A DNA stretch of 44,379 nucleotides, from the sequence record ON548431.1. One strand, given 5' to 3'. This document shows positions 1 to 44,379 of this stretch, piece by piece. The notes below the pieces were generated by a model. It saw only the letters and a program-made list of their open reading frames with translations. It did no database searches and was not told the origin of the DNA. This DNA is from Escherichia phage PEC9. Numbering within the stretch: position 1 is the first letter of the stretch; each line of letters starts with the position of its first letter. Both the position numbers and the translations under genes were made by a program.

Positions 1-39
1 CAGCAGATAGCGATCAACTTTTTCATGCGCATGATTAAT

Positions 40-49
40 ATTGGTTGCA
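40..49. promoter_or_regulatory. Recurrent intergenic motif ATTGGTTGCA (reverse complement TGCAACCAAT)
   Basis: Exact 10-mer at 40-49 upstream of the first plus-strand gene; degenerate copy ATTGGTCGCA at 71-80; same core recurs at many other intergenic sites. Confidence 0.45.
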
Positions 50-101
50 TCCATGCCAGCACCCTGCTAGATTGGTCGCACACCAACATGAGGACTGAAC
101 G

Positions 102-407
102 ATGAAAGCATTAATCTGGAATTACACAACGGCGGTGGCGAAGCTGTACGAAGCGAAGCACACAAACGGCAACGCAGACGACGCGCGCCAGGTTGTTATC
201 CTTGCCCAGCAGGGAATAATGAACGCGTTCGACGATATGTTTGCCAGCCTGGACGAACTGGAACCGCTGCGCGTGGCGATCTGCGACTACGCGATGGCAT
301 TTGCCCGTGAGCGCCTGGCGTATCGCTTCGGGATCGGTGAGACGGCAGTGACAAACGTCGCCAGGATTAAAGCCCAGCGCGAACTATTCGCCCAGCTTGC
401 GAAATAA
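102..407 (+). CDS. Hypothetical protein (101 aa)
   Basis: ATG at 102 preceded by GAGGA-like RBS; no recognisable motif. Confidence 0.5.
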   Translation: MKALIWNYTTAVAKLYEAKHTNGNADDARQVVILAQQGIMNAFDDMFASLDELEPLRVAICDYAMAFARERLAYRFGIGETAVTNVARIKAQRELFAQLAK

Positions 408-416
408 GGGGCCAAA

Positions 417-686
417 ATGGACCGCAGACGAGCTAAACAGCTTTCGTGGCATATTCCGCTGCATTGCATACGAATATGGGCGCAGAATGCGGTTGAGGGC
501 GATTCTGTGTTCTGGTGCTATCGCGACGATGTGAAGCCATTAACGCAGACTCGCTATCTGCACCAGTTCGCCAGGGAGCATGGGCTTGCCATAAAAACGT
601 CCTTGCAACCAATTGGCATCCGTATTACATTACGCCGGAAGCCCGCAGTCGAGCGGGTAGGCAAACACTGGAGACTGAGCAAATGA
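417..686 (+). CDS. Hypothetical protein (89 aa)
   Basis: ATG at 417 preceded by AAGGGG; stop overlaps next start (ATGA). Confidence 0.45.
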   Translation: MDRRRAKQLSWHIPLHCIRIWAQNAVEGDSVFWCYRDDVKPLTQTRYLHQFAREHGLAIKTSLQPIGIRITLRRKPAVERVGKHWRLSK

Positions 687-1216
687 AATTACTATTCCGC
701 CGCAAATCCGACGGCAAAATTCTCAGGCCAATACAGACCCTGGCCGCACACGTGCGCCTACACCACGCCGCAAGCGATCGGGTCTGGTGGGAGTCAAAAG
801 CTAAACTGCCGGAGAAATACGATATCGTCACGCATGATATCGAGCGCGGCGATGTGCTGCGTGATATTCGCGACGGTAGTATGCGGATCGTCGAGTATGT
901 CGGTCTTCATGGTCTGCGTATGCAGAACCGCAAGGATGGCGTCGCCGGTATGACTTACTTCGGCCTTGTCAACTACGAACGAGTGGGCCGCAAATACAGC
1001 CTTAGGGACCGCCAGCAGAATGGGCGCGCCTACGCGACCTACGACTCCCACCAGGTGCAGGCGAAGATGGGCAACGCAGTACGCCAAATCGTCAACCGCT
1101 TTGATGCCGTGACGAACGCACAGCGCCATGCGCAGGAATATGGCGTTGGATTCATCCAGGTGGAACGAGACGGCAGCATGAAAGCCATCGACCCGCGCTC
1201 GGTGATTCTGAAATGA
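683..1216 (+). CDS. Hypothetical protein (177 aa)
   Basis: Internal ATG of ORF 515-1216 chosen: ATG at 683 follows GGAG and overlaps upstream stop; N-terminal extension of the ORF track looks non-coding. Confidence 0.5.
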   Translation: MKLLFRRKSDGKILRPIQTLAAHVRLHHAASDRVWWESKAKLPEKYDIVTHDIERGDVLRDIRDGSMRIVEYVGLHGLRMQNRKDGVAGMTYFGLVNYERVGRKYSLRDRQQNGRAYATYDSHQVQAKMGNAVRQIVNRFDAVTNAQRHAQEYGVGFIQVERDGSMKAIDPRSVILK

Positions 1217-1353
1217 GTGCGACTATCCGTGATATGCTTCAGCATAACCGCTTTGAGATAGGCGGTAGGGTGTTTCGCAATTACTTCGTGGCGCGTGCAT
1301 GGGCGCGCCATATTGGCAAACCGGAAGGGGCAATTCGATGTTACACGATGTGA
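1213..1353 (+). CDS. Possible small protein (46 aa), below ORF-track cut-off
   Basis: ATG at 1213 overlaps stop of previous gene (ATGA); codons stepped by hand to TGA at 1351-1353; overlaps next gene in another frame. Confidence 0.2.
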   Translation: MSATIRDMLQHNRFEIGGRVFRNYFVARAWARHIGKPEGAIRCYTM

Positions 1354-1625
1354 TTTATTGGTTTGGTTTGATCTGCGGGTTGTGCCTGCTTACCGCGGTG
1401 CTGTTGGGCGTTCTGATGTTCGTAGTATGGCCCGCTGTGGAAGCCGCCAGCATTACCCGCATGACGTTCGAGATCTACAAGCGCCGTGGAATAACGGAGC
1501 ACCCGACCAGGTTGCGCATGTGGTGGCTGTGGTATCGGGATATGATAGGCGGTCGAACATTCGAAGCCGTCCGATCATCCGGGTGGGAGTGGAAAGGCGT
1601 CGGCAAGTGGTCCATTTTCGATTAA
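1338..1625 (+). CDS. Small membrane protein (95 aa)
   Basis: ATG at 1338 after AAGGGG; hydrophobic segment WFGLICGLCLLTAVLLGVLMFVVW. Confidence 0.4.
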   Translation: MLHDVIYWFGLICGLCLLTAVLLGVLMFVVWPAVEAASITRMTFEIYKRRGITEHPTRLRMWWLWYRDMIGGRTFEAVRSSGWEWKGVGKWSIFD

Positions 1626-1645
1626 TTATGCAAGCGTGATATAAT

Positions 1646-1677
1646 CCCAGTGAGATAAAACTTACTGGGACTTTTTT
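1646..1677 (+). terminator. Hairpin plus T-tract immediately upstream of holin start
   Basis: CCCAGT-N12-ACTGGG stem followed by TTTTTT ending 1 nt before ATG 1678. Confidence 0.35.
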
Positions 1678-1968
1678 ATGGATAAGCTAAACGAGTGGTT
1701 ATTCGCCCTTGCGTGTCTGGCTGGCGGCTTCGTAGGCGCACGCATTCATGGCGAGGCTACGAAAGGGCCGCTAAACTTCGTTTTGTATGTTGTAGTTGGC
1801 TTCCTGTGTGCCATATTTGGCGCACCGGCTATCGCTGAGTGGGCTGGTTTGTCGGGTGAGCGCACTGTCGCCGGTTTAGGCTTCGTAACCGCGATCTTCT
1901 GGATGCCAATCGCCGACCGGATCAGGGAGACTATTGCGTCGTTCCTACTTCCGGGGGGTGCAAAATGA
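1678..1968 (+). CDS. Putative holin
   Basis: 96 aa with several hydrophobic helices; first gene of a three-gene block ending in the endolysin. Confidence 0.5.
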   Translation: MDKLNEWLFALACLAGGFVGARIHGEATKGPLNFVLYVVVGFLCAIFGAPAIAEWAGLSGERTVAGLGFVTAIFWMPIADRIRETIASFLLPGGAK

Positions 1969-2210
1969 TTATCTCCGTCCTGTTGTTTGTTATCATAGGG
2001 GCTTCGTCCCTGTTTAACGTATATGCGCCGTCCGTTCAGGATGGTATCTTAGGCCGGGTGCTGTATCTGTTAACGGCAATGATCTGTCTTATCGGATTGT
2101 TGCAAACAGGAGACGTATCTGATACCACCTGGACCGCGTTAATCTGGCTGTTTGCATTGCGCACCCTGCGTAATGCTGTTTTGAATGGGGTAAAACATGC
2201 GATTCAGTGA
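1965..2210 (+). CDS. Membrane protein, possible second holin or antiholin
   Basis: 81 aa, two hydrophobic segments; start overlaps holin stop (ATGA); directly upstream of endolysin. Confidence 0.4.
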   Translation: MIISVLLFVIIGASSLFNVYAPSVQDGILGRVLYLLTAMICLIGLLQTGDVSDTTWTALIWLFALRTLRNAVLNGVKHAIQ

Positions 2211-2688
2211 CAACGGTCTACGATTTACGGCAGCCTGGGAGGCTTTCAGCCCGGTGCCGTATTTCGCGACCAAGAAAGAGCAGGCCCGCGGCCTGTACAC
2301 CTGGGGTTATGGTCATACCGGCACTAATCCGCCTCGAAGCATTACCCGCGAGGAAGCGCTGGCACTTCTCAAGCGCGATGTGGCGTATGCCGAGGATTGG
2401 GTGAACAAATACGCACATCCGAGCATTAACCAGGCGCAATTCGACGCGCTGGTGGACCTGGTAATCAATGCCGGTCCGGGGCCGATCGTACCGGATGACG
2501 TCGCGAATGATTTCGATGATGCGGTGCGACTGGGAGACTGGGCGAAGGTCCGTGCTACTCTGCCGCAGTTCCGCAAGCAAGGTGGGGAAGTGCTTAAGGG
2601 TCTGGTACGCCGTGCAATCGGCAGACAGGCGTTGTTTGATGGTAAGCAGTGGGACGTTGCCGAGAAAATCGGGCGTAACGCTGCATAA
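2197..2688 (+). CDS. Endolysin, phage lysozyme-like (GH24-type inferred)
   Basis: 163 aa; N-terminal Glu in WEAF, YTWGYGHTG segment, C-terminal GGEVLKGLVRRAIGRQALF typical of phage lysozymes. Confidence 0.7.
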   Translation: MRFSDNGLRFTAAWEAFSPVPYFATKKEQARGLYTWGYGHTGTNPPRSITREEALALLKRDVAYAEDWVNKYAHPSINQAQFDALVDLVINAGPGPIVPDDVANDFDDAVRLGDWAKVRATLPQFRKQGGEVLKGLVRRAIGRQALFDGKQWDVAEKIGRNAA

Positions 2689-2704
2689 TACGAGGTAACA
2701 CAGT

Positions 2705-2872
2705 ATGTTAAAAAGCATTCTTGATCATAACGCCGACGCGCTCGCCGCGCTGGCTAAAACCGAAGACCCCGGCGCCCGCGCTATCATCGCGGACACTATC
2801 AACCACGCTGGGGTCTTCGATGCGAAGCTGCCAAGCCCACCACCGCAGGATGCATCCGGCCACGCAGCGTAA
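2705..2872 (+). CDS. Small hypothetical protein (55 aa), below ORF-track cut-off
   Basis: ATG at 2705 after GAGG; codons stepped by hand to TAA 2870-2872; followed by terminator. Confidence 0.3.
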   Translation: MLKSILDHNADALAALAKTEDPGARAIIADTINHAGVFDAKLPSPPPQDASGHAA

Positions 2873-2880
2873 ACAATTAA

Positions 2881-2904
2881 GCCCGGTTAATTCCGGGCTT
2901 TTTA
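2881..2904 (+). terminator. Rho-independent terminator
   Basis: GCCCGG-TTAATT-CCGGGC hairpin followed by TTTTT. Confidence 0.55.
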
Positions 2905-2967
2905 TTGCTTGACTCGCAACCAACATAGACGCCATACTGCGACCAATCAACGAGAGGAGTAATCAAG

Positions 2968-3048
2968 ATGGCACGTAAAGATATTTGGGTATTAGCGATC
3001 TGGACCACCGCGGCTTTTATCGGCATGGTTATTTGCGAATTGATATAG
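2968..3048 (+). CDS. Possible hydrophobic micro-peptide (26 aa)
   Basis: Strong RBS GAGGAG 7 nt before ATG 2968; translation MARKDIWVLAIWTTAAFIGMVICELI; stop TAG 3046-3048. Confidence 0.25.
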   Translation: MARKDIWVLAIWTTAAFIGMVICELI

Positions 3049-3061
3049 CCCGCCGCCATAC

Positions 3062-3087
3062 GGACCGTGGTATATTGTCCACGGTCC
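3062..3087. promoter_or_regulatory. Perfect 9-bp inverted repeat GGACCGTGG / CCACGGTCC with 8-nt AT-rich loop
   Basis: Read directly; lies 22 bp upstream of ATG 3110; no T-tract follows, so not a classical terminator. Confidence 0.4.
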
Positions 3088-3109
3088 ACTAATCAGGAAT
3101 TAATTAAAT

Positions 3110-4252
3110 ATGCACCCGCAAACTAAAATTACCGATGAGCAATTGATCGCAGAAATTCAGGCAGGGACTACGGTTAAAGAGATTGCGAAGAAATACGGGA
3201 TTGCCCTGCGCAATGTCTATATGCGCAAAGCCCGCCTGTCGAAAAAGGGAATTGGTCACGGCAATGATGCCGTGATCCGTAAGCGCGTTGCCGATGGTTT
3301 TGGGGTTAAGCGCGTATCGGCCCTGGTGCGCGGAAATGGCGAAGAGGTCATGTCGTGGGTCATCACTGAGCAGGACAAGGAGCGCCAACTCGAAGCTATG
3401 CGCGCTGTTGTCGAGGGTATGAACAGCGAAATCACACCGGCAGCGCCTGTAAACGCCCCGCCAGTACCGATCCAGGCGCTCGACTTGCTCAACCTGTACA
3501 CCGTGTCAGACTTTCACCTGGGAATGCTGGCATGGGGTGAGGAGACTGGCGAAGACTGGGATATGGCGATCGCCGAAGACTTGTTCTACCGCTGGTTTGT
3601 CGAAGCCTTCGCCCGCGCACCGGACGCAGGCACTGCCGTTATCAATATCCTCGGGGATATGGCCCACTTTGATAGCCTGGATGCAGTCACCCCGGCAAGC
3701 GGTCACGTACTGGACGCCGACACCCGCTACCAGAAACTGGTCCGATACATGATTCGCATGGTGCGCAACGTCGTAGAACTTGCGCTGCAAAAACACCACA
3801 AAGTCAAACTGCTAATCGTCCAGGGTAATCATGACGAATCCGGTATGATTTGGCTTGCTGAGATGTTCAATACCTTGTATGAGAACGAGCCGCGCGTCGA
3901 TGTGGACACGTCCCCGGACGTCTACAAAATGGTGCAGCACGGTAAGACTACGCTATTTTTCCACCACGGGCACAAAGCGCGATTCGATGTTATCGAGCAG
4001 GTTATGATCGCTAAATTCAGACAGGCGTTCGGGTCGAGCGAATACAGCTACGCGCACGTAGGCCATTTGCACCACCAGAAGATTGTTGAATCCCGCAACA
4101 TGATTGTTGAACAGCACCGGACGCTCGCAGCGAAAGACGCCTACGCCAGTCGTGGCGGTTGGATGTCTGGTCGCAGCGCCAACGTCATTACCTACAGCGC
4201 CAACTACGGCGAAGTAGCGCGCTTAACCATTAGCCCAGAAATGTTGAAGTAA
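3110..4252 (+). CDS. HTH domain fused to calcineurin-like metallophosphoesterase
   Basis: 380 aa; N-terminal helix-turn-helix-like segment (TVKEIAKKYGIALRNVYMRKARL); phosphoesterase motifs SDFHLG, GDMAHFD, GNHDE, HHGH, GHLHH in canonical order. Confidence 0.6.
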   Translation: MHPQTKITDEQLIAEIQAGTTVKEIAKKYGIALRNVYMRKARLSKKGIGHGNDAVIRKRVADGFGVKRVSALVRGNGEEVMSWVITEQDKERQLEAMRAVVEGMNSEITPAAPVNAPPVPIQALDLLNLYTVSDFHLGMLAWGEETGEDWDMAIAEDLFYRWFVEAFARAPDAGTAVINILGDMAHFDSLDAVTPASGHVLDADTRYQKLVRYMIRMVRNVVELALQKHHKVKLLIVQGNHDESGMIWLAEMFNTLYENEPRVDVDTSPDVYKMVQHGKTTLFFHHGHKARFDVIEQVMIAKFRQAFGSSEYSYAHVGHLHHQKIVESRNMIVEQHRTLAAKDAYASRGGWMSGRSANVITYSANYGEVARLTISPEMLK

Positions 4253-4382
4253 CGACAACCAGTAATCCTCCCAGCCTGCCGATTTGGTGGGCTTTTTTGT
4301 GCCTGTTATAATCCCCATTAGATGGCAGGGCCGTCTCCTATGTTGCCGATGGTCGGCGCATATGAACAAAAGGGCTTATATC

Positions 4383-4934
4383 ATGGCAGAAATCAAAGTT
4401 AAGGGCCGACGCGCCAAACTGGACGGACGAGTCGCAGTTACCCCGCGCCGTAAACCCGGCGAGCAAACCGAGCATACCAATCTCGGACCTGAAATCGAGT
4501 ACGGAAAGCGCCGTAAAGGCGGCAAATGTGGACGCCCTACTGACTACCGATCCGTTTACTGCGACCAGCTTCGCCGCTATTTTGCCGACGCCGACGCCTG
4601 GCAGGTCAACTACTCCGATAAAGGCGCTGCGCAAGTAATACCCCGCAACAAAATGCCAACCTTCGGTCGATTTGCCGCGGAAATCGGCGTGGGCGTAGCT
4701 TGCCTGTATCGCTGGGCGCGTGCGCATGAGGAGTTCGCTGAGGCGATGGCGGACGCAATGGAGTTACAAAAAACCTTCCTGATGGAAGCTGGTGGCGTAA
4801 CCATCGCGGCGGGCTTCGCTACATTCCTGCTTAAAGCAAACCACGGCGTCCGCGACGATGTGCCGCTGGATGACGACGAAGATGATAACGGCGACGTCGT
4901 TGTGGAGCCTACCGGCAAAGGCCAGGGTGAATAA
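4383..4934 (+). CDS. Terminase small subunit
   Basis: Immediately upstream of and overlapping the large subunit (TAATG); acidic C-terminus; start ATG 4383 chosen within ORF 4284-4934, alternative ATG 4362. Confidence 0.55.
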   Translation: MAEIKVKGRRAKLDGRVAVTPRRKPGEQTEHTNLGPEIEYGKRRKGGKCGRPTDYRSVYCDQLRRYFADADAWQVNYSDKGAAQVIPRNKMPTFGRFAAEIGVGVACLYRWARAHEEFAEAMADAMELQKTFLMEAGGVTIAAGFATFLLKANHGVRDDVPLDDDEDDNGDVVVEPTGKGQGE

Positions 4935-6319
4935 TGCGTAACTATGCGGCAGAACACCGCGCCCTTGAACGAGCGATCGCAAAGCGAAACAGACCGCCGC
5001 GCCCGACACGCGTTGCGCAGGCCGTCCGCCTTTACCGGCCAGATTGCTTGCCGCACCAGGTTGAACTACTGCGCGACACGAAGACTAAAATCCTCGGCCT
5101 GTGTTCCGGCTTCGGCGGTGGAAAGTCGTGGGTCGCTGCGCGTAAGGTCATCCAGCTTTTAACCCTGAACCCCGGTCATGACGGCATCGTTACAGAACCG
5201 ACTATTCCCCTTCTGGTTAAAATCATGTACCCGGAATTGGAAAAGGCGTTTGATGAGGCTGGATTCCGGTGGAAGTTCAATAAGCAGGACAAGATCTATA
5301 ACGTGCTGGTGAAAGGGAAATGGACCCGCGTTATCTGTGAATCAATGGAAAACTATACCCGCCTGATCGGGGTCAACGCCGCGTGGATTGTTGCCGATGA
5401 ATTCGACACTACGAAGCAAGACGTCGCGCTGGCGGCATATCACAAACTGCTCGGTCGTCTGCGTGCGGGCTTCGTCCGCCAGTTCGTCATCGTGTCAACG
5501 CCTGAAGGCTACCGGGCGATGTACCAAATTTTCGAGGTGGAGAAAGACAACCAGAAACGCTTGATCCGGGCGAAGACCACGGACAACCACCATTTACCGG
5601 CAGACTTTATCGACACGCTGCGTAGTCAGTACCCAGCTAACCTGATCGACGCGTACTTGAACGGCCTGTTTGTTAACCTTACGTCGGGCGCGGTATACAA
5701 GATGTTTAACCGTGAGGAGAACGCAAGCACCGAAGAAGTGCAGCCGGAAGACACGCTGATTATCGGTATGGACTTTAACGTCACGAAGATGGCGGCGGTT
5801 GTGTACGTCAGACGGCAGCGAGTCACCGAGAACAAGGAGTTCCGCGACGAGATTCACGCGGTGGGCGAATTTGTGGACCTATTTGATACCCCGGCTATGA
5901 TTGAGGCGATCGAGGAGCGCTACCCCGATCATTGTGCTGCCGGTCGTGTTGTCGTTTACCCGGATAGCAGCGGCAAATCACGCAAGACGGTCAACGCGTC
6001 GTCGTCCGATATCGCGCAACTGGAAGACGCAGGCTTTGATGTGGAGTATGACAGCGTTAACCCGCCTGTTAAAGACCGATTGATCGCGATGAATACGATG
6101 ATGTGCAACTCGAAGGGCGTGCGCCAGTATTTTGTCAACCTGGATAAATGCCCTACACTAGCGAAATGTCTGGAACAGCAGGTGTACGACCTGAAGAAAG
6201 GCGAACCGGATAAAACTGCCGGTGTGGACCACATGAATGACGCGGCGGGCTACCCTATTGCGCACTTGTTCCCTGTGATTCGTCCGATCGCCGTTGTTCC
6301 AGCCGTAGACTTCTACTAA
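4934..6319 (+). CDS. Terminase large subunit
   Basis: 461 aa; Walker A-like GFGGGKS near N-terminus; position before portal. Confidence 0.8.
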   Translation: MRNYAAEHRALERAIAKRNRPPRPTRVAQAVRLYRPDCLPHQVELLRDTKTKILGLCSGFGGGKSWVAARKVIQLLTLNPGHDGIVTEPTIPLLVKIMYPELEKAFDEAGFRWKFNKQDKIYNVLVKGKWTRVICESMENYTRLIGVNAAWIVADEFDTTKQDVALAAYHKLLGRLRAGFVRQFVIVSTPEGYRAMYQIFEVEKDNQKRLIRAKTTDNHHLPADFIDTLRSQYPANLIDAYLNGLFVNLTSGAVYKMFNREENASTEEVQPEDTLIIGMDFNVTKMAAVVYVRRQRVTENKEFRDEIHAVGEFVDLFDTPAMIEAIEERYPDHCAAGRVVVYPDSSGKSRKTVNASSSDIAQLEDAGFDVEYDSVNPPVKDRLIAMNTMMCNSKGVRQYFVNLDKCPTLAKCLEQQVYDLKKGEPDKTAGVDHMNDAAGYPIAHLFPVIRPIAVVPAVDFY

Positions 6320-6330
6320 GGAAACCGACC

Positions 6331-7851
6331 ATGACCGTTAACGTTGACAACCAGCACCCGCTCTATGCGCGCATCGCGCCAGAGTGGAAAATGATTCGCG
6401 ATTGTGTAGCAGGGGAGCGCGCCGTGAAGGCGTGCGGACCATTGTACCTGCCACACCCAGCCAGCGGCGACACCACCGACCCGAAATCGCGTGCGCGCTA
6501 TAAGGCATATAAGCAACGCGCTGTCTTCCTGAATGCCACCGCCCGAACCCTTAACGCGCTGTTAGGCGTAGCCTTCGCCAAACCGGTGAGTATGGACCTT
6601 TCCGGGGCAATGGCGGACCTGATTGATGACGTAGACGGCAGCGGGATGCCCCTGGCGCAACTCCTGCGCGGCGCTATGTCGGAAGTGCTGCAATCGGGCC
6701 GTGCTGGCTTTATGGTGGACTACGACCGCCAGGCTAACTTTGATGAACTGGGTAACGTAGTGCCGCAGACAGCCGCTGAAATGGCGACACACCGCCCGCT
6801 TATCCGCCTGTATACGGCAGAGCAGATCATCAACTGGCGGCAGACCCACGGTGTCGACACGCTAATCGTGCTGAAGGAAACGGACGAAATCAGCACCGAA
6901 GACCCGGACGACTTCGCAAACCACGAGGTAACCATCTGGACCGAGCTTCGCATGATTGACGGCAAGGCACATGGTCGACGCTGGTTTTACAACGCGGACA
7001 CGTCAGACGTGCAGATGGACTTGCCGCGCGGCTTCACCCGCACCGACTTAGTGCCGCTGGTGGATGCCTCCGGTAATGCGCTTACTCAACTGCCATTTTG
7101 CTGGTGTGGTGCTGTGGACAACAACGCGACGCCGGACGCCGCACCGCTGGCGGATATTGCATCCATCAACATTAAGCACTACAACGCCGAAGCAGACGTC
7201 GCCGAGATTGCGCACATTGTGGGCCAACCTACACTCATTGCGACCGGTCTGACCCAATCATGGGCCGATAAAAACCTGAAGGGCGGCATCGCACTGGGCG
7301 CGACTAAGGGCGTTATCCTGGGGCAGAACATGGACGCTAAACTTCTTCAGGCGGAGGAGCGCAACTTGTCTGTTGCCCTGTGTGAGCGTCGAGAATTGCA
7401 AATGGCTAAACTGGGCGCTGCCCTGGTTGAGAAAGGGACTGCACCTAAGACGGCAACCGAAGCGGCCTACGATGCGCAGACCGATAACAGTATCCTGTCG
7501 CTTATTGCCGGTAATGTCGAGAAGGCTTTCAACCGTGCGCTGCAAATTGTCCAGCTATTCACTGGCGACACCGCCGACCAGCGCGTAACGCTGAACAAGT
7601 TCTACACTGAAATCACGGTTGATGCGCAGCTTATGACCGCGATGATGGCAGGTGTGCAGACCGGTACTGTCCGACTGGCGGATTTCATCAAGTGGATGAT
7701 GGCCCAGGGCGTTATCGATGACTCGCAAACCGTTGAGCAGGTGGAAGACGAATTGCGAAATCAGAATCCATTGCCTCAAATGTCCCCGGATGCGGTAGAA
7801 TCTGCCGAAGAAGACCCGGACAAGGTAGCGGACAATGGCGAAGACAATTAA
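6331..7851 (+). CDS. Portal protein
   Basis: 506 aa directly after terminase large subunit, RBS AAGGAAA, acidic C-terminus; call by size and order. Confidence 0.7.
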   Translation: MTVNVDNQHPLYARIAPEWKMIRDCVAGERAVKACGPLYLPHPASGDTTDPKSRARYKAYKQRAVFLNATARTLNALLGVAFAKPVSMDLSGAMADLIDDVDGSGMPLAQLLRGAMSEVLQSGRAGFMVDYDRQANFDELGNVVPQTAAEMATHRPLIRLYTAEQIINWRQTHGVDTLIVLKETDEISTEDPDDFANHEVTIWTELRMIDGKAHGRRWFYNADTSDVQMDLPRGFTRTDLVPLVDASGNALTQLPFCWCGAVDNNATPDAAPLADIASINIKHYNAEADVAEIAHIVGQPTLIATGLTQSWADKNLKGGIALGATKGVILGQNMDAKLLQAEERNLSVALCERRELQMAKLGAALVEKGTAPKTATEAAYDAQTDNSILSLIAGNVEKAFNRALQIVQLFTGDTADQRVTLNKFYTEITVDAQLMTAMMAGVQTGTVRLADFIKWMMAQGVIDDSQTVEQVEDELRNQNPLPQMSPDAVESAEEDPDKVADNGEDN

Positions 7852-8938
7852 TCAATATATGGCGGATCGAATGATTCGCCGACACATTTTCACCCAGCGC
7901 CTGAGTAATGACCAGGCGCGAAGGGTGCTGTCCATGTGGGAGAAGTTCCGGCCTACATTACTGGGGAAGCTGACCGAGTTGCTTGATGGCAAATCGTCAA
8001 TGAATAACCGGGCACTTTCCACGCTGTTAACGCAACTCGACAAGACCGTTAAAGCAGAATTGCGCACCGAGTTTAAGGTGTTGGCTGAAAGCCTTCAGGA
8101 GTTTGCCGACACGGAGGCTGATTATCTCGCCGACACATTAACGGCAGCGATCCAGCCGGTGGTCGCCGTACCTGCGGTCGAGGTGGTTGGCGTAGTGACC
8201 GGTGCGCAGATCGCAGCGACGGCTATGAAAAACCCGTTCCAGGGAAATACCATGATGCAATGGCCTGATTCATTGTCTGAGTGGACCAGGACGCAGATCG
8301 GGAATCAGGTGCGCGCTGGATTCATCCAGGGCAAGCCAACTATGGAAATTATAGCGGACGTGAGGCGCGCGCTCGGCGGTCGTAGTGCGCAAGCCATCTC
8401 GAGCGTTGTTAAGTCCGCAGTCAACCACTATGCGGCGACAGCCCGCGAACTAATGGTAAAAGCAAATGACGATATTCTCGAAGGTCGCCAATGGTTATCT
8501 ACATTGGACACGCATACTTCTCCCATGTGCCAGCTACGCGATCGCCTGTTTTATCCGGTTGATGTTACTCCCGACACCAAAGGAAAGCGCGGCGGGAAAG
8601 TGGTGGCTGGGTCACAATATGGCGCTGGTCCGGGCAAGTTGCATTATTGTTGCCGGTCGACGGAGACGTGGAAGGTTAAAGGCATGGAAGATTGGCCCAG
8701 TGGTAAGCGTCCGGCCCTGAAGGCTGATGCGGGTCGATTGCTGAGTGAGCAGGTCGACGCGCAGACTGATTTCTTCTCATGGGTGCAGCGCCAGCCGCGC
8801 CATATCCTGGAAGAATTATACGGAGTGCAACGCGCCGACCAGATTATGCGCGGCGTGAAAGTGCCGAAGATGTTCACCGATTCAGGCGAACTAATGACTA
8901 TCGCACAGCTTAAAAACCGGGGGTTATGGCGTGATTAA
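7835..8938 (+). CDS. Head morphogenesis (minor head) protein
   Basis: 367 aa directly after portal with overlapping start; Cys-rich C-terminal region; call by order. Confidence 0.55.
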   Translation: MAKTINQYMADRMIRRHIFTQRLSNDQARRVLSMWEKFRPTLLGKLTELLDGKSSMNNRALSTLLTQLDKTVKAELRTEFKVLAESLQEFADTEADYLADTLTAAIQPVVAVPAVEVVGVVTGAQIAATAMKNPFQGNTMMQWPDSLSEWTRTQIGNQVRAGFIQGKPTMEIIADVRRALGGRSAQAISSVVKSAVNHYAATARELMVKANDDILEGRQWLSTLDTHTSPMCQLRDRLFYPVDVTPDTKGKRGGKVVAGSQYGAGPGKLHYCCRSTETWKVKGMEDWPSGKRPALKADAGRLLSEQVDAQTDFFSWVQRQPRHILEELYGVQRADQIMRGVKVPKMFTDSGELMTIAQLKNRGLWRD

Positions 8939-9260
8939 ATATGCAGCGATTGGACTGATTATCGGTCTGGCGGTAGGATTCTGGCTAGGTGACTCCTATC
9001 GTGCTGGCGTAGTGGCGGAGGCGGCGCAAGAAGCGCAAGCCCAAGCCCAACGGCAGCAAACTAAAGTCGTTGAGCGCTCCGTGCAGGCCGAACAAGCCCG
9101 CGACGTAGAATACCGGACTATCACGAAAGAGGTTGTTAAATATGTTACGCGCCCTAACCGCCCTGATTGTAGTTTTGATGTTGAGCGCGTGCGGATCAAG
9201 CAACGTGCCGTTGATGCCGCTAACGGAGTCGGCACTGCGACCGCCGTGCAAGTTCGATAG
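8931..9260 (+). CDS. Putative i-spanin (Rz-like)
   Basis: GTG start overlapping previous stop; N-terminal transmembrane helix AAIGLIIGLAVGFWLG; Gln/Ala-rich coiled-coil-like region; o-spanin ORF begins inside it in another frame. Confidence 0.5.
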   Translation: MIKYAAIGLIIGLAVGFWLGDSYRAGVVAEAAQEAQAQAQRQQTKVVERSVQAEQARDVEYRTITKEVVKYVTRPNRPDCSFDVERVRIKQRAVDAANGVGTATAVQVR

Positions 9261-9372
9261 CCCGTCCGCAGACCCCGACGAGGATTTGATGATTGACGTG
9301 AAAAATATGGAATGCGGGGCGAAGCTAAGGGCGCAGGTGCTGGAGTTGCAGCAAATAATTAAGGGGCCGTAA
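9142..9372 (+). CDS. Putative o-spanin (Rz1-like outer-membrane lipoprotein)
   Basis: Signal peptide with lipobox LMLSAC; Pro-rich mature part; overlapped arrangement with upstream gene; ATG 9142 chosen (ORF track starts at TTG 9133). Confidence 0.55.
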   Translation: MLRALTALIVVLMLSACGSSNVPLMPLTESALRPPCKFDSPSADPDEDLMIDVKNMECGAKLRAQVLELQQIIKGP

Positions 9373-9384
9373 TGGCCCCTTTTT
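9362..9384. terminator. Bidirectional rho-independent terminator between convergent genes
   Basis: AGGGGCC-GTAAT-GGCCCCT hairpin followed by TTTTT on plus strand; minus-strand gene ends at 9387. Confidence 0.5.
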
Positions 9385-9386
9385 CG

Positions 9387-10151
9387 TTAGCGCGGAATGC
9401 CGCAAATCTCGTTGAGTGTTTTCACATCCAGCGCCACCGCCGTGGATTTTGGCTTGTCCGGGTATGGGATGAATTGCTCAACTTCAGGCCATGCCTTAAT
9501 CAGCTTCTTGTCAGTATTGTGCAGGTCCAGTACACCGGTAACGGTGAGTTTGAACGCATCATACTTCGCGCGCAACTCGCGACGGGCCTTGTCGTTGCGG
9601 TCCAGGCGCTTACAGAAATCATGATCCGCCGGGAAATCTGCACGGCAGCGTGGCTTATAGATCGGCAGCGCTTTCCCGTCCTCGTCCACTTCACACACTG
9701 AAGCCAGCATAACTTCTTCAAACCCCGGTACGATATCGCCGAGATCGGGAGATAGCTTATTCATGTATTTATATTCCCAGTATCCGCGATGTACGCGGTA
9801 TTGGTGGCCGTCACCGCTCAAGGATAAGGTGCGAACATTTCCGCCTGCGTTGATTTCGAAAGTGGCGTCGTAAACGCTGCCGATACCTTTCGGGCGGTCG
9901 GTGTTATAACTATATGTCGCCTTGTTGGTGTAGACGCAGACGCCGTACATCTGCGACGGGTCATCGCTGATTGCCTCGATACGCTCGCGTAGCGCGGAGA
10001 ATGTGCGAATGCCGTCCGGCATACAGTCCAGCGTGATTGCGTACGCCAGATCGCGTGAGTCCATCATGATTGTTTTGGCTTCGGTAGCGATTTCGTGGTC
10101 GCGCAGGATGTTAGCCAGGATCTGATTTTTAATATCTTTCGTCAGTCTCAT
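9387..10151 (-). CDS. Hypothetical protein (254 aa), accessory gene inside virion module
   Basis: Minus-strand ORF with GAGGA RBS; C-terminal Cys-x16-Cys-x7-His-x2-Cys cluster suggests a zinc-binding domain; no family recognised. Confidence 0.55.
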   Translation of the reverse strand: MRLTKDIKNQILANILRDHEIATEAKTIMMDSRDLAYAITLDCMPDGIRTFSALRERIEAISDDPSQMYGVCVYTNKATYSYNTDRPKGIGSVYDATFEINAGGNVRTLSLSGDGHQYRVHRGYWEYKYMNKLSPDLGDIVPGFEEVMLASVCEVDEDGKALPIYKPRCRADFPADHDFCKRLDRNDKARRELRAKYDAFKLTVTGVLDLHNTDKKLIKAWPEVEQFIPYPDKPKSTAVALDVKTLNEICGIPR

Positions 10152-10189
10152 TTTTGTGTCCTCATGTTGGGGCTTTCGCCCCGTTTGGT

Positions 10190-10504
10190 TTAGTTAAATT
10201 TGATGTTGCCACCGGTGGAAGTTAAGCGGGCACATACAGCTTCAACGGCATCAACGCACATGAAATCGTTAAAGGCTTCGACCAGGGCGTTTATGAAAGA
10301 TGCCGGAACCAGGCCGCAAGCCGGATTATCGAATGCCGCGGAGTTGATCGCCGCTTTTGCCGCTTCAGAAGCATTCATGCTCTGGCACAGATTCAGCGCT
10401 TCCGCGTTACGCATTGCGTGAAAGGTAAAGGTATTCGCTACGGTAGCTTTATTGAAACGGGCCATTGCGGCGTCTACTGGAGTTGCTACGGTCATGTTAG
10501 TCAT
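10190..10504 (-). CDS. Hypothetical protein (104 aa), accessory gene inside virion module
   Basis: Internal ATG at 10504 with AAGGAAG RBS chosen within ORF 10190-10558; Ala-rich, no motif recognised. Confidence 0.45.
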   Translation of the reverse strand: MTNMTVATPVDAAMARFNKATVANTFTFHAMRNAEALNLCQSMNASEAAKAAINSAAFDNPACGLVPASFINALVEAFNDFMCVDAVEAVCARLTSTGGNIKFN

Positions 10505-10532
10505 TTTGTCTTCCTTCATATCTCTGTTGGTG

Positions 10533-10556
10533 TGCAACCAATATACTGCAACCAAC
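10533..10556. promoter_or_regulatory. Two direct copies of TGCAACCAAT / TGCAACCAAC in a divergent intergenic region
   Basis: Read at 10533-10542 and 10547-10556, between minus-strand start 10504 and plus-strand start 10659. Confidence 0.45.
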
Positions 10557-10576
10557 ATTCACAATGCAAGCGAATT

Positions 10577-10604
10577 TTGCGATTATTTTTATCGCTGATA
10601 ATAT
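10577..10604 (+). promoter_or_regulatory. Candidate sigma70-like promoter for scaffold/capsid genes
   Basis: TTGCGA, 16-bp spacer, TAATAT; about 55 bp upstream of ATG 10659; weak match. Confidence 0.25.
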
Positions 10605-10658
10605 TAAGGCGTGAAGTCAAGCGGGTGGCCCGCTTTGCCACAATCCCAGGGGGATAGC

Positions 10659-11363
10659 ATGAAACTTACTAAAGCAGAATATGACGCGTTGCCCGAGGGC
10701 ATGAAGGCTTTATTTGTTGCCGATGGTGATGGGTATAAATCCACGTTCATGACCGCCGAAGAAGTACAGGCGGAGATCAAGGGTCTGAAAGACAACAACG
10801 CGAAGCTGGTTAGCGAGAAGAAAGCAGAAGCCGAACGTCGCGCCGAAGCCGAGCGCCTTGCGAAAGAGAAAGAGGAAGCCGCCGCGCGCAAAAATGGCGA
10901 CCTCGAAGCGATCGATAAGTCCTGGAAAGATAAGTTCGCAAAACATGAAGCGGACACATCTGGGAAGATCGAAGCCTACCGCAAGCAGATCCACGACCTA
11001 ACCATCGGCAGCGCTGCCAAAGATTTGGCCTCGAAGCTGTTCGGTAAGAATGCAGGCATCATGCAACGCCACGTTATGGACCGCCTCACGCTGGAAGACG
11101 GCGAAGACGGCAGCCTGAAGGTGCGGGTGTTGAAGGACGGCAAACCATCCGCGCTGACTATGGAAGAACTGGAGAAAGAATTCCGTAGTAACGCCGATTT
11201 TGCATCCGTCCTGGCTGGCACGCCAGCCGGTGGTGCGCCGAGCAAACCGACGCAGGTCGTAGAAGATGTGAAGTCGAAAATCACTATGGGCCACAGCTTC
11301 GGTATCGCTGACTTGACGAAACAGGCAGGGGATATCATCGCTAAAATGGGCGACGACGAGTAA
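10659..11363 (+). CDS. Head scaffolding protein
   Basis: 234 aa, highly charged and helical (KKAEAERRAEAERLAKEKEEAAAR), directly upstream of major capsid gene; ATG 10659 with AGGGGGA RBS. Confidence 0.55.
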   Translation: MKLTKAEYDALPEGMKALFVADGDGYKSTFMTAEEVQAEIKGLKDNNAKLVSEKKAEAERRAEAERLAKEKEEAAARKNGDLEAIDKSWKDKFAKHEADTSGKIEAYRKQIHDLTIGSAAKDLASKLFGKNAGIMQRHVMDRLTLEDGEDGSLKVRVLKDGKPSALTMEELEKEFRSNADFASVLAGTPAGGAPSKPTQVVEDVKSKITMGHSFGIADLTKQAGDIIAKMGDDE

Positions 11364-11367
11364 GCAG

Positions 11368-11393
11368 ATCGCCCGCGAAAGCGGGCGATTTTG
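11368..11393 (+). terminator. Rho-independent terminator after scaffold gene
   Basis: ATCGCCCGC-GAAA-GCGGGCGAT hairpin followed by TTTG. Confidence 0.5.
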
Positions 11394-11460
11394 CGAGCGC
11401 GTAAATCTAAGGTAACATTAACGACACTGAGCGAATGCTCATAACTCAAAGGATTCTAAT

Positions 11461-12561
11461 ATGTCTTTAACAGTGTTCCAGCGTAAACTCGTCACCGCGG
11501 TTACGCAAATGATTCCCGATAACCTGAACGTGTTCAACGCTGCCGCTAACGGCGCTGTTGTTCTCGGCACGGGTGAAGTGCTGAAGGACGTTGTAGAAAA
11601 AATGTCCGTAGGCTTGATCGCCAACCTCGTTACCGACCGTAACGCCTACGCCCCTGTCGGTACTCCGGCGACCGCAAAAGTGCTGGCGCGTATGCTGACC
11701 AACTCGGTTAACCTTTCCGCGAAAGTTGGTCCGGTAGCAATCACTAAGGCCATGATGGCTAAGATCGAAACCAACGTTAACAGCGTTGCGGCTGAGATTG
11801 CGGCGCAGGCTACCCAAGCGATTATGCTGCACTACCTGAAAGCGGGTATCGGCGCAAGTAAAGCGGCTATTGAAAGCAACGCAGCGGCAAAATACACCCA
11901 ACCGGCGCGCGTTGACGGCGTGGGTGGTCGTACCTTCCCGACCCTGGCAGACTTTCCGCTGGCGGCTTCCAAGTTCGGCGATCAGGCGTCTTTGATTAAA
12001 TCCTGGTTTATGGACGGCGTTACCTGGGCGAATTTCATTGCATACCAGGCGCTCCCATCTGCCGAGCAGGTATTCGCGATCGGCGATCTGCAGGTAATGG
12101 GCGATGGCCTGGGCCGCCGTTTCATTATCTCCGATGCCGCTGCCGATGCAATGGGCGCGGGTAAAATGCTGGGCCTGGTGCCTGGCGCGGTTGCAGTTAC
12201 CACCAACGGCCTCGATATGCTGGCGCAAGAAAAAGGCGGTAACGAGAACATTGAACGCTGGTGGCAGGGCGAGTTCGACTTCAACGTGGCTGTTAAAGGC
12301 TATCGTCTGAAGGCGTCCGCTCGTACTCCGATCGAAGGTGTTCGCTCGTTCAAACTGGACGATATTACCACTTCCGCTAACTGGGAACTGGATCAGGGCC
12401 AGGTAGACAACGCACCGGCAACCGTTCAGGATGTTGGCGCTGTTGGTGACGGCGATACTAAAGGCCGTCGTAAGACCCAGGCCGCACAGGCAGTGCCGAC
12501 CCGTCACATCAAGGAAACGGCGGGCGTACTGGTTACGCTGACTGCGACCACAGCGTCCTAA
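11461..12561 (+). CDS. Major capsid protein
   Basis: 366 aa, AAGGA RBS, follows scaffold and is followed by a strong terminator; call by order and composition. Confidence 0.7.
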   Translation: MSLTVFQRKLVTAVTQMIPDNLNVFNAAANGAVVLGTGEVLKDVVEKMSVGLIANLVTDRNAYAPVGTPATAKVLARMLTNSVNLSAKVGPVAITKAMMAKIETNVNSVAAEIAAQATQAIMLHYLKAGIGASKAAIESNAAAKYTQPARVDGVGGRTFPTLADFPLAASKFGDQASLIKSWFMDGVTWANFIAYQALPSAEQVFAIGDLQVMGDGLGRRFIISDAAADAMGAGKMLGLVPGAVAVTTNGLDMLAQEKGGNENIERWWQGEFDFNVAVKGYRLKASARTPIEGVRSFKLDDITTSANWELDQGQVDNAPATVQDVGAVGDGDTKGRRKTQAAQAVPTRHIKETAGVLVTLTATTAS

Positions 12562-12576
12562 CAGGCGCACATCCCA

Positions 12577-12604
12577 AAGGGGCGGGCTTATGCCCGCCTT
12601 TTTT
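12577..12604 (+). terminator. Rho-independent terminator after capsid gene
   Basis: GGCGGGC-TTAT-GCCCGCC hairpin followed by TTTTTT. Confidence 0.6.
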
Positions 12605-12619
12605 ACAGGAGTGAATAAA

Positions 12620-13120
12620 ATGTATGGCGACCCACAAACCTTTATTGATTATGCCGCCGCGCGAGGTGTTGAAGTCACGCTGATCGATGCAACGCGACAC
12701 CTTACCGTCGTTAATGACTTCCTTAACGGCATCAACTGGATCGGAGAACCAGCGGACCAGACAGGCATCGACGCATGGCCCCGCATCAATTACCCATCTG
12801 ACGGTAAGCCGGTGCAAAACACGCTTACTGAAGATTTGGCAGTAGTTCCAGCGGGGCAAATAGTAGACTTCGCATCAATCCCCGTTGCCGTTGAGCAAGC
12901 CGTTTACCGGTTGGCGATGTTGGTGGCGGACGAGGTCGATATTTCTCCGGTTGGCAGTGGTAAGGAGACTATCCGCGAAACTGTTGGCCCGATCACGATG
13001 GAATATGACCCTGCGACGATTGGTAGCGGTGTTTCGTTCCCGTGGTGGGATGGCTTGCTGGGACACTGGATTGACACAGACGGCAACGCAGCGGGTAATT
13101 TTGACGTATTCCGGGGGTGA
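12620..13120 (+). CDS. Putative head-tail connector/adaptor protein
   Basis: 166 aa from ATG 12620 (AGGAG RBS); first gene after capsid terminator; call by position only. Confidence 0.4.
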   Translation: MYGDPQTFIDYAAARGVEVTLIDATRHLTVVNDFLNGINWIGEPADQTGIDAWPRINYPSDGKPVQNTLTEDLAVVPAGQIVDFASIPVAVEQAVYRLAMLVADEVDISPVGSGKETIRETVGPITMEYDPATIGSGVSFPWWDGLLGHWIDTDGNAAGNFDVFRG

Positions 13121-13121
13121 T

Positions 13122-13238
13122 ATGAATCCTGCATTACTGGCGGCTATTATCGCCGCAAATACTAAACGCCAACCAGAACCGGAACCAGCGCCAGAACCGG
13201 AACCACCGGTACAGGAGGATGATAATGGCGGGCTTTAA
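13122..13238 (+). CDS. Small Pro/Glu-rich protein (38 aa), below ORF-track cut-off
   Basis: ATG 13122 two nt after upstream TGA with GGGGG before it; translation MNPALLAAIIAANTKRQPEPEPAPEPEPPVQEDDNGGL. Confidence 0.3.
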   Translation: MNPALLAAIIAANTKRQPEPEPAPEPEPPVQEDDNGGL

Positions 13239-13578
13239 TTACGCTGGCTTGAAGCGGAAAGTCAATCCGCTGATTAAAAAGTTCGGAATGACGGCTACGG
13301 TGACGCGTCCTGGTACAGTCGACCGCGTAGACGGCGACGAAGTTGTCATCCCTCCGACCTCGTTTGACGTCATCGGACTTCGCGAGGAATACAAGCCAAG
13401 CGAGATCGACGGGACGCGTATCGTTGCCGGGGATGTGAAGTTTTTGTGCCAGGCAGTAAAGCCGGTGCAGGTCGGGGATTTGGTTAGCCTGAACAATACA
13501 GACTACAGGGTCATCAATCCAAACCCACTGCAACCGGCTGGAACAACCATGCTGTTTCAACTACAGCTAAGGGGTTAA
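13225..13578 (+). CDS. Putative head closure/neck protein
   Basis: 117 aa from ATG 13225 with AGGAGG RBS; call by position. Confidence 0.45.
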   Translation: MAGFNYAGLKRKVNPLIKKFGMTATVTRPGTVDRVDGDEVVIPPTSFDVIGLREEYKPSEIDGTRIVAGDVKFLCQAVKPVQVGDLVSLNNTDYRVINPNPLQPAGTTMLFQLQLRG

Positions 13579-13579
13579 C

Positions 13580-14173
13580 GTGGCTGAGGTCTACTCATTC
13601 GCCACCACTATTGCAACGTGGGTGGATAAGACGAAGGAGAACAACGACAAGGCGGTGCGTGCGTACGGTATGCAAATACTTGGACGCCTGATCGAGATCT
13701 CCCCGGTGGGCGACCCCCGCCGGTGGAAAATTAACAGGGCTTACGCGCTGGCCCGCCAGCACGCGAACAAGGTGAACGCCGCACAGCGTCGCAAGAATGG
13801 TGGCAAACTGAAGCGCGGGCAGAAGAAGCACGCCAGCGTGCTGGTATCATTCAAGACTAAAAACGGCAACGTCACGTTCCGCCAGCGTGGCTGGGCCGCG
13901 AAGAATTACACCGGCGGACGCTTCCGTGGAAACTGGCAGGTGACGTTCGACCGCCCGGCTGTCGGAGCTATTGATCGCGTGGATAAGGCAGGAACGGCAA
14001 CATTAGCAGCGGGGCGTGAAGTGCTGGCGCACTACGATTCGAGTGAATACGGGTCTATCTGGTTTACTAACAACGTGCCGTACGCGCAGCGCCTGGAGTA
14101 TGGCTGGAGTAAACAAGCGCCCGCTGGGATTGTTCGCGTAGTAGCGGCAGAAATTAATTCGAAGGTGAAATAA
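13580..14173 (+). CDS. Putative neck protein
   Basis: 197 aa, GTG start after AAGGGG; basic central region; call by position between head and tail genes. Confidence 0.45.
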   Translation: MAEVYSFATTIATWVDKTKENNDKAVRAYGMQILGRLIEISPVGDPRRWKINRAYALARQHANKVNAAQRRKNGGKLKRGQKKHASVLVSFKTKNGNVTFRQRGWAAKNYTGGRFRGNWQVTFDRPAVGAIDRVDKAGTATLAAGREVLAHYDSSEYGSIWFTNNVPYAQRLEYGWSKQAPAGIVRVVAAEINSKVK

Positions 14174-14595
14174 TGAGCAATACTCTAATACGCAAGGCGC
14201 TTAACCGCGTGGTGGAAGATTTATCAGTAAGCCTGAGCACCATCCAGCGACCGATCCTTGTTAACTGGGAGAACGTGCAAGGGGACCACGCAAACGGTAG
14301 TGGTGTCTACCTAGAGCCGTACCTACTACCGGCACCGACCCAGTTTGTGGGCTTCCAGCAAAAGGGGCGAATCTATGCTGGCGTTTATCAGGTTGCCGTG
14401 GTGTTCCCCGCGGGTACGGGCACACAGTACGCGAGCGAACTGGCGGACGCCATCGCTACGTCGGATAAGTGGCTGGCGGTAAAGATTTCCGGCGCTGCAT
14501 TCCAGCTTCAGGACGCGCCATACACCAGTTCAGTGGTTGAGGACGTTGACCGCGCCCGCATCGTGGTTACAGTCCCCTACACATGTTGCGCCTGA
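14173..14595 (+). CDS. Putative tail terminator/completion protein
   Basis: 140 aa, start overlaps previous stop; immediately upstream of major tail protein. Confidence 0.45.
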   Translation: MSNTLIRKALNRVVEDLSVSLSTIQRPILVNWENVQGDHANGSGVYLEPYLLPAPTQFVGFQQKGRIYAGVYQVAVVFPAGTGTQYASELADAIATSDKWLAVKISGAAFQLQDAPYTSSVVEDVDRARIVVTVPYTCCA

Positions 14596-14656
14596 TTTGG
14601 CACTATTCTGCGCGTGCTGTATCATTGAACCGTATATCTAAACAGGAGCGTTCATT

Positions 14657-15382
14657 ATGGGTTATCAACTTCCTAACGGGTCTAGCGTCCAGATTGGGTC
14701 CGTACTGGGCAACGGTATCGCTGTTACGGCAGCTACCAACGCCGCCGCGTCGATCTCTGATCTTACGAAAGGGTGCATTATCACCTGCGCGGCTTCTCAT
14801 GGCTTGAGAGTTGGTGACGTGGTTATGTTCACTAAAACCCCATGGGTCCGTGCGCTGAACCGCGCGTTCATCGTTGGTAAAGTGGCGACTAACGACGTTA
14901 CGCTGGCGCGCTTCGACACCTCGGACGTCACCAAATATCCTGCCGGTGCTTTTGGGGCGGGAACCCCAGGCGAAGTGGTGAAAGTGTCGAATTTTATCGA
15001 CTTCCCGTATATCACTAACGTTGCCGTGTCGGGTGGCGACCAGCAGACCACCACCTTCCAGCCGTTGCAGGTGAATACCGCGATCAGTCTGAACACCACG
15101 AAAAACCCGTTGGTCCAGACCTACACTTTCACCCACGACGAAGAAGACCCGATCCGCCCGATTCTGGAAGACCTGGACGACACACAGAAAACCACTGTGA
15201 TTAAGTTCACCAACCCGGCAGCGGCAAGCGGCAAAGGTGAGATCCGCATTTACCCGGCTAAGGTGTCTTTCCAGAAGATTCCATCGGCTGAGGTAAACAA
15301 CGTGGAGACGGTGGAGTCCACCCTCACTATGCAGTCCGATATGGTTATTTACCGTAAGGACCTGGTTGAAGCGCTGTCGTAA
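14657..15382 (+). CDS. Major tail protein
   Basis: 241 aa, AGGAG RBS, followed by terminator and then the chaperone genes. Confidence 0.6.
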   Translation: MGYQLPNGSSVQIGSVLGNGIAVTAATNAAASISDLTKGCIITCAASHGLRVGDVVMFTKTPWVRALNRAFIVGKVATNDVTLARFDTSDVTKYPAGAFGAGTPGEVVKVSNFIDFPYITNVAVSGGDQQTTTFQPLQVNTAISLNTTKNPLVQTYTFTHDEEDPIRPILEDLDDTQKTTVIKFTNPAAASGKGEIRIYPAKVSFQKIPSAEVNNVETVESTLTMQSDMVIYRKDLVEALS

Positions 15383-15412
15383 TTTGGTCGCTTAAATAGC
15401 GGGTGATAATAT

Positions 15413-15436
15413 GGGGCCAGTACGGCCCTTTTTTTT
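15413..15436 (+). terminator. Rho-independent terminator after major tail gene
   Basis: GGGGCC-N5-GGCCC hairpin followed by eight T. Confidence 0.55.
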
Positions 15437-15452
15437 ATTGGAGAATACGACA

Positions 15453-15815
15453 ATGGCTAAAGCACCACTCTTTACACTCGACCCTAAGCCGACCTTTAAG
15501 CTGCCGATTGAGATCCCGCGCCCTGGTGAGAACGAACCGGGCAAAATGACGTTTACCGTGCGCCACCGCCCTATCGACGAATTTTCGCAGACCATGCAGG
15601 ACACTGAGCGCAAATTGTCGGAGTATGACGACAATGACCCGGAAGGATTTAACGTTATGGTCGAGGCCATCATGCACGTCGCTGAAGGCTGGAATTTGCC
15701 GGACGAATTTAATGCCGCCAACGTCCGCCGCCTGGTGGTCAACTACCCGCGCGCGTTCGGCGTGTTCCATACGTCGTACTACCTCGAATTGATGGGGTTG
15801 CGTGAAAAAAACTAA
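15453..15815 (+). CDS. Tail assembly chaperone (lambda G-like)
   Basis: 120 aa from ATG 15453 (GGAG RBS); acidic; ends at a slippery A-run; sits between major tail and tape-measure genes. Confidence 0.6.
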   Translation: MAKAPLFTLDPKPTFKLPIEIPRPGENEPGKMTFTVRHRPIDEFSQTMQDTERKLSEYDDNDPEGFNVMVEAIMHVAEGWNLPDEFNAANVRRLVVNYPRAFGVFHTSYYLELMGLREKN

Positions 15816-16129
15816 TTGAGGCGGCGCGGCGCTTTTATGGCCCGCCGCCACCCTCCGAAGATTTAGCCGCGAGTTTATGGGGCGCGACACCTGAAGACGT
15901 GTGTCCTCCCGTTGCGCTGTGGCCCGACAACGCGAAGGTAGTCGCAGTCTTCACAGATTGCTCCACGCAATGGCGTACCGGATTCGGGGGCGCATACGGC
16001 ATCGACTACGGCGTACTGGAATGGCTATTTAAGATGCACGGCATCGAAAACGCGCAACGTGCGTTTAAAGATATCAAGCTAATGGAACGCGTTGCGCTGG
16101 ATGAAATGGCGCGGCAGAACCCCGCATAA
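15453..16129 (+). CDS. Tail assembly chaperone frameshift fusion (lambda GT-like), made by -1 slip near 15806-15812
   Basis: Downstream frame is open from 15806 to 16129 but has no ATG or RBS of its own (ORF track starts it at a GTG); slippery heptamer at end of the G-like gene. Confidence 0.5.
15806..15812 (+). other. Programmed -1 ribosomal frameshift slippery site A_AAA_AAC
   Basis: Zero-frame codons gaa aaa aac taa; heptamer fits the X_XXY_YYZ pattern; position matches conserved G/GT frameshift of long-tailed phages. Confidence 0.5.
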
Positions 16130-16133
16130 CGAA

Positions 16134-16450
16134 GCGGGACAGGCGGGACGTCCCGTTTTGTCCCGCCACCATTAAACTGCATATATACTCACTACCAGTG
16201 CATAAACTAAAAGCGGGACAGGGGTGCTGTCCCGATCTGTCCCGCCCCTTAAAAGTGAATAGCTAAGCGGTTTTTCTGCATAAAACAAACGGGACAAAAA
16301 ACGGGACAGACCAGGGGCGGGACAAAGCGGGACAGCACCCTGTCCCTGCCAGTGCTGCCGCGGGTTTTAGCCGATCGGGACAGGCGGGACAAAGCCCAGT
16401 CTTTCAGACTAGACGGGGGTCATTGGCCCCCCTCGTCTGAGACTGAATAA
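16134..16450. repeat. GGGACA-rich iteron-like repeat region with palindromes, ending in a 75-bp structured element
   Basis: About 14 copies of GGGACA(G/A) in both orientations; palindrome GGGACGTCCC; GGGACAG-N5-CTGTCCC units; 16290-16450 is a near-copy of 44109-44269. Confidence 0.7.
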
Positions 16451-16513
16451 GGTTTGTTTTAAATTCGCTGATACAATGACCGACGGCAACTGCATAAAAA
16501 GGGGGACTGCATA

Positions 16514-19159
16514 ATGGCAGATCAGGCAGCGGGCATCACGCTCAAGGCGGACGTCGCGCAAATTAAAACGGCTAATACTGTGCTGGACACATTTGCGCAG
16601 AAATCCGAGAACACAGAACAGAAAGTAAAGAAATTAAACGACACCCTCGGCAAGTCGAAAAAGGTTACTGGCGACGCCGCTGGCGGAATGGAGAAGTTAG
16701 CGACTGAATCGCAGCGTGCCGCCGATGGCATGACGAAACAGGAGCGACTCGCCAGCCGATTAGGCATGTCTACCAAAAACCTGGGATTCGCATCGCGGAA
16801 CGCCGCATTCCAGTTGCAGGATATTGCGGTAACGCTTGAGATGGGTATGCCGGTCCACCGCGTTATGCTTCAGCAGCTACCGCAGCTTACTGGGGCGTTT
16901 GGCGGACTTGGAAACACACTGCGATATGTTGCGGGCTTTCTCGGCCCAGTAGGGATCGGCCTTTCGGCATTAACGGCGACGTTAGGCGTAGGGGTGGCAA
17001 TTACGACCCGCGCAGAGAACCAGGTGGCGGCGCTTAATAAGACGCTGGCGCTATCCGGTAATATTTCAGGCCTCACAGCTAACCAGATCCTTGTGCTGTC
17101 CGAGAACGCCGAGCGCATGGGCGGGTCATTCCGCAAGACGCGTGACACAATCCAGGCGCTGGCGGCGGCGGGTGTGAAAGCGGGTGGTGACTTCGGCGCA
17201 TTGGCTAAGGTAGTTAATGACTTTGCGAAGGTGTCCAGCCAGCCGATCGAGGATGTGGTAGCGGCGGTGGCGAAGCTGTCAACCGACCCCGTTGGCGGAC
17301 TGCGTGCGCTGGCGGATAAGTATCACGTCGTAAACGAAGCGCAGATCCAGCAGGTACAGTCGCTCGTTGATACGGGTCGTGAGACAGACGCAGTTGCGTT
17401 GGCTAACAAAACAGCCGCGGCGTCGTTCACCAGCATGACCAATGAGATCAAGGCGAACATGGGTACGCTTGAGCGGTCGATGAACGTCGTTACATCGGCA
17501 GCTAAGTCTATGTGGGATGCCATCCTGGATGTGGGCCGCGCGCAGTCCTCCAATGAGTCCGAGATGAAAGCGCGCGAATCACTACAGCGCATGACCACGG
17601 CTTACTATGCCGAGATGAAAGCGGTAAACGCTGCCGGTGGAGTGATGACCGAAGCTCAGAAAGCGCGTATTAACATGCTTTATAGCGAACTGGTCGCCCA
17701 GGAGAAAGTAGTGGCGTCGCTCACCCTTCGTAACCGTGCGGAGCGAGACAACGCCCGCGCCGCAGACGAATCCGCAAAGGCGAACGAGGAGGCTAACCGC
17801 ACCGCCCGCGACCGCGCTGCGTTCGAGAAGGAGTACGCAACTAACGCGAAGAAGCGCGCAGACGAGATAGCCCGCCTCAATTTGCTGAATAAGCGCGGCG
17901 TTATTGACGAGAAAGAGCTTGCTGAGGCGGTTAAGCAGGTAAACGAGCGTTACAAAGACCCGGCCCCGAAGAAGGCCGCGGCTGTTCGCGTGGATGCCGG
18001 TATGAAAATGCTGGAAGTCGCACGGAGCGAACTGGCCCAGCTTCGAGAATCAGGCAAACAGATCGAAGCCAACGCATCGACGCAGACCCGCACGCAACGC
18101 GCTCAAGCGGCCCTAAACAAGCTGATCGCCGACAATGAGCAGTTAATCGCTGCGAGCAAAGAAAGAGCGCTAACGGCAGCCGAAAAGCAGCAGATGGTGG
18201 AATTTGGACGCGTGAAGGAAGTGCGCGAGCAGATCGTCGAAGAAGCCAAATTGCTGGACGCGAAAGAGAAGCAGGTTAAGGCGCACGCGCAGATCGATGC
18301 CTTCGTTAAGAACCAGAACGCCGAACTAAAAGCCACCGCGGCGGGCTATGCGCTTTCCACTCGCGAAGCGGCAAACCTGCGCGAAGAATTGCAGCTAATC
18401 GACCGTCTGAAGAGGGTTGGCGCTAACGATACCGATATAGACAAGGCGGTGTCTAAGCTGCGGGAAGTGCAGGAGGCGCAGACCGGCGCTAACGCCTCGC
18501 TATGGGATGGATTCAGTCGCGGGCTTAAGGATAGCGTGGATGAGATGGGTAACGGATATACGCAGATGACGTCACTCACAAAATTCACGTTCAGCGCTAT
18601 GCAGGACACGATGAACGAGTTTTTCGAGACGGGCAAGATTAACGCGAAGGATATGGTCAAATCCATCCTGAGCGAGTTAATCAAGCTGGCTACCTCGCAG
18701 GCGTTCAAGTCGATTGTTAGCGCTTTCGGTGGTGACGGCGGCAAAAACGGATTGTTCGGCGCTATCTTCTCGGGCCTCACTAAGAATGCGGACGGCGGAG
18801 CGTACGCAGGAGGCAATCTGGCGGCCTATTCGGGGAAAGTGGTAAGCCAGCCTACCTTTTTCAGTTATGGCGTCCAGGCGTTCGCTAAGGGCGCAGGATT
18901 GATGGGTGAGGCCGGTCCCGAGGCCATCATGCCTCTGAAGCGCGGGCCGGACGGGAAACTGGGCGTTGCCGCTTCGGGTGCTGGCGGCGGTGGTATGGTC
19001 GTGACGACTAACGTTTACACGGGGACTGGTAAAACGGATACCAGTGTCAGCGGGCCGGACCCCCGTACCGCGCAGGCGTTCGGCAAGCAAATCACCGAGG
19101 CGGTGAAGGCTGAGATCGTGAAAGCGACGAAACCGGGTGGTGTACTTTACAAACGATGA
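16514..19159 (+). CDS. Tail tape measure protein
   Basis: 881 aa, Ala/Gln-rich with long predicted helices, Gly-rich C-terminus; located between chaperone and tail-tip genes. Confidence 0.8.
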   Translation: MADQAAGITLKADVAQIKTANTVLDTFAQKSENTEQKVKKLNDTLGKSKKVTGDAAGGMEKLATESQRAADGMTKQERLASRLGMSTKNLGFASRNAAFQLQDIAVTLEMGMPVHRVMLQQLPQLTGAFGGLGNTLRYVAGFLGPVGIGLSALTATLGVGVAITTRAENQVAALNKTLALSGNISGLTANQILVLSENAERMGGSFRKTRDTIQALAAAGVKAGGDFGALAKVVNDFAKVSSQPIEDVVAAVAKLSTDPVGGLRALADKYHVVNEAQIQQVQSLVDTGRETDAVALANKTAAASFTSMTNEIKANMGTLERSMNVVTSAAKSMWDAILDVGRAQSSNESEMKARESLQRMTTAYYAEMKAVNAAGGVMTEAQKARINMLYSELVAQEKVVASLTLRNRAERDNARAADESAKANEEANRTARDRAAFEKEYATNAKKRADEIARLNLLNKRGVIDEKELAEAVKQVNERYKDPAPKKAAAVRVDAGMKMLEVARSELAQLRESGKQIEANASTQTRTQRAQAALNKLIADNEQLIAASKERALTAAEKQQMVEFGRVKEVREQIVEEAKLLDAKEKQVKAHAQIDAFVKNQNAELKATAAGYALSTREAANLREELQLIDRLKRVGANDTDIDKAVSKLREVQEAQTGANASLWDGFSRGLKDSVDEMGNGYTQMTSLTKFTFSAMQDTMNEFFETGKINAKDMVKSILSELIKLATSQAFKSIVSAFGGDGGKNGLFGAIFSGLTKNADGGAYAGGNLAAYSGKVVSQPTFFSYGVQAFAKGAGLMGEAGPEAIMPLKRGPDGKLGVAASGAGGGGMVVTTNVYTGTGKTDTSVSGPDPRTAQAFGKQITEAVKAEIVKATKPGGVLYKR

Positions 19160-19165
19160 TAAAAT

Positions 19166-19195
19166 GGCCCTCACATCCATCGTGGGGGCTTTTTT
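19166..19195 (+). terminator. Hairpin plus T-tract after tape-measure gene
   Basis: GCCCTCAC-N7-GTGGGGGC stem (one G-T pair) followed by TTTTTT; next ATG at 19196. Confidence 0.4.
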
Positions 19196-19795
19196 ATGTC
19201 ACAAGGTACGATCACATTAACTAAGGGTAGTAAGACCGTTACAGGCGCGGGGACGGCGTTCCTTAGCGAGATCGGGAAGGTACTCGTATTCGCCCGCATC
19301 GACGGCAACGACTACACCGGCAAAATTGCGGCGTTCAACTCGAACACGGTCATTACACTGAAAGATAACTGGGCCGGTCCAACGAAATCCGGTGCGGTAT
19401 ATGAGCTAATCGAAGCACACGACCCCCGATCAAACGAATGGCCCTATTACTGGCACATGCAATTGCAGGGCGGCGGCGACGTGCAGTTAGCTTTCCGGTC
19501 GGAGGAATTGCAATTCGGTAACGGTTACGGTCAGAACATCGCGGACGGCCCGAACGCCGAAACGAAACAGTTCCCCGTGCAATTCATAGGACTGACTACC
19601 GACAAGTGGTGTAACCCTAAGCTGGTTTACAACTTCCTTCGCGGGCACTTTGTAAAACCGTTCATCGTCACCGCGCCGGATGGCGAGACAGGTTTATTCG
19701 TGGTCGAGCGTTCGAGCTTGTCGTACACTGACAACGGGCACTACACGGCAACGGTATCCGCCACCCTTAAAACAGCTATTGGATTCGTAAGATGA
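19196..19795 (+). CDS. Minor tail protein (lambda M-like / distal tail protein position)
   Basis: 199 aa; first gene after tape measure; start abuts terminator T-tract. Confidence 0.5.
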   Translation: MSQGTITLTKGSKTVTGAGTAFLSEIGKVLVFARIDGNDYTGKIAAFNSNTVITLKDNWAGPTKSGAVYELIEAHDPRSNEWPYYWHMQLQGGGDVQLAFRSEELQFGNGYGQNIADGPNAETKQFPVQFIGLTTDKWCNPKLVYNFLRGHFVKPFIVTAPDGETGLFVVERSSLSYTDNGHYTATVSATLKTAIGFVR

Positions 19796-20580
19796 ATAAA
19801 CTCTATCGTGAAGCGACGCGCTTTGACCCATCGGGCCGCGTTCGCCTGATTCACATTGACGCGCAGGACGTGGAACCCGGCGACGGCGCGATCGGCGCGG
19901 GGCACCACTATTTTCACTACTGCTTTATTCCGCACACTGCCGAGGATATTGCTGCCGCTGGGGGTGACGAGGATAAGCTAAAACCTAAATCAATCTTCTT
20001 CGGCGGGCAGGAGTTCGAATTCTGGCCCTTCGATCTGTCGGGCCTTAACTTCTCCACATCAACGGCAGCAGAACCGCAGCTGACCATTGTCGATATTGGC
20101 GGAATTATCACCCGGCTGTCGCTGAATCACGACCAGCTACTGGGCGCGAAGGTTGAGATCATTGATACGTTCGCGAAGTTCCTGGACAACGGGACAGATC
20201 CAGACCCGACGCAGAAACGAGTTCAGGAGTATTACATCGACTCGCAGGTCGGGCGCAATCCGGGCAAGCAAATCACCTTCGCACTATCCTCACCTGCGGA
20301 TATGGAAGGGCAGGTCGTACCACGTCGCCAAATCATGAATATGTGCGAATGGGCGCTCAACGGGAAGTACGCCAGCGGGGACGGGTGCACCTGGAACCTT
20401 GCGAAGCCTGGTATCAAGTATTACGACGAGCGAGGTAATGAAGTCATCGCGATGAACATGGACCGATGCGGCGGCTGTTTGTCCGACTGTTATCTTCGAT
20501 TCGGGCAAGGGCTTGCGGACCCTAAAGCGGCGGTGCTGGACTTCGGCGGCTTTCCGGGGTCCAGATTAATTAAGGGGTAG
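19792..20580 (+). CDS. Minor tail protein (lambda L-like)
   Basis: 262 aa; C-terminal Cys cluster (CEWA...C...CGGC...C) compatible with the Fe-S site of L-type proteins; order M-L-K-I-J. Confidence 0.6.
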   Translation: MNKLYREATRFDPSGRVRLIHIDAQDVEPGDGAIGAGHHYFHYCFIPHTAEDIAAAGGDEDKLKPKSIFFGGQEFEFWPFDLSGLNFSTSTAAEPQLTIVDIGGIITRLSLNHDQLLGAKVEIIDTFAKFLDNGTDPDPTQKRVQEYYIDSQVGRNPGKQITFALSSPADMEGQVVPRRQIMNMCEWALNGKYASGDGCTWNLAKPGIKYYDERGNEVIAMNMDRCGGCLSDCYLRFGQGLADPKAAVLDFGGFPGSRLIKG

Positions 20581-20582
20581 TT

Positions 20583-21323
20583 ATGTTAACGAAGAAGGTT
20601 AAAAGCGATATCGCCGCACACGTCGCGGCCTGTCTGCCGGAAGAAGCCTGTGGCCTGGTTGTCATGGTGGGTCGTAAGCAAGTGTTCGTCCCATGTCTGA
20701 ACGTATTCGAAGACCCGACCGGCGTGCGCTCACGCAAAGACGCTTTTACGATTAGTGATATGGCCTGGATGGATGCCGAGGATATGGGCGACGTCGTGCG
20801 CGTAGTCCACTCGCATCCAGGCCAGAGAGAGCTTACCCCCTCACTGGGCGACGTTAACGGATGCAACGGCAGCGGCGTAGTCTGGACCATCACTAACGAA
20901 TATGGCGATTTTATCGAGATCGACCCTGAAGACCCTCCGCTGGTGGGGCGTCGATTTGTTCTCGGAATTACGGATTGTTACGGCCTCGTCATGGACTGGC
21001 ACAAAAAGCAGGGCGTAAACCTGCCAGACTTCCGCGTGCCGTATAACTGGTGGGAGACAGGCGAAAATCTGTATATGGATAATTGGTACGGTGCTGGCTT
21101 CAGGGAATGCGAGGAGAATACGCCGGGGGCAATGGTCATCATGCAGATTAGCGCGCCAGTGCCTAACCACGCTGGGATATTCCTTCCGGGCAACCAACTA
21201 CTACACCATATCTACGGCAGTCTGTCGAGCGTAGTCCCCTTCCGGGCAGGATTTTTCCGCGACAATGTGGTTAAATGGGTCCGTCATAAAGACCTACCGG
21301 GGAATATCACAGAATGGCAATGA
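20583..21323 (+). CDS. Tail assembly protein (lambda K-like; JAMM/MPN plus NlpC/P60-like)
   Basis: 246 aa; HSHP motif (VVRVVHSHPGQ) and downstream Cys/His (ITDCYG, WH); order in tail-tip block. Confidence 0.65.
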   Translation: MLTKKVKSDIAAHVAACLPEEACGLVVMVGRKQVFVPCLNVFEDPTGVRSRKDAFTISDMAWMDAEDMGDVVRVVHSHPGQRELTPSLGDVNGCNGSGVVWTITNEYGDFIEIDPEDPPLVGRRFVLGITDCYGLVMDWHKKQGVNLPDFRVPYNWWETGENLYMDNWYGAGFRECEENTPGAMVIMQISAPVPNHAGIFLPGNQLLHHIYGSLSSVVPFRAGFFRDNVVKWVRHKDLPGNITEWQ

Positions 21324-21931
21324 CAACGTTTAAATTGTACGGCGTCTTGGGGCGTCGTTTTGGTAGAGTGCATAAGCTGGACTGCTTCACACCGGGCGAA
21401 GGCATCACCGGCTTGTGTGTGAAGTTGCCAGGGTTACAAGACTTTTTAATGTCCGCCCACCTGGACAACATGATGTTCAAGGTGCGCAAAGGCAACCACA
21501 CAATGACCGGTTATGATGAGCTTGGCGAGTTCCACGGCAACCGCGTCGTTACCATCGCGCCGGTTATGACTGGCGCAAAAAGAGGATTGGGCCAATTGCT
21601 GGCGGGTGTTGCGATCGTAGTGGCGTCGTTCTATACGGGCGGACTTGCTACTGCCGCTTTCGGGGCTTCGGCTGCAACCGCTGCCGCTATTGGTACAGCG
21701 ACGTTTTCGTTCGGCATGTCGATGGCGCTGGGTGGCGTTATGCAATTGCTGTCGCCTCAACCGAAAGGATTGCAGACACGGCAGGACGTGGATAACAAGG
21801 CTTCGTATGCGTTCGGTGGCCCGGTAAACACGACCGCGCAAGGTACGGCGCTTGGTGTATTATGGGGCGAGCGTGAGATCGGCGGCGCTATTATTTCAGC
21901 AGGAATCGTAACCGAGGATTTGAACGAATGA
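21314..21931 (+). CDS. Tail assembly protein (lambda I-like)
   Basis: 205 aa; hydrophobic Gly/Ala-rich C-terminal half; between K-like and J-like genes. Confidence 0.55.
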   Translation: MAMTTFKLYGVLGRRFGRVHKLDCFTPGEGITGLCVKLPGLQDFLMSAHLDNMMFKVRKGNHTMTGYDELGEFHGNRVVTIAPVMTGAKRGLGQLLAGVAIVVASFYTGGLATAAFGASAATAAAIGTATFSFGMSMALGGVMQLLSPQPKGLQTRQDVDNKASYAFGGPVNTTAQGTALGVLWGEREIGGAIISAGIVTEDLNE

Positions 21932-24900
21932 CGATTATTTACGACGTCACGGGCCATAAAGGCGGCGGTGGCAAACAGCACACCCCACAGGAGACACCCG
22001 ATAGCCTGCATTCTCTGGCTAAAATCCGCATCTTGCTTGCGCTGGGAGAAGGTGAGTTCGAAGGTATTCCAGACCCTAACGAATTACGGCGGCGCGTATA
22101 TCTGGAAGGAACACCGATCCAGAATGCAGACCTGTCTGAAAACTTCCCTGGGGCGCGTGTGGAGTTCCGCCCCGGAACACAGCACCAGGATGTGATCCAC
22201 GGATTTTCAGCGGTGGAAAGTGAGCAATCTGTCGGCGTAAAACTGGAAAACGGCACGCCGTGGGTGCGCCAGGTTAACGACACCAGTCTGGACGCCGTTC
22301 GCATTCGCATCGGCATTCCGGCCCTGTACACTAACGAAGATAACGGCGACCTGGTGGGCGGGCGCATCGACTATAAGATCGTTGTATATACGGATAACGC
22401 CGACCCGCGTGAGTTCAGATTCGCCGCCGTTGGTAAAACAATGTCGCTATATGAGCGCGACCACCGCATCGAATTACCGCCGAACGTGAATGCCGGCTGG
22501 CGAGTGGAGGTGCACCGCATAACGGCAGACTCCACATCGGCGAAAGTTGTTAATGATATCCGGGTGCAATCCATCACTGAGATTATCGACGCCCGCCTGC
22601 GTTACCCGCTAACCGCGCTGTTGTTTGTGGAGTTCGACGCTAAAGCGTTCCAGAACATCCCGCGCGTGTCCATTAAGTGCAAAGGTCGCAAAGTTCTAAT
22701 ACCGAACAACTACGACCCGATCAATCATACCTATTCCGGTGACTGGGACGGCACGTTTAAACGCGCATGGACGGATAACCCTGCGTGGCACTGGTACGAT
22801 ATTTGTATTACTGAGCGCTTCGGCCTCGGTCGGCGTATCAAACCGCAAATGCTAAACCGATACGCGCTCTACCAGATTGCGCAGCGCTGCGATCAGTTGG
22901 TCAGCGACGGCAACGGTGGTCGAGAAATCCGCTTTAAGAATGATATGTACATTCAGTCACAGACGGATGCCTGGACCGTGCTTAAGGATTTAGCCGCCAT
23001 CTTCGCCGGAATGACCTGGTGGGGCAACCAGATGTTGAATATCGTCAGTGACCAACCGGTCGCAGCAGTGTCGCACACTATCACCAACGCCTCGGTAATT
23101 GATGGTCGATTCGACTACGCATCTGGCAGCCAGAAAACTCGCTATTCCACATTTGCGGTCGCATACGGCAACCCGAAGAACCACTATGAAGATGCCATCG
23201 CCACGGGGCAGCGCGTCGAACTGGTACGCCGCCATAAGATTAACCGTCTTGATATTACGGCGATCGGCTGTACGCGCGAATCTGAAGCGCAACGCCGCGG
23301 GCATTGGGCGCTAATATCCAACCAGCTTGACCAGCAAGTTAGTTTTAAGGTAGGCATGGAAGGGTTATTCTTTATTCCTGGTAGCGTAGTCGCGATCGCG
23401 GATACAAACATTTCTGGCGGATTCGAGACTCGCGGCGGTCGCCTGTTGTCGGACCCCGGAACGCGTACCGTGCTGAACACGGACAGCGAAATCACATTCC
23501 GCCCTGGCGACAAGTTCCTGGTGCGCACCGATAGCGGTAACGTGGAGACTCGCGAGATCGCCAGCGTCAACGGCAACAAGGTCACGCTAAAAACCGCACT
23601 GGATGCCGACCCGATTCCAGACCAACCGTTTTGCGTTGATGGCGATGATATCCAGTTGCAAAAATTCCGCATCACCGATCTGGAGTATGACGACTCTACG
23701 AGCACTTTCTCGGTGCGCGGGATTGAATACAACGATAGCAAGTATGATGCCGTTGATAATGGCGCTCGCCTTGATCCTGGTATCTTCACGCAAGTGCCAG
23801 ACGGTGTAATGAAGGGGCCGGAATCCGTTACCATCACCCCGTCGCAGATCTCATCGCAAGGCCAGCTAATCACCAACGTGGATATTGTTTTCCCGCCGGT
23901 GAAGGATGCCGTTGTTTATGAAATCCAGTGGCGGCGTACAAGCCTGCAGAATATGGCGGTCCAGTGGGGTAACGACTGGGTGAATATCCCACGCACGGCG
24001 TCGAATGGCGCGCACATCCCTAACGTGTTCTCCGGCAACTACCAGGCGCGCGTCCGTGCGATCGGTATGGGCGAGATTTCATCCCCGTGGGTGTCGTCCG
24101 CCATCACGCCGGTCGAAGGTCGCCTCGGTGGGCTTAACGCACCAATCATCACCAACGCGATTTCGGGTCTGCACCAGATTCTATGGAAGTGGAACCACAA
24201 CAACGCCGCTACGGATATCTCATACACCGAGCTTGAAGTGCGCAAGACGGGTGAGACGGAATGGAAATTCCTGTCCAACGTCCCATACCCAGGGTCGGAT
24301 TATGCGCAAACGTCGCTGGAGTTCGGGATTTACCAGCAGTTGCGCGCCCGTGTAGCGGATAAAATCGGCAACCTGTCGGACTGGTCCGCCCCGTTCGAAG
24401 GCCAGGTTAGTGACAAAGTTGACGAGTACATGAAGGGGCTTGAAGACGAGTTCTTGACTTCCGAGGATGGTAAACACTTCCAAGAAGCCATTAATACGAT
24501 TCCGCAAGGCATTTACGAATCAATGCTCACGGACGCCCAGCAGATGTTCAACGCCCGCGCCGAGTACAAAGGGATTTACGCAGAAATCAAGGTCGCATAT
24601 AACGTGGCGGCAGACGCCAACAAGGCTGTCGCGCAACTGGAAACGTTGATCGGCACTCGCCTTGACGATGCGGAAGCGGCAATCCACACGTTGCAGACAG
24701 CGCAAAGCACGCACGAGCAAGCATTCGCCCAGTATCAGCAAACTGTTGCCGCTAAGTTCGGGGAACAGGACGCCGCCATCCAGCAGGTACAAACGGCAAC
24801 GGCAGACGTAGCGGGCGTGCTGGCGGAGTACAAGACCCAGGTGGCGGCACAGTTCGGTAAGCAGTCTGCAGCTATCGAGCAGAAGATGACGTCTTCGTTT

Positions 24901-25374
24901 AATCATGCTGGGGGCAGCGCCACATATAGCCTTAAGGCTGGCGTGACGTATAACGGGGCTTACTACGATGCCGGTATGCAGCTTTCCGTCGTTGCGGAAG
25001 GCGGCGCGGTTAAATCACGCATCGCGTTCAAGGCGGACCAGTTCTACATCATGCACCCGTCGAATGGGTCGCTTTCGTCCGCGTTTATCGTTGACGGCGG
25101 ACAGGTGTACATTGACACGGCGCGCATCAAGAATGCGTCCATCAACTTCGCACAGATCACGGACACGCTGCAATCCAATAACTGGAATCCGGGTAGCAGC
25201 GGCTGGCGTATCGCGAAGGATGGCGGGGCGGAGTTCAACAACGTAACGGTCCGAGGCAACTTGTTCGCGACTACGGGTAATTTCGGATTCTCCGGCGGGT
25301 CCGTTACGATCGACGCAACGGGCGTTAACGTGCCATTACCTGGCGGTGGTAGGGTGAAAGTGGGGACGTGGTAA
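21928..25374 (+). CDS. Central tail fibre / host specificity protein (lambda J-like)
   Basis: 1148 aa; size and position after I-like gene; conserved-looking N-terminal region, divergent C-terminal region. Confidence 0.75.
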   Translation: MTIIYDVTGHKGGGGKQHTPQETPDSLHSLAKIRILLALGEGEFEGIPDPNELRRRVYLEGTPIQNADLSENFPGARVEFRPGTQHQDVIHGFSAVESEQSVGVKLENGTPWVRQVNDTSLDAVRIRIGIPALYTNEDNGDLVGGRIDYKIVVYTDNADPREFRFAAVGKTMSLYERDHRIELPPNVNAGWRVEVHRITADSTSAKVVNDIRVQSITEIIDARLRYPLTALLFVEFDAKAFQNIPRVSIKCKGRKVLIPNNYDPINHTYSGDWDGTFKRAWTDNPAWHWYDICITERFGLGRRIKPQMLNRYALYQIAQRCDQLVSDGNGGREIRFKNDMYIQSQTDAWTVLKDLAAIFAGMTWWGNQMLNIVSDQPVAAVSHTITNASVIDGRFDYASGSQKTRYSTFAVAYGNPKNHYEDAIATGQRVELVRRHKINRLDITAIGCTRESEAQRRGHWALISNQLDQQVSFKVGMEGLFFIPGSVVAIADTNISGGFETRGGRLLSDPGTRTVLNTDSEITFRPGDKFLVRTDSGNVETREIASVNGNKVTLKTALDADPIPDQPFCVDGDDIQLQKFRITDLEYDDSTSTFSVRGIEYNDSKYDAVDNGARLDPGIFTQVPDGVMKGPESVTITPSQISSQGQLITNVDIVFPPVKDAVVYEIQWRRTSLQNMAVQWGNDWVNIPRTASNGAHIPNVFSGNYQARVRAIGMGEISSPWVSSAITPVEGRLGGLNAPIITNAISGLHQILWKWNHNNAATDISYTELEVRKTGETEWKFLSNVPYPGSDYAQTSLEFGIYQQLRARVADKIGNLSDWSAPFEGQVSDKVDEYMKGLEDEFLTSEDGKHFQEAINTIPQGIYESMLTDAQQMFNARAEYKGIYAEIKVAYNVAADANKAVAQLETLIGTRLDDAEAAIHTLQTAQSTHEQAFAQYQQTVAAKFGEQDAAIQQVQTATADVAGVLAEYKTQVAAQFGKQSAAIEQKMTSSFNHAGGSATYSLKAGVTYNGAYYDAGMQLSVVAEGGAVKSRIAFKADQFYIMHPSNGSLSSAFIVDGGQVYIDTARIKNASINFAQITDTLQSNNWNPGSSGWRIAKDGGAEFNNVTVRGNLFATTGNFGFSGGSVTIDATGVNVPLPGGGRVKVGTW

Positions 25375-25378
25375 ATGC

Positions 25379-25401
25379 GAAGGGGCCATCTGGCCCCTTT
25401 C
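25379..25401. terminator. Bidirectional terminator hairpin between convergent genes
   Basis: AGGGGCC-ATCT-GGCCCCT hairpin followed by TTTC; plus gene ends 25374, minus gene ends 25401. Confidence 0.5.
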
Positions 25402-26366
25402 TAATACATGTTAGGGATGACTAGTAACGGTGTGGGTACGGTTACATTACGATTAGGAATCTGGAATTGCTGCCGTGAGTAGTTACCGATCACGCGATTT
25501 CGTGCCGCGCTAACCACGTTTCCCGCCATGCGTATCCCGTTCATTCGCACGTGGTTATATCCGCTGTTGTTCTCAATGAGCGCGCCGGTATATGAAAGCT
25601 GTACTAGGCTGTTGCCGATATTCTGACCGCCAGTGCCGATATTAATTACGGAATTGAGGACGAACGGCTTGTTAACGGTAGAGAACGTGACCTGTCCCTG
25701 GTTGTTAGTCATGGTGATCCCGGCCCCCGGCGTGGGTGGTGTATTGTTGAATATTACCAGGTCCATGTCCACCGAAGCCGCCACATCGTCGATACCACCA
25801 TAGGACGCGTTGCGGACGATAATACTGCCACCATCGAAGCCTACTGATACGTTGCCGTCATCCCAGCGGGCGAACGGGACACCGCTAACTGGCAAGGCCA
25901 TACTCCCGTTGACGCGCACGCGCTTCGCGTATCGGCAGGTCATCAGCTTTGCCACGTTGGATATTGCGGTGAAGTCCGTTGAGTTAGCTACGAGCAGGCC
26001 CGCGTTGCGCGAACCAACCGGCAGCACTTCCATTATGACGCCCGCCCATTGTGGTAAACCAGAGTACGCGCCATACGCATCATCACCGCGCAGGGTGATT
26101 CCGCTATTACCGTTGCGAGTAACAGACGTGACGTAAAACGGATCGGGTATTACCAGGGTCTGGTCGAACACTTCAATCACCTCTACCGGGCGAGTGAGCG
26201 CGACGATGACCTGCGACCCCGCCGTAAGAGGGGTGTTAATGGTTAGCGTCTTGTTGGATTGCGCCCGCTGGTTAAAGCTGGTGCAGTATGACGGCGCGCG
26301 GAGTCCCGCGGTTATCTCCATGACAGGTCTACCGTCGTTGTAGTCTATTAATATTCCAGCGCCCAT
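25401..26366 (-). CDS. Beta-rich tail-associated protein, possible receptor-binding protein
   Basis: 321 aa from ATG 26366 (ORF track starts at GTG 26375); Gly/Asn/Ser/Thr/Val-rich; antisense to flanking tail genes and coupled to upstream lipoprotein gene. Confidence 0.4.
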   Translation of the reverse strand: MGAGILIDYNDGRPVMEITAGLRAPSYCTSFNQRAQSNKTLTINTPLTAGSQVIVALTRPVEVIEVFDQTLVIPDPFYVTSVTRNGNSGITLRGDDAYGAYSGLPQWAGVIMEVLPVGSRNAGLLVANSTDFTAISNVAKLMTCRYAKRVRVNGSMALPVSGVPFARWDDGNVSVGFDGGSIIVRNASYGGIDDVAASVDMDLVIFNNTPPTPGAGITMTNNQGQVTFSTVNKPFVLNSVINIGTGGQNIGNSLVQLSYTGALIENNSGYNHVRMNGIRMAGNVVSAARNRVIGNYSRQQFQIPNRNVTVPTPLLVIPNMY

Positions 26367-26368
26367 TA

Positions 26369-26590
26369 TTACCACTCCCGTGATTTAACTGAAACAGTGC
26401 CGGAAAAATTGCCGTCACTGTCGGCAGACAGACCAGTGAAGCGCATGTCCACATCCCCGGACGGGATTTTTCGCCCGTCAACGTAACGCAACATGCAGCT
26501 GCCGTACGCAACCGTAATGCAATCGCCGTTGTTGCGTTCTACGGCACAACCGGACAAAAGAACCGCACAAATCATAATTAAAGTTTTCAT
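26369..26590 (-). CDS. Small lipoprotein, candidate superinfection-exclusion protein
   Basis: 73 aa from ATG 26590; signal peptide with lipobox LLSGC; two further Cys in mature part. Confidence 0.5.
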   Translation of the reverse strand: MKTLIMICAVLLSGCAVERNNGDCITVAYGSCMLRYVDGRKIPSGDVDMRFTGLSADSDGNFSGTVSVKSREW

Positions 26591-26644
26591 GGTATCATCA
26601 CCTATATTTGGTCGAGTTTTAGTATTACACCGCTCGATCAAGAA

Positions 26645-26654
26645 TGCAACCAAT
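26645..26654. promoter_or_regulatory. Recurrent motif TGCAACCAAT upstream of tail fibre gene
   Basis: Exact 10-mer 17 bp upstream of ATG 26671, in a divergent intergenic region. Confidence 0.45.
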
Positions 26655-26670
26655 TTACGAGGATTTAGCT

Positions 26671-28503
26671 ATGGCAGCGGGTACACTATCCGTAACGAAT
26701 AACAGCAAGGCGGTTGTCGGGGTAGGCACGACGTTTACCGCGTTTAAAGCCGGAGACTTCTTATCGCTGGTAGTGGGGCAAGTACCCTACACTGTTGCGA
26801 TCGCGTCCGTAGAAAGCGACACCGCGATTACGCTTGTGCTGCCGTTCGACGGACCCACGGCAACTGGCCTCGCGTGGGATGGCGTTAAGCGCGATACCAT
26901 GTCGCTGGCAACGATGGGCGTAACAGTACAGGCGCAGAAAGCGTTGCGCTTGATGATCGCGGACGAAAACAACTGGCGCGCAATCTTCGGAGACGAGGAA
27001 GAAATCGCGGTAACGCTGCCGAACGGGCAAGTTATGCAGGGTATGTCGTGGGGCTATCTGTCGCAATTGCTGAAGGAAGTTGACCCCGTTGAAATGCGCA
27101 ACCTGCAACAACAAGCCGCGGCATCTGAAGCAGCAGCGCTGGTATCGCGTAATGAGGCCGAAGGCTTCAAGAACGATACCAATACCATCAAGACGCAGAC
27201 CAACCAGATTAAGGCAGATACGCAGGCTATCCGCGACGCCACCAATACCATCAAGACGCAGACCAACAAGATTAAGGCAGATACGCAGGCCATCAAAGAC
27301 CAGACGAACCAGATCAAGACTGACACCGGCGTTATGAGGGACCAGGCCAACGCTGCGAAGACTGACGCGCAAGCTGCCAGCGCAGCCGCGCAGGGATTCC
27401 GCGATCAGGCCGAGGAGTGGGCGCAAAGCGTTAACGCGGATAACCTGCTAACAAAATCCGGCAACCTGGCAGGGCTTGCGGATAAATCGGCGTCGTGGAA
27501 GAACCTTATGCCTGCGGGGCCGCTGCGAATTGGGGCGCACCCCGTTGCGGACCTGGATGCCGCGACCCGGAAATGGACGCTGGAGCGTTTTACCAAAGGC
27601 GTGGCGGAGTCGTCGTGGACTGTCAGGAAAACCGTCACCACCACACCACAGAACGGCACTGTCGTCCGTGGCGGTGAGGTGGAATCGAGATATTCCAACC
27701 CAACATCTACGCAGTTCGCCCGTCTGTACTCAAGCTCTGTATTTGGTTCTTCTAACGCGGCTGTTGTTGAGGCAGAGGGTTCTTCCAGGCACGCTTATAA
27801 ATTCTATGAGGATGGCACAGTTGACTTCCGACAGTCAGGGAAGACCAACCCATTCCGCATGTATACAAATATTGGAACATGGAATGGCATAACGGACGCC
27901 ACGGCATCCAACTTGACAACTAACGGAATGGACAGGGTGGCCATTTCGAGCGGCTCAGATACTCTGGTGCACGGATATTCTATCGGCGGCACCAAACCTA
28001 ATGGATATCCAACAAAGGTTGGATATCACATGTATATTCCAGGCAATAATGCATTTGGTATTGCTTGCATGGTAATCGGTGGGGATAACGGAAAATTTTG
28101 CCGTTACTTTTTTGACATTGATGGTCTAATATATGGTTCGACCGATTACGGGAACTTCAGTTATATGAAAAATGGCACTTCTGACTTACGTGTAAAACAC
28201 GGCATCGCCCATGTTGGAGTTGACAAATCATACTCTAATATTAAAGGGCTGGAATTTGTAGAGTTCATTTATGATAATGACGAACAAAATCGAGTTCGGC
28301 ATGGCGTGATTGCACAGCAAGCAGAGGTTGTTGAGCCTTTATATGTCAAGACGCGCAAATATGTTGGCAATAATCCAGGAGAGATTGTGGAGCAGAAGGA
28401 ACTGGACACTACGCCGATGCTTCTGGATACCATGCATGTTGTGCAGACGTTGATGCAGAAGATCGAGGCTATGGAGGCCGAGATCGCGGCGCTGAAGAAA
28501 TGA
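26671..28503 (+). CDS. Tail fibre with predicted C-terminal intramolecular chaperone domain
   Basis: 611 aa from ATG 26671 (GAGGA RBS); internal repeats TNTIKTQTNQIKADTQAI; C-terminal region ending ...EAMEAEIAALKK resembles autocleaving chaperone domains of phage fibres. Confidence 0.65.
   Translation: MAAGTLSVTNNSKAVVGVGTTFTAFKAGDFLSLVVGQVPYTVAIASVESDTAITLVLPFDGPTATGLAWDGVKRDTMSLATMGVTVQAQKALRLMIADENNWRAIFGDEEEIAVTLPNGQVMQGMSWGYLSQLLKEVDPVEMRNLQQQAAASEAAALVSRNEAEGFKNDTNTIKTQTNQIKADTQAIRDATNTIKTQTNKIKADTQAIKDQTNQIKTDTGVMRDQANAAKTDAQAASAAAQGFRDQAEEWAQSVNADNLLTKSGNLAGLADKSASWKNLMPAGPLRIGAHPVADLDAATRKWTLERFTKGVAESSWTVRKTVTTTPQNGTVVRGGEVESRYSNPTSTQFARLYSSSVFGSSNAAVVEAEGSSRHAYKFYEDGTVDFRQSGKTNPFRMYTNIGTWNGITDATASNLTTNGMDRVAISSGSDTLVHGYSIGGTKPNGYPTKVGYHMYIPGNNAFGIACMVIGGDNGKFCRYFFDIDGLIYGSTDYGNFSYMKNGTSDLRVKHGIAHVGVDKSYSNIKGLEFVEFIYDNDEQNRVRHGVIAQQAEVVEPLYVKTRKYVGNNPGEIVEQKELDTTPMLLDTMHVVQTLMQKIEAMEAEIAALKK
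27178..27303 (+). repeat. 63-bp tandem direct repeat (2 units plus partial third) inside tail fibre gene
   Basis: Unit 27178-27240 and unit 27241-27303 differ at a few positions; partial third unit follows. Confidence 0.7.
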
Positions 28504-28506
28504 ATC

Positions 28507-28532
28507 AGAGGGGCCATTCGGCCCCTCTTTTT
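28507..28532. terminator. Bidirectional terminator between tail fibre and minus-strand block
   Basis: AGAGGGGCC-ATTC-GGCCCCTCT hairpin followed by TTTTT; overlaps stop of minus gene at 28531. Confidence 0.55.
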
Positions 28533-29106
28533 AGTTTGAGTTTTCCCAGTCCATTTTGCGCCGCACAAGCGGGCTTTCGTAATATTCCTTACCTTCCACT
28601 TCCACTAAAGGCCAATCGTTCACGATCACGTATGGCTCTGCTATGTCCTCAATCACACCGTGCGCGCTATGCTGCCCGAACGACACACCGACCAGAATAA
28701 CCCCGGCAACTCGACGTGAAAGATACTCGCGAGCGCAACGGGCCTCAACCAGACCGCGACGGATGCCGCTGGTGGCTTTGACCTCATATGTCCAGACGGC
28801 ATCAATCATATGCTCTTTGTAGTCGGGACCGGATTTTACCTTGCGCTTGCCAACCATGATAATATCGCCGCGGTCGATAGTGTTAGCGCTAAACAGGCCG
28901 GTACGCATTAGCAAACCTTGCGGGATACAGCTACGCCCGCCCGCCTGCCCTTCGAGGTACATGCCCGCAAACATCTCGCCAAGCACACCGACAAGACGGC
29001 TTTGCTTGCACGCGTCAGACTTGTATCGCCACTGGTCAAACTCGATGCTTGCTATCATTGCCGCCAGGTGGAATTGTTTACCGGTTATTTCATATTCGCC
29101 GTACAT
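28531..29106 (-). CDS. Hypothetical protein, possible PD-(D/E)xK-type nuclease
   Basis: 191 aa; GAGGGG RBS; segment GPDYKEHMIDAVWTYEVK gives PD-x13-ExK spacing; weak evidence. Confidence 0.35.
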   Translation of the reverse strand: MYGEYEITGKQFHLAAMIASIEFDQWRYKSDACKQSRLVGVLGEMFAGMYLEGQAGGRSCIPQGLLMRTGLFSANTIDRGDIIMVGKRKVKSGPDYKEHMIDAVWTYEVKATSGIRRGLVEARCAREYLSRRVAGVILVGVSFGQHSAHGVIEDIAEPYVIVNDWPLVEVEGKEYYESPLVRRKMDWENSN

Positions 29107-29148
29107 TGTGAACCCCTCATTGATGCGGGCCGAAGCCCGCTATTAGAA

Positions 29149-29670
29149 TTATTTAAGTGCGCCAGTCACCAGTGTTTTTTCCATGTTACGGAAATCTTCC
29201 TGCGTCATGCAGATTTTCGATCCGTCTTCGCCCGTGAGCACGACCATAGGCTGGACGTCCTGGGCTACAACTCCAAAATTGGCGGCGTTAACCGTCTTGC
29301 CAACAGATGAAGAAGGATGCCACGTCCCCGCGACGTCGATGGGCCAACCTTTGAGGCTATCGTATTGCGCTGCCGTTGTATCGATCTGAATCTCGTCATG
29401 CACGGTCATGTAAGACTCGCCCAGCAGGGCGGCATACGCCACCAGATCCACGATGTTATCTTCCTGGTGTTTACGGTGCTGGCGCACCAGCTTCAGGCAG
29501 ATCAGGAAGGTCCAGGCTTCTTGCTCGGACAGGTCGCGCCCGGTAAGCGCGTTAAACACGGCAGCGATTTGTTTAGCGCTGCGTTCTTCTTTCGCGTTGT
29601 CATAGCCGTTTTCTTTCCCGCGCTGTTCCATAGTGGTGGCGGCGTTTTTGCAGTATTCGTATGCTTTCAC
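29149..29670 (-). CDS. Hypothetical protein (173 aa)
   Basis: GTG start at 29670 with AAGGG upstream, or internal ATG 29631; no motif recognised. Confidence 0.45.
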   Translation of the reverse strand: MKAYEYCKNAATTMEQRGKENGYDNAKEERSAKQIAAVFNALTGRDLSEQEAWTFLICLKLVRQHRKHQEDNIVDLVAYAALLGESYMTVHDEIQIDTTAAQYDSLKGWPIDVAGTWHPSSSVGKTVNAANFGVVAQDVQPMVVLTGEDGSKICMTQEDFRNMEKTLVTGALK

Positions 29671-29724
29671 AGTATTACCCTTTTTAGTGAGGGGGCTGTA
29701 TTGCCCCCGACACGTTTACTATAG

Positions 29725-29747
29725 TGCAACCAATCTATTGGTTGCAA
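29725..29747. promoter_or_regulatory. Perfect palindrome TGCAACCAAT-cta-ATTGGTTGCA
   Basis: Read directly; overlaps the stop codon of the minus-strand HAD gene and lies about 55 bp upstream of the next minus-strand start; adjacent GGGGGC-N6-GCCCCC hairpin at 29691-29708. Confidence 0.55.
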
Positions 29748-30205
29748 GTGAATTTTGCAACGTTTATCGCGTAAATTTTCGGGACCAAATCACCACACGC
29801 CCGACGAATTGCTGCGATGTTCTTCGGGCAGTCTTCAATGATGACCAGTTCCGACACGTCCGCATAACAGACCATTTTGAACACGGCGCACGCCTTAAAC
29901 TCTGGCGGCGGGGTGTCGTCCAGCATGTGGCGCATAAACAACCTGCCTACCGGGAAGACCTCCAATTGCTCGGCGGTGGTTTCCCAGCATTCTCGCTGCC
30001 GGTTGGTCAGATACGCGATCTCGAAGCCTTGCTCTTTATACATGCGCAGTAGCGGCAGCATATCCATGTTCAGGTCTTCGCGGACGTGCGCCTTGTGCCA
30101 CTTCGCCCAAAAGGTGGATTTAGTTTTTACACCCGGCACCAGGTCGGCACGCGCATCGCTTGAACCGTTAATAACGCCATCCAAATCGCAAATCAGTAAT
30201 TTCAT
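29735..30205 (-). CDS. HAD-superfamily hydrolase (nucleotidase/phosphatase-like)
   Basis: 156 aa; N-terminal DxDGV motif (LICDLDGV) typical of HAD phosphatases. Confidence 0.5.
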   Translation of the reverse strand: MKLLICDLDGVINGSSDARADLVPGVKTKSTFWAKWHKAHVREDLNMDMLPLLRMYKEQGFEIAYLTNRQRECWETTAEQLEVFPVGRLFMRHMLDDTPPPEFKACAVFKMVCYADVSELVIIEDCPKNIAAIRRACGDLVPKIYAINVAKFTCNQ

Positions 30206-30426
30206 TTTAAGCTCTCAATAAGGGTGTATCGGGCGCTGCGCGCGGTGAAGGAGTTACACACGAAATGGCAACGCGTGGTTATGACAAGCCAGCCGGTAAG
30301 ATCTAGGCCCAGAATATATTCAGGCCGCGACACGCGACGCACACGATCGCGGCGGGGGTCGATGCAGAAGTCTTTTTGCATTTGGTCTACTACCGCAGGG
30401 TCGCGGTCAACGATTAAGATATTCAA
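30202..30426 (-). CDS. Hypothetical protein (74 aa)
   Basis: TTG start with strong AAGGAG RBS 6 nt upstream; overlaps 3' end of upstream methyltransferase gene in another frame. Confidence 0.35.
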   Translation of the reverse strand: MNILIVDRDPAVVDQMQKDFCIDPRRDRVRRVSRPEYILGLDLTGWLVITTRCHFVCNSFTARSARYTLIESLK

Positions 30427-30892
30427 GGAGTTCTCCTTCGCTCATTATTTCAATTTGTGCGCTGCCGGTGGGCGGCGCTTCGTCAAAGATTATCAATTGC
30501 TGGCACTTGTTATTGCTCGGACCGACTTCACCGGTTACAGCATGTATGAATCGGATCCGCCAGTCCAGAAGAATTATCAGGTTTGCAGTCTTCCGGGCCA
30601 GCTTTGCCCACTTCGTCGACGTGTCCTGATTCAGCAGCATGACGGTCCGGCGTCCGTGCGCTGCACACTCGACCCACGGCAGCGGATCGGAATACGGCGG
30701 GTTGCACCACTTCCACCCTTTCAACTCTGACCAGTCCGCCTCAAGCGCGCTGTGCTCTGCCGTGAAGTAACGCGGTAGCAGGTGGTTGGCATCGCTCGCC
30801 GCCATGTCATAACGGAATCGGTACTTCCGGCGCAGCGGTTTAAATAAAGCTGGCGGCGTGCGCCAGCTATCTTTTTGCTCACTCTTCTGCAT
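30407..30892 (-). CDS. DNA N6-adenine methyltransferase (phage Dam-like)
   Basis: 161 aa; NPPY catalytic motif (WCNPPYSD); compact size typical of phage amino-methyltransferases. Confidence 0.65.
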   Translation of the reverse strand: MQKSEQKDSWRTPPALFKPLRRKYRFRYDMAASDANHLLPRYFTAEHSALEADWSELKGWKWCNPPYSDPLPWVECAAHGRRTVMLLNQDTSTKWAKLARKTANLIILLDWRIRFIHAVTGEVGPSNNKCQQLIIFDEAPPTGSAQIEIMSEGELLEYLNR

Positions 30893-31343
30893 GGTCGGTG
30901 TCTATCGCATACAGGGCGATTTTATCGCCGGTTTTGAGAATGCGTTGCACGCGCTTTGTCCCCTCGACACTAAGCGGACGCGCGTCCGGGTAGAAGCTGC
31001 CATTTGTAGGGTTGCGCCACGCCATAAGCACCAAATCTTTACGGTCAACCTTAGACTGGCGACCCTTCGGTCGCACGTACTCCTCGGCCCGTTTACAGTG
31101 CTCCCGCAACGCCTCAGCCGTGATGCGGTTTAGTGCAACGCTGGTGGTGTATCCGGTGCGCTGCATAATCCCCATCAATTCGAATAGCAGTCCGAAGCGC
31201 TCCGCTAGATCCTGGCGCACTTTCTTCTCTCCTTCATATAGCGCCTGGTTGGTGTCCGCCAACGCGTTCGCACGTTCGGCCTGTTCGCGGGCTTTAAGGC
31301 ATTGCGCAGCCCAGTAATCCTTTTCTTCTTGTAAAATTTTCAT
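30879..31343 (-). CDS. Hypothetical protein (154 aa)
   Basis: Minus-strand ORF in replication block; helical N-terminal half; no motif recognised. Confidence 0.45.
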   Translation of the reverse strand: MKILQEEKDYWAAQCLKAREQAERANALADTNQALYEGEKKVRQDLAERFGLLFELMGIMQRTGYTTSVALNRITAEALREHCKRAEEYVRPKGRQSKVDRKDLVLMAWRNPTNGSFYPDARPLSVEGTKRVQRILKTGDKIALYAIDTDHAEE

Positions 31344-31586
31344 CTATTTAAACTCCGTTGTGCGGATTTCCTTGCGTGGTATAAATTTGCCGTCTTTCTC
31401 GACCCAGCAAGTGCCACCGCGCCACTGGGTGTTACGACCTGTTAGTTCTGCGTAGACAATCCGGCATTCATATTTATCGAGGTTATACGTGCAGGAAATC
31501 GGCAGCAGGAGACAAAAGAATAAGAACAGCACCATACACACCCAAAAACGTAAATCCCCGTCGTCGTCAAAAAAGAATCGTTTCAT
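31344..31586 (-). CDS. Small membrane protein (80 aa)
   Basis: ATG 31586 with GAGGA RBS; one strong hydrophobic helix (FWVCMVLFLFFCLLLPI). Confidence 0.4.
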   Translation of the reverse strand: MKRFFFDDDGDLRFWVCMVLFLFFCLLLPISCTYNLDKYECRIVYAELTGRNTQWRGGTCWVEKDGKFIPRKEIRTTEFK

Positions 31587-31638
31587 GGTTAAATCCTCAT
31601 ATAAAAAAGGGCATCCAAACCGGACACCCTCAATATAA

Positions 31639-31665
31639 TGCAACCAATATGATTATGCAACCAAT
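31639..31665. promoter_or_regulatory. Two direct copies of TGCAACCAAT, 17 bp apart
   Basis: Read at 31639-31648 and 31656-31665, about 55 bp upstream of minus-strand start 31586. Confidence 0.5.
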
Positions 31666-31989
31666 TTACGCATAAAAGTTAGGGTCGCGTGCAACGTCTA
31701 CCAAATACAGATTGCTGATTCGGTTGCCGTAGTGGCCTGGCGTGCGCTGACGGCACACTACGGCATAGCCTGGAGGTATTGTATTGCCAGTCTCAATGAT
31801 CCACGCCACGCGTGCGCCAGACAGCGTCTTGCCGTTGTACTCGATACGAGTACCGCCATCGGCAGTGTTAAGGTTGCCAATCTTGCTACCGGTAGACTTC
31901 AGGCGGATGACGCCCGTTTTACTGTCGTAGGTGAATAGCTGATTGGTCATTGCTACCGAAAAATCGATGGCTTCGAATGTGGTATTCAT
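31666..31989 (-). CDS. Hypothetical protein, weak HNH-endonuclease-like C-terminal pattern
   Basis: 107 aa; segment GHYGNRISNLYLV loosely resembles HNH H-x-D-G-N...N-L motif; not confident. Confidence 0.3.
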   Translation of the reverse strand: MNTTFEAIDFSVAMTNQLFTYDSKTGVIRLKSTGSKIGNLNTADGGTRIEYNGKTLSGARVAWIIETGNTIPPGYAVVCRQRTPGHYGNRISNLYLVDVARDPNFYA

Positions 31990-32696
31990 TCTAAATTTTC
32001 CTCGTTAACTGCGATTGCGAAGCCGCGCGGGGTGCGCGACCTGATTAGTTTGGTGCGGGCCGATTTGCCTCCGAGGCGACTATACTGCTTCGAGTACCCT
32101 TTTTCAACGAAAACAGGTTTCTTCTCTGGCATACGGAAGCCGTTGCCGGTCCATAAGCAGGTCAGCTTCGGATATGAATCGCGGGCGTTGATGTATTCAG
32201 GGAATAACGGGTGTACGTCATCCTCTGGCAAATAGCCTCCATACTCCCACGGGTCAAACGAGTGGTCCGGCTTACGCCATTGAGTGGAGAGCACGCTGCG
32301 CGGATTCTCAATCATATACGGCACTTCGAAGAAATCACCCAGGTAAGCGGCGATCTTCGCGGTGCGCACCGCCTTAAGCTGGAAGGCAGGGTCGCGGGCG
32401 CGTTTGCGCGGGAACGCTGGCGCACCACTAACCGCCAGATCCGTACACGGCGGGAATGCATAGATGATATCCGGCGTGCCGAAATCACCATTCATCGCGC
32501 GGTCCACGAAGTCCAGATCGATAAACTCATTACGATATCGGATACCGCGCCCATAAATCCGGTAGTCCAGGTACGACCCGTGATCGGCTTCGGAGTAGTT
32601 GAAGCAATAACACTTATGCCCCATCTCGGCAGCACGCTCAATCATCAAGCCGCTGCCGTCGAATAATGACCAGATTGTCATTTTAGCAATAGTCAT
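31986..32696 (-). CDS. DNA cytosine-5 methyltransferase-like protein (compact)
   Basis: 236 aa; motif I-like LFDGSG, catalytic PPC (AFPPCTDLAVSGA), ENP resembling the ENV motif; short for a full C5 enzyme. Confidence 0.45.
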   Translation of the reverse strand: MTIAKMTIWSLFDGSGLMIERAAEMGHKCYCFNYSEADHGSYLDYRIYGRGIRYRNEFIDLDFVDRAMNGDFGTPDIIYAFPPCTDLAVSGAPAFPRKRARDPAFQLKAVRTAKIAAYLGDFFEVPYMIENPRSVLSTQWRKPDHSFDPWEYGGYLPEDDVHPLFPEYINARDSYPKLTCLWTGNGFRMPEKKPVFVEKGYSKQYSRLGGKSARTKLIRSRTPRGFAIAVNEENLE

Positions 32697-34117
32697 TTGC
32701 GCGCCTTTTTAGCTTTCATATATTCCATCAGGTCGTCCTGAATATCTCGCTTACTGTCTCGACGCTCTGCGACTAGTTCATCCAGTGTGCCGCGCGCCTG
32801 GATAATGTAGACGAATACCGGACGAGGGTGTCCGGCTTGCATCTGGCGAACTGGCCCGATACGCTCCACGATCTGCGCAAAGTGCTCATAGTTCCAGGTA
32901 TCTGAGAAGATAGCAAGGTGGTGCCCGCCATCCTGCAAGTTAAGGCCGTGACCCGCCGATGCCGGGTGCGCGAACATGATGGGGATCTCGCCCCTGTTCC
33001 ACGCTTCCATATCCTTATTGCCTTGCTTACCCTTACCCATCGCTACGCCGTGAGGGAATTTCTTCTTAAGACGTGCCAAGTCATGCTTGTACTGGTATGC
33101 TACGAGCAACGGTGCGCCGTTCAACTCTTCCACGATACTTTCCAGCGCGTCCAGTTTAGCGTCGTGAATTTTCACCCATTCGTCGGTGCGCTCGCCGTCT
33201 TCGTCGACCTTATACACGGCCCCGGAAGCAAGCTGAAGGCACTTAATGGTCTTCGAAGCAGCGTTCGCCGCCTCCACCGTTCCGCTTTCCAGTTCGGCAA
33301 ATAGCTCCGCTTCGAACTGGTCATAAATCTTGCGGGCTTTCTTCGGCAGGTCCACAACAACCGGCGTATAGATTGGCTTGTCACATCCGAAGTATTCAGC
33401 CGCGTCAACGGTAAGGGATACGTCAGACAGGCGTTGTTGGATCTCCTTCTCGGAGTTCTTTAGCGGGGCGTGCTGCATAGTGAAGCTGCCAGGCTTAACA
33501 GGCTTGCTAATAAACCAGCGATCCGTAAATGCCTTATAGCTACTGCCGAGGCGTTCGCCACCATCGACAAACCATGTCTGCCCCCATAGGTCTTTCAGCC
33601 CGTTCGGTGCGGGTGTGCCGGTCAGGTTAATCCAGCGCTTGACGTGCTTATGTGCGATCGCTGCCAGCGCACGGGCGCGCTTGCTCCCCTGCTTGCTACG
33701 ATAGCCTTTCAGCTTAGTCGATTCATCGGCAACAACGACCGTAAAGGGCCACGCATCGCCGTAATAGTCGACCAGCCACTCAACCACATCGTAGTTAACA
33801 CAAACCACGTTAGCGTCGCTCTCAAGCGCCGCAATACGGTCCTTCTCCGGCCCGGTGCCGTCTACGACCAGCAGGGATGAGAATCGCCATTTCTCCTGTT
33901 CCGGGGGCCAGGTGCCGGACGCAACGCGCAGCGGGGCCAGCACCAGTACGCGGTCCTCCTGGCTGGACAGGATACCAGTCTGGAACATTTTATTCAGCGC
34001 CCACATAGTCGCGCCGGTTTTACCCGACCCCATTGTCGCCCATATATTGCATCGCTTATGTTTTAGGATGAACGCGGTTATCAACTTCTGATATTCGCGA
34101 CGTCGGAATCGTGCCAT
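32693..34117 (-). CDS. Superfamily 2 helicase (SNF2/DEAD-like)
   Basis: 474 aa from ATG 34117 (ORF track start is upstream); Walker A GSGKTG, DExx-like VVADES box, further helicase-like segments. Confidence 0.75.
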   Translation of the reverse strand: MARFRRREYQKLITAFILKHKRCNIWATMGSGKTGATMWALNKMFQTGILSSQEDRVLVLAPLRVASGTWPPEQEKWRFSSLLVVDGTGPEKDRIAALESDANVVCVNYDVVEWLVDYYGDAWPFTVVVADESTKLKGYRSKQGSKRARALAAIAHKHVKRWINLTGTPAPNGLKDLWGQTWFVDGGERLGSSYKAFTDRWFISKPVKPGSFTMQHAPLKNSEKEIQQRLSDVSLTVDAAEYFGCDKPIYTPVVVDLPKKARKIYDQFEAELFAELESGTVEAANAASKTIKCLQLASGAVYKVDEDGERTDEWVKIHDAKLDALESIVEELNGAPLLVAYQYKHDLARLKKKFPHGVAMGKGKQGNKDMEAWNRGEIPIMFAHPASAGHGLNLQDGGHHLAIFSDTWNYEHFAQIVERIGPVRQMQAGHPRPVFVYIIQARGTLDELVAERRDSKRDIQDDLMEYMKAKKARK

Positions 34118-34121
34118 ATCT

Positions 34122-34346
34122 TTATTCCGCCTTTTTCCAGACTTCGGTTTCACTGTTCCAATTCCTCTTAGTGGCGTAATAGTATGGGTCGTGCTCAAGG
34201 TGCACACCGGTAGCGCGGAAGCTCTGGAACTTTTGCCAGCACACGGTCAGCGGCAGCGGTTTAGCCATTCCTGAAGTAAACCATACGCGATCGCCCGGTT
34301 TACATTCGCCCAGCTTGGTGAGTCGGTAATGTTCTTTCATCGTCAT
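34122..34346 (-). CDS. Hypothetical protein (74 aa)
   Basis: ATG 34346 with GGAGAT RBS; the longer 143-aa ORF upstream overlaps another ORF and is less likely. Confidence 0.35.
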   Translation of the reverse strand: MTMKEHYRLTKLGECKPGDRVWFTSGMAKPLPLTVCWQKFQSFRATGVHLEHDPYYYATKRNWNSETEVWKKAE

Positions 34347-34383
34347 ATCTCCCAAAAATGGCGGGACAAGCCCGCCATATTGA

Positions 34384-34557
34384 TTATTCTTGTTCTGCAC
34401 GATAGCGGCGCTGCCGTTCGCGCTCTTTCTTATTGCGGCAAGACTTGCACTCGGCCCGATGACCGTCTGGACTTCGCGCAGTCTTGCCGGTGTACTTGTG
34501 GAACTGGGATAGCGGCTTGATGCATCCGCAATTACTACAACGTTTTTCTTCAATCAT
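34384..34557 (-). CDS. Small zinc-ribbon-like protein (57 aa)
   Basis: ATG 34557 with GAGGA RBS; CSNCGC ... ECKSC cysteine pairs; basic C-terminus. Confidence 0.35.
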   Translation of the reverse strand: MIEEKRCSNCGCIKPLSQFHKYTGKTARSPDGHRAECKSCRNKKERERQRRYRAEQE

Positions 34558-34597
34558 TTCTAAAATCCTCGATAGTGCCAACCTGCACACTATACCG

Positions 34598-34876
34598 CTA
34601 CGCGACCAATTCAGCAACCAATAAATCGCAGTCGGATATGTTGTCGATAACGCGAACGTCAGCACCGCGGCGGGCCATTCGCTCATGTTCACGTACCTGG
34701 TGCGGCTTCGGTTTTCCTCCGGGGCGCTTCACTTCGACGAACACTATTTTGCCGTTGATGATAATAATCAGGTCGGGCGCACCTGCGCGCCCCTCCCATG
34801 CCAGTTTTCGGCAGAATCCGCCAACATCTTTCACCCGTCTCATCAGGTGACTTTGTATCTTGCCCTCTGGTGTCAT
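34598..34876 (-). CDS. VRR-NUC-type nuclease
   Basis: 92 aa from ATG 34876; segment GAPDLIIIINGKIVFVEVKRPGGKP matches the PD...E-x-K core of VRR-NUC domains; directly downstream of polymerase. Confidence 0.55.
   Translation of the reverse strand: MTPEGKIQSHLMRRVKDVGGFCRKLAWEGRAGAPDLIIIINGKIVFVEVKRPGGKPKPHQVREHERMARRGADVRVIDNISDCDLLVAELVA
34614..34622. promoter_or_regulatory. Motif core GCAACCAAT
   Basis: 9-mer at 34614-34622, about 60 bp upstream of minus-strand start 34557. Confidence 0.35.
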
Positions 34877-37167
34877 TATTTCCTGTACCTGTACATAATG
34901 TCGCCTTCCGCGGCAAGCGGGAAGCCTTTCGCCCAAACAGGCAGGTCGCACATCAGCGCGCACAACTCCTCGGTTGTGTAGTCGTCAGTATCCGGCACTT
35001 CGGTTATCAGTTCATCGTGTACGGACAGTACGATCTCATATCCCGCAGCTTCAACGCCAGGCATGGACCATGCGAGGATATCGCGACACAGCGCCTGCAC
35101 GATGTTTTCCGTGAGTTTGCCGCCGTAGGTGTACTGGAAGCCCCACTGGCGGGTCGTCTGATTCTCGCCCTGATATTTAATGCGGGTGCTGGTGCGTTTC
35201 TTGCCAGTATCTTCGTCGATCTCGGTCGTCACTGACAGCGCAATGCCTGGATAACTCATGATGCGCCCCGACGGCAACTCAATTTTCAACCACCACCCCG
35301 CGGCGTTCGGATCGTCGCGCTCCTCGTCGAAGGTAGGGTCGTGCTTCGCCTTCGTGCGGACTATCTTGAGCGCTTTCTTACCATCCGGGCGAACGTTCGC
35401 GCCAGCCCAGTACGCTTTGCCCGGATTGCGGATTGCGCAAAGCACCGCGTCTTCTAGTTCGGCCCAAAATGCCACCGTCTTCGGGTGCGACTCGCGCCAC
35501 ATACGTTTGATCGCATCACACGTCAGCCATACGTTTTTAGGCAGTATGTAAGTTGGGCGCTCGTCCTTCTTGCCAGGCTTCGGCGGGCGCTTCGCTTCGT
35601 TGATCCGGGCGTACTCATAACCCCGTTTCGCCGCCGCCCAAATGTGACCGGGGAATGTTCCCTTCATCACTTCAGCCATCGCGTAAAGGTCGAGGCCCAG
35701 GTTTTTAGCGAACTGCAAGAACGCAGCCACGCCGCCGCCATAGCCAAGGCCCAATTCGCACGCCTTACCGATCTGGCGTAAGTCTTTGCGGTTGGCTTTA
35801 ATGTATTCCGGGTCAAGGCCGAACATCTTACCGGCAGTCTCACAATAAATATCTCGATCGGCCTTAAACACCATGAGCGCTGTTTTCTCGCCAGCGATCC
35901 AGGCAAGTCCACGCCCTTCCACGTTGGAGTAGTCCGCTACGACAAACTTCTTACCCTTCGCCGGAATAATGCACCCACGAACGGTCGAGGCGGTTAGCTT
36001 CGATATGTCATACGCCCAGTGTGCGGTCCCACGTAACAGGGAATTGATGCCGTTGGTGAGCATGTGCGACCGCACCCAAAACGCGACGTCGCTCTCGCCT
36101 TCACGGCGTTTAATCTTCCCTTCGTGGTCGTCGCTATACTCGCCACGCGCCAGGTTTTGAGGCTGAAAGCCTTTACCGGCCCAGCGTAGCGTGCGCTTTG
36201 CGCCGCCATACTGAAGACACCCACGGCGGCGACCATCGGCGGACAGGCCATTTACGAGCGGATTGTACTTAGTCGATGCCGTTGATGACGCACCGAGGCG
36301 CATCTCGATAAGCACTTTGCCTTCGTCGGGGAAGTCTGGATCTTCCAGCAGGTCGTTAAGCGTGGATTTCTGCGCGTTGTGGATTGTGAACGCAGGCGCG
36401 AGGTCGCGCAGCGCAGGCAGGAAGTCATTGCCGGTCAGCTTACCGCCGAAGCGCTCCCAGGCTTCTTCCTTCAATTCTTCTTTATGCGCCTGCACCGCTT
36501 TGATCGCGGCGCGCGCCAGGTCAACGTCAACATAGAAGCCGCGGTCGTTAATCAACTGGTCAATAAGCAGGATTTCGTCTTCCTTCGGCGTGTTACCCCA
36601 GTCTGGTATGCGCCAATAGACTTCCCTCATCGCGATGATATCCAGCGCGGCATAGCGCAGAAATTTGGCCCATTCTTCAGGGTGAGTCTCGCGAGTGTAG
36701 CGGCGGATTTTGTAAGTCTTAGGGGTCGGCTTACAGAAGCGTTTGATCAGCGCCTTGCCCGCCTTATCCTTCGCGTGCTCTGCGTCAACGCCAAGCACCT
36801 GGCACTGCATATCGAGACTACCCGGCAACGCGTGTCGAAAGGCCATAATCATGGTGTCTTCGATCTGGCACACTGGCAGGTCAATACCCCACTTCTCGCG
36901 AATAACCAGGCGGTCAAACAAGAGGCCGTTAGCCATCACGATTTTTGCTTTCTTGCGGGATACCCGGCGGAGCGCCTTGCGCAGTTCACGCGGCATTGTG
37001 GGGGACTCGGTGCAATCCCACGTTTGCACGCGGCCTTCGTCGATGGCGTATGTGCAAATCATAATCTCGGTAGTTGGGTGTTCCGCGTAGGCGTACGCAC
37101 CAACTTTCTTCAGGTCTACCCCGCTAAATGTCTCGGTGTCGAGAAACAGGCGTTCGAAGTCTTTCAT
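34876..37167 (-). CDS. DNA polymerase I (family A) with 3'-5' exonuclease domain
   Basis: 763 aa; N-terminal exonuclease motif LDTETF; polymerase motifs DYSNVEGR, K...LGLGYGGG and VHDEL. Confidence 0.9.
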   Translation of the reverse strand: MKDFERLFLDTETFSGVDLKKVGAYAYAEHPTTEIMICTYAIDEGRVQTWDCTESPTMPRELRKALRRVSRKKAKIVMANGLLFDRLVIREKWGIDLPVCQIEDTMIMAFRHALPGSLDMQCQVLGVDAEHAKDKAGKALIKRFCKPTPKTYKIRRYTRETHPEEWAKFLRYAALDIIAMREVYWRIPDWGNTPKEDEILLIDQLINDRGFYVDVDLARAAIKAVQAHKEELKEEAWERFGGKLTGNDFLPALRDLAPAFTIHNAQKSTLNDLLEDPDFPDEGKVLIEMRLGASSTASTKYNPLVNGLSADGRRRGCLQYGGAKRTLRWAGKGFQPQNLARGEYSDDHEGKIKRREGESDVAFWVRSHMLTNGINSLLRGTAHWAYDISKLTASTVRGCIIPAKGKKFVVADYSNVEGRGLAWIAGEKTALMVFKADRDIYCETAGKMFGLDPEYIKANRKDLRQIGKACELGLGYGGGVAAFLQFAKNLGLDLYAMAEVMKGTFPGHIWAAAKRGYEYARINEAKRPPKPGKKDERPTYILPKNVWLTCDAIKRMWRESHPKTVAFWAELEDAVLCAIRNPGKAYWAGANVRPDGKKALKIVRTKAKHDPTFDEERDDPNAAGWWLKIELPSGRIMSYPGIALSVTTEIDEDTGKKRTSTRIKYQGENQTTRQWGFQYTYGGKLTENIVQALCRDILAWSMPGVEAAGYEIVLSVHDELITEVPDTDDYTTEELCALMCDLPVWAKGFPLAAEGDIMYRYRK

Positions 37168-37340
37168 TGCTTAATCCTCACTACGGCGTCGGCGCTGCCG
37201 ATCATGGAGAAGATACCATCGGAAAGGGTAATCTCCTCGCCGTTGTTGCGAATCTCGGCAACTGTGAAATATTCGCCCAGCATTTTGGACCATACTTGCA
37301 TTCCGACTTTTACTTCGCTGGCTTTAATACGCATTTTCAT
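37164..37340 (-). CDS. Small protein (58 aa) translationally coupled to DNA polymerase
   Basis: Codons stepped by hand: ATG 37340 to TGA 37164-37166, which overlaps the polymerase ATG (ATGA); below ORF-track cut-off. Confidence 0.35.
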   Translation of the reverse strand: MKMRIKASEVKVGMQVWSKMLGEYFTVAEIRNNGEEITLSDGIFSMIGSADAVVRIKQ

Positions 37341-37345
37341 TGTCC

Positions 37346-37374
37346 TATTAAAAAGCCCGCATTAAGCGGGCTTG
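37346..37374 (-). terminator. Rho-independent terminator (minus strand) after SSB-like gene
   Basis: Minus-strand reading gives AAGCCCGC-TTAAT-GCGGGCTT followed by TTTTTAATA. Confidence 0.5.
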
Positions 37375-37391
37375 AATAGTGGGCTTTGCCC

Positions 37392-38177
37392 TTAACGGCG
37401 GCGACGTTTACGTGGTGCTTCGTCTTCGTCGTCTTCGTCCTCATCTTCATCGTCGCGCGGCTTACGACGTTTACGAGGTTTCTCATCTTCGTCGTCTTCG
37501 TCGTCATCGCGGCGCTTGGACTTTTTGGACTTGCGCGGCTTGTCGTCTTCGTCATCGTCATCACGACGTTTTGACTTTTTGGCCTTGCGCGGGCTTTCAT
37601 CTTCGTCATCGTTGTCCAGGTCTTCGTCGGAGCAAGAAGACCCGCCACCGCCGAAGGCTTCACCGTCATCACGGAAGCGTAAACCCAGCAAGCCAGCACC
37701 GAGTCCCTTGCCGTTGGTGTTGTTCCACGCCCAAATATCCAAGGACACGTTGCAATAACATCCGGAGTAGATCTCCTGGCCTTCGATCTCGTCGCCTTCT
37801 ACGGTCAGACCTTGTTCAGTCTGCTTCTCGCCGAGTGACGTTTGAATGTTTGGCTGTTTGAACGATTTGGCGTTGATGTACAACATGCCTTCGAATTCTT
37901 CGGTCACTTCATCGCGCTCGTCACCGTCGCGAACTGCGCATTCCTTAGAATCCTGTGCGTAGTGGCGGTCCATCCACTTATCGGCGTTCTTCTCGGATTT
38001 CAGCTTGTCGGTGAGCACTGCGCGCGCTGCCGCTTCCACTTTGTCCACCTGCGGATCTTCTTTATCAAGAAGAATCACTGCACGGTATGCCGGTTTTTGA
38101 CCATCCTGTTTAGGGGTATCGCGTTCCCAAATTTTAAGGAAACATACGCGCACATTTTTCAGGTTGACTTTAGCCAT
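37392..38177 (-). CDS. SSB-like protein with alternating acidic/basic repetitive C-terminal tail
   Basis: 261 aa from ATG 38177 (GAGGA RBS); C-terminal about 80 aa made of repeats such as DEDE-KPRKSKKSKRR-DDDEDDEDE; co-located with Cas4-like nuclease; SSB role inferred. Confidence 0.5.
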   Translation of the reverse strand: MAKVNLKNVRVCFLKIWERDTPKQDGQKPAYRAVILLDKEDPQVDKVEAAARAVLTDKLKSEKNADKWMDRHYAQDSKECAVRDGDERDEVTEEFEGMLYINAKSFKQPNIQTSLGEKQTEQGLTVEGDEIEGQEIYSGCYCNVSLDIWAWNNTNGKGLGAGLLGLRFRDDGEAFGGGGSSCSDEDLDNDDEDESPRKAKKSKRRDDDDEDDKPRKSKKSKRRDDDEDDEDEKPRKRRKPRDDEDEDEDDEDEAPRKRRRR

Positions 38178-38232
38178 TTTCCAATTCCTCATTTTAACAT
38201 GTATCGGGGCTATTGTGAGCCACCCCGTTCGG

Positions 38233-38257
38233 CTTGGTTGCTAATCTACTTGGTTGC
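38233..38257. promoter_or_regulatory. Two direct copies of CTTGGTTGC (reverse complement GCAACCAAG)
   Basis: Read at 38233-38241 and 38249-38257 between two minus-strand genes. Confidence 0.4.
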
Positions 38258-38267
38258 GCCTAAGCGG

Positions 38268-38510
38268 TCAAGCACTTTCATTAAAAAGATTTCTGGTCAC
38301 GTAGTTGGTAGCGTTCTCGACCCCGCTTAACGGCGGTCGGTCGATGTTCTTCTCCACCCAGTCGACGGCAGCGTCACTATATCCGTCGTCCAGCCAGCGG
38401 GTCGGATGGCGAATCATCCACGCCACCATTAACACGCCTTGCACGCAATGCAGGATAAAGCCCAGCGCGCCGAGCAAAAACATCAATAAGATTGCGAATA
38501 CTTTATTCAT
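38268..38510 (-). CDS. Small membrane protein (80 aa)
   Basis: GAGGA RBS; two hydrophobic helices (FAILLMFLLGALGFILHCVQGVLMVAWMI). Confidence 0.45.
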   Translation of the reverse strand: MNKVFAILLMFLLGALGFILHCVQGVLMVAWMIRHPTRWLDDGYSDAAVDWVEKNIDRPPLSGVENATNYVTRNLFNESA

Positions 38511-39933
38511 TGCTTAAGTCCTCGTCGGTAGCTTCAGACCACGCGGGGCGCGGGTCGTCGATTGGTGCTAACACCGGTTTTGCAGGTGCGCGTGTGATTT
38601 TAGCACACAGCTTCGCCCACACTTTCGGCTTCTCGTCCTTCAATACCTTCTCGGCATCCGTAGGACTGAGCAATGTTTCTTTGTACATCACATCGCGCTT
38701 GATCCTGGCCTTCGTGAAGATTTCAATCACTTCGCTCTCGTCCGCCCACTTACGGATACCTTCCTTACCGGCAACCATCTTGAGGCCCAGCGATTCGCCA
38801 TCGCCAGCCATGACCGCCTTGAATACCGCGGACTCGATAGCCTTGATGTGCTGGCGCATTGCGTCCAGACCTTCATATGCCTTGCGAAGTTCCGCCGCGC
38901 TCATAGCGCCGGGGGCCGCTTCTTTCTTACCACGCTTCGCGCGTCGTGCCTCCTTCCGGGCTTCGCGGGCCATATTGCGGGCATGGTTGGCGCATTCTTC
39001 CTCTGTCGCAATACTCACGTCGTCGCCCAGATCGTCATCGGTTGCCGTTGGTGGTGTCATCGTGTCGATTGCGGCCTTAGTGCGGGCACTACACTGATCC
39101 GCAAATCTGCACCACTGGCACGCATCAACGCTGGGCCGGAAGTCGGCGCGGGTGAGTCCTTTTTTACCACGGGCGTACGCTTCCAGTGCGGCGATAGCAC
39201 GCTTGGACGCAAACTTCGCGAATATCTCCAGCGCTTCCACTGAGATATCCCACTCTGACGCCCCGCCGCAATACGGCTGGAAGATGACCAGGCGCACGGT
39301 CGTAATGTCATACATGGTTTGCAGCTTGCGCAGCAGGCCGAGCGCGTACAACATAAGCTGTTTGTTTTCTTTTGCCTCGACCTTATGTCGCCCGGTCTTC
39401 AGGTCGCCAACAATCAGCATGTACGTGCCGTCGGTCTTTTTCATGACCGTGACCATATCGGCAGTGCCGAACGTTTTAACCCTGTTGCCTTCGATCTCGA
39501 AGCCTGGGTGAAGGACGCGGGTCAGATCGGCGCGCATCTCAAGCTGGACAAACTCCGCCACTTCGAGGAGCGGTCGCCAGTGGTCGATGTACGCGTCGCA
39601 CTGTTTCACCATGTCGTCATTGACCAGTACGCCGCCTTTCGGTGCTTTCGGGTGCGCCTTTACTGGCCCCTTGCCTTCATTCTCGACGTAACATCCTTTA
39701 TACGTCTTTGCTGTTATCAGCTTTTCACCGGCGATAATGCGGTTTAGCACCACTTCAGATACGGTGTGCATACTCGTACCGTTAATCGCGGCTTGCCCGG
39801 ATTCGTTCGGGATATCTTTTTCTACCACCAGGGCGGCGGGACACCCCATCCATTTTTTAGCACCGGATGGCCCGAGTAATGAGTGTTCCGTATTGCTGCC
39901 GGATTGCGTTTTACGTTTTGGTTTAATCGCCAT
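38503..39933 (-). CDS. RecB-family (Cas4-like) PD-(D/E)xK nuclease with Fe-S cysteine cluster
   Basis: 476 aa; motifs D...GDLK, QLMLY (QxxxY) and four Cys (QPYCGG, CQWCRFADQC); basic/acidic C-terminal extension. Confidence 0.6.
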   Translation of the reverse strand: MAIKPKRKTQSGSNTEHSLLGPSGAKKWMGCPAALVVEKDIPNESGQAAINGTSMHTVSEVVLNRIIAGEKLITAKTYKGCYVENEGKGPVKAHPKAPKGGVLVNDDMVKQCDAYIDHWRPLLEVAEFVQLEMRADLTRVLHPGFEIEGNRVKTFGTADMVTVMKKTDGTYMLIVGDLKTGRHKVEAKENKQLMLYALGLLRKLQTMYDITTVRLVIFQPYCGGASEWDISVEALEIFAKFASKRAIAALEAYARGKKGLTRADFRPSVDACQWCRFADQCSARTKAAIDTMTPPTATDDDLGDDVSIATEEECANHARNMAREARKEARRAKRGKKEAAPGAMSAAELRKAYEGLDAMRQHIKAIESAVFKAVMAGDGESLGLKMVAGKEGIRKWADESEVIEIFTKARIKRDVMYKETLLSPTDAEKVLKDEKPKVWAKLCAKITRAPAKPVLAPIDDPRPAWSEATDEDLSNE

Positions 39934-40121
39934 TATTCCACCCTTGAAAACTGAGCTATATAATAATCGTGTTTAACATTTGCCTTCTTCGCTGCTTCGT
40001 TCATGGTTGAAGCAAGTTCGCTGGCTTGCGTCCAGCAGCTAACCCAGTTCTGATTCATAACGATTTCGGGTTGCTCATCGCCGGTAATACGGCAGCGAAA
40101 TAAAACAAAGAATGTAGCCAT
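39933..40121 (-). CDS. Hypothetical protein (62 aa)
   Basis: ATG 40121 with GGGAGA RBS, immediately after stop of upstream gene. Confidence 0.4.
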   Translation of the reverse strand: MATFFVLFRCRITGDEQPEIVMNQNWVSCWTQASELASTMNEAAKKANVKHDYYIAQFSRVE

Positions 40122-40373
40122 TTATTTTGTCTCCCAGCGGTCAATTGTTTTTGCTTCTGATGCAACGGCGAATCTAACATATTCTAGGTTGGAATCCGCC
40201 CAAATATAAAAGTCGGGATTAGTAAAGGTGGTGCGCTTAATTTGCGCGGGGGTGTTGCGGCGTTTATCAATTACGGCAACGCGCGATTGAAAGCTGCCGA
40301 TGCGTTCGAATAGCCAATAATATGGGCGCTGGTCGCGAGAATCCACCGCCTCGATTAATGTAAATCGTGCCAT
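40122..40373 (-). CDS. Hypothetical protein (83 aa)
   Basis: ATG 40373 with GAGGA RBS; preceded by terminator. Confidence 0.45.
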   Translation of the reverse strand: MARFTLIEAVDSRDQRPYYWLFERIGSFQSRVAVIDKRRNTPAQIKRTTFTNPDFYIWADSNLEYVRFAVASEAKTIDRWETK

Positions 40374-40380
40374 TGTCTCG

Positions 40381-40412
40381 TCCTCTAAAAAGAGGCCCGC
40401 TAATCTGCGGGC
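40381..40412 (-). terminator. Rho-independent terminator (minus strand) after first early gene
   Basis: Minus-strand reading: GCCCGC-AGATTA-GCGGGC followed by CTCTTTTT. Confidence 0.5.
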
Positions 40413-40551
40413 CAGATAATATTAGTCTTCTCCGCCGAGTTGTTTATAAACTTCGTCCGGGTCGTCGCCTCTTTCTTCGCAGAAGGCGGTGAATGCCGCC
40501 CAGCTTTCTGCTATGAAATCGAGCGCGATTCTCATTTCATAGTCCATGATA

Positions 40552-40995
40552 TTAGTCCTCCAGTTCGAAATAGGTTTCGACGATTTCTTTCAATTCGGTG
40601 TGGAAGTCCGCCACGTCGTCGTCTTCCAGTTTAGCGATTGATTTGATCTCGAACGATTCCAGCAGGTCGTCGAATTCGTCGTTCGCATCGTCATCATCAC
40701 CGCCTGCGATAATCGCGGCATACTGTTTGATTTCGTCGCGCATCTCTGCCAGCGGGTCGGCATCTTTCTTACCTTTGCCTTTCGCTGGTGCTTTTTTACC
40801 CTTCGCCGTGGCTTTTTTACCTTTCGCCGGTGCTTCGTCTTCAGCGTCGTCATCTTCTACGACTTCTTTTTTGGCCTTAGCTGGCTTTTTATCTTCCTGC
40901 TTACCAACGGCAGCGCCGACGGTTTCATAATGCTTAGCGATGGTTTCCAGTGCTACTACGCCGCGAGTGATCAGGTTTACGATTTGCTCAAACAT
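40552..40995 (-). CDS. Highly acidic protein with Lys-rich AKGKK repeats; first gene of minus-strand early block
   Basis: 147 aa from ATG 40995 (GGAGAT RBS); KGKK repeats followed by Asp/Glu-rich C-terminal half; ORF-track N-terminal extension rejected. Confidence 0.5.
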   Translation of the reverse strand: MFEQIVNLITRGVVALETIAKHYETVGAAVGKQEDKKPAKAKKEVVEDDDAEDEAPAKGKKATAKGKKAPAKGKGKKDADPLAEMRDEIKQYAAIIAGGDDDDANDEFDDLLESFEIKSIAKLEDDDVADFHTELKEIVETYFELED

Positions 40996-41198
40996 GGTAT
41001 ATCTCCGATTGGTTAAGTTTAGGTGTCGACCATTAACTTCGTCGGTGGCCTTAACATAGCGCCCGGTTGCGCGTTCTCCCTTTCGGGTAGTGGACCGGGT
41101 TATATAATCACGGTTGGGAATCCTGACACTTCGATCCGGCCCCTGCGTTGCCCCTCTCCAGTTTGCGTCCTGCATCCTGTCGACGGAGTGAATATTAG

Positions 41199-41208
41199 AT
41201 TGGTTGCA
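41199..41208. promoter_or_regulatory. Recurrent motif ATTGGTTGCA in divergent early control region
   Basis: Exact 10-mer between minus early gene (40995) and plus gene (41397). Confidence 0.45.
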
Positions 41209-41230
41209 GAAGGGAGTCAACAACTAATTT

Positions 41231-41265
41231 AAAAAAAAAAGCGCCGAAGCAAAATGCGACGGCGC
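41231..41265 (-). terminator. Hairpin with A10/T10 tract, terminator-like on minus strand
   Basis: Plus strand: ten A then GCGCCG-N13-CGGCGC; on minus strand hairpin is followed by ten T. Confidence 0.4.
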
Positions 41266-41336
41266 TAACCAATAAGAGACAATGAGACGGGAATTATTAT
41301 TACACGCGTGCGCGCCCGTTTCAATATCCAAAGGAT

Positions 41337-41365
41337 TTGACACCGTGCAGTTTTGGGTGTAGTTT
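41337..41365 (+). promoter_or_regulatory. Candidate sigma70 promoter for the plus-strand HTH/primase operon
   Basis: TTGACA at 41337-41342, 17-bp spacer, TAGTTT at 41360-41365; about 30 bp upstream of RBS AGGAG and ATG 41397. Confidence 0.4.
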
Positions 41366-41396
41366 CGTTGGTCATTAGCCAACAGGAGACTGAATT

Positions 41397-41726
41397 ATGA
41401 ATATCAAAGAAGCAATTGAAGTGTTATCTAATGCAATCCGCGGCGAAGCGGGTAAATCCTGGTATTACACAAATGCGGTGGATACTCTGTTATTTGAAGT
41501 GTCCAGATTATCGCGTGCTGAGAAGGAGCTTACCGCGAAGCTGGAATTACTCAACGGCACGGCAGCAAGCAAGCTGCAAAAGCACAATGAAGAAATGGAA
41601 GAATACAAAAAACAGGTTATCCGTTTGCGCGCCGAGGGCAAATCCTGGGCAATGATCGCTGAGTTGACAGGAATTAATCAGAGCACCGTGCGCTCCTGGG
41701 TACGCAATAATAAAACTTCGAAGTAA
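41397..41726 (+). CDS. Small HTH DNA-binding protein (putative transcription regulator)
   Basis: 109 aa; C-terminal helix-turn-helix-like segment (SWAMIAELTGINQSTVRSWV); AGGAG RBS. Confidence 0.5.
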   Translation: MNIKEAIEVLSNAIRGEAGKSWYYTNAVDTLLFEVSRLSRAEKELTAKLELLNGTAASKLQKHNEEMEEYKKQVIRLRAEGKSWAMIAELTGINQSTVRSWVRNNKTSK

Positions 41727-41736
41727 GGCAACGGCA

Positions 41737-44001
41737 ATGAGCTTAATTAAATTCGCGGTAACACGACCCGCTAAAAAAGGCGAAAAAGCCAGGGCGGAAA
41801 ACTTCCAGATGACCACCGATGAATTTTTCGAATTTATCAATGACGCGAAAGAAATCTCCTCGGTGCATATCAACAAGACGGAAGATAAAGCCGAGTATGC
41901 GCGCCGCAAGCGTAAGGCCGATGGCATCGTAGCTTATACCAGTGACGGCCTGCGCCGCAAGACCAGTGCGGTGGACCGCTCGATCCTGTTCTTCGATATT
42001 GACCGCACCGACACTCGCACCCTACGCCGCTGCCGTAAGGCTTTCATCGACGCGGGGCTGGAGCACGTATTCCACACAACCACCGGCGACCGCCACCCGC
42101 TGAAAGGCGGCACGCGTTGCGCCCGTTTCCTGGTACTCACTGACAAGCCTGTACCGGCGGAAGACCTGGGCCGTGTCCAGTATGCGCTATTACACCAACT
42201 TGGCCTGTCAGATGTGGACTTCGACGATTGCACGAAAGACACAAACCGCCTGATGTACCTGCCGCACCAGCAGTCTGTCATTAAGTGTCACTACGGCAAA
42301 CGTGCCCGCGTCCGTCGTCTGCTCCGCCTGGCGGATACGCTTGGCGTGGAGAAGGAAGAAGTACGCCGCGAGCTTACCCAGGGCGACGACGCAGTGGCAG
42401 ACGGCATTCTGGACTGGTGCTTCCAGGCAGGATTCGAGGAGTTATCTTCCGGTCGCGGTTATGAAGTGCCGTGCCCGAACGAACATCTGCACAGCGGCGA
42501 AGGGTCGACGGCTATCATGGTCAAGGATGGCGAGATCCGTTTCAAGTGTATGCACACCGGCAACGAGTGTTGCTCGGAGCTAAATAGACACCAGCACCTG
42601 GCGCTACGTCTTATCGGGATACCGGACCACCTGAACGTCGAGCCGCACAACATGTCACGTAAGCAAATTGCCGCCATCCTCCCAGGGCTGGACGACGAGG
42701 AAGTCGAATCCTTATATGAACATATTGTTGATGCGGTTGGCGACGGCGAAGAATACGGCGTGTGCACCGATGCGGATCTGGATAACGAGCCGGTCGCACT
42801 ATTCAGTAAGCACGACCCGATCATCGAAGGTCTGATTAACTTCAAATCGACCTGGTATATGGCTGGCGAGTCGAACATCGGCAAGTCCTTCTATGTGCTG
42901 GGGCAGATGGGCGCGGTTGCCGCGGGTATCCCGTTTGGCGGTGCGAAGGTCGTCCAGTCTCATTGCTTCTATTTCGATGCGGAAGGTGGTGAAGCCTCTA
43001 ACCAGCGCAAAGAAGCATTGCAGATTAAATACGAGCACGACCTGGACAAGCTGCACATTATCGACCTGCAGTCTCGCGGCTGGGATATCACCAGCAAGTC
43101 CGGTTTGCGCGAAGTTATCAGCTTTATCAACCGCACCGCTAACGGCGAACCTGTTGGCCTGGTGGCGTTCGACTCACTCAACCAGACTGTTGCGCTGCGG
43201 TCCGCCGATGCTAAACCGTTTGACGAGAACAACGCCAGCGATATGGGTGAAGTAGTCAAAGCGCTGAAAGCCATTGCGGAAAACACGGGGGGCAGTGCGG
43301 GCGTCATCCACCACCCGGCGAAGGGTGCAAACGGCAGCAGAACCCCACGCGGATCCGGCGCACTGCATGGCGCTGTCGATTCCGCTTTCTTCCTGGAACA
43401 GCCGGACGACAACCAACCAGGCCAATTGAACCTGTATCACGAAAAATCACGTAACGGTATCAAGCAAGCGCCGCGTGGCTTCGTCCTGCTCAAGTGCAAG
43501 GTGAAGGTGGATCTCCGCAAGTCAGAAGCGTTCGAGGCGCACCAGTCCACCAGCACCGGTCCGGACTTCGGAGACGTAGTTGCCGGTTGGGACGTCAAAC
43601 CAATTGCGTCCACCCCGCGCGACGAGACTTTATACCTCGTACCGGTCGCCCTGGCACCGTTCGCTATAGAACAGGCGAAGGCCGCAGGAAAAGCCGCAGT
43701 TAAGGAAGAGAACACCGCCGGACCGCGCACCGAAAAAGAAAAGGTACTTTACGCGGCCCTGGAAAAACTGATGGAAGATAACCCGGACCATACTGGTTTC
43801 AGTAAATCGGCAATTGTCCGCCAGGCTGGACTCGCGAAGGGTGGCACTTCGACGAAGGCAATAGACGATATGGTCGAGCGCGGCGTGATTGGTTTCTATA
43901 CAGACCCGCACACCGGGGCCATATATGGGTCATCGAATTTAGTCATTAAATCGGATATCCCCATTACACTTTCTGCGACCGATGACGACCTGAAAGATTA
44001 A
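41737..44001 (+). CDS. Primase-helicase (N-terminal primase-like domain, central P-loop ATPase, C-terminal putative DNA-binding domain)
   Basis: 754 aa; acidic motif FFDIDRTD, Cys/His cluster (CPNEHLHSGEG ... FKCMHTGNEC), Walker A GESNIGKS, Walker B-like LVAFDSL; C-terminal domain assignment is a guess. Confidence 0.7.
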   Translation: MSLIKFAVTRPAKKGEKARAENFQMTTDEFFEFINDAKEISSVHINKTEDKAEYARRKRKADGIVAYTSDGLRRKTSAVDRSILFFDIDRTDTRTLRRCRKAFIDAGLEHVFHTTTGDRHPLKGGTRCARFLVLTDKPVPAEDLGRVQYALLHQLGLSDVDFDDCTKDTNRLMYLPHQQSVIKCHYGKRARVRRLLRLADTLGVEKEEVRRELTQGDDAVADGILDWCFQAGFEELSSGRGYEVPCPNEHLHSGEGSTAIMVKDGEIRFKCMHTGNECCSELNRHQHLALRLIGIPDHLNVEPHNMSRKQIAAILPGLDDEEVESLYEHIVDAVGDGEEYGVCTDADLDNEPVALFSKHDPIIEGLINFKSTWYMAGESNIGKSFYVLGQMGAVAAGIPFGGAKVVQSHCFYFDAEGGEASNQRKEALQIKYEHDLDKLHIIDLQSRGWDITSKSGLREVISFINRTANGEPVGLVAFDSLNQTVALRSADAKPFDENNASDMGEVVKALKAIAENTGGSAGVIHHPAKGANGSRTPRGSGALHGAVDSAFFLEQPDDNQPGQLNLYHEKSRNGIKQAPRGFVLLKCKVKVDLRKSEAFEAHQSTSTGPDFGDVVAGWDVKPIASTPRDETLYLVPVALAPFAIEQAKAAGKAAVKEENTAGPRTEKEKVLYAALEKLMEDNPDHTGFSKSAIVRQAGLAKGGTSTKAIDDMVERGVIGFYTDPHTGAIYGSSNLVIKSDIPITLSATDDDLKD

Positions 44002-44011
44002 ATTTTGCGCG

Positions 44012-44056
44012 CATTGGTTGCCATTTTGAGTGTTTTTAGCCGGTCGCATTGGTTGC
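44012..44056. promoter_or_regulatory. Two direct copies of CATTGGTTGC just downstream of primase stop
   Basis: Read at 44012-44021 and 44047-44056; reverse-complement copy GCAACCAATG at 44329-44338 on the far side of the repeat. Confidence 0.45.
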
Positions 44057-44108
44057 CGTGTAGTGTGAATATAATGCATAGTTATGCAATAAAACTGCAT
44101 AAAGTAAG

Positions 44109-44269
44109 CGGGACAAAAAGCGGGACAGACCAGGGGCGGGACAAAGCGGGACAGCACCCCTGTCCCGCCCCGGATGACGCGGCCTGGCGGGGAGCGGGAC
44201 AGGCGGGACAAAGCCCAGTCTTTCAGACTAGACGGGGGTCATTGGCCCCCCTCGTCTGAGACTGAATAA
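44109..44269. repeat. Second copy of the ~160-bp GGGACA-rich structured repeat (last 75 bp identical to 16376-16450)
   Basis: Left part 44109-44165 about 90 percent identical to 16290-16346; 29-bp divergent middle; right part 44195-44269 identical to 16376-16450. Confidence 0.75.
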
Positions 44270-44328
44270 AATCCGGGATTGCATAATACACGGCAGCACA
44301 TTGGAAATCGCGGTCGTCGCTGAACTAG

Positions 44329-44338
44329 GCAACCAATG
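44329..44338. promoter_or_regulatory. Recurrent motif GCAACCAATG, inverted relative to 44012-44056
   Basis: Read directly in the terminal non-coding region. Confidence 0.4.
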
Positions 44339-44379
44339 CGAGATGCAGAACGGGGTGTGAAAAATGCAGTTTGCAGTCA

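Follow-up and report, generated by a model that had tools for sequence, protein, structure and literature searches.

Two repeat loci in the genome of Escherichia phage PEC9 (record ON548431.1; the 44,379-nucleotide stretch analysed here is referred to as the window) are probably cis-acting replication sites, whose GCGGGACA iterons would be read by a predicted C-terminal winged helix of the primase-helicase that the phage itself encodes. We reach this reading from sequence comparisons and structural models. It agrees at its core with a proposal made earlier from the letters of the window, according to which a repeat next to the primase-helicase gene and a distant copy of it could form an origin and enhancer pair recognised by the C-terminal domain of the primase, and both the comparative and the fold evidence favour that idea. 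The arrangement itself is most likely a known one, encountered here in a new phage group. What the present analysis would add to it is the predicted winged helix, a series of iteron types with an apparently concerted switch at the two loci, the exclusion, on comparative grounds, of an HTH protein as iteron reader and the proposed reassignment of the GCAACCAAT motif to promoters.

Megablast assigns the window to the genus Dhillonvirus, which includes E. coli siphoviruses such as HK578, SSL-2009a and SO-1. The genome of PEC14 is 100% identical to the window in both segments tested, and both query regions are matched by 158 phage records. The window represents a complete, circularly permuted genome: a 500-nt junction made of its end and its start aligns unbroken to phage LM40P1 and, given that this junction is contiguous in relatives, the intergenic region of interest comprises positions 44002-44379 plus 1-101. 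The GenBank record of SO-1 already annotates the repeats, under the names 'region A' and 'region B', and notes their mutual similarity together with a function introduced as 'possible'. In the library searched we found no literature on Dhillonvirus replication, and none on Dhillonvirus or its relatives that discusses these repeats.

The repeats constitute a two-copy family (D1) of 195 nt, located at 16256-16450 (in locus A) and 44075-44269 (in locus B), with 84% identity overall and 100% identity over the final 76 nt. A duplicate of this length breaks short-read assemblies, and one Logan contig has both its ends inside it. The window contains 22 copies of the heptamer CGGGACA where 6.5 +/- 2.2 would be expected; none of 100 shuffles reaches 22, and 18 of the 22 copies fall within 16134-16391 and 44108-44210, in loci that total about 0.8% of the genome. 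The two loci are separated by 16.5 and 27.8 kb on the two arcs of the circle. Both lie in sense orientation within the rightward transcription unit and at boundaries between modules, from primase to late operon in the case of locus B and from chaperone to tape measure in that of locus A. Both elements combine an AT-rich box with a GCGGGACA iteron array and a 49-nt hairpin that is conserved.

At locus B, the original prediction had placed the repeat about 100 bp past the stop of the primase-helicase gene, and the first GCGGGACA is indeed found at 44108, 107 nt after it. The array (44108-44210, + strand) harbors seven copies, six direct and one inverted (44161-44168), in an order of four direct, one inverted and, beyond a 33-nt step, two direct copies, with start-to-start steps of 12, 16, 10, 15, 33 and 9 nt. 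It is flanked on one side only by an unstranded AT-rich segment (44060-44107) that reaches about 70% A+T in the A+T profile, compared with 46% genome-wide. Its conserved box reads GAATA(G)TTATGCA, and it also includes an inverted repeat, TTATGCA-N7-TGCATAA (44082-44102); this segment is a candidate DNA-unwinding element or site for a conserved factor. Five nucleotides past the last iteron, folding yields a 49-nt imperfect hairpin (44216-44264, + strand) with the layout CAGTC..TCAGAC..GGGGG-loop-CCCCC..GTCTGA..GACTG. Its stem of about 20 bp is imperfect, with internal loops and U-G wobbles on the sense strand, and no U-tract is present 3' of it.

Locus A, in the tail operon, occupies the gap between the tail-chaperone gene, which ends at 16129, and the tape-measure gene, which starts at 16514; the genes upstream of it match Pfam DUF1799 and Phage_TAC_4 (tail-assembly chaperone). 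Its iterons (16134-16391, + strand) comprise 12 copies with at most one mismatch from GCGGGACA, distributed in four groups with AT-rich stretches between them, and the locus exceeds locus B in iterons (12 versus 7) as well as in inverted pairs. The locus A hairpin (16397-16445, + strand) is identical to the locus B copy.

Alignments of 20 distinct locus B and 18 distinct locus A copies from across the genus reveal little or no variation in the iterons, the AT-rich box or the hairpin stems, all of which surpass the neighbouring end of the primase-helicase gene in conservation. The iteron columns of locus B present no variation across the genus, and the columns of the AT-rich box are fully conserved in its 20 distinct sequences. 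In 158 phage records and in these distinct copies, conservation of the noncoding module equals or exceeds that of the coding DNA on its flanks, and the same two positions are filled in every one of the 158 records, as well as in relatives with primase identity as low as about 46%. In SM_S22 the iteron block is duplicated in tandem. Among 19 distinct hairpin variants, 92% of the pair cells are paired and the loops are variable; compensatory changes are few, the clearest being a double change in lineage L013 that converts TCAGAC/GTCTGA into AGAGAC/GTCTCT. The loops are often the same within one genome and different between genomes.

Several generic signals were also sought. GC skew presents no origin signal, and its turning points, at about 28 kb and 41 kb, match the switch in gene orientation; they track the direction of transcription and hence provide no independent evidence on an origin. 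A single relaxed match to the DnaA box (44356-44364) is absent as a conserved site in relatives and is therefore taken as chance. Promoter and terminator scans predict no + strand sigma70-like promoter or intrinsic terminator in locus A or locus B, and the minus-strand 'terminators' predicted in the loci are merely the inverted repeats of the iterons. Finally, Rfam returns nothing at gathering threshold over the window, and only chance-level matches (E 0.27 and 0.52) in 43950-44379 at E<=1.

The gene that precedes locus B (41737-44001, + strand) codes for a 754-aa protein with a full-length match to phrog_3228, annotated as 'replicative helicase-primase'. The predicted order of its domains is an AEP PrimPol domain (residues ~1-205), a Cys/His cluster resembling zinc ligands, an AAA_25 helicase and a C-terminal winged helix. 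The helicase, of the RepA/DnaB-like RecA type, is identified by Pfam at residues 357-531 (E 2e-19). A model of the N-terminal 345 residues (pLDDT 86) has as its best PDB match the AEP domain of the PrimPol of cyanophage S-2L (6zp9_A, E 1e-5), followed by structural matches to Prim-PolC and LigD polymerase domains. By sequence, the comparison of the protein with solved structures gives only a weak match to RSF1010 RepA (1g8y, E 0.5), and a search of a plasmid database was uninformative, its sole returns being a remote RepA and a copy with 37% identity carried by a 44-kb 'plasmid'.

Structure prediction of residues 620-754 had been suggested as a check on the original prediction, and the model obtained from a 50-sequence alignment agrees with it. 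Residues 666-737 (43732-43947, + strand) are predicted to adopt a helix-strand-helix-helix-strand-wing-strand topology with pLDDT 81-92, that is, a winged-helix domain, which we propose as the iteron reader. The leading Foldseek matches of the C-terminal domain (CTD) model are all winged-helix DNA binders, among them the MarR family, a MepR-DNA complex, histone H1, LexA and ORC subunits, with weak E-values of 3e-3 at best. Winged helices are a generic fold.

The behavior of the iterons across lineages was analyzed on contigs encoding primase-helicase homologues at 46-70% identity, all of which keep the order of HTH gene, primase-helicase gene and a noncoding gap of 400-650 nt. At least seven iteron types occur in the gap after the primase-helicase gene. 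Type T1, GCGGGACA, is present in the window and in L006/L018 (primase-helicase P0011); T2, GTGTGGCA, in L011 (P0009) and L012 (P0007); T3, GTGTGCCA, in L013 (P0008); and T4, GGTGCCA, in L107 (P0012). Further types are GGGAT(C/A) / AAGGGA in L007 and L106, TTGCGAGT in L009 and L010, and GGGGGAGA in Cornellvirus VSiP (L108), a representative of the group with 44% identity. Iterons adjoin the primase-helicase gene in all the relatives examined, Cornellvirus included. From T1 to T3 the iterons are swapped and the architecture is otherwise unchanged, running from the AT-rich box through an array that includes one inverted copy to a pair of iterons and the hairpin. The T2 and T4 lineages and Cornellvirus have the AT-rich box as well, despite their different iterons. 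Such wholesale replacement of the iterons within a preserved architecture is the signature of a site that co-evolves with its reader, and implies selection by a reader protein. A metagenome scan for the T2/T3 iteron plus hairpin produced only four chance matches, in unrelated DNA.

Several comparisons point to the CTD of the primase-helicase as that reader. Before the DNA was seen, the aligned CTDs were used to predict that P0007 would share the iteron of P0009 and that P0008 would differ, and both predictions proved correct. No domain of the protein differs more between iteron types than the CTD, with 50-57% identity compared with 65-83% for the primase and helicase domains, while within the genus it retains 95-99% identity, even in pairs with as little as 58% in the N-terminal domain. 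The P0011 lineage, which carries T1 iterons, is informative in this respect. Nearly all its other shared proteins are closer to T2 than to the window, and its N-terminal primase domain is 79% identical to T2 versus 69% to the window; its CTD, on the other hand, is nearer to the window (about 61%, range 60-62%) than to T2 (52-56%). None of the other shared proteins encoded in the replication and early regions clusters according to iteron type, and the small terminase, 55% identical to that of L006 (T1) and 59% to that of L013 (T3), does not do so either. We grade the covariation of CTD and iteron suggested by these alignments as moderate, in that the lineages are few and all sequences co-vary to some extent with phylogeny. 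In addition, the P0011 CTD is as close to that of P0012, of type T4 (62-64%), as to that of the window (60-62%). Overall CTD identity consequently fails to separate T1 from T4, and specificity would rest on few residues, for which the alignments offer two T1-specific candidates, a Thr preceding helix 3 (in 'KGGT') and a Ser located on the wing (in 'SNLVI').

The one further DNA-binding candidate in the vicinity is a 109-aa HTH_23 / sigma70-region-4-like protein (Pfam; 41397-41726, + strand). Its HTH region shows no variation among the T1, T2 and T3 lineages (alignment A3), matching the equally invariant ATTGGTTGC, while the iterons switch, and it was therefore ruled out. Lineages with an HTH_3 protein at the same gene position have different promoter motifs, and to judge from these sequences the 109-aa protein probably reads ATTGGTTGC at promoters.

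This assignment bears on a second element of the original prediction, which took flanking inverted copies of GCAACCAAT as marking locus B. The copies are where they had been described, with ATTGGTTGC at 44013 and 44048 and GCAACCAAT at 44329; more precisely, they comprise two + strand copies of ATTGGTTGCC (44013-44021 and 44048-44056), of promoter/operator type, and an inverted GCAACCAAT copy on the minus strand (44329-44337). The same motif, however, occurs in 13 copies genome-wide, where it forms or overlaps, often as paired copies, the -35 element (TTGCAT) of sigma70-like promoters. Found at 13 sites beside such promoters, it is not special to locus B, and it is a genome-wide promoter/operator motif and not an origin boundary. 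One promoter-like site of this kind, read from the sequence as TTGCAT-N17-TAGATT with ATTGGTTGC over the -35 element (40-73, + strand), belongs to the downstream operon and closes the intergenic region of locus B.

To establish whether the two loci switch together, tape-measure homologues were used to reach the locus A end of the same contigs. The two loci had been taken to form a single system and, in every lineage where both are readable, they carry the same iteron type. For T1, GCGGGACA is found at both loci in many genomes and also in the P0011-like lineage (L061 with L018). For T2, a single contig (L103 with L011), which starts and ends in the same repeat, presents GTGTGGCA iterons and the hairpin directly upstream of the tape-measure gene. 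The GGGAT type is likewise present at both loci in two contigs (L104 with L007 and L105 with L106). In Cornellvirus VSiP, iterons are found only after the primase-helicase gene and there is no gap before the tape-measure gene, and Jersey, which shows 32% identity over the helicase part, is without either gap. The restriction of the cluster to the gene-adjacent position in Cornellvirus suggests that locus B is ancestral or primary and that locus A arose as a later copy.

Taken together, these results outline a plausible mode of initiation. With an AEP primase, a RecA-type helicase and a winged helix combined in one enzyme, the primase-helicase may behave as a self-loading initiator that recognizes the iterons through its C-terminal domain. 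Locus B would then most likely be the primary origin, at which the iteron-bound enzyme would melt the AT-rich box 5' of the array, load itself and prime synthesis. Locus A could be a secondary site for the same protein, serving as a second origin, as an enhancer similar to crr of P4 or as a barrier similar to oriR of SPP1. The hairpin that abuts the last iteron pair might provide a signal for single-strand priming or loading, a conjecture by analogy with the ssi sites of RSF1010, and the hairpin alone could have an RNA role alongside an origin.

Replicons with comparable features have been described in several settings. The alpha protein of the satellite phage P4 is a single polypeptide composed of a primase, a helicase and a C-terminal winged-helix DNA-binding domain, and P4 carries octamer iterons at two loci, ori and crr, which lie about 4.5 kb apart in the replication region, crr being needed in cis. 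The phage studied here resembles P4 in having 8-bp iterons at two loci and in the order of the protein domains, with a winged helix that in our case is predicted; unlike it, P4 relies on an alpha protein whose helicase is of the SF3 type and whose primase differs in type, and the phage loci are 16.5 / 27.8 kb apart, with the second one within the tail operon. The oriV of RSF1010 and the IncQ plasmids combines iterons (20 bp), an AT-rich region and hairpin-forming ssi sites, and there binding, helicase and primase activities correspond to three proteins (RepC, RepA and RepB'). The likeness to RSF1010 extends to iterons, AT-rich region and hairpin, as well as to a helicase of the RepA AAA_25-type fold, but the phage iterons measure 8 bp and its functions would reside in one protein.

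The Rep proteins of the Staphylococcus aureus pathogenicity islands (SaPIs) are self-loading helicases whose C-terminal winged helix reads iterons of 5-6 bp (PMC9371898). These iterons, present in 6-12 copies directly 3' of rep and in both orientations, flank an AT-rich centre, their sequence is element-specific, and in SaPI5 the Rep protein is fused to a primase (PMC9371898). A proposed self-loading initiator with a predicted C-terminal winged helix, and iterons downstream of its gene, are features that the phage would share with the SaPIs. In contrast, SaPI Rep is an SF3/AAA+ helicase and that of the phage is of the RecA type (AAA_25, similar to RSF1010 RepA or DnaB); the AT-rich box of the phage lies on one side of the array instead of in its centre, and the phage has in addition a conserved hairpin and a second, distant copy.

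A close parallel in layout is provided by SPP1, a Bacillus siphovirus of about 44 kb in which gp38 binds two loci composed of repeats plus AT-rich DNA, oriL and, about 13 kb from it on the circle, oriR, which occupies an intergenic gap and so breaks up the late genes (PMC6316719). It has been proposed that oriR stalls forks and triggers the switch to concatemer synthesis (PMC6316719). As in SPP1, the phage presents two loci with repeats and AT-rich DNA, one at the initiator gene and one in a gap among late genes. The differences concern the proteins and the exact position of the first locus: SPP1 gp38 is a separate origin binder that needs the gp39 loader, the DnaB-type helicase gp40 and the host primase, and oriL is inside gene 38, whereas a single phage protein is predicted to bind, unwind and prime.

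The SPP1 precedent gives rise to the alternative that best survives scrutiny, namely that locus A, although bound by the primase-helicase, is neither origin nor enhancer but a fork barrier or recombination trigger that would drive the theta-to-sigma switch and thereby convert theta replication into concatemers. We consider this possible, though less likely than not. It is in line with the layout of SPP1, itself a headful-type siphovirus of some 44 kb with a second cluster interrupting the late genes (PMC6316719), with the greater number of iterons and inverted pairs at locus A, with the annealing module encoded by the phage, made up of a PD-(D/E)XK exonuclease and an Enc34/gp2.5-like SSB, and with the absence of locus A from Cornellvirus, which marks the locus as an add-on. 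Set against these points is the retention at locus A of the full module in the order seen at locus B, as would be expected of a working origin, and no sequence feature distinguishes a barrier from an origin.

A role in transcription or at the RNA level, in which the hairpin would act as an mRNA 3'-end, a stabiliser or an RNase III-type site and the iterons as operators or roadblocks that set the balance of early and late expression and of the tail genes, appears unlikely. Such a role could account for the orientation of both copies with the surrounding + strand genes at module boundaries, for the long imperfect stem with its internal loops and sense-strand U-G pairs, and for the promoter/operator motifs that bracket locus B. 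It must nonetheless contend with the lack of predicted + strand promoters and terminators and of a U-tract, with the null Rfam result and with the fact that the candidate regulator, the HTH_23 protein, keeps its recognition helix while the iterons switch, and it leaves unexplained both the tracking between iterons and CTD and the position of the cluster beside the primase-helicase gene even in Cornellvirus.

It is highly improbable that the modules are selfish or neutral dispersed repeats, MITE-like elements or recombination hotspots, that have no dedicated function. The two copies per genome, the signs of concerted evolution in the hairpin loops and the tandem duplication in SM_S22 are compatible with such an origin; even so, no terminal inverted repeats or target duplications are seen, the iterons are replaced wholesale with the architecture kept, and the fixed positions and strong conservation of the modules, described above for all 158 records and their relatives, speak against it. 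Scarcely any weight can be given to the two remaining ideas, a CsrB-like protein-sponge RNA, suggested by the arrayed GGA of GCGGGACA and excluded for CsrA-type sponges by the loss of GGA in sister lineages that carry GTGTGGCA, GTGTGCCA or TTGCGAGT, and a pac signal for the P22/Sf6-type small terminase encoded by the phage, given that pac sites are single and that this terminase is not grouped by iteron type.

Returning to the reading of the two loci as replication sites, a more elaborate scenario may be put forward, although we regard it as unlikely. A single self-loading initiator would dock on the iterons and use the hairpin to prime or load; the duplicate in the tail operon would couple replication or fork arrest to late-gene dosage or to the concatemer switch; and the rapid turnover of iteron and winged-helix specificity from one sister lineage to the next would define 'incompatibility groups' that insulate co-infecting phages from one another.

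The Dhillonviruses, which are common phages of E. coli, feature in the BASEL collection and in papers on phage-therapy isolates, and a defined origin together with its reader domain would offer a handle for their engineering and for origin-based plasmids. The pairs of matched iterons and winged helices, of which there are at least seven, would constitute a natural series in which to follow the evolution of DNA-binding specificity. Finally, the phage may provide a Gram-negative counterpart to the two-origin layout of SPP1, one that would allow a direct test of whether the second site serves as an origin, an enhancer or a fork trap.

The AT-rich box GAATAGTTATGCA (44076-44102) lies immediately 5' of the iterons of locus B, the iteron cluster and hairpin that follow the primase-helicase gene, and forms part of an inverted repeat, TTATGCA-N7-TGCATAA. 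It is kept across iteron types, being present in the P0011-like lineage (L061 and L018), in the T2 lineage (L011), in another relative (L107) and even in the Cornellvirus VSiP (L108, 37162-37195), in which the iterons are of the GGGGGAGA type. The box may be the site of a conserved factor, or of unwinding or priming start. The sole genome match to the relaxed DnaA-box pattern TTWTNCACA (44356-44364, - strand) also falls in the locus B intergenic region, but it is not conserved in the four relatives checked and is therefore probably due to chance.

The iteron array itself is plastic in copy number, as shown by phage SM_S22 (L005, 39479-39684), in which the entire locus B iteron block is tandemly duplicated to give 12 GGGACA copies versus 6. 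In the adjacent primase-helicase, the N-terminal AEP primase domain (41737-42771) is mosaic across the genus, with 58-99% identity between clusters, unlike the highly conserved helicase and C-terminal domains, and this pattern suggests recombination at domain level.

Thirteen copies of the ATTGGTTGC(A) motif, frequently in pairs, are found in the window (40, 605, 10534, 26646, 29726/29737, 31640, 31657, 34614, 41199, 44013, 44048 and 44329), forming or overlapping the -35 element (TTGCAT) of sigma70-like promoters. The motif co-occurs with a 109-aa HTH_23 protein (41397-41726) whose HTH is invariant, and it is replaced by GTTGGCAGC or GTTGGCCGC in relatives that encode an HTH_3 protein at the same gene position. 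The set probably represents the early-promoter operators of a phage regulator. In a 68%-identity lineage (L061, 2700-2900; IMGVR_UViG_3300045988_050407), the tail chaperone genes are separated from locus A, the similar iteron cluster upstream of the tape-measure gene, by an inserted reverse-strand gene with ATTGGTTGC promoter motifs of its own.

Other repeats lie within genes. Runs of the TCGTCTTCGTC type (37402-37617 and 40676-40896) would, read on the coding (-) strand, encode repeats rich in Asp and Glu, located towards the C-terminus of the Enc34/gp2.5-like SSB and in a 223-aa early gene product, and a 63-nt tandem repeat (27173-27340; ~3 copies, 63-89% identity) is contained in the 619-aa lateral tail-fibre gene (26644-28503). 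The structural module also harbors a reverse-strand gene (9387-10151) for a nucleotide-modification-associated domain 5 (Nmad5) protein (E 9e-59), and the annotations of relatives include Dam- and Dcm-like methyltransferases. Modified DNA may play a part in how the phage evades defences.

The deposited PEC14 record (OP046317.1 / NC_073051.1), 100% identical to the window in the two segments compared, spans 37,268 bp versus 44,379 bp for the window and may lack ~7 kb. Both ends of the 27.6-kb Logan contig ERR11172925_9173 (the end of L011 and the start of L103) fall within one and the same GTGTGGCA repeat, and the assembler therefore broke at the A/B duplicate. Phage assemblies can be truncated or mis-circularised by duplicates of this type.
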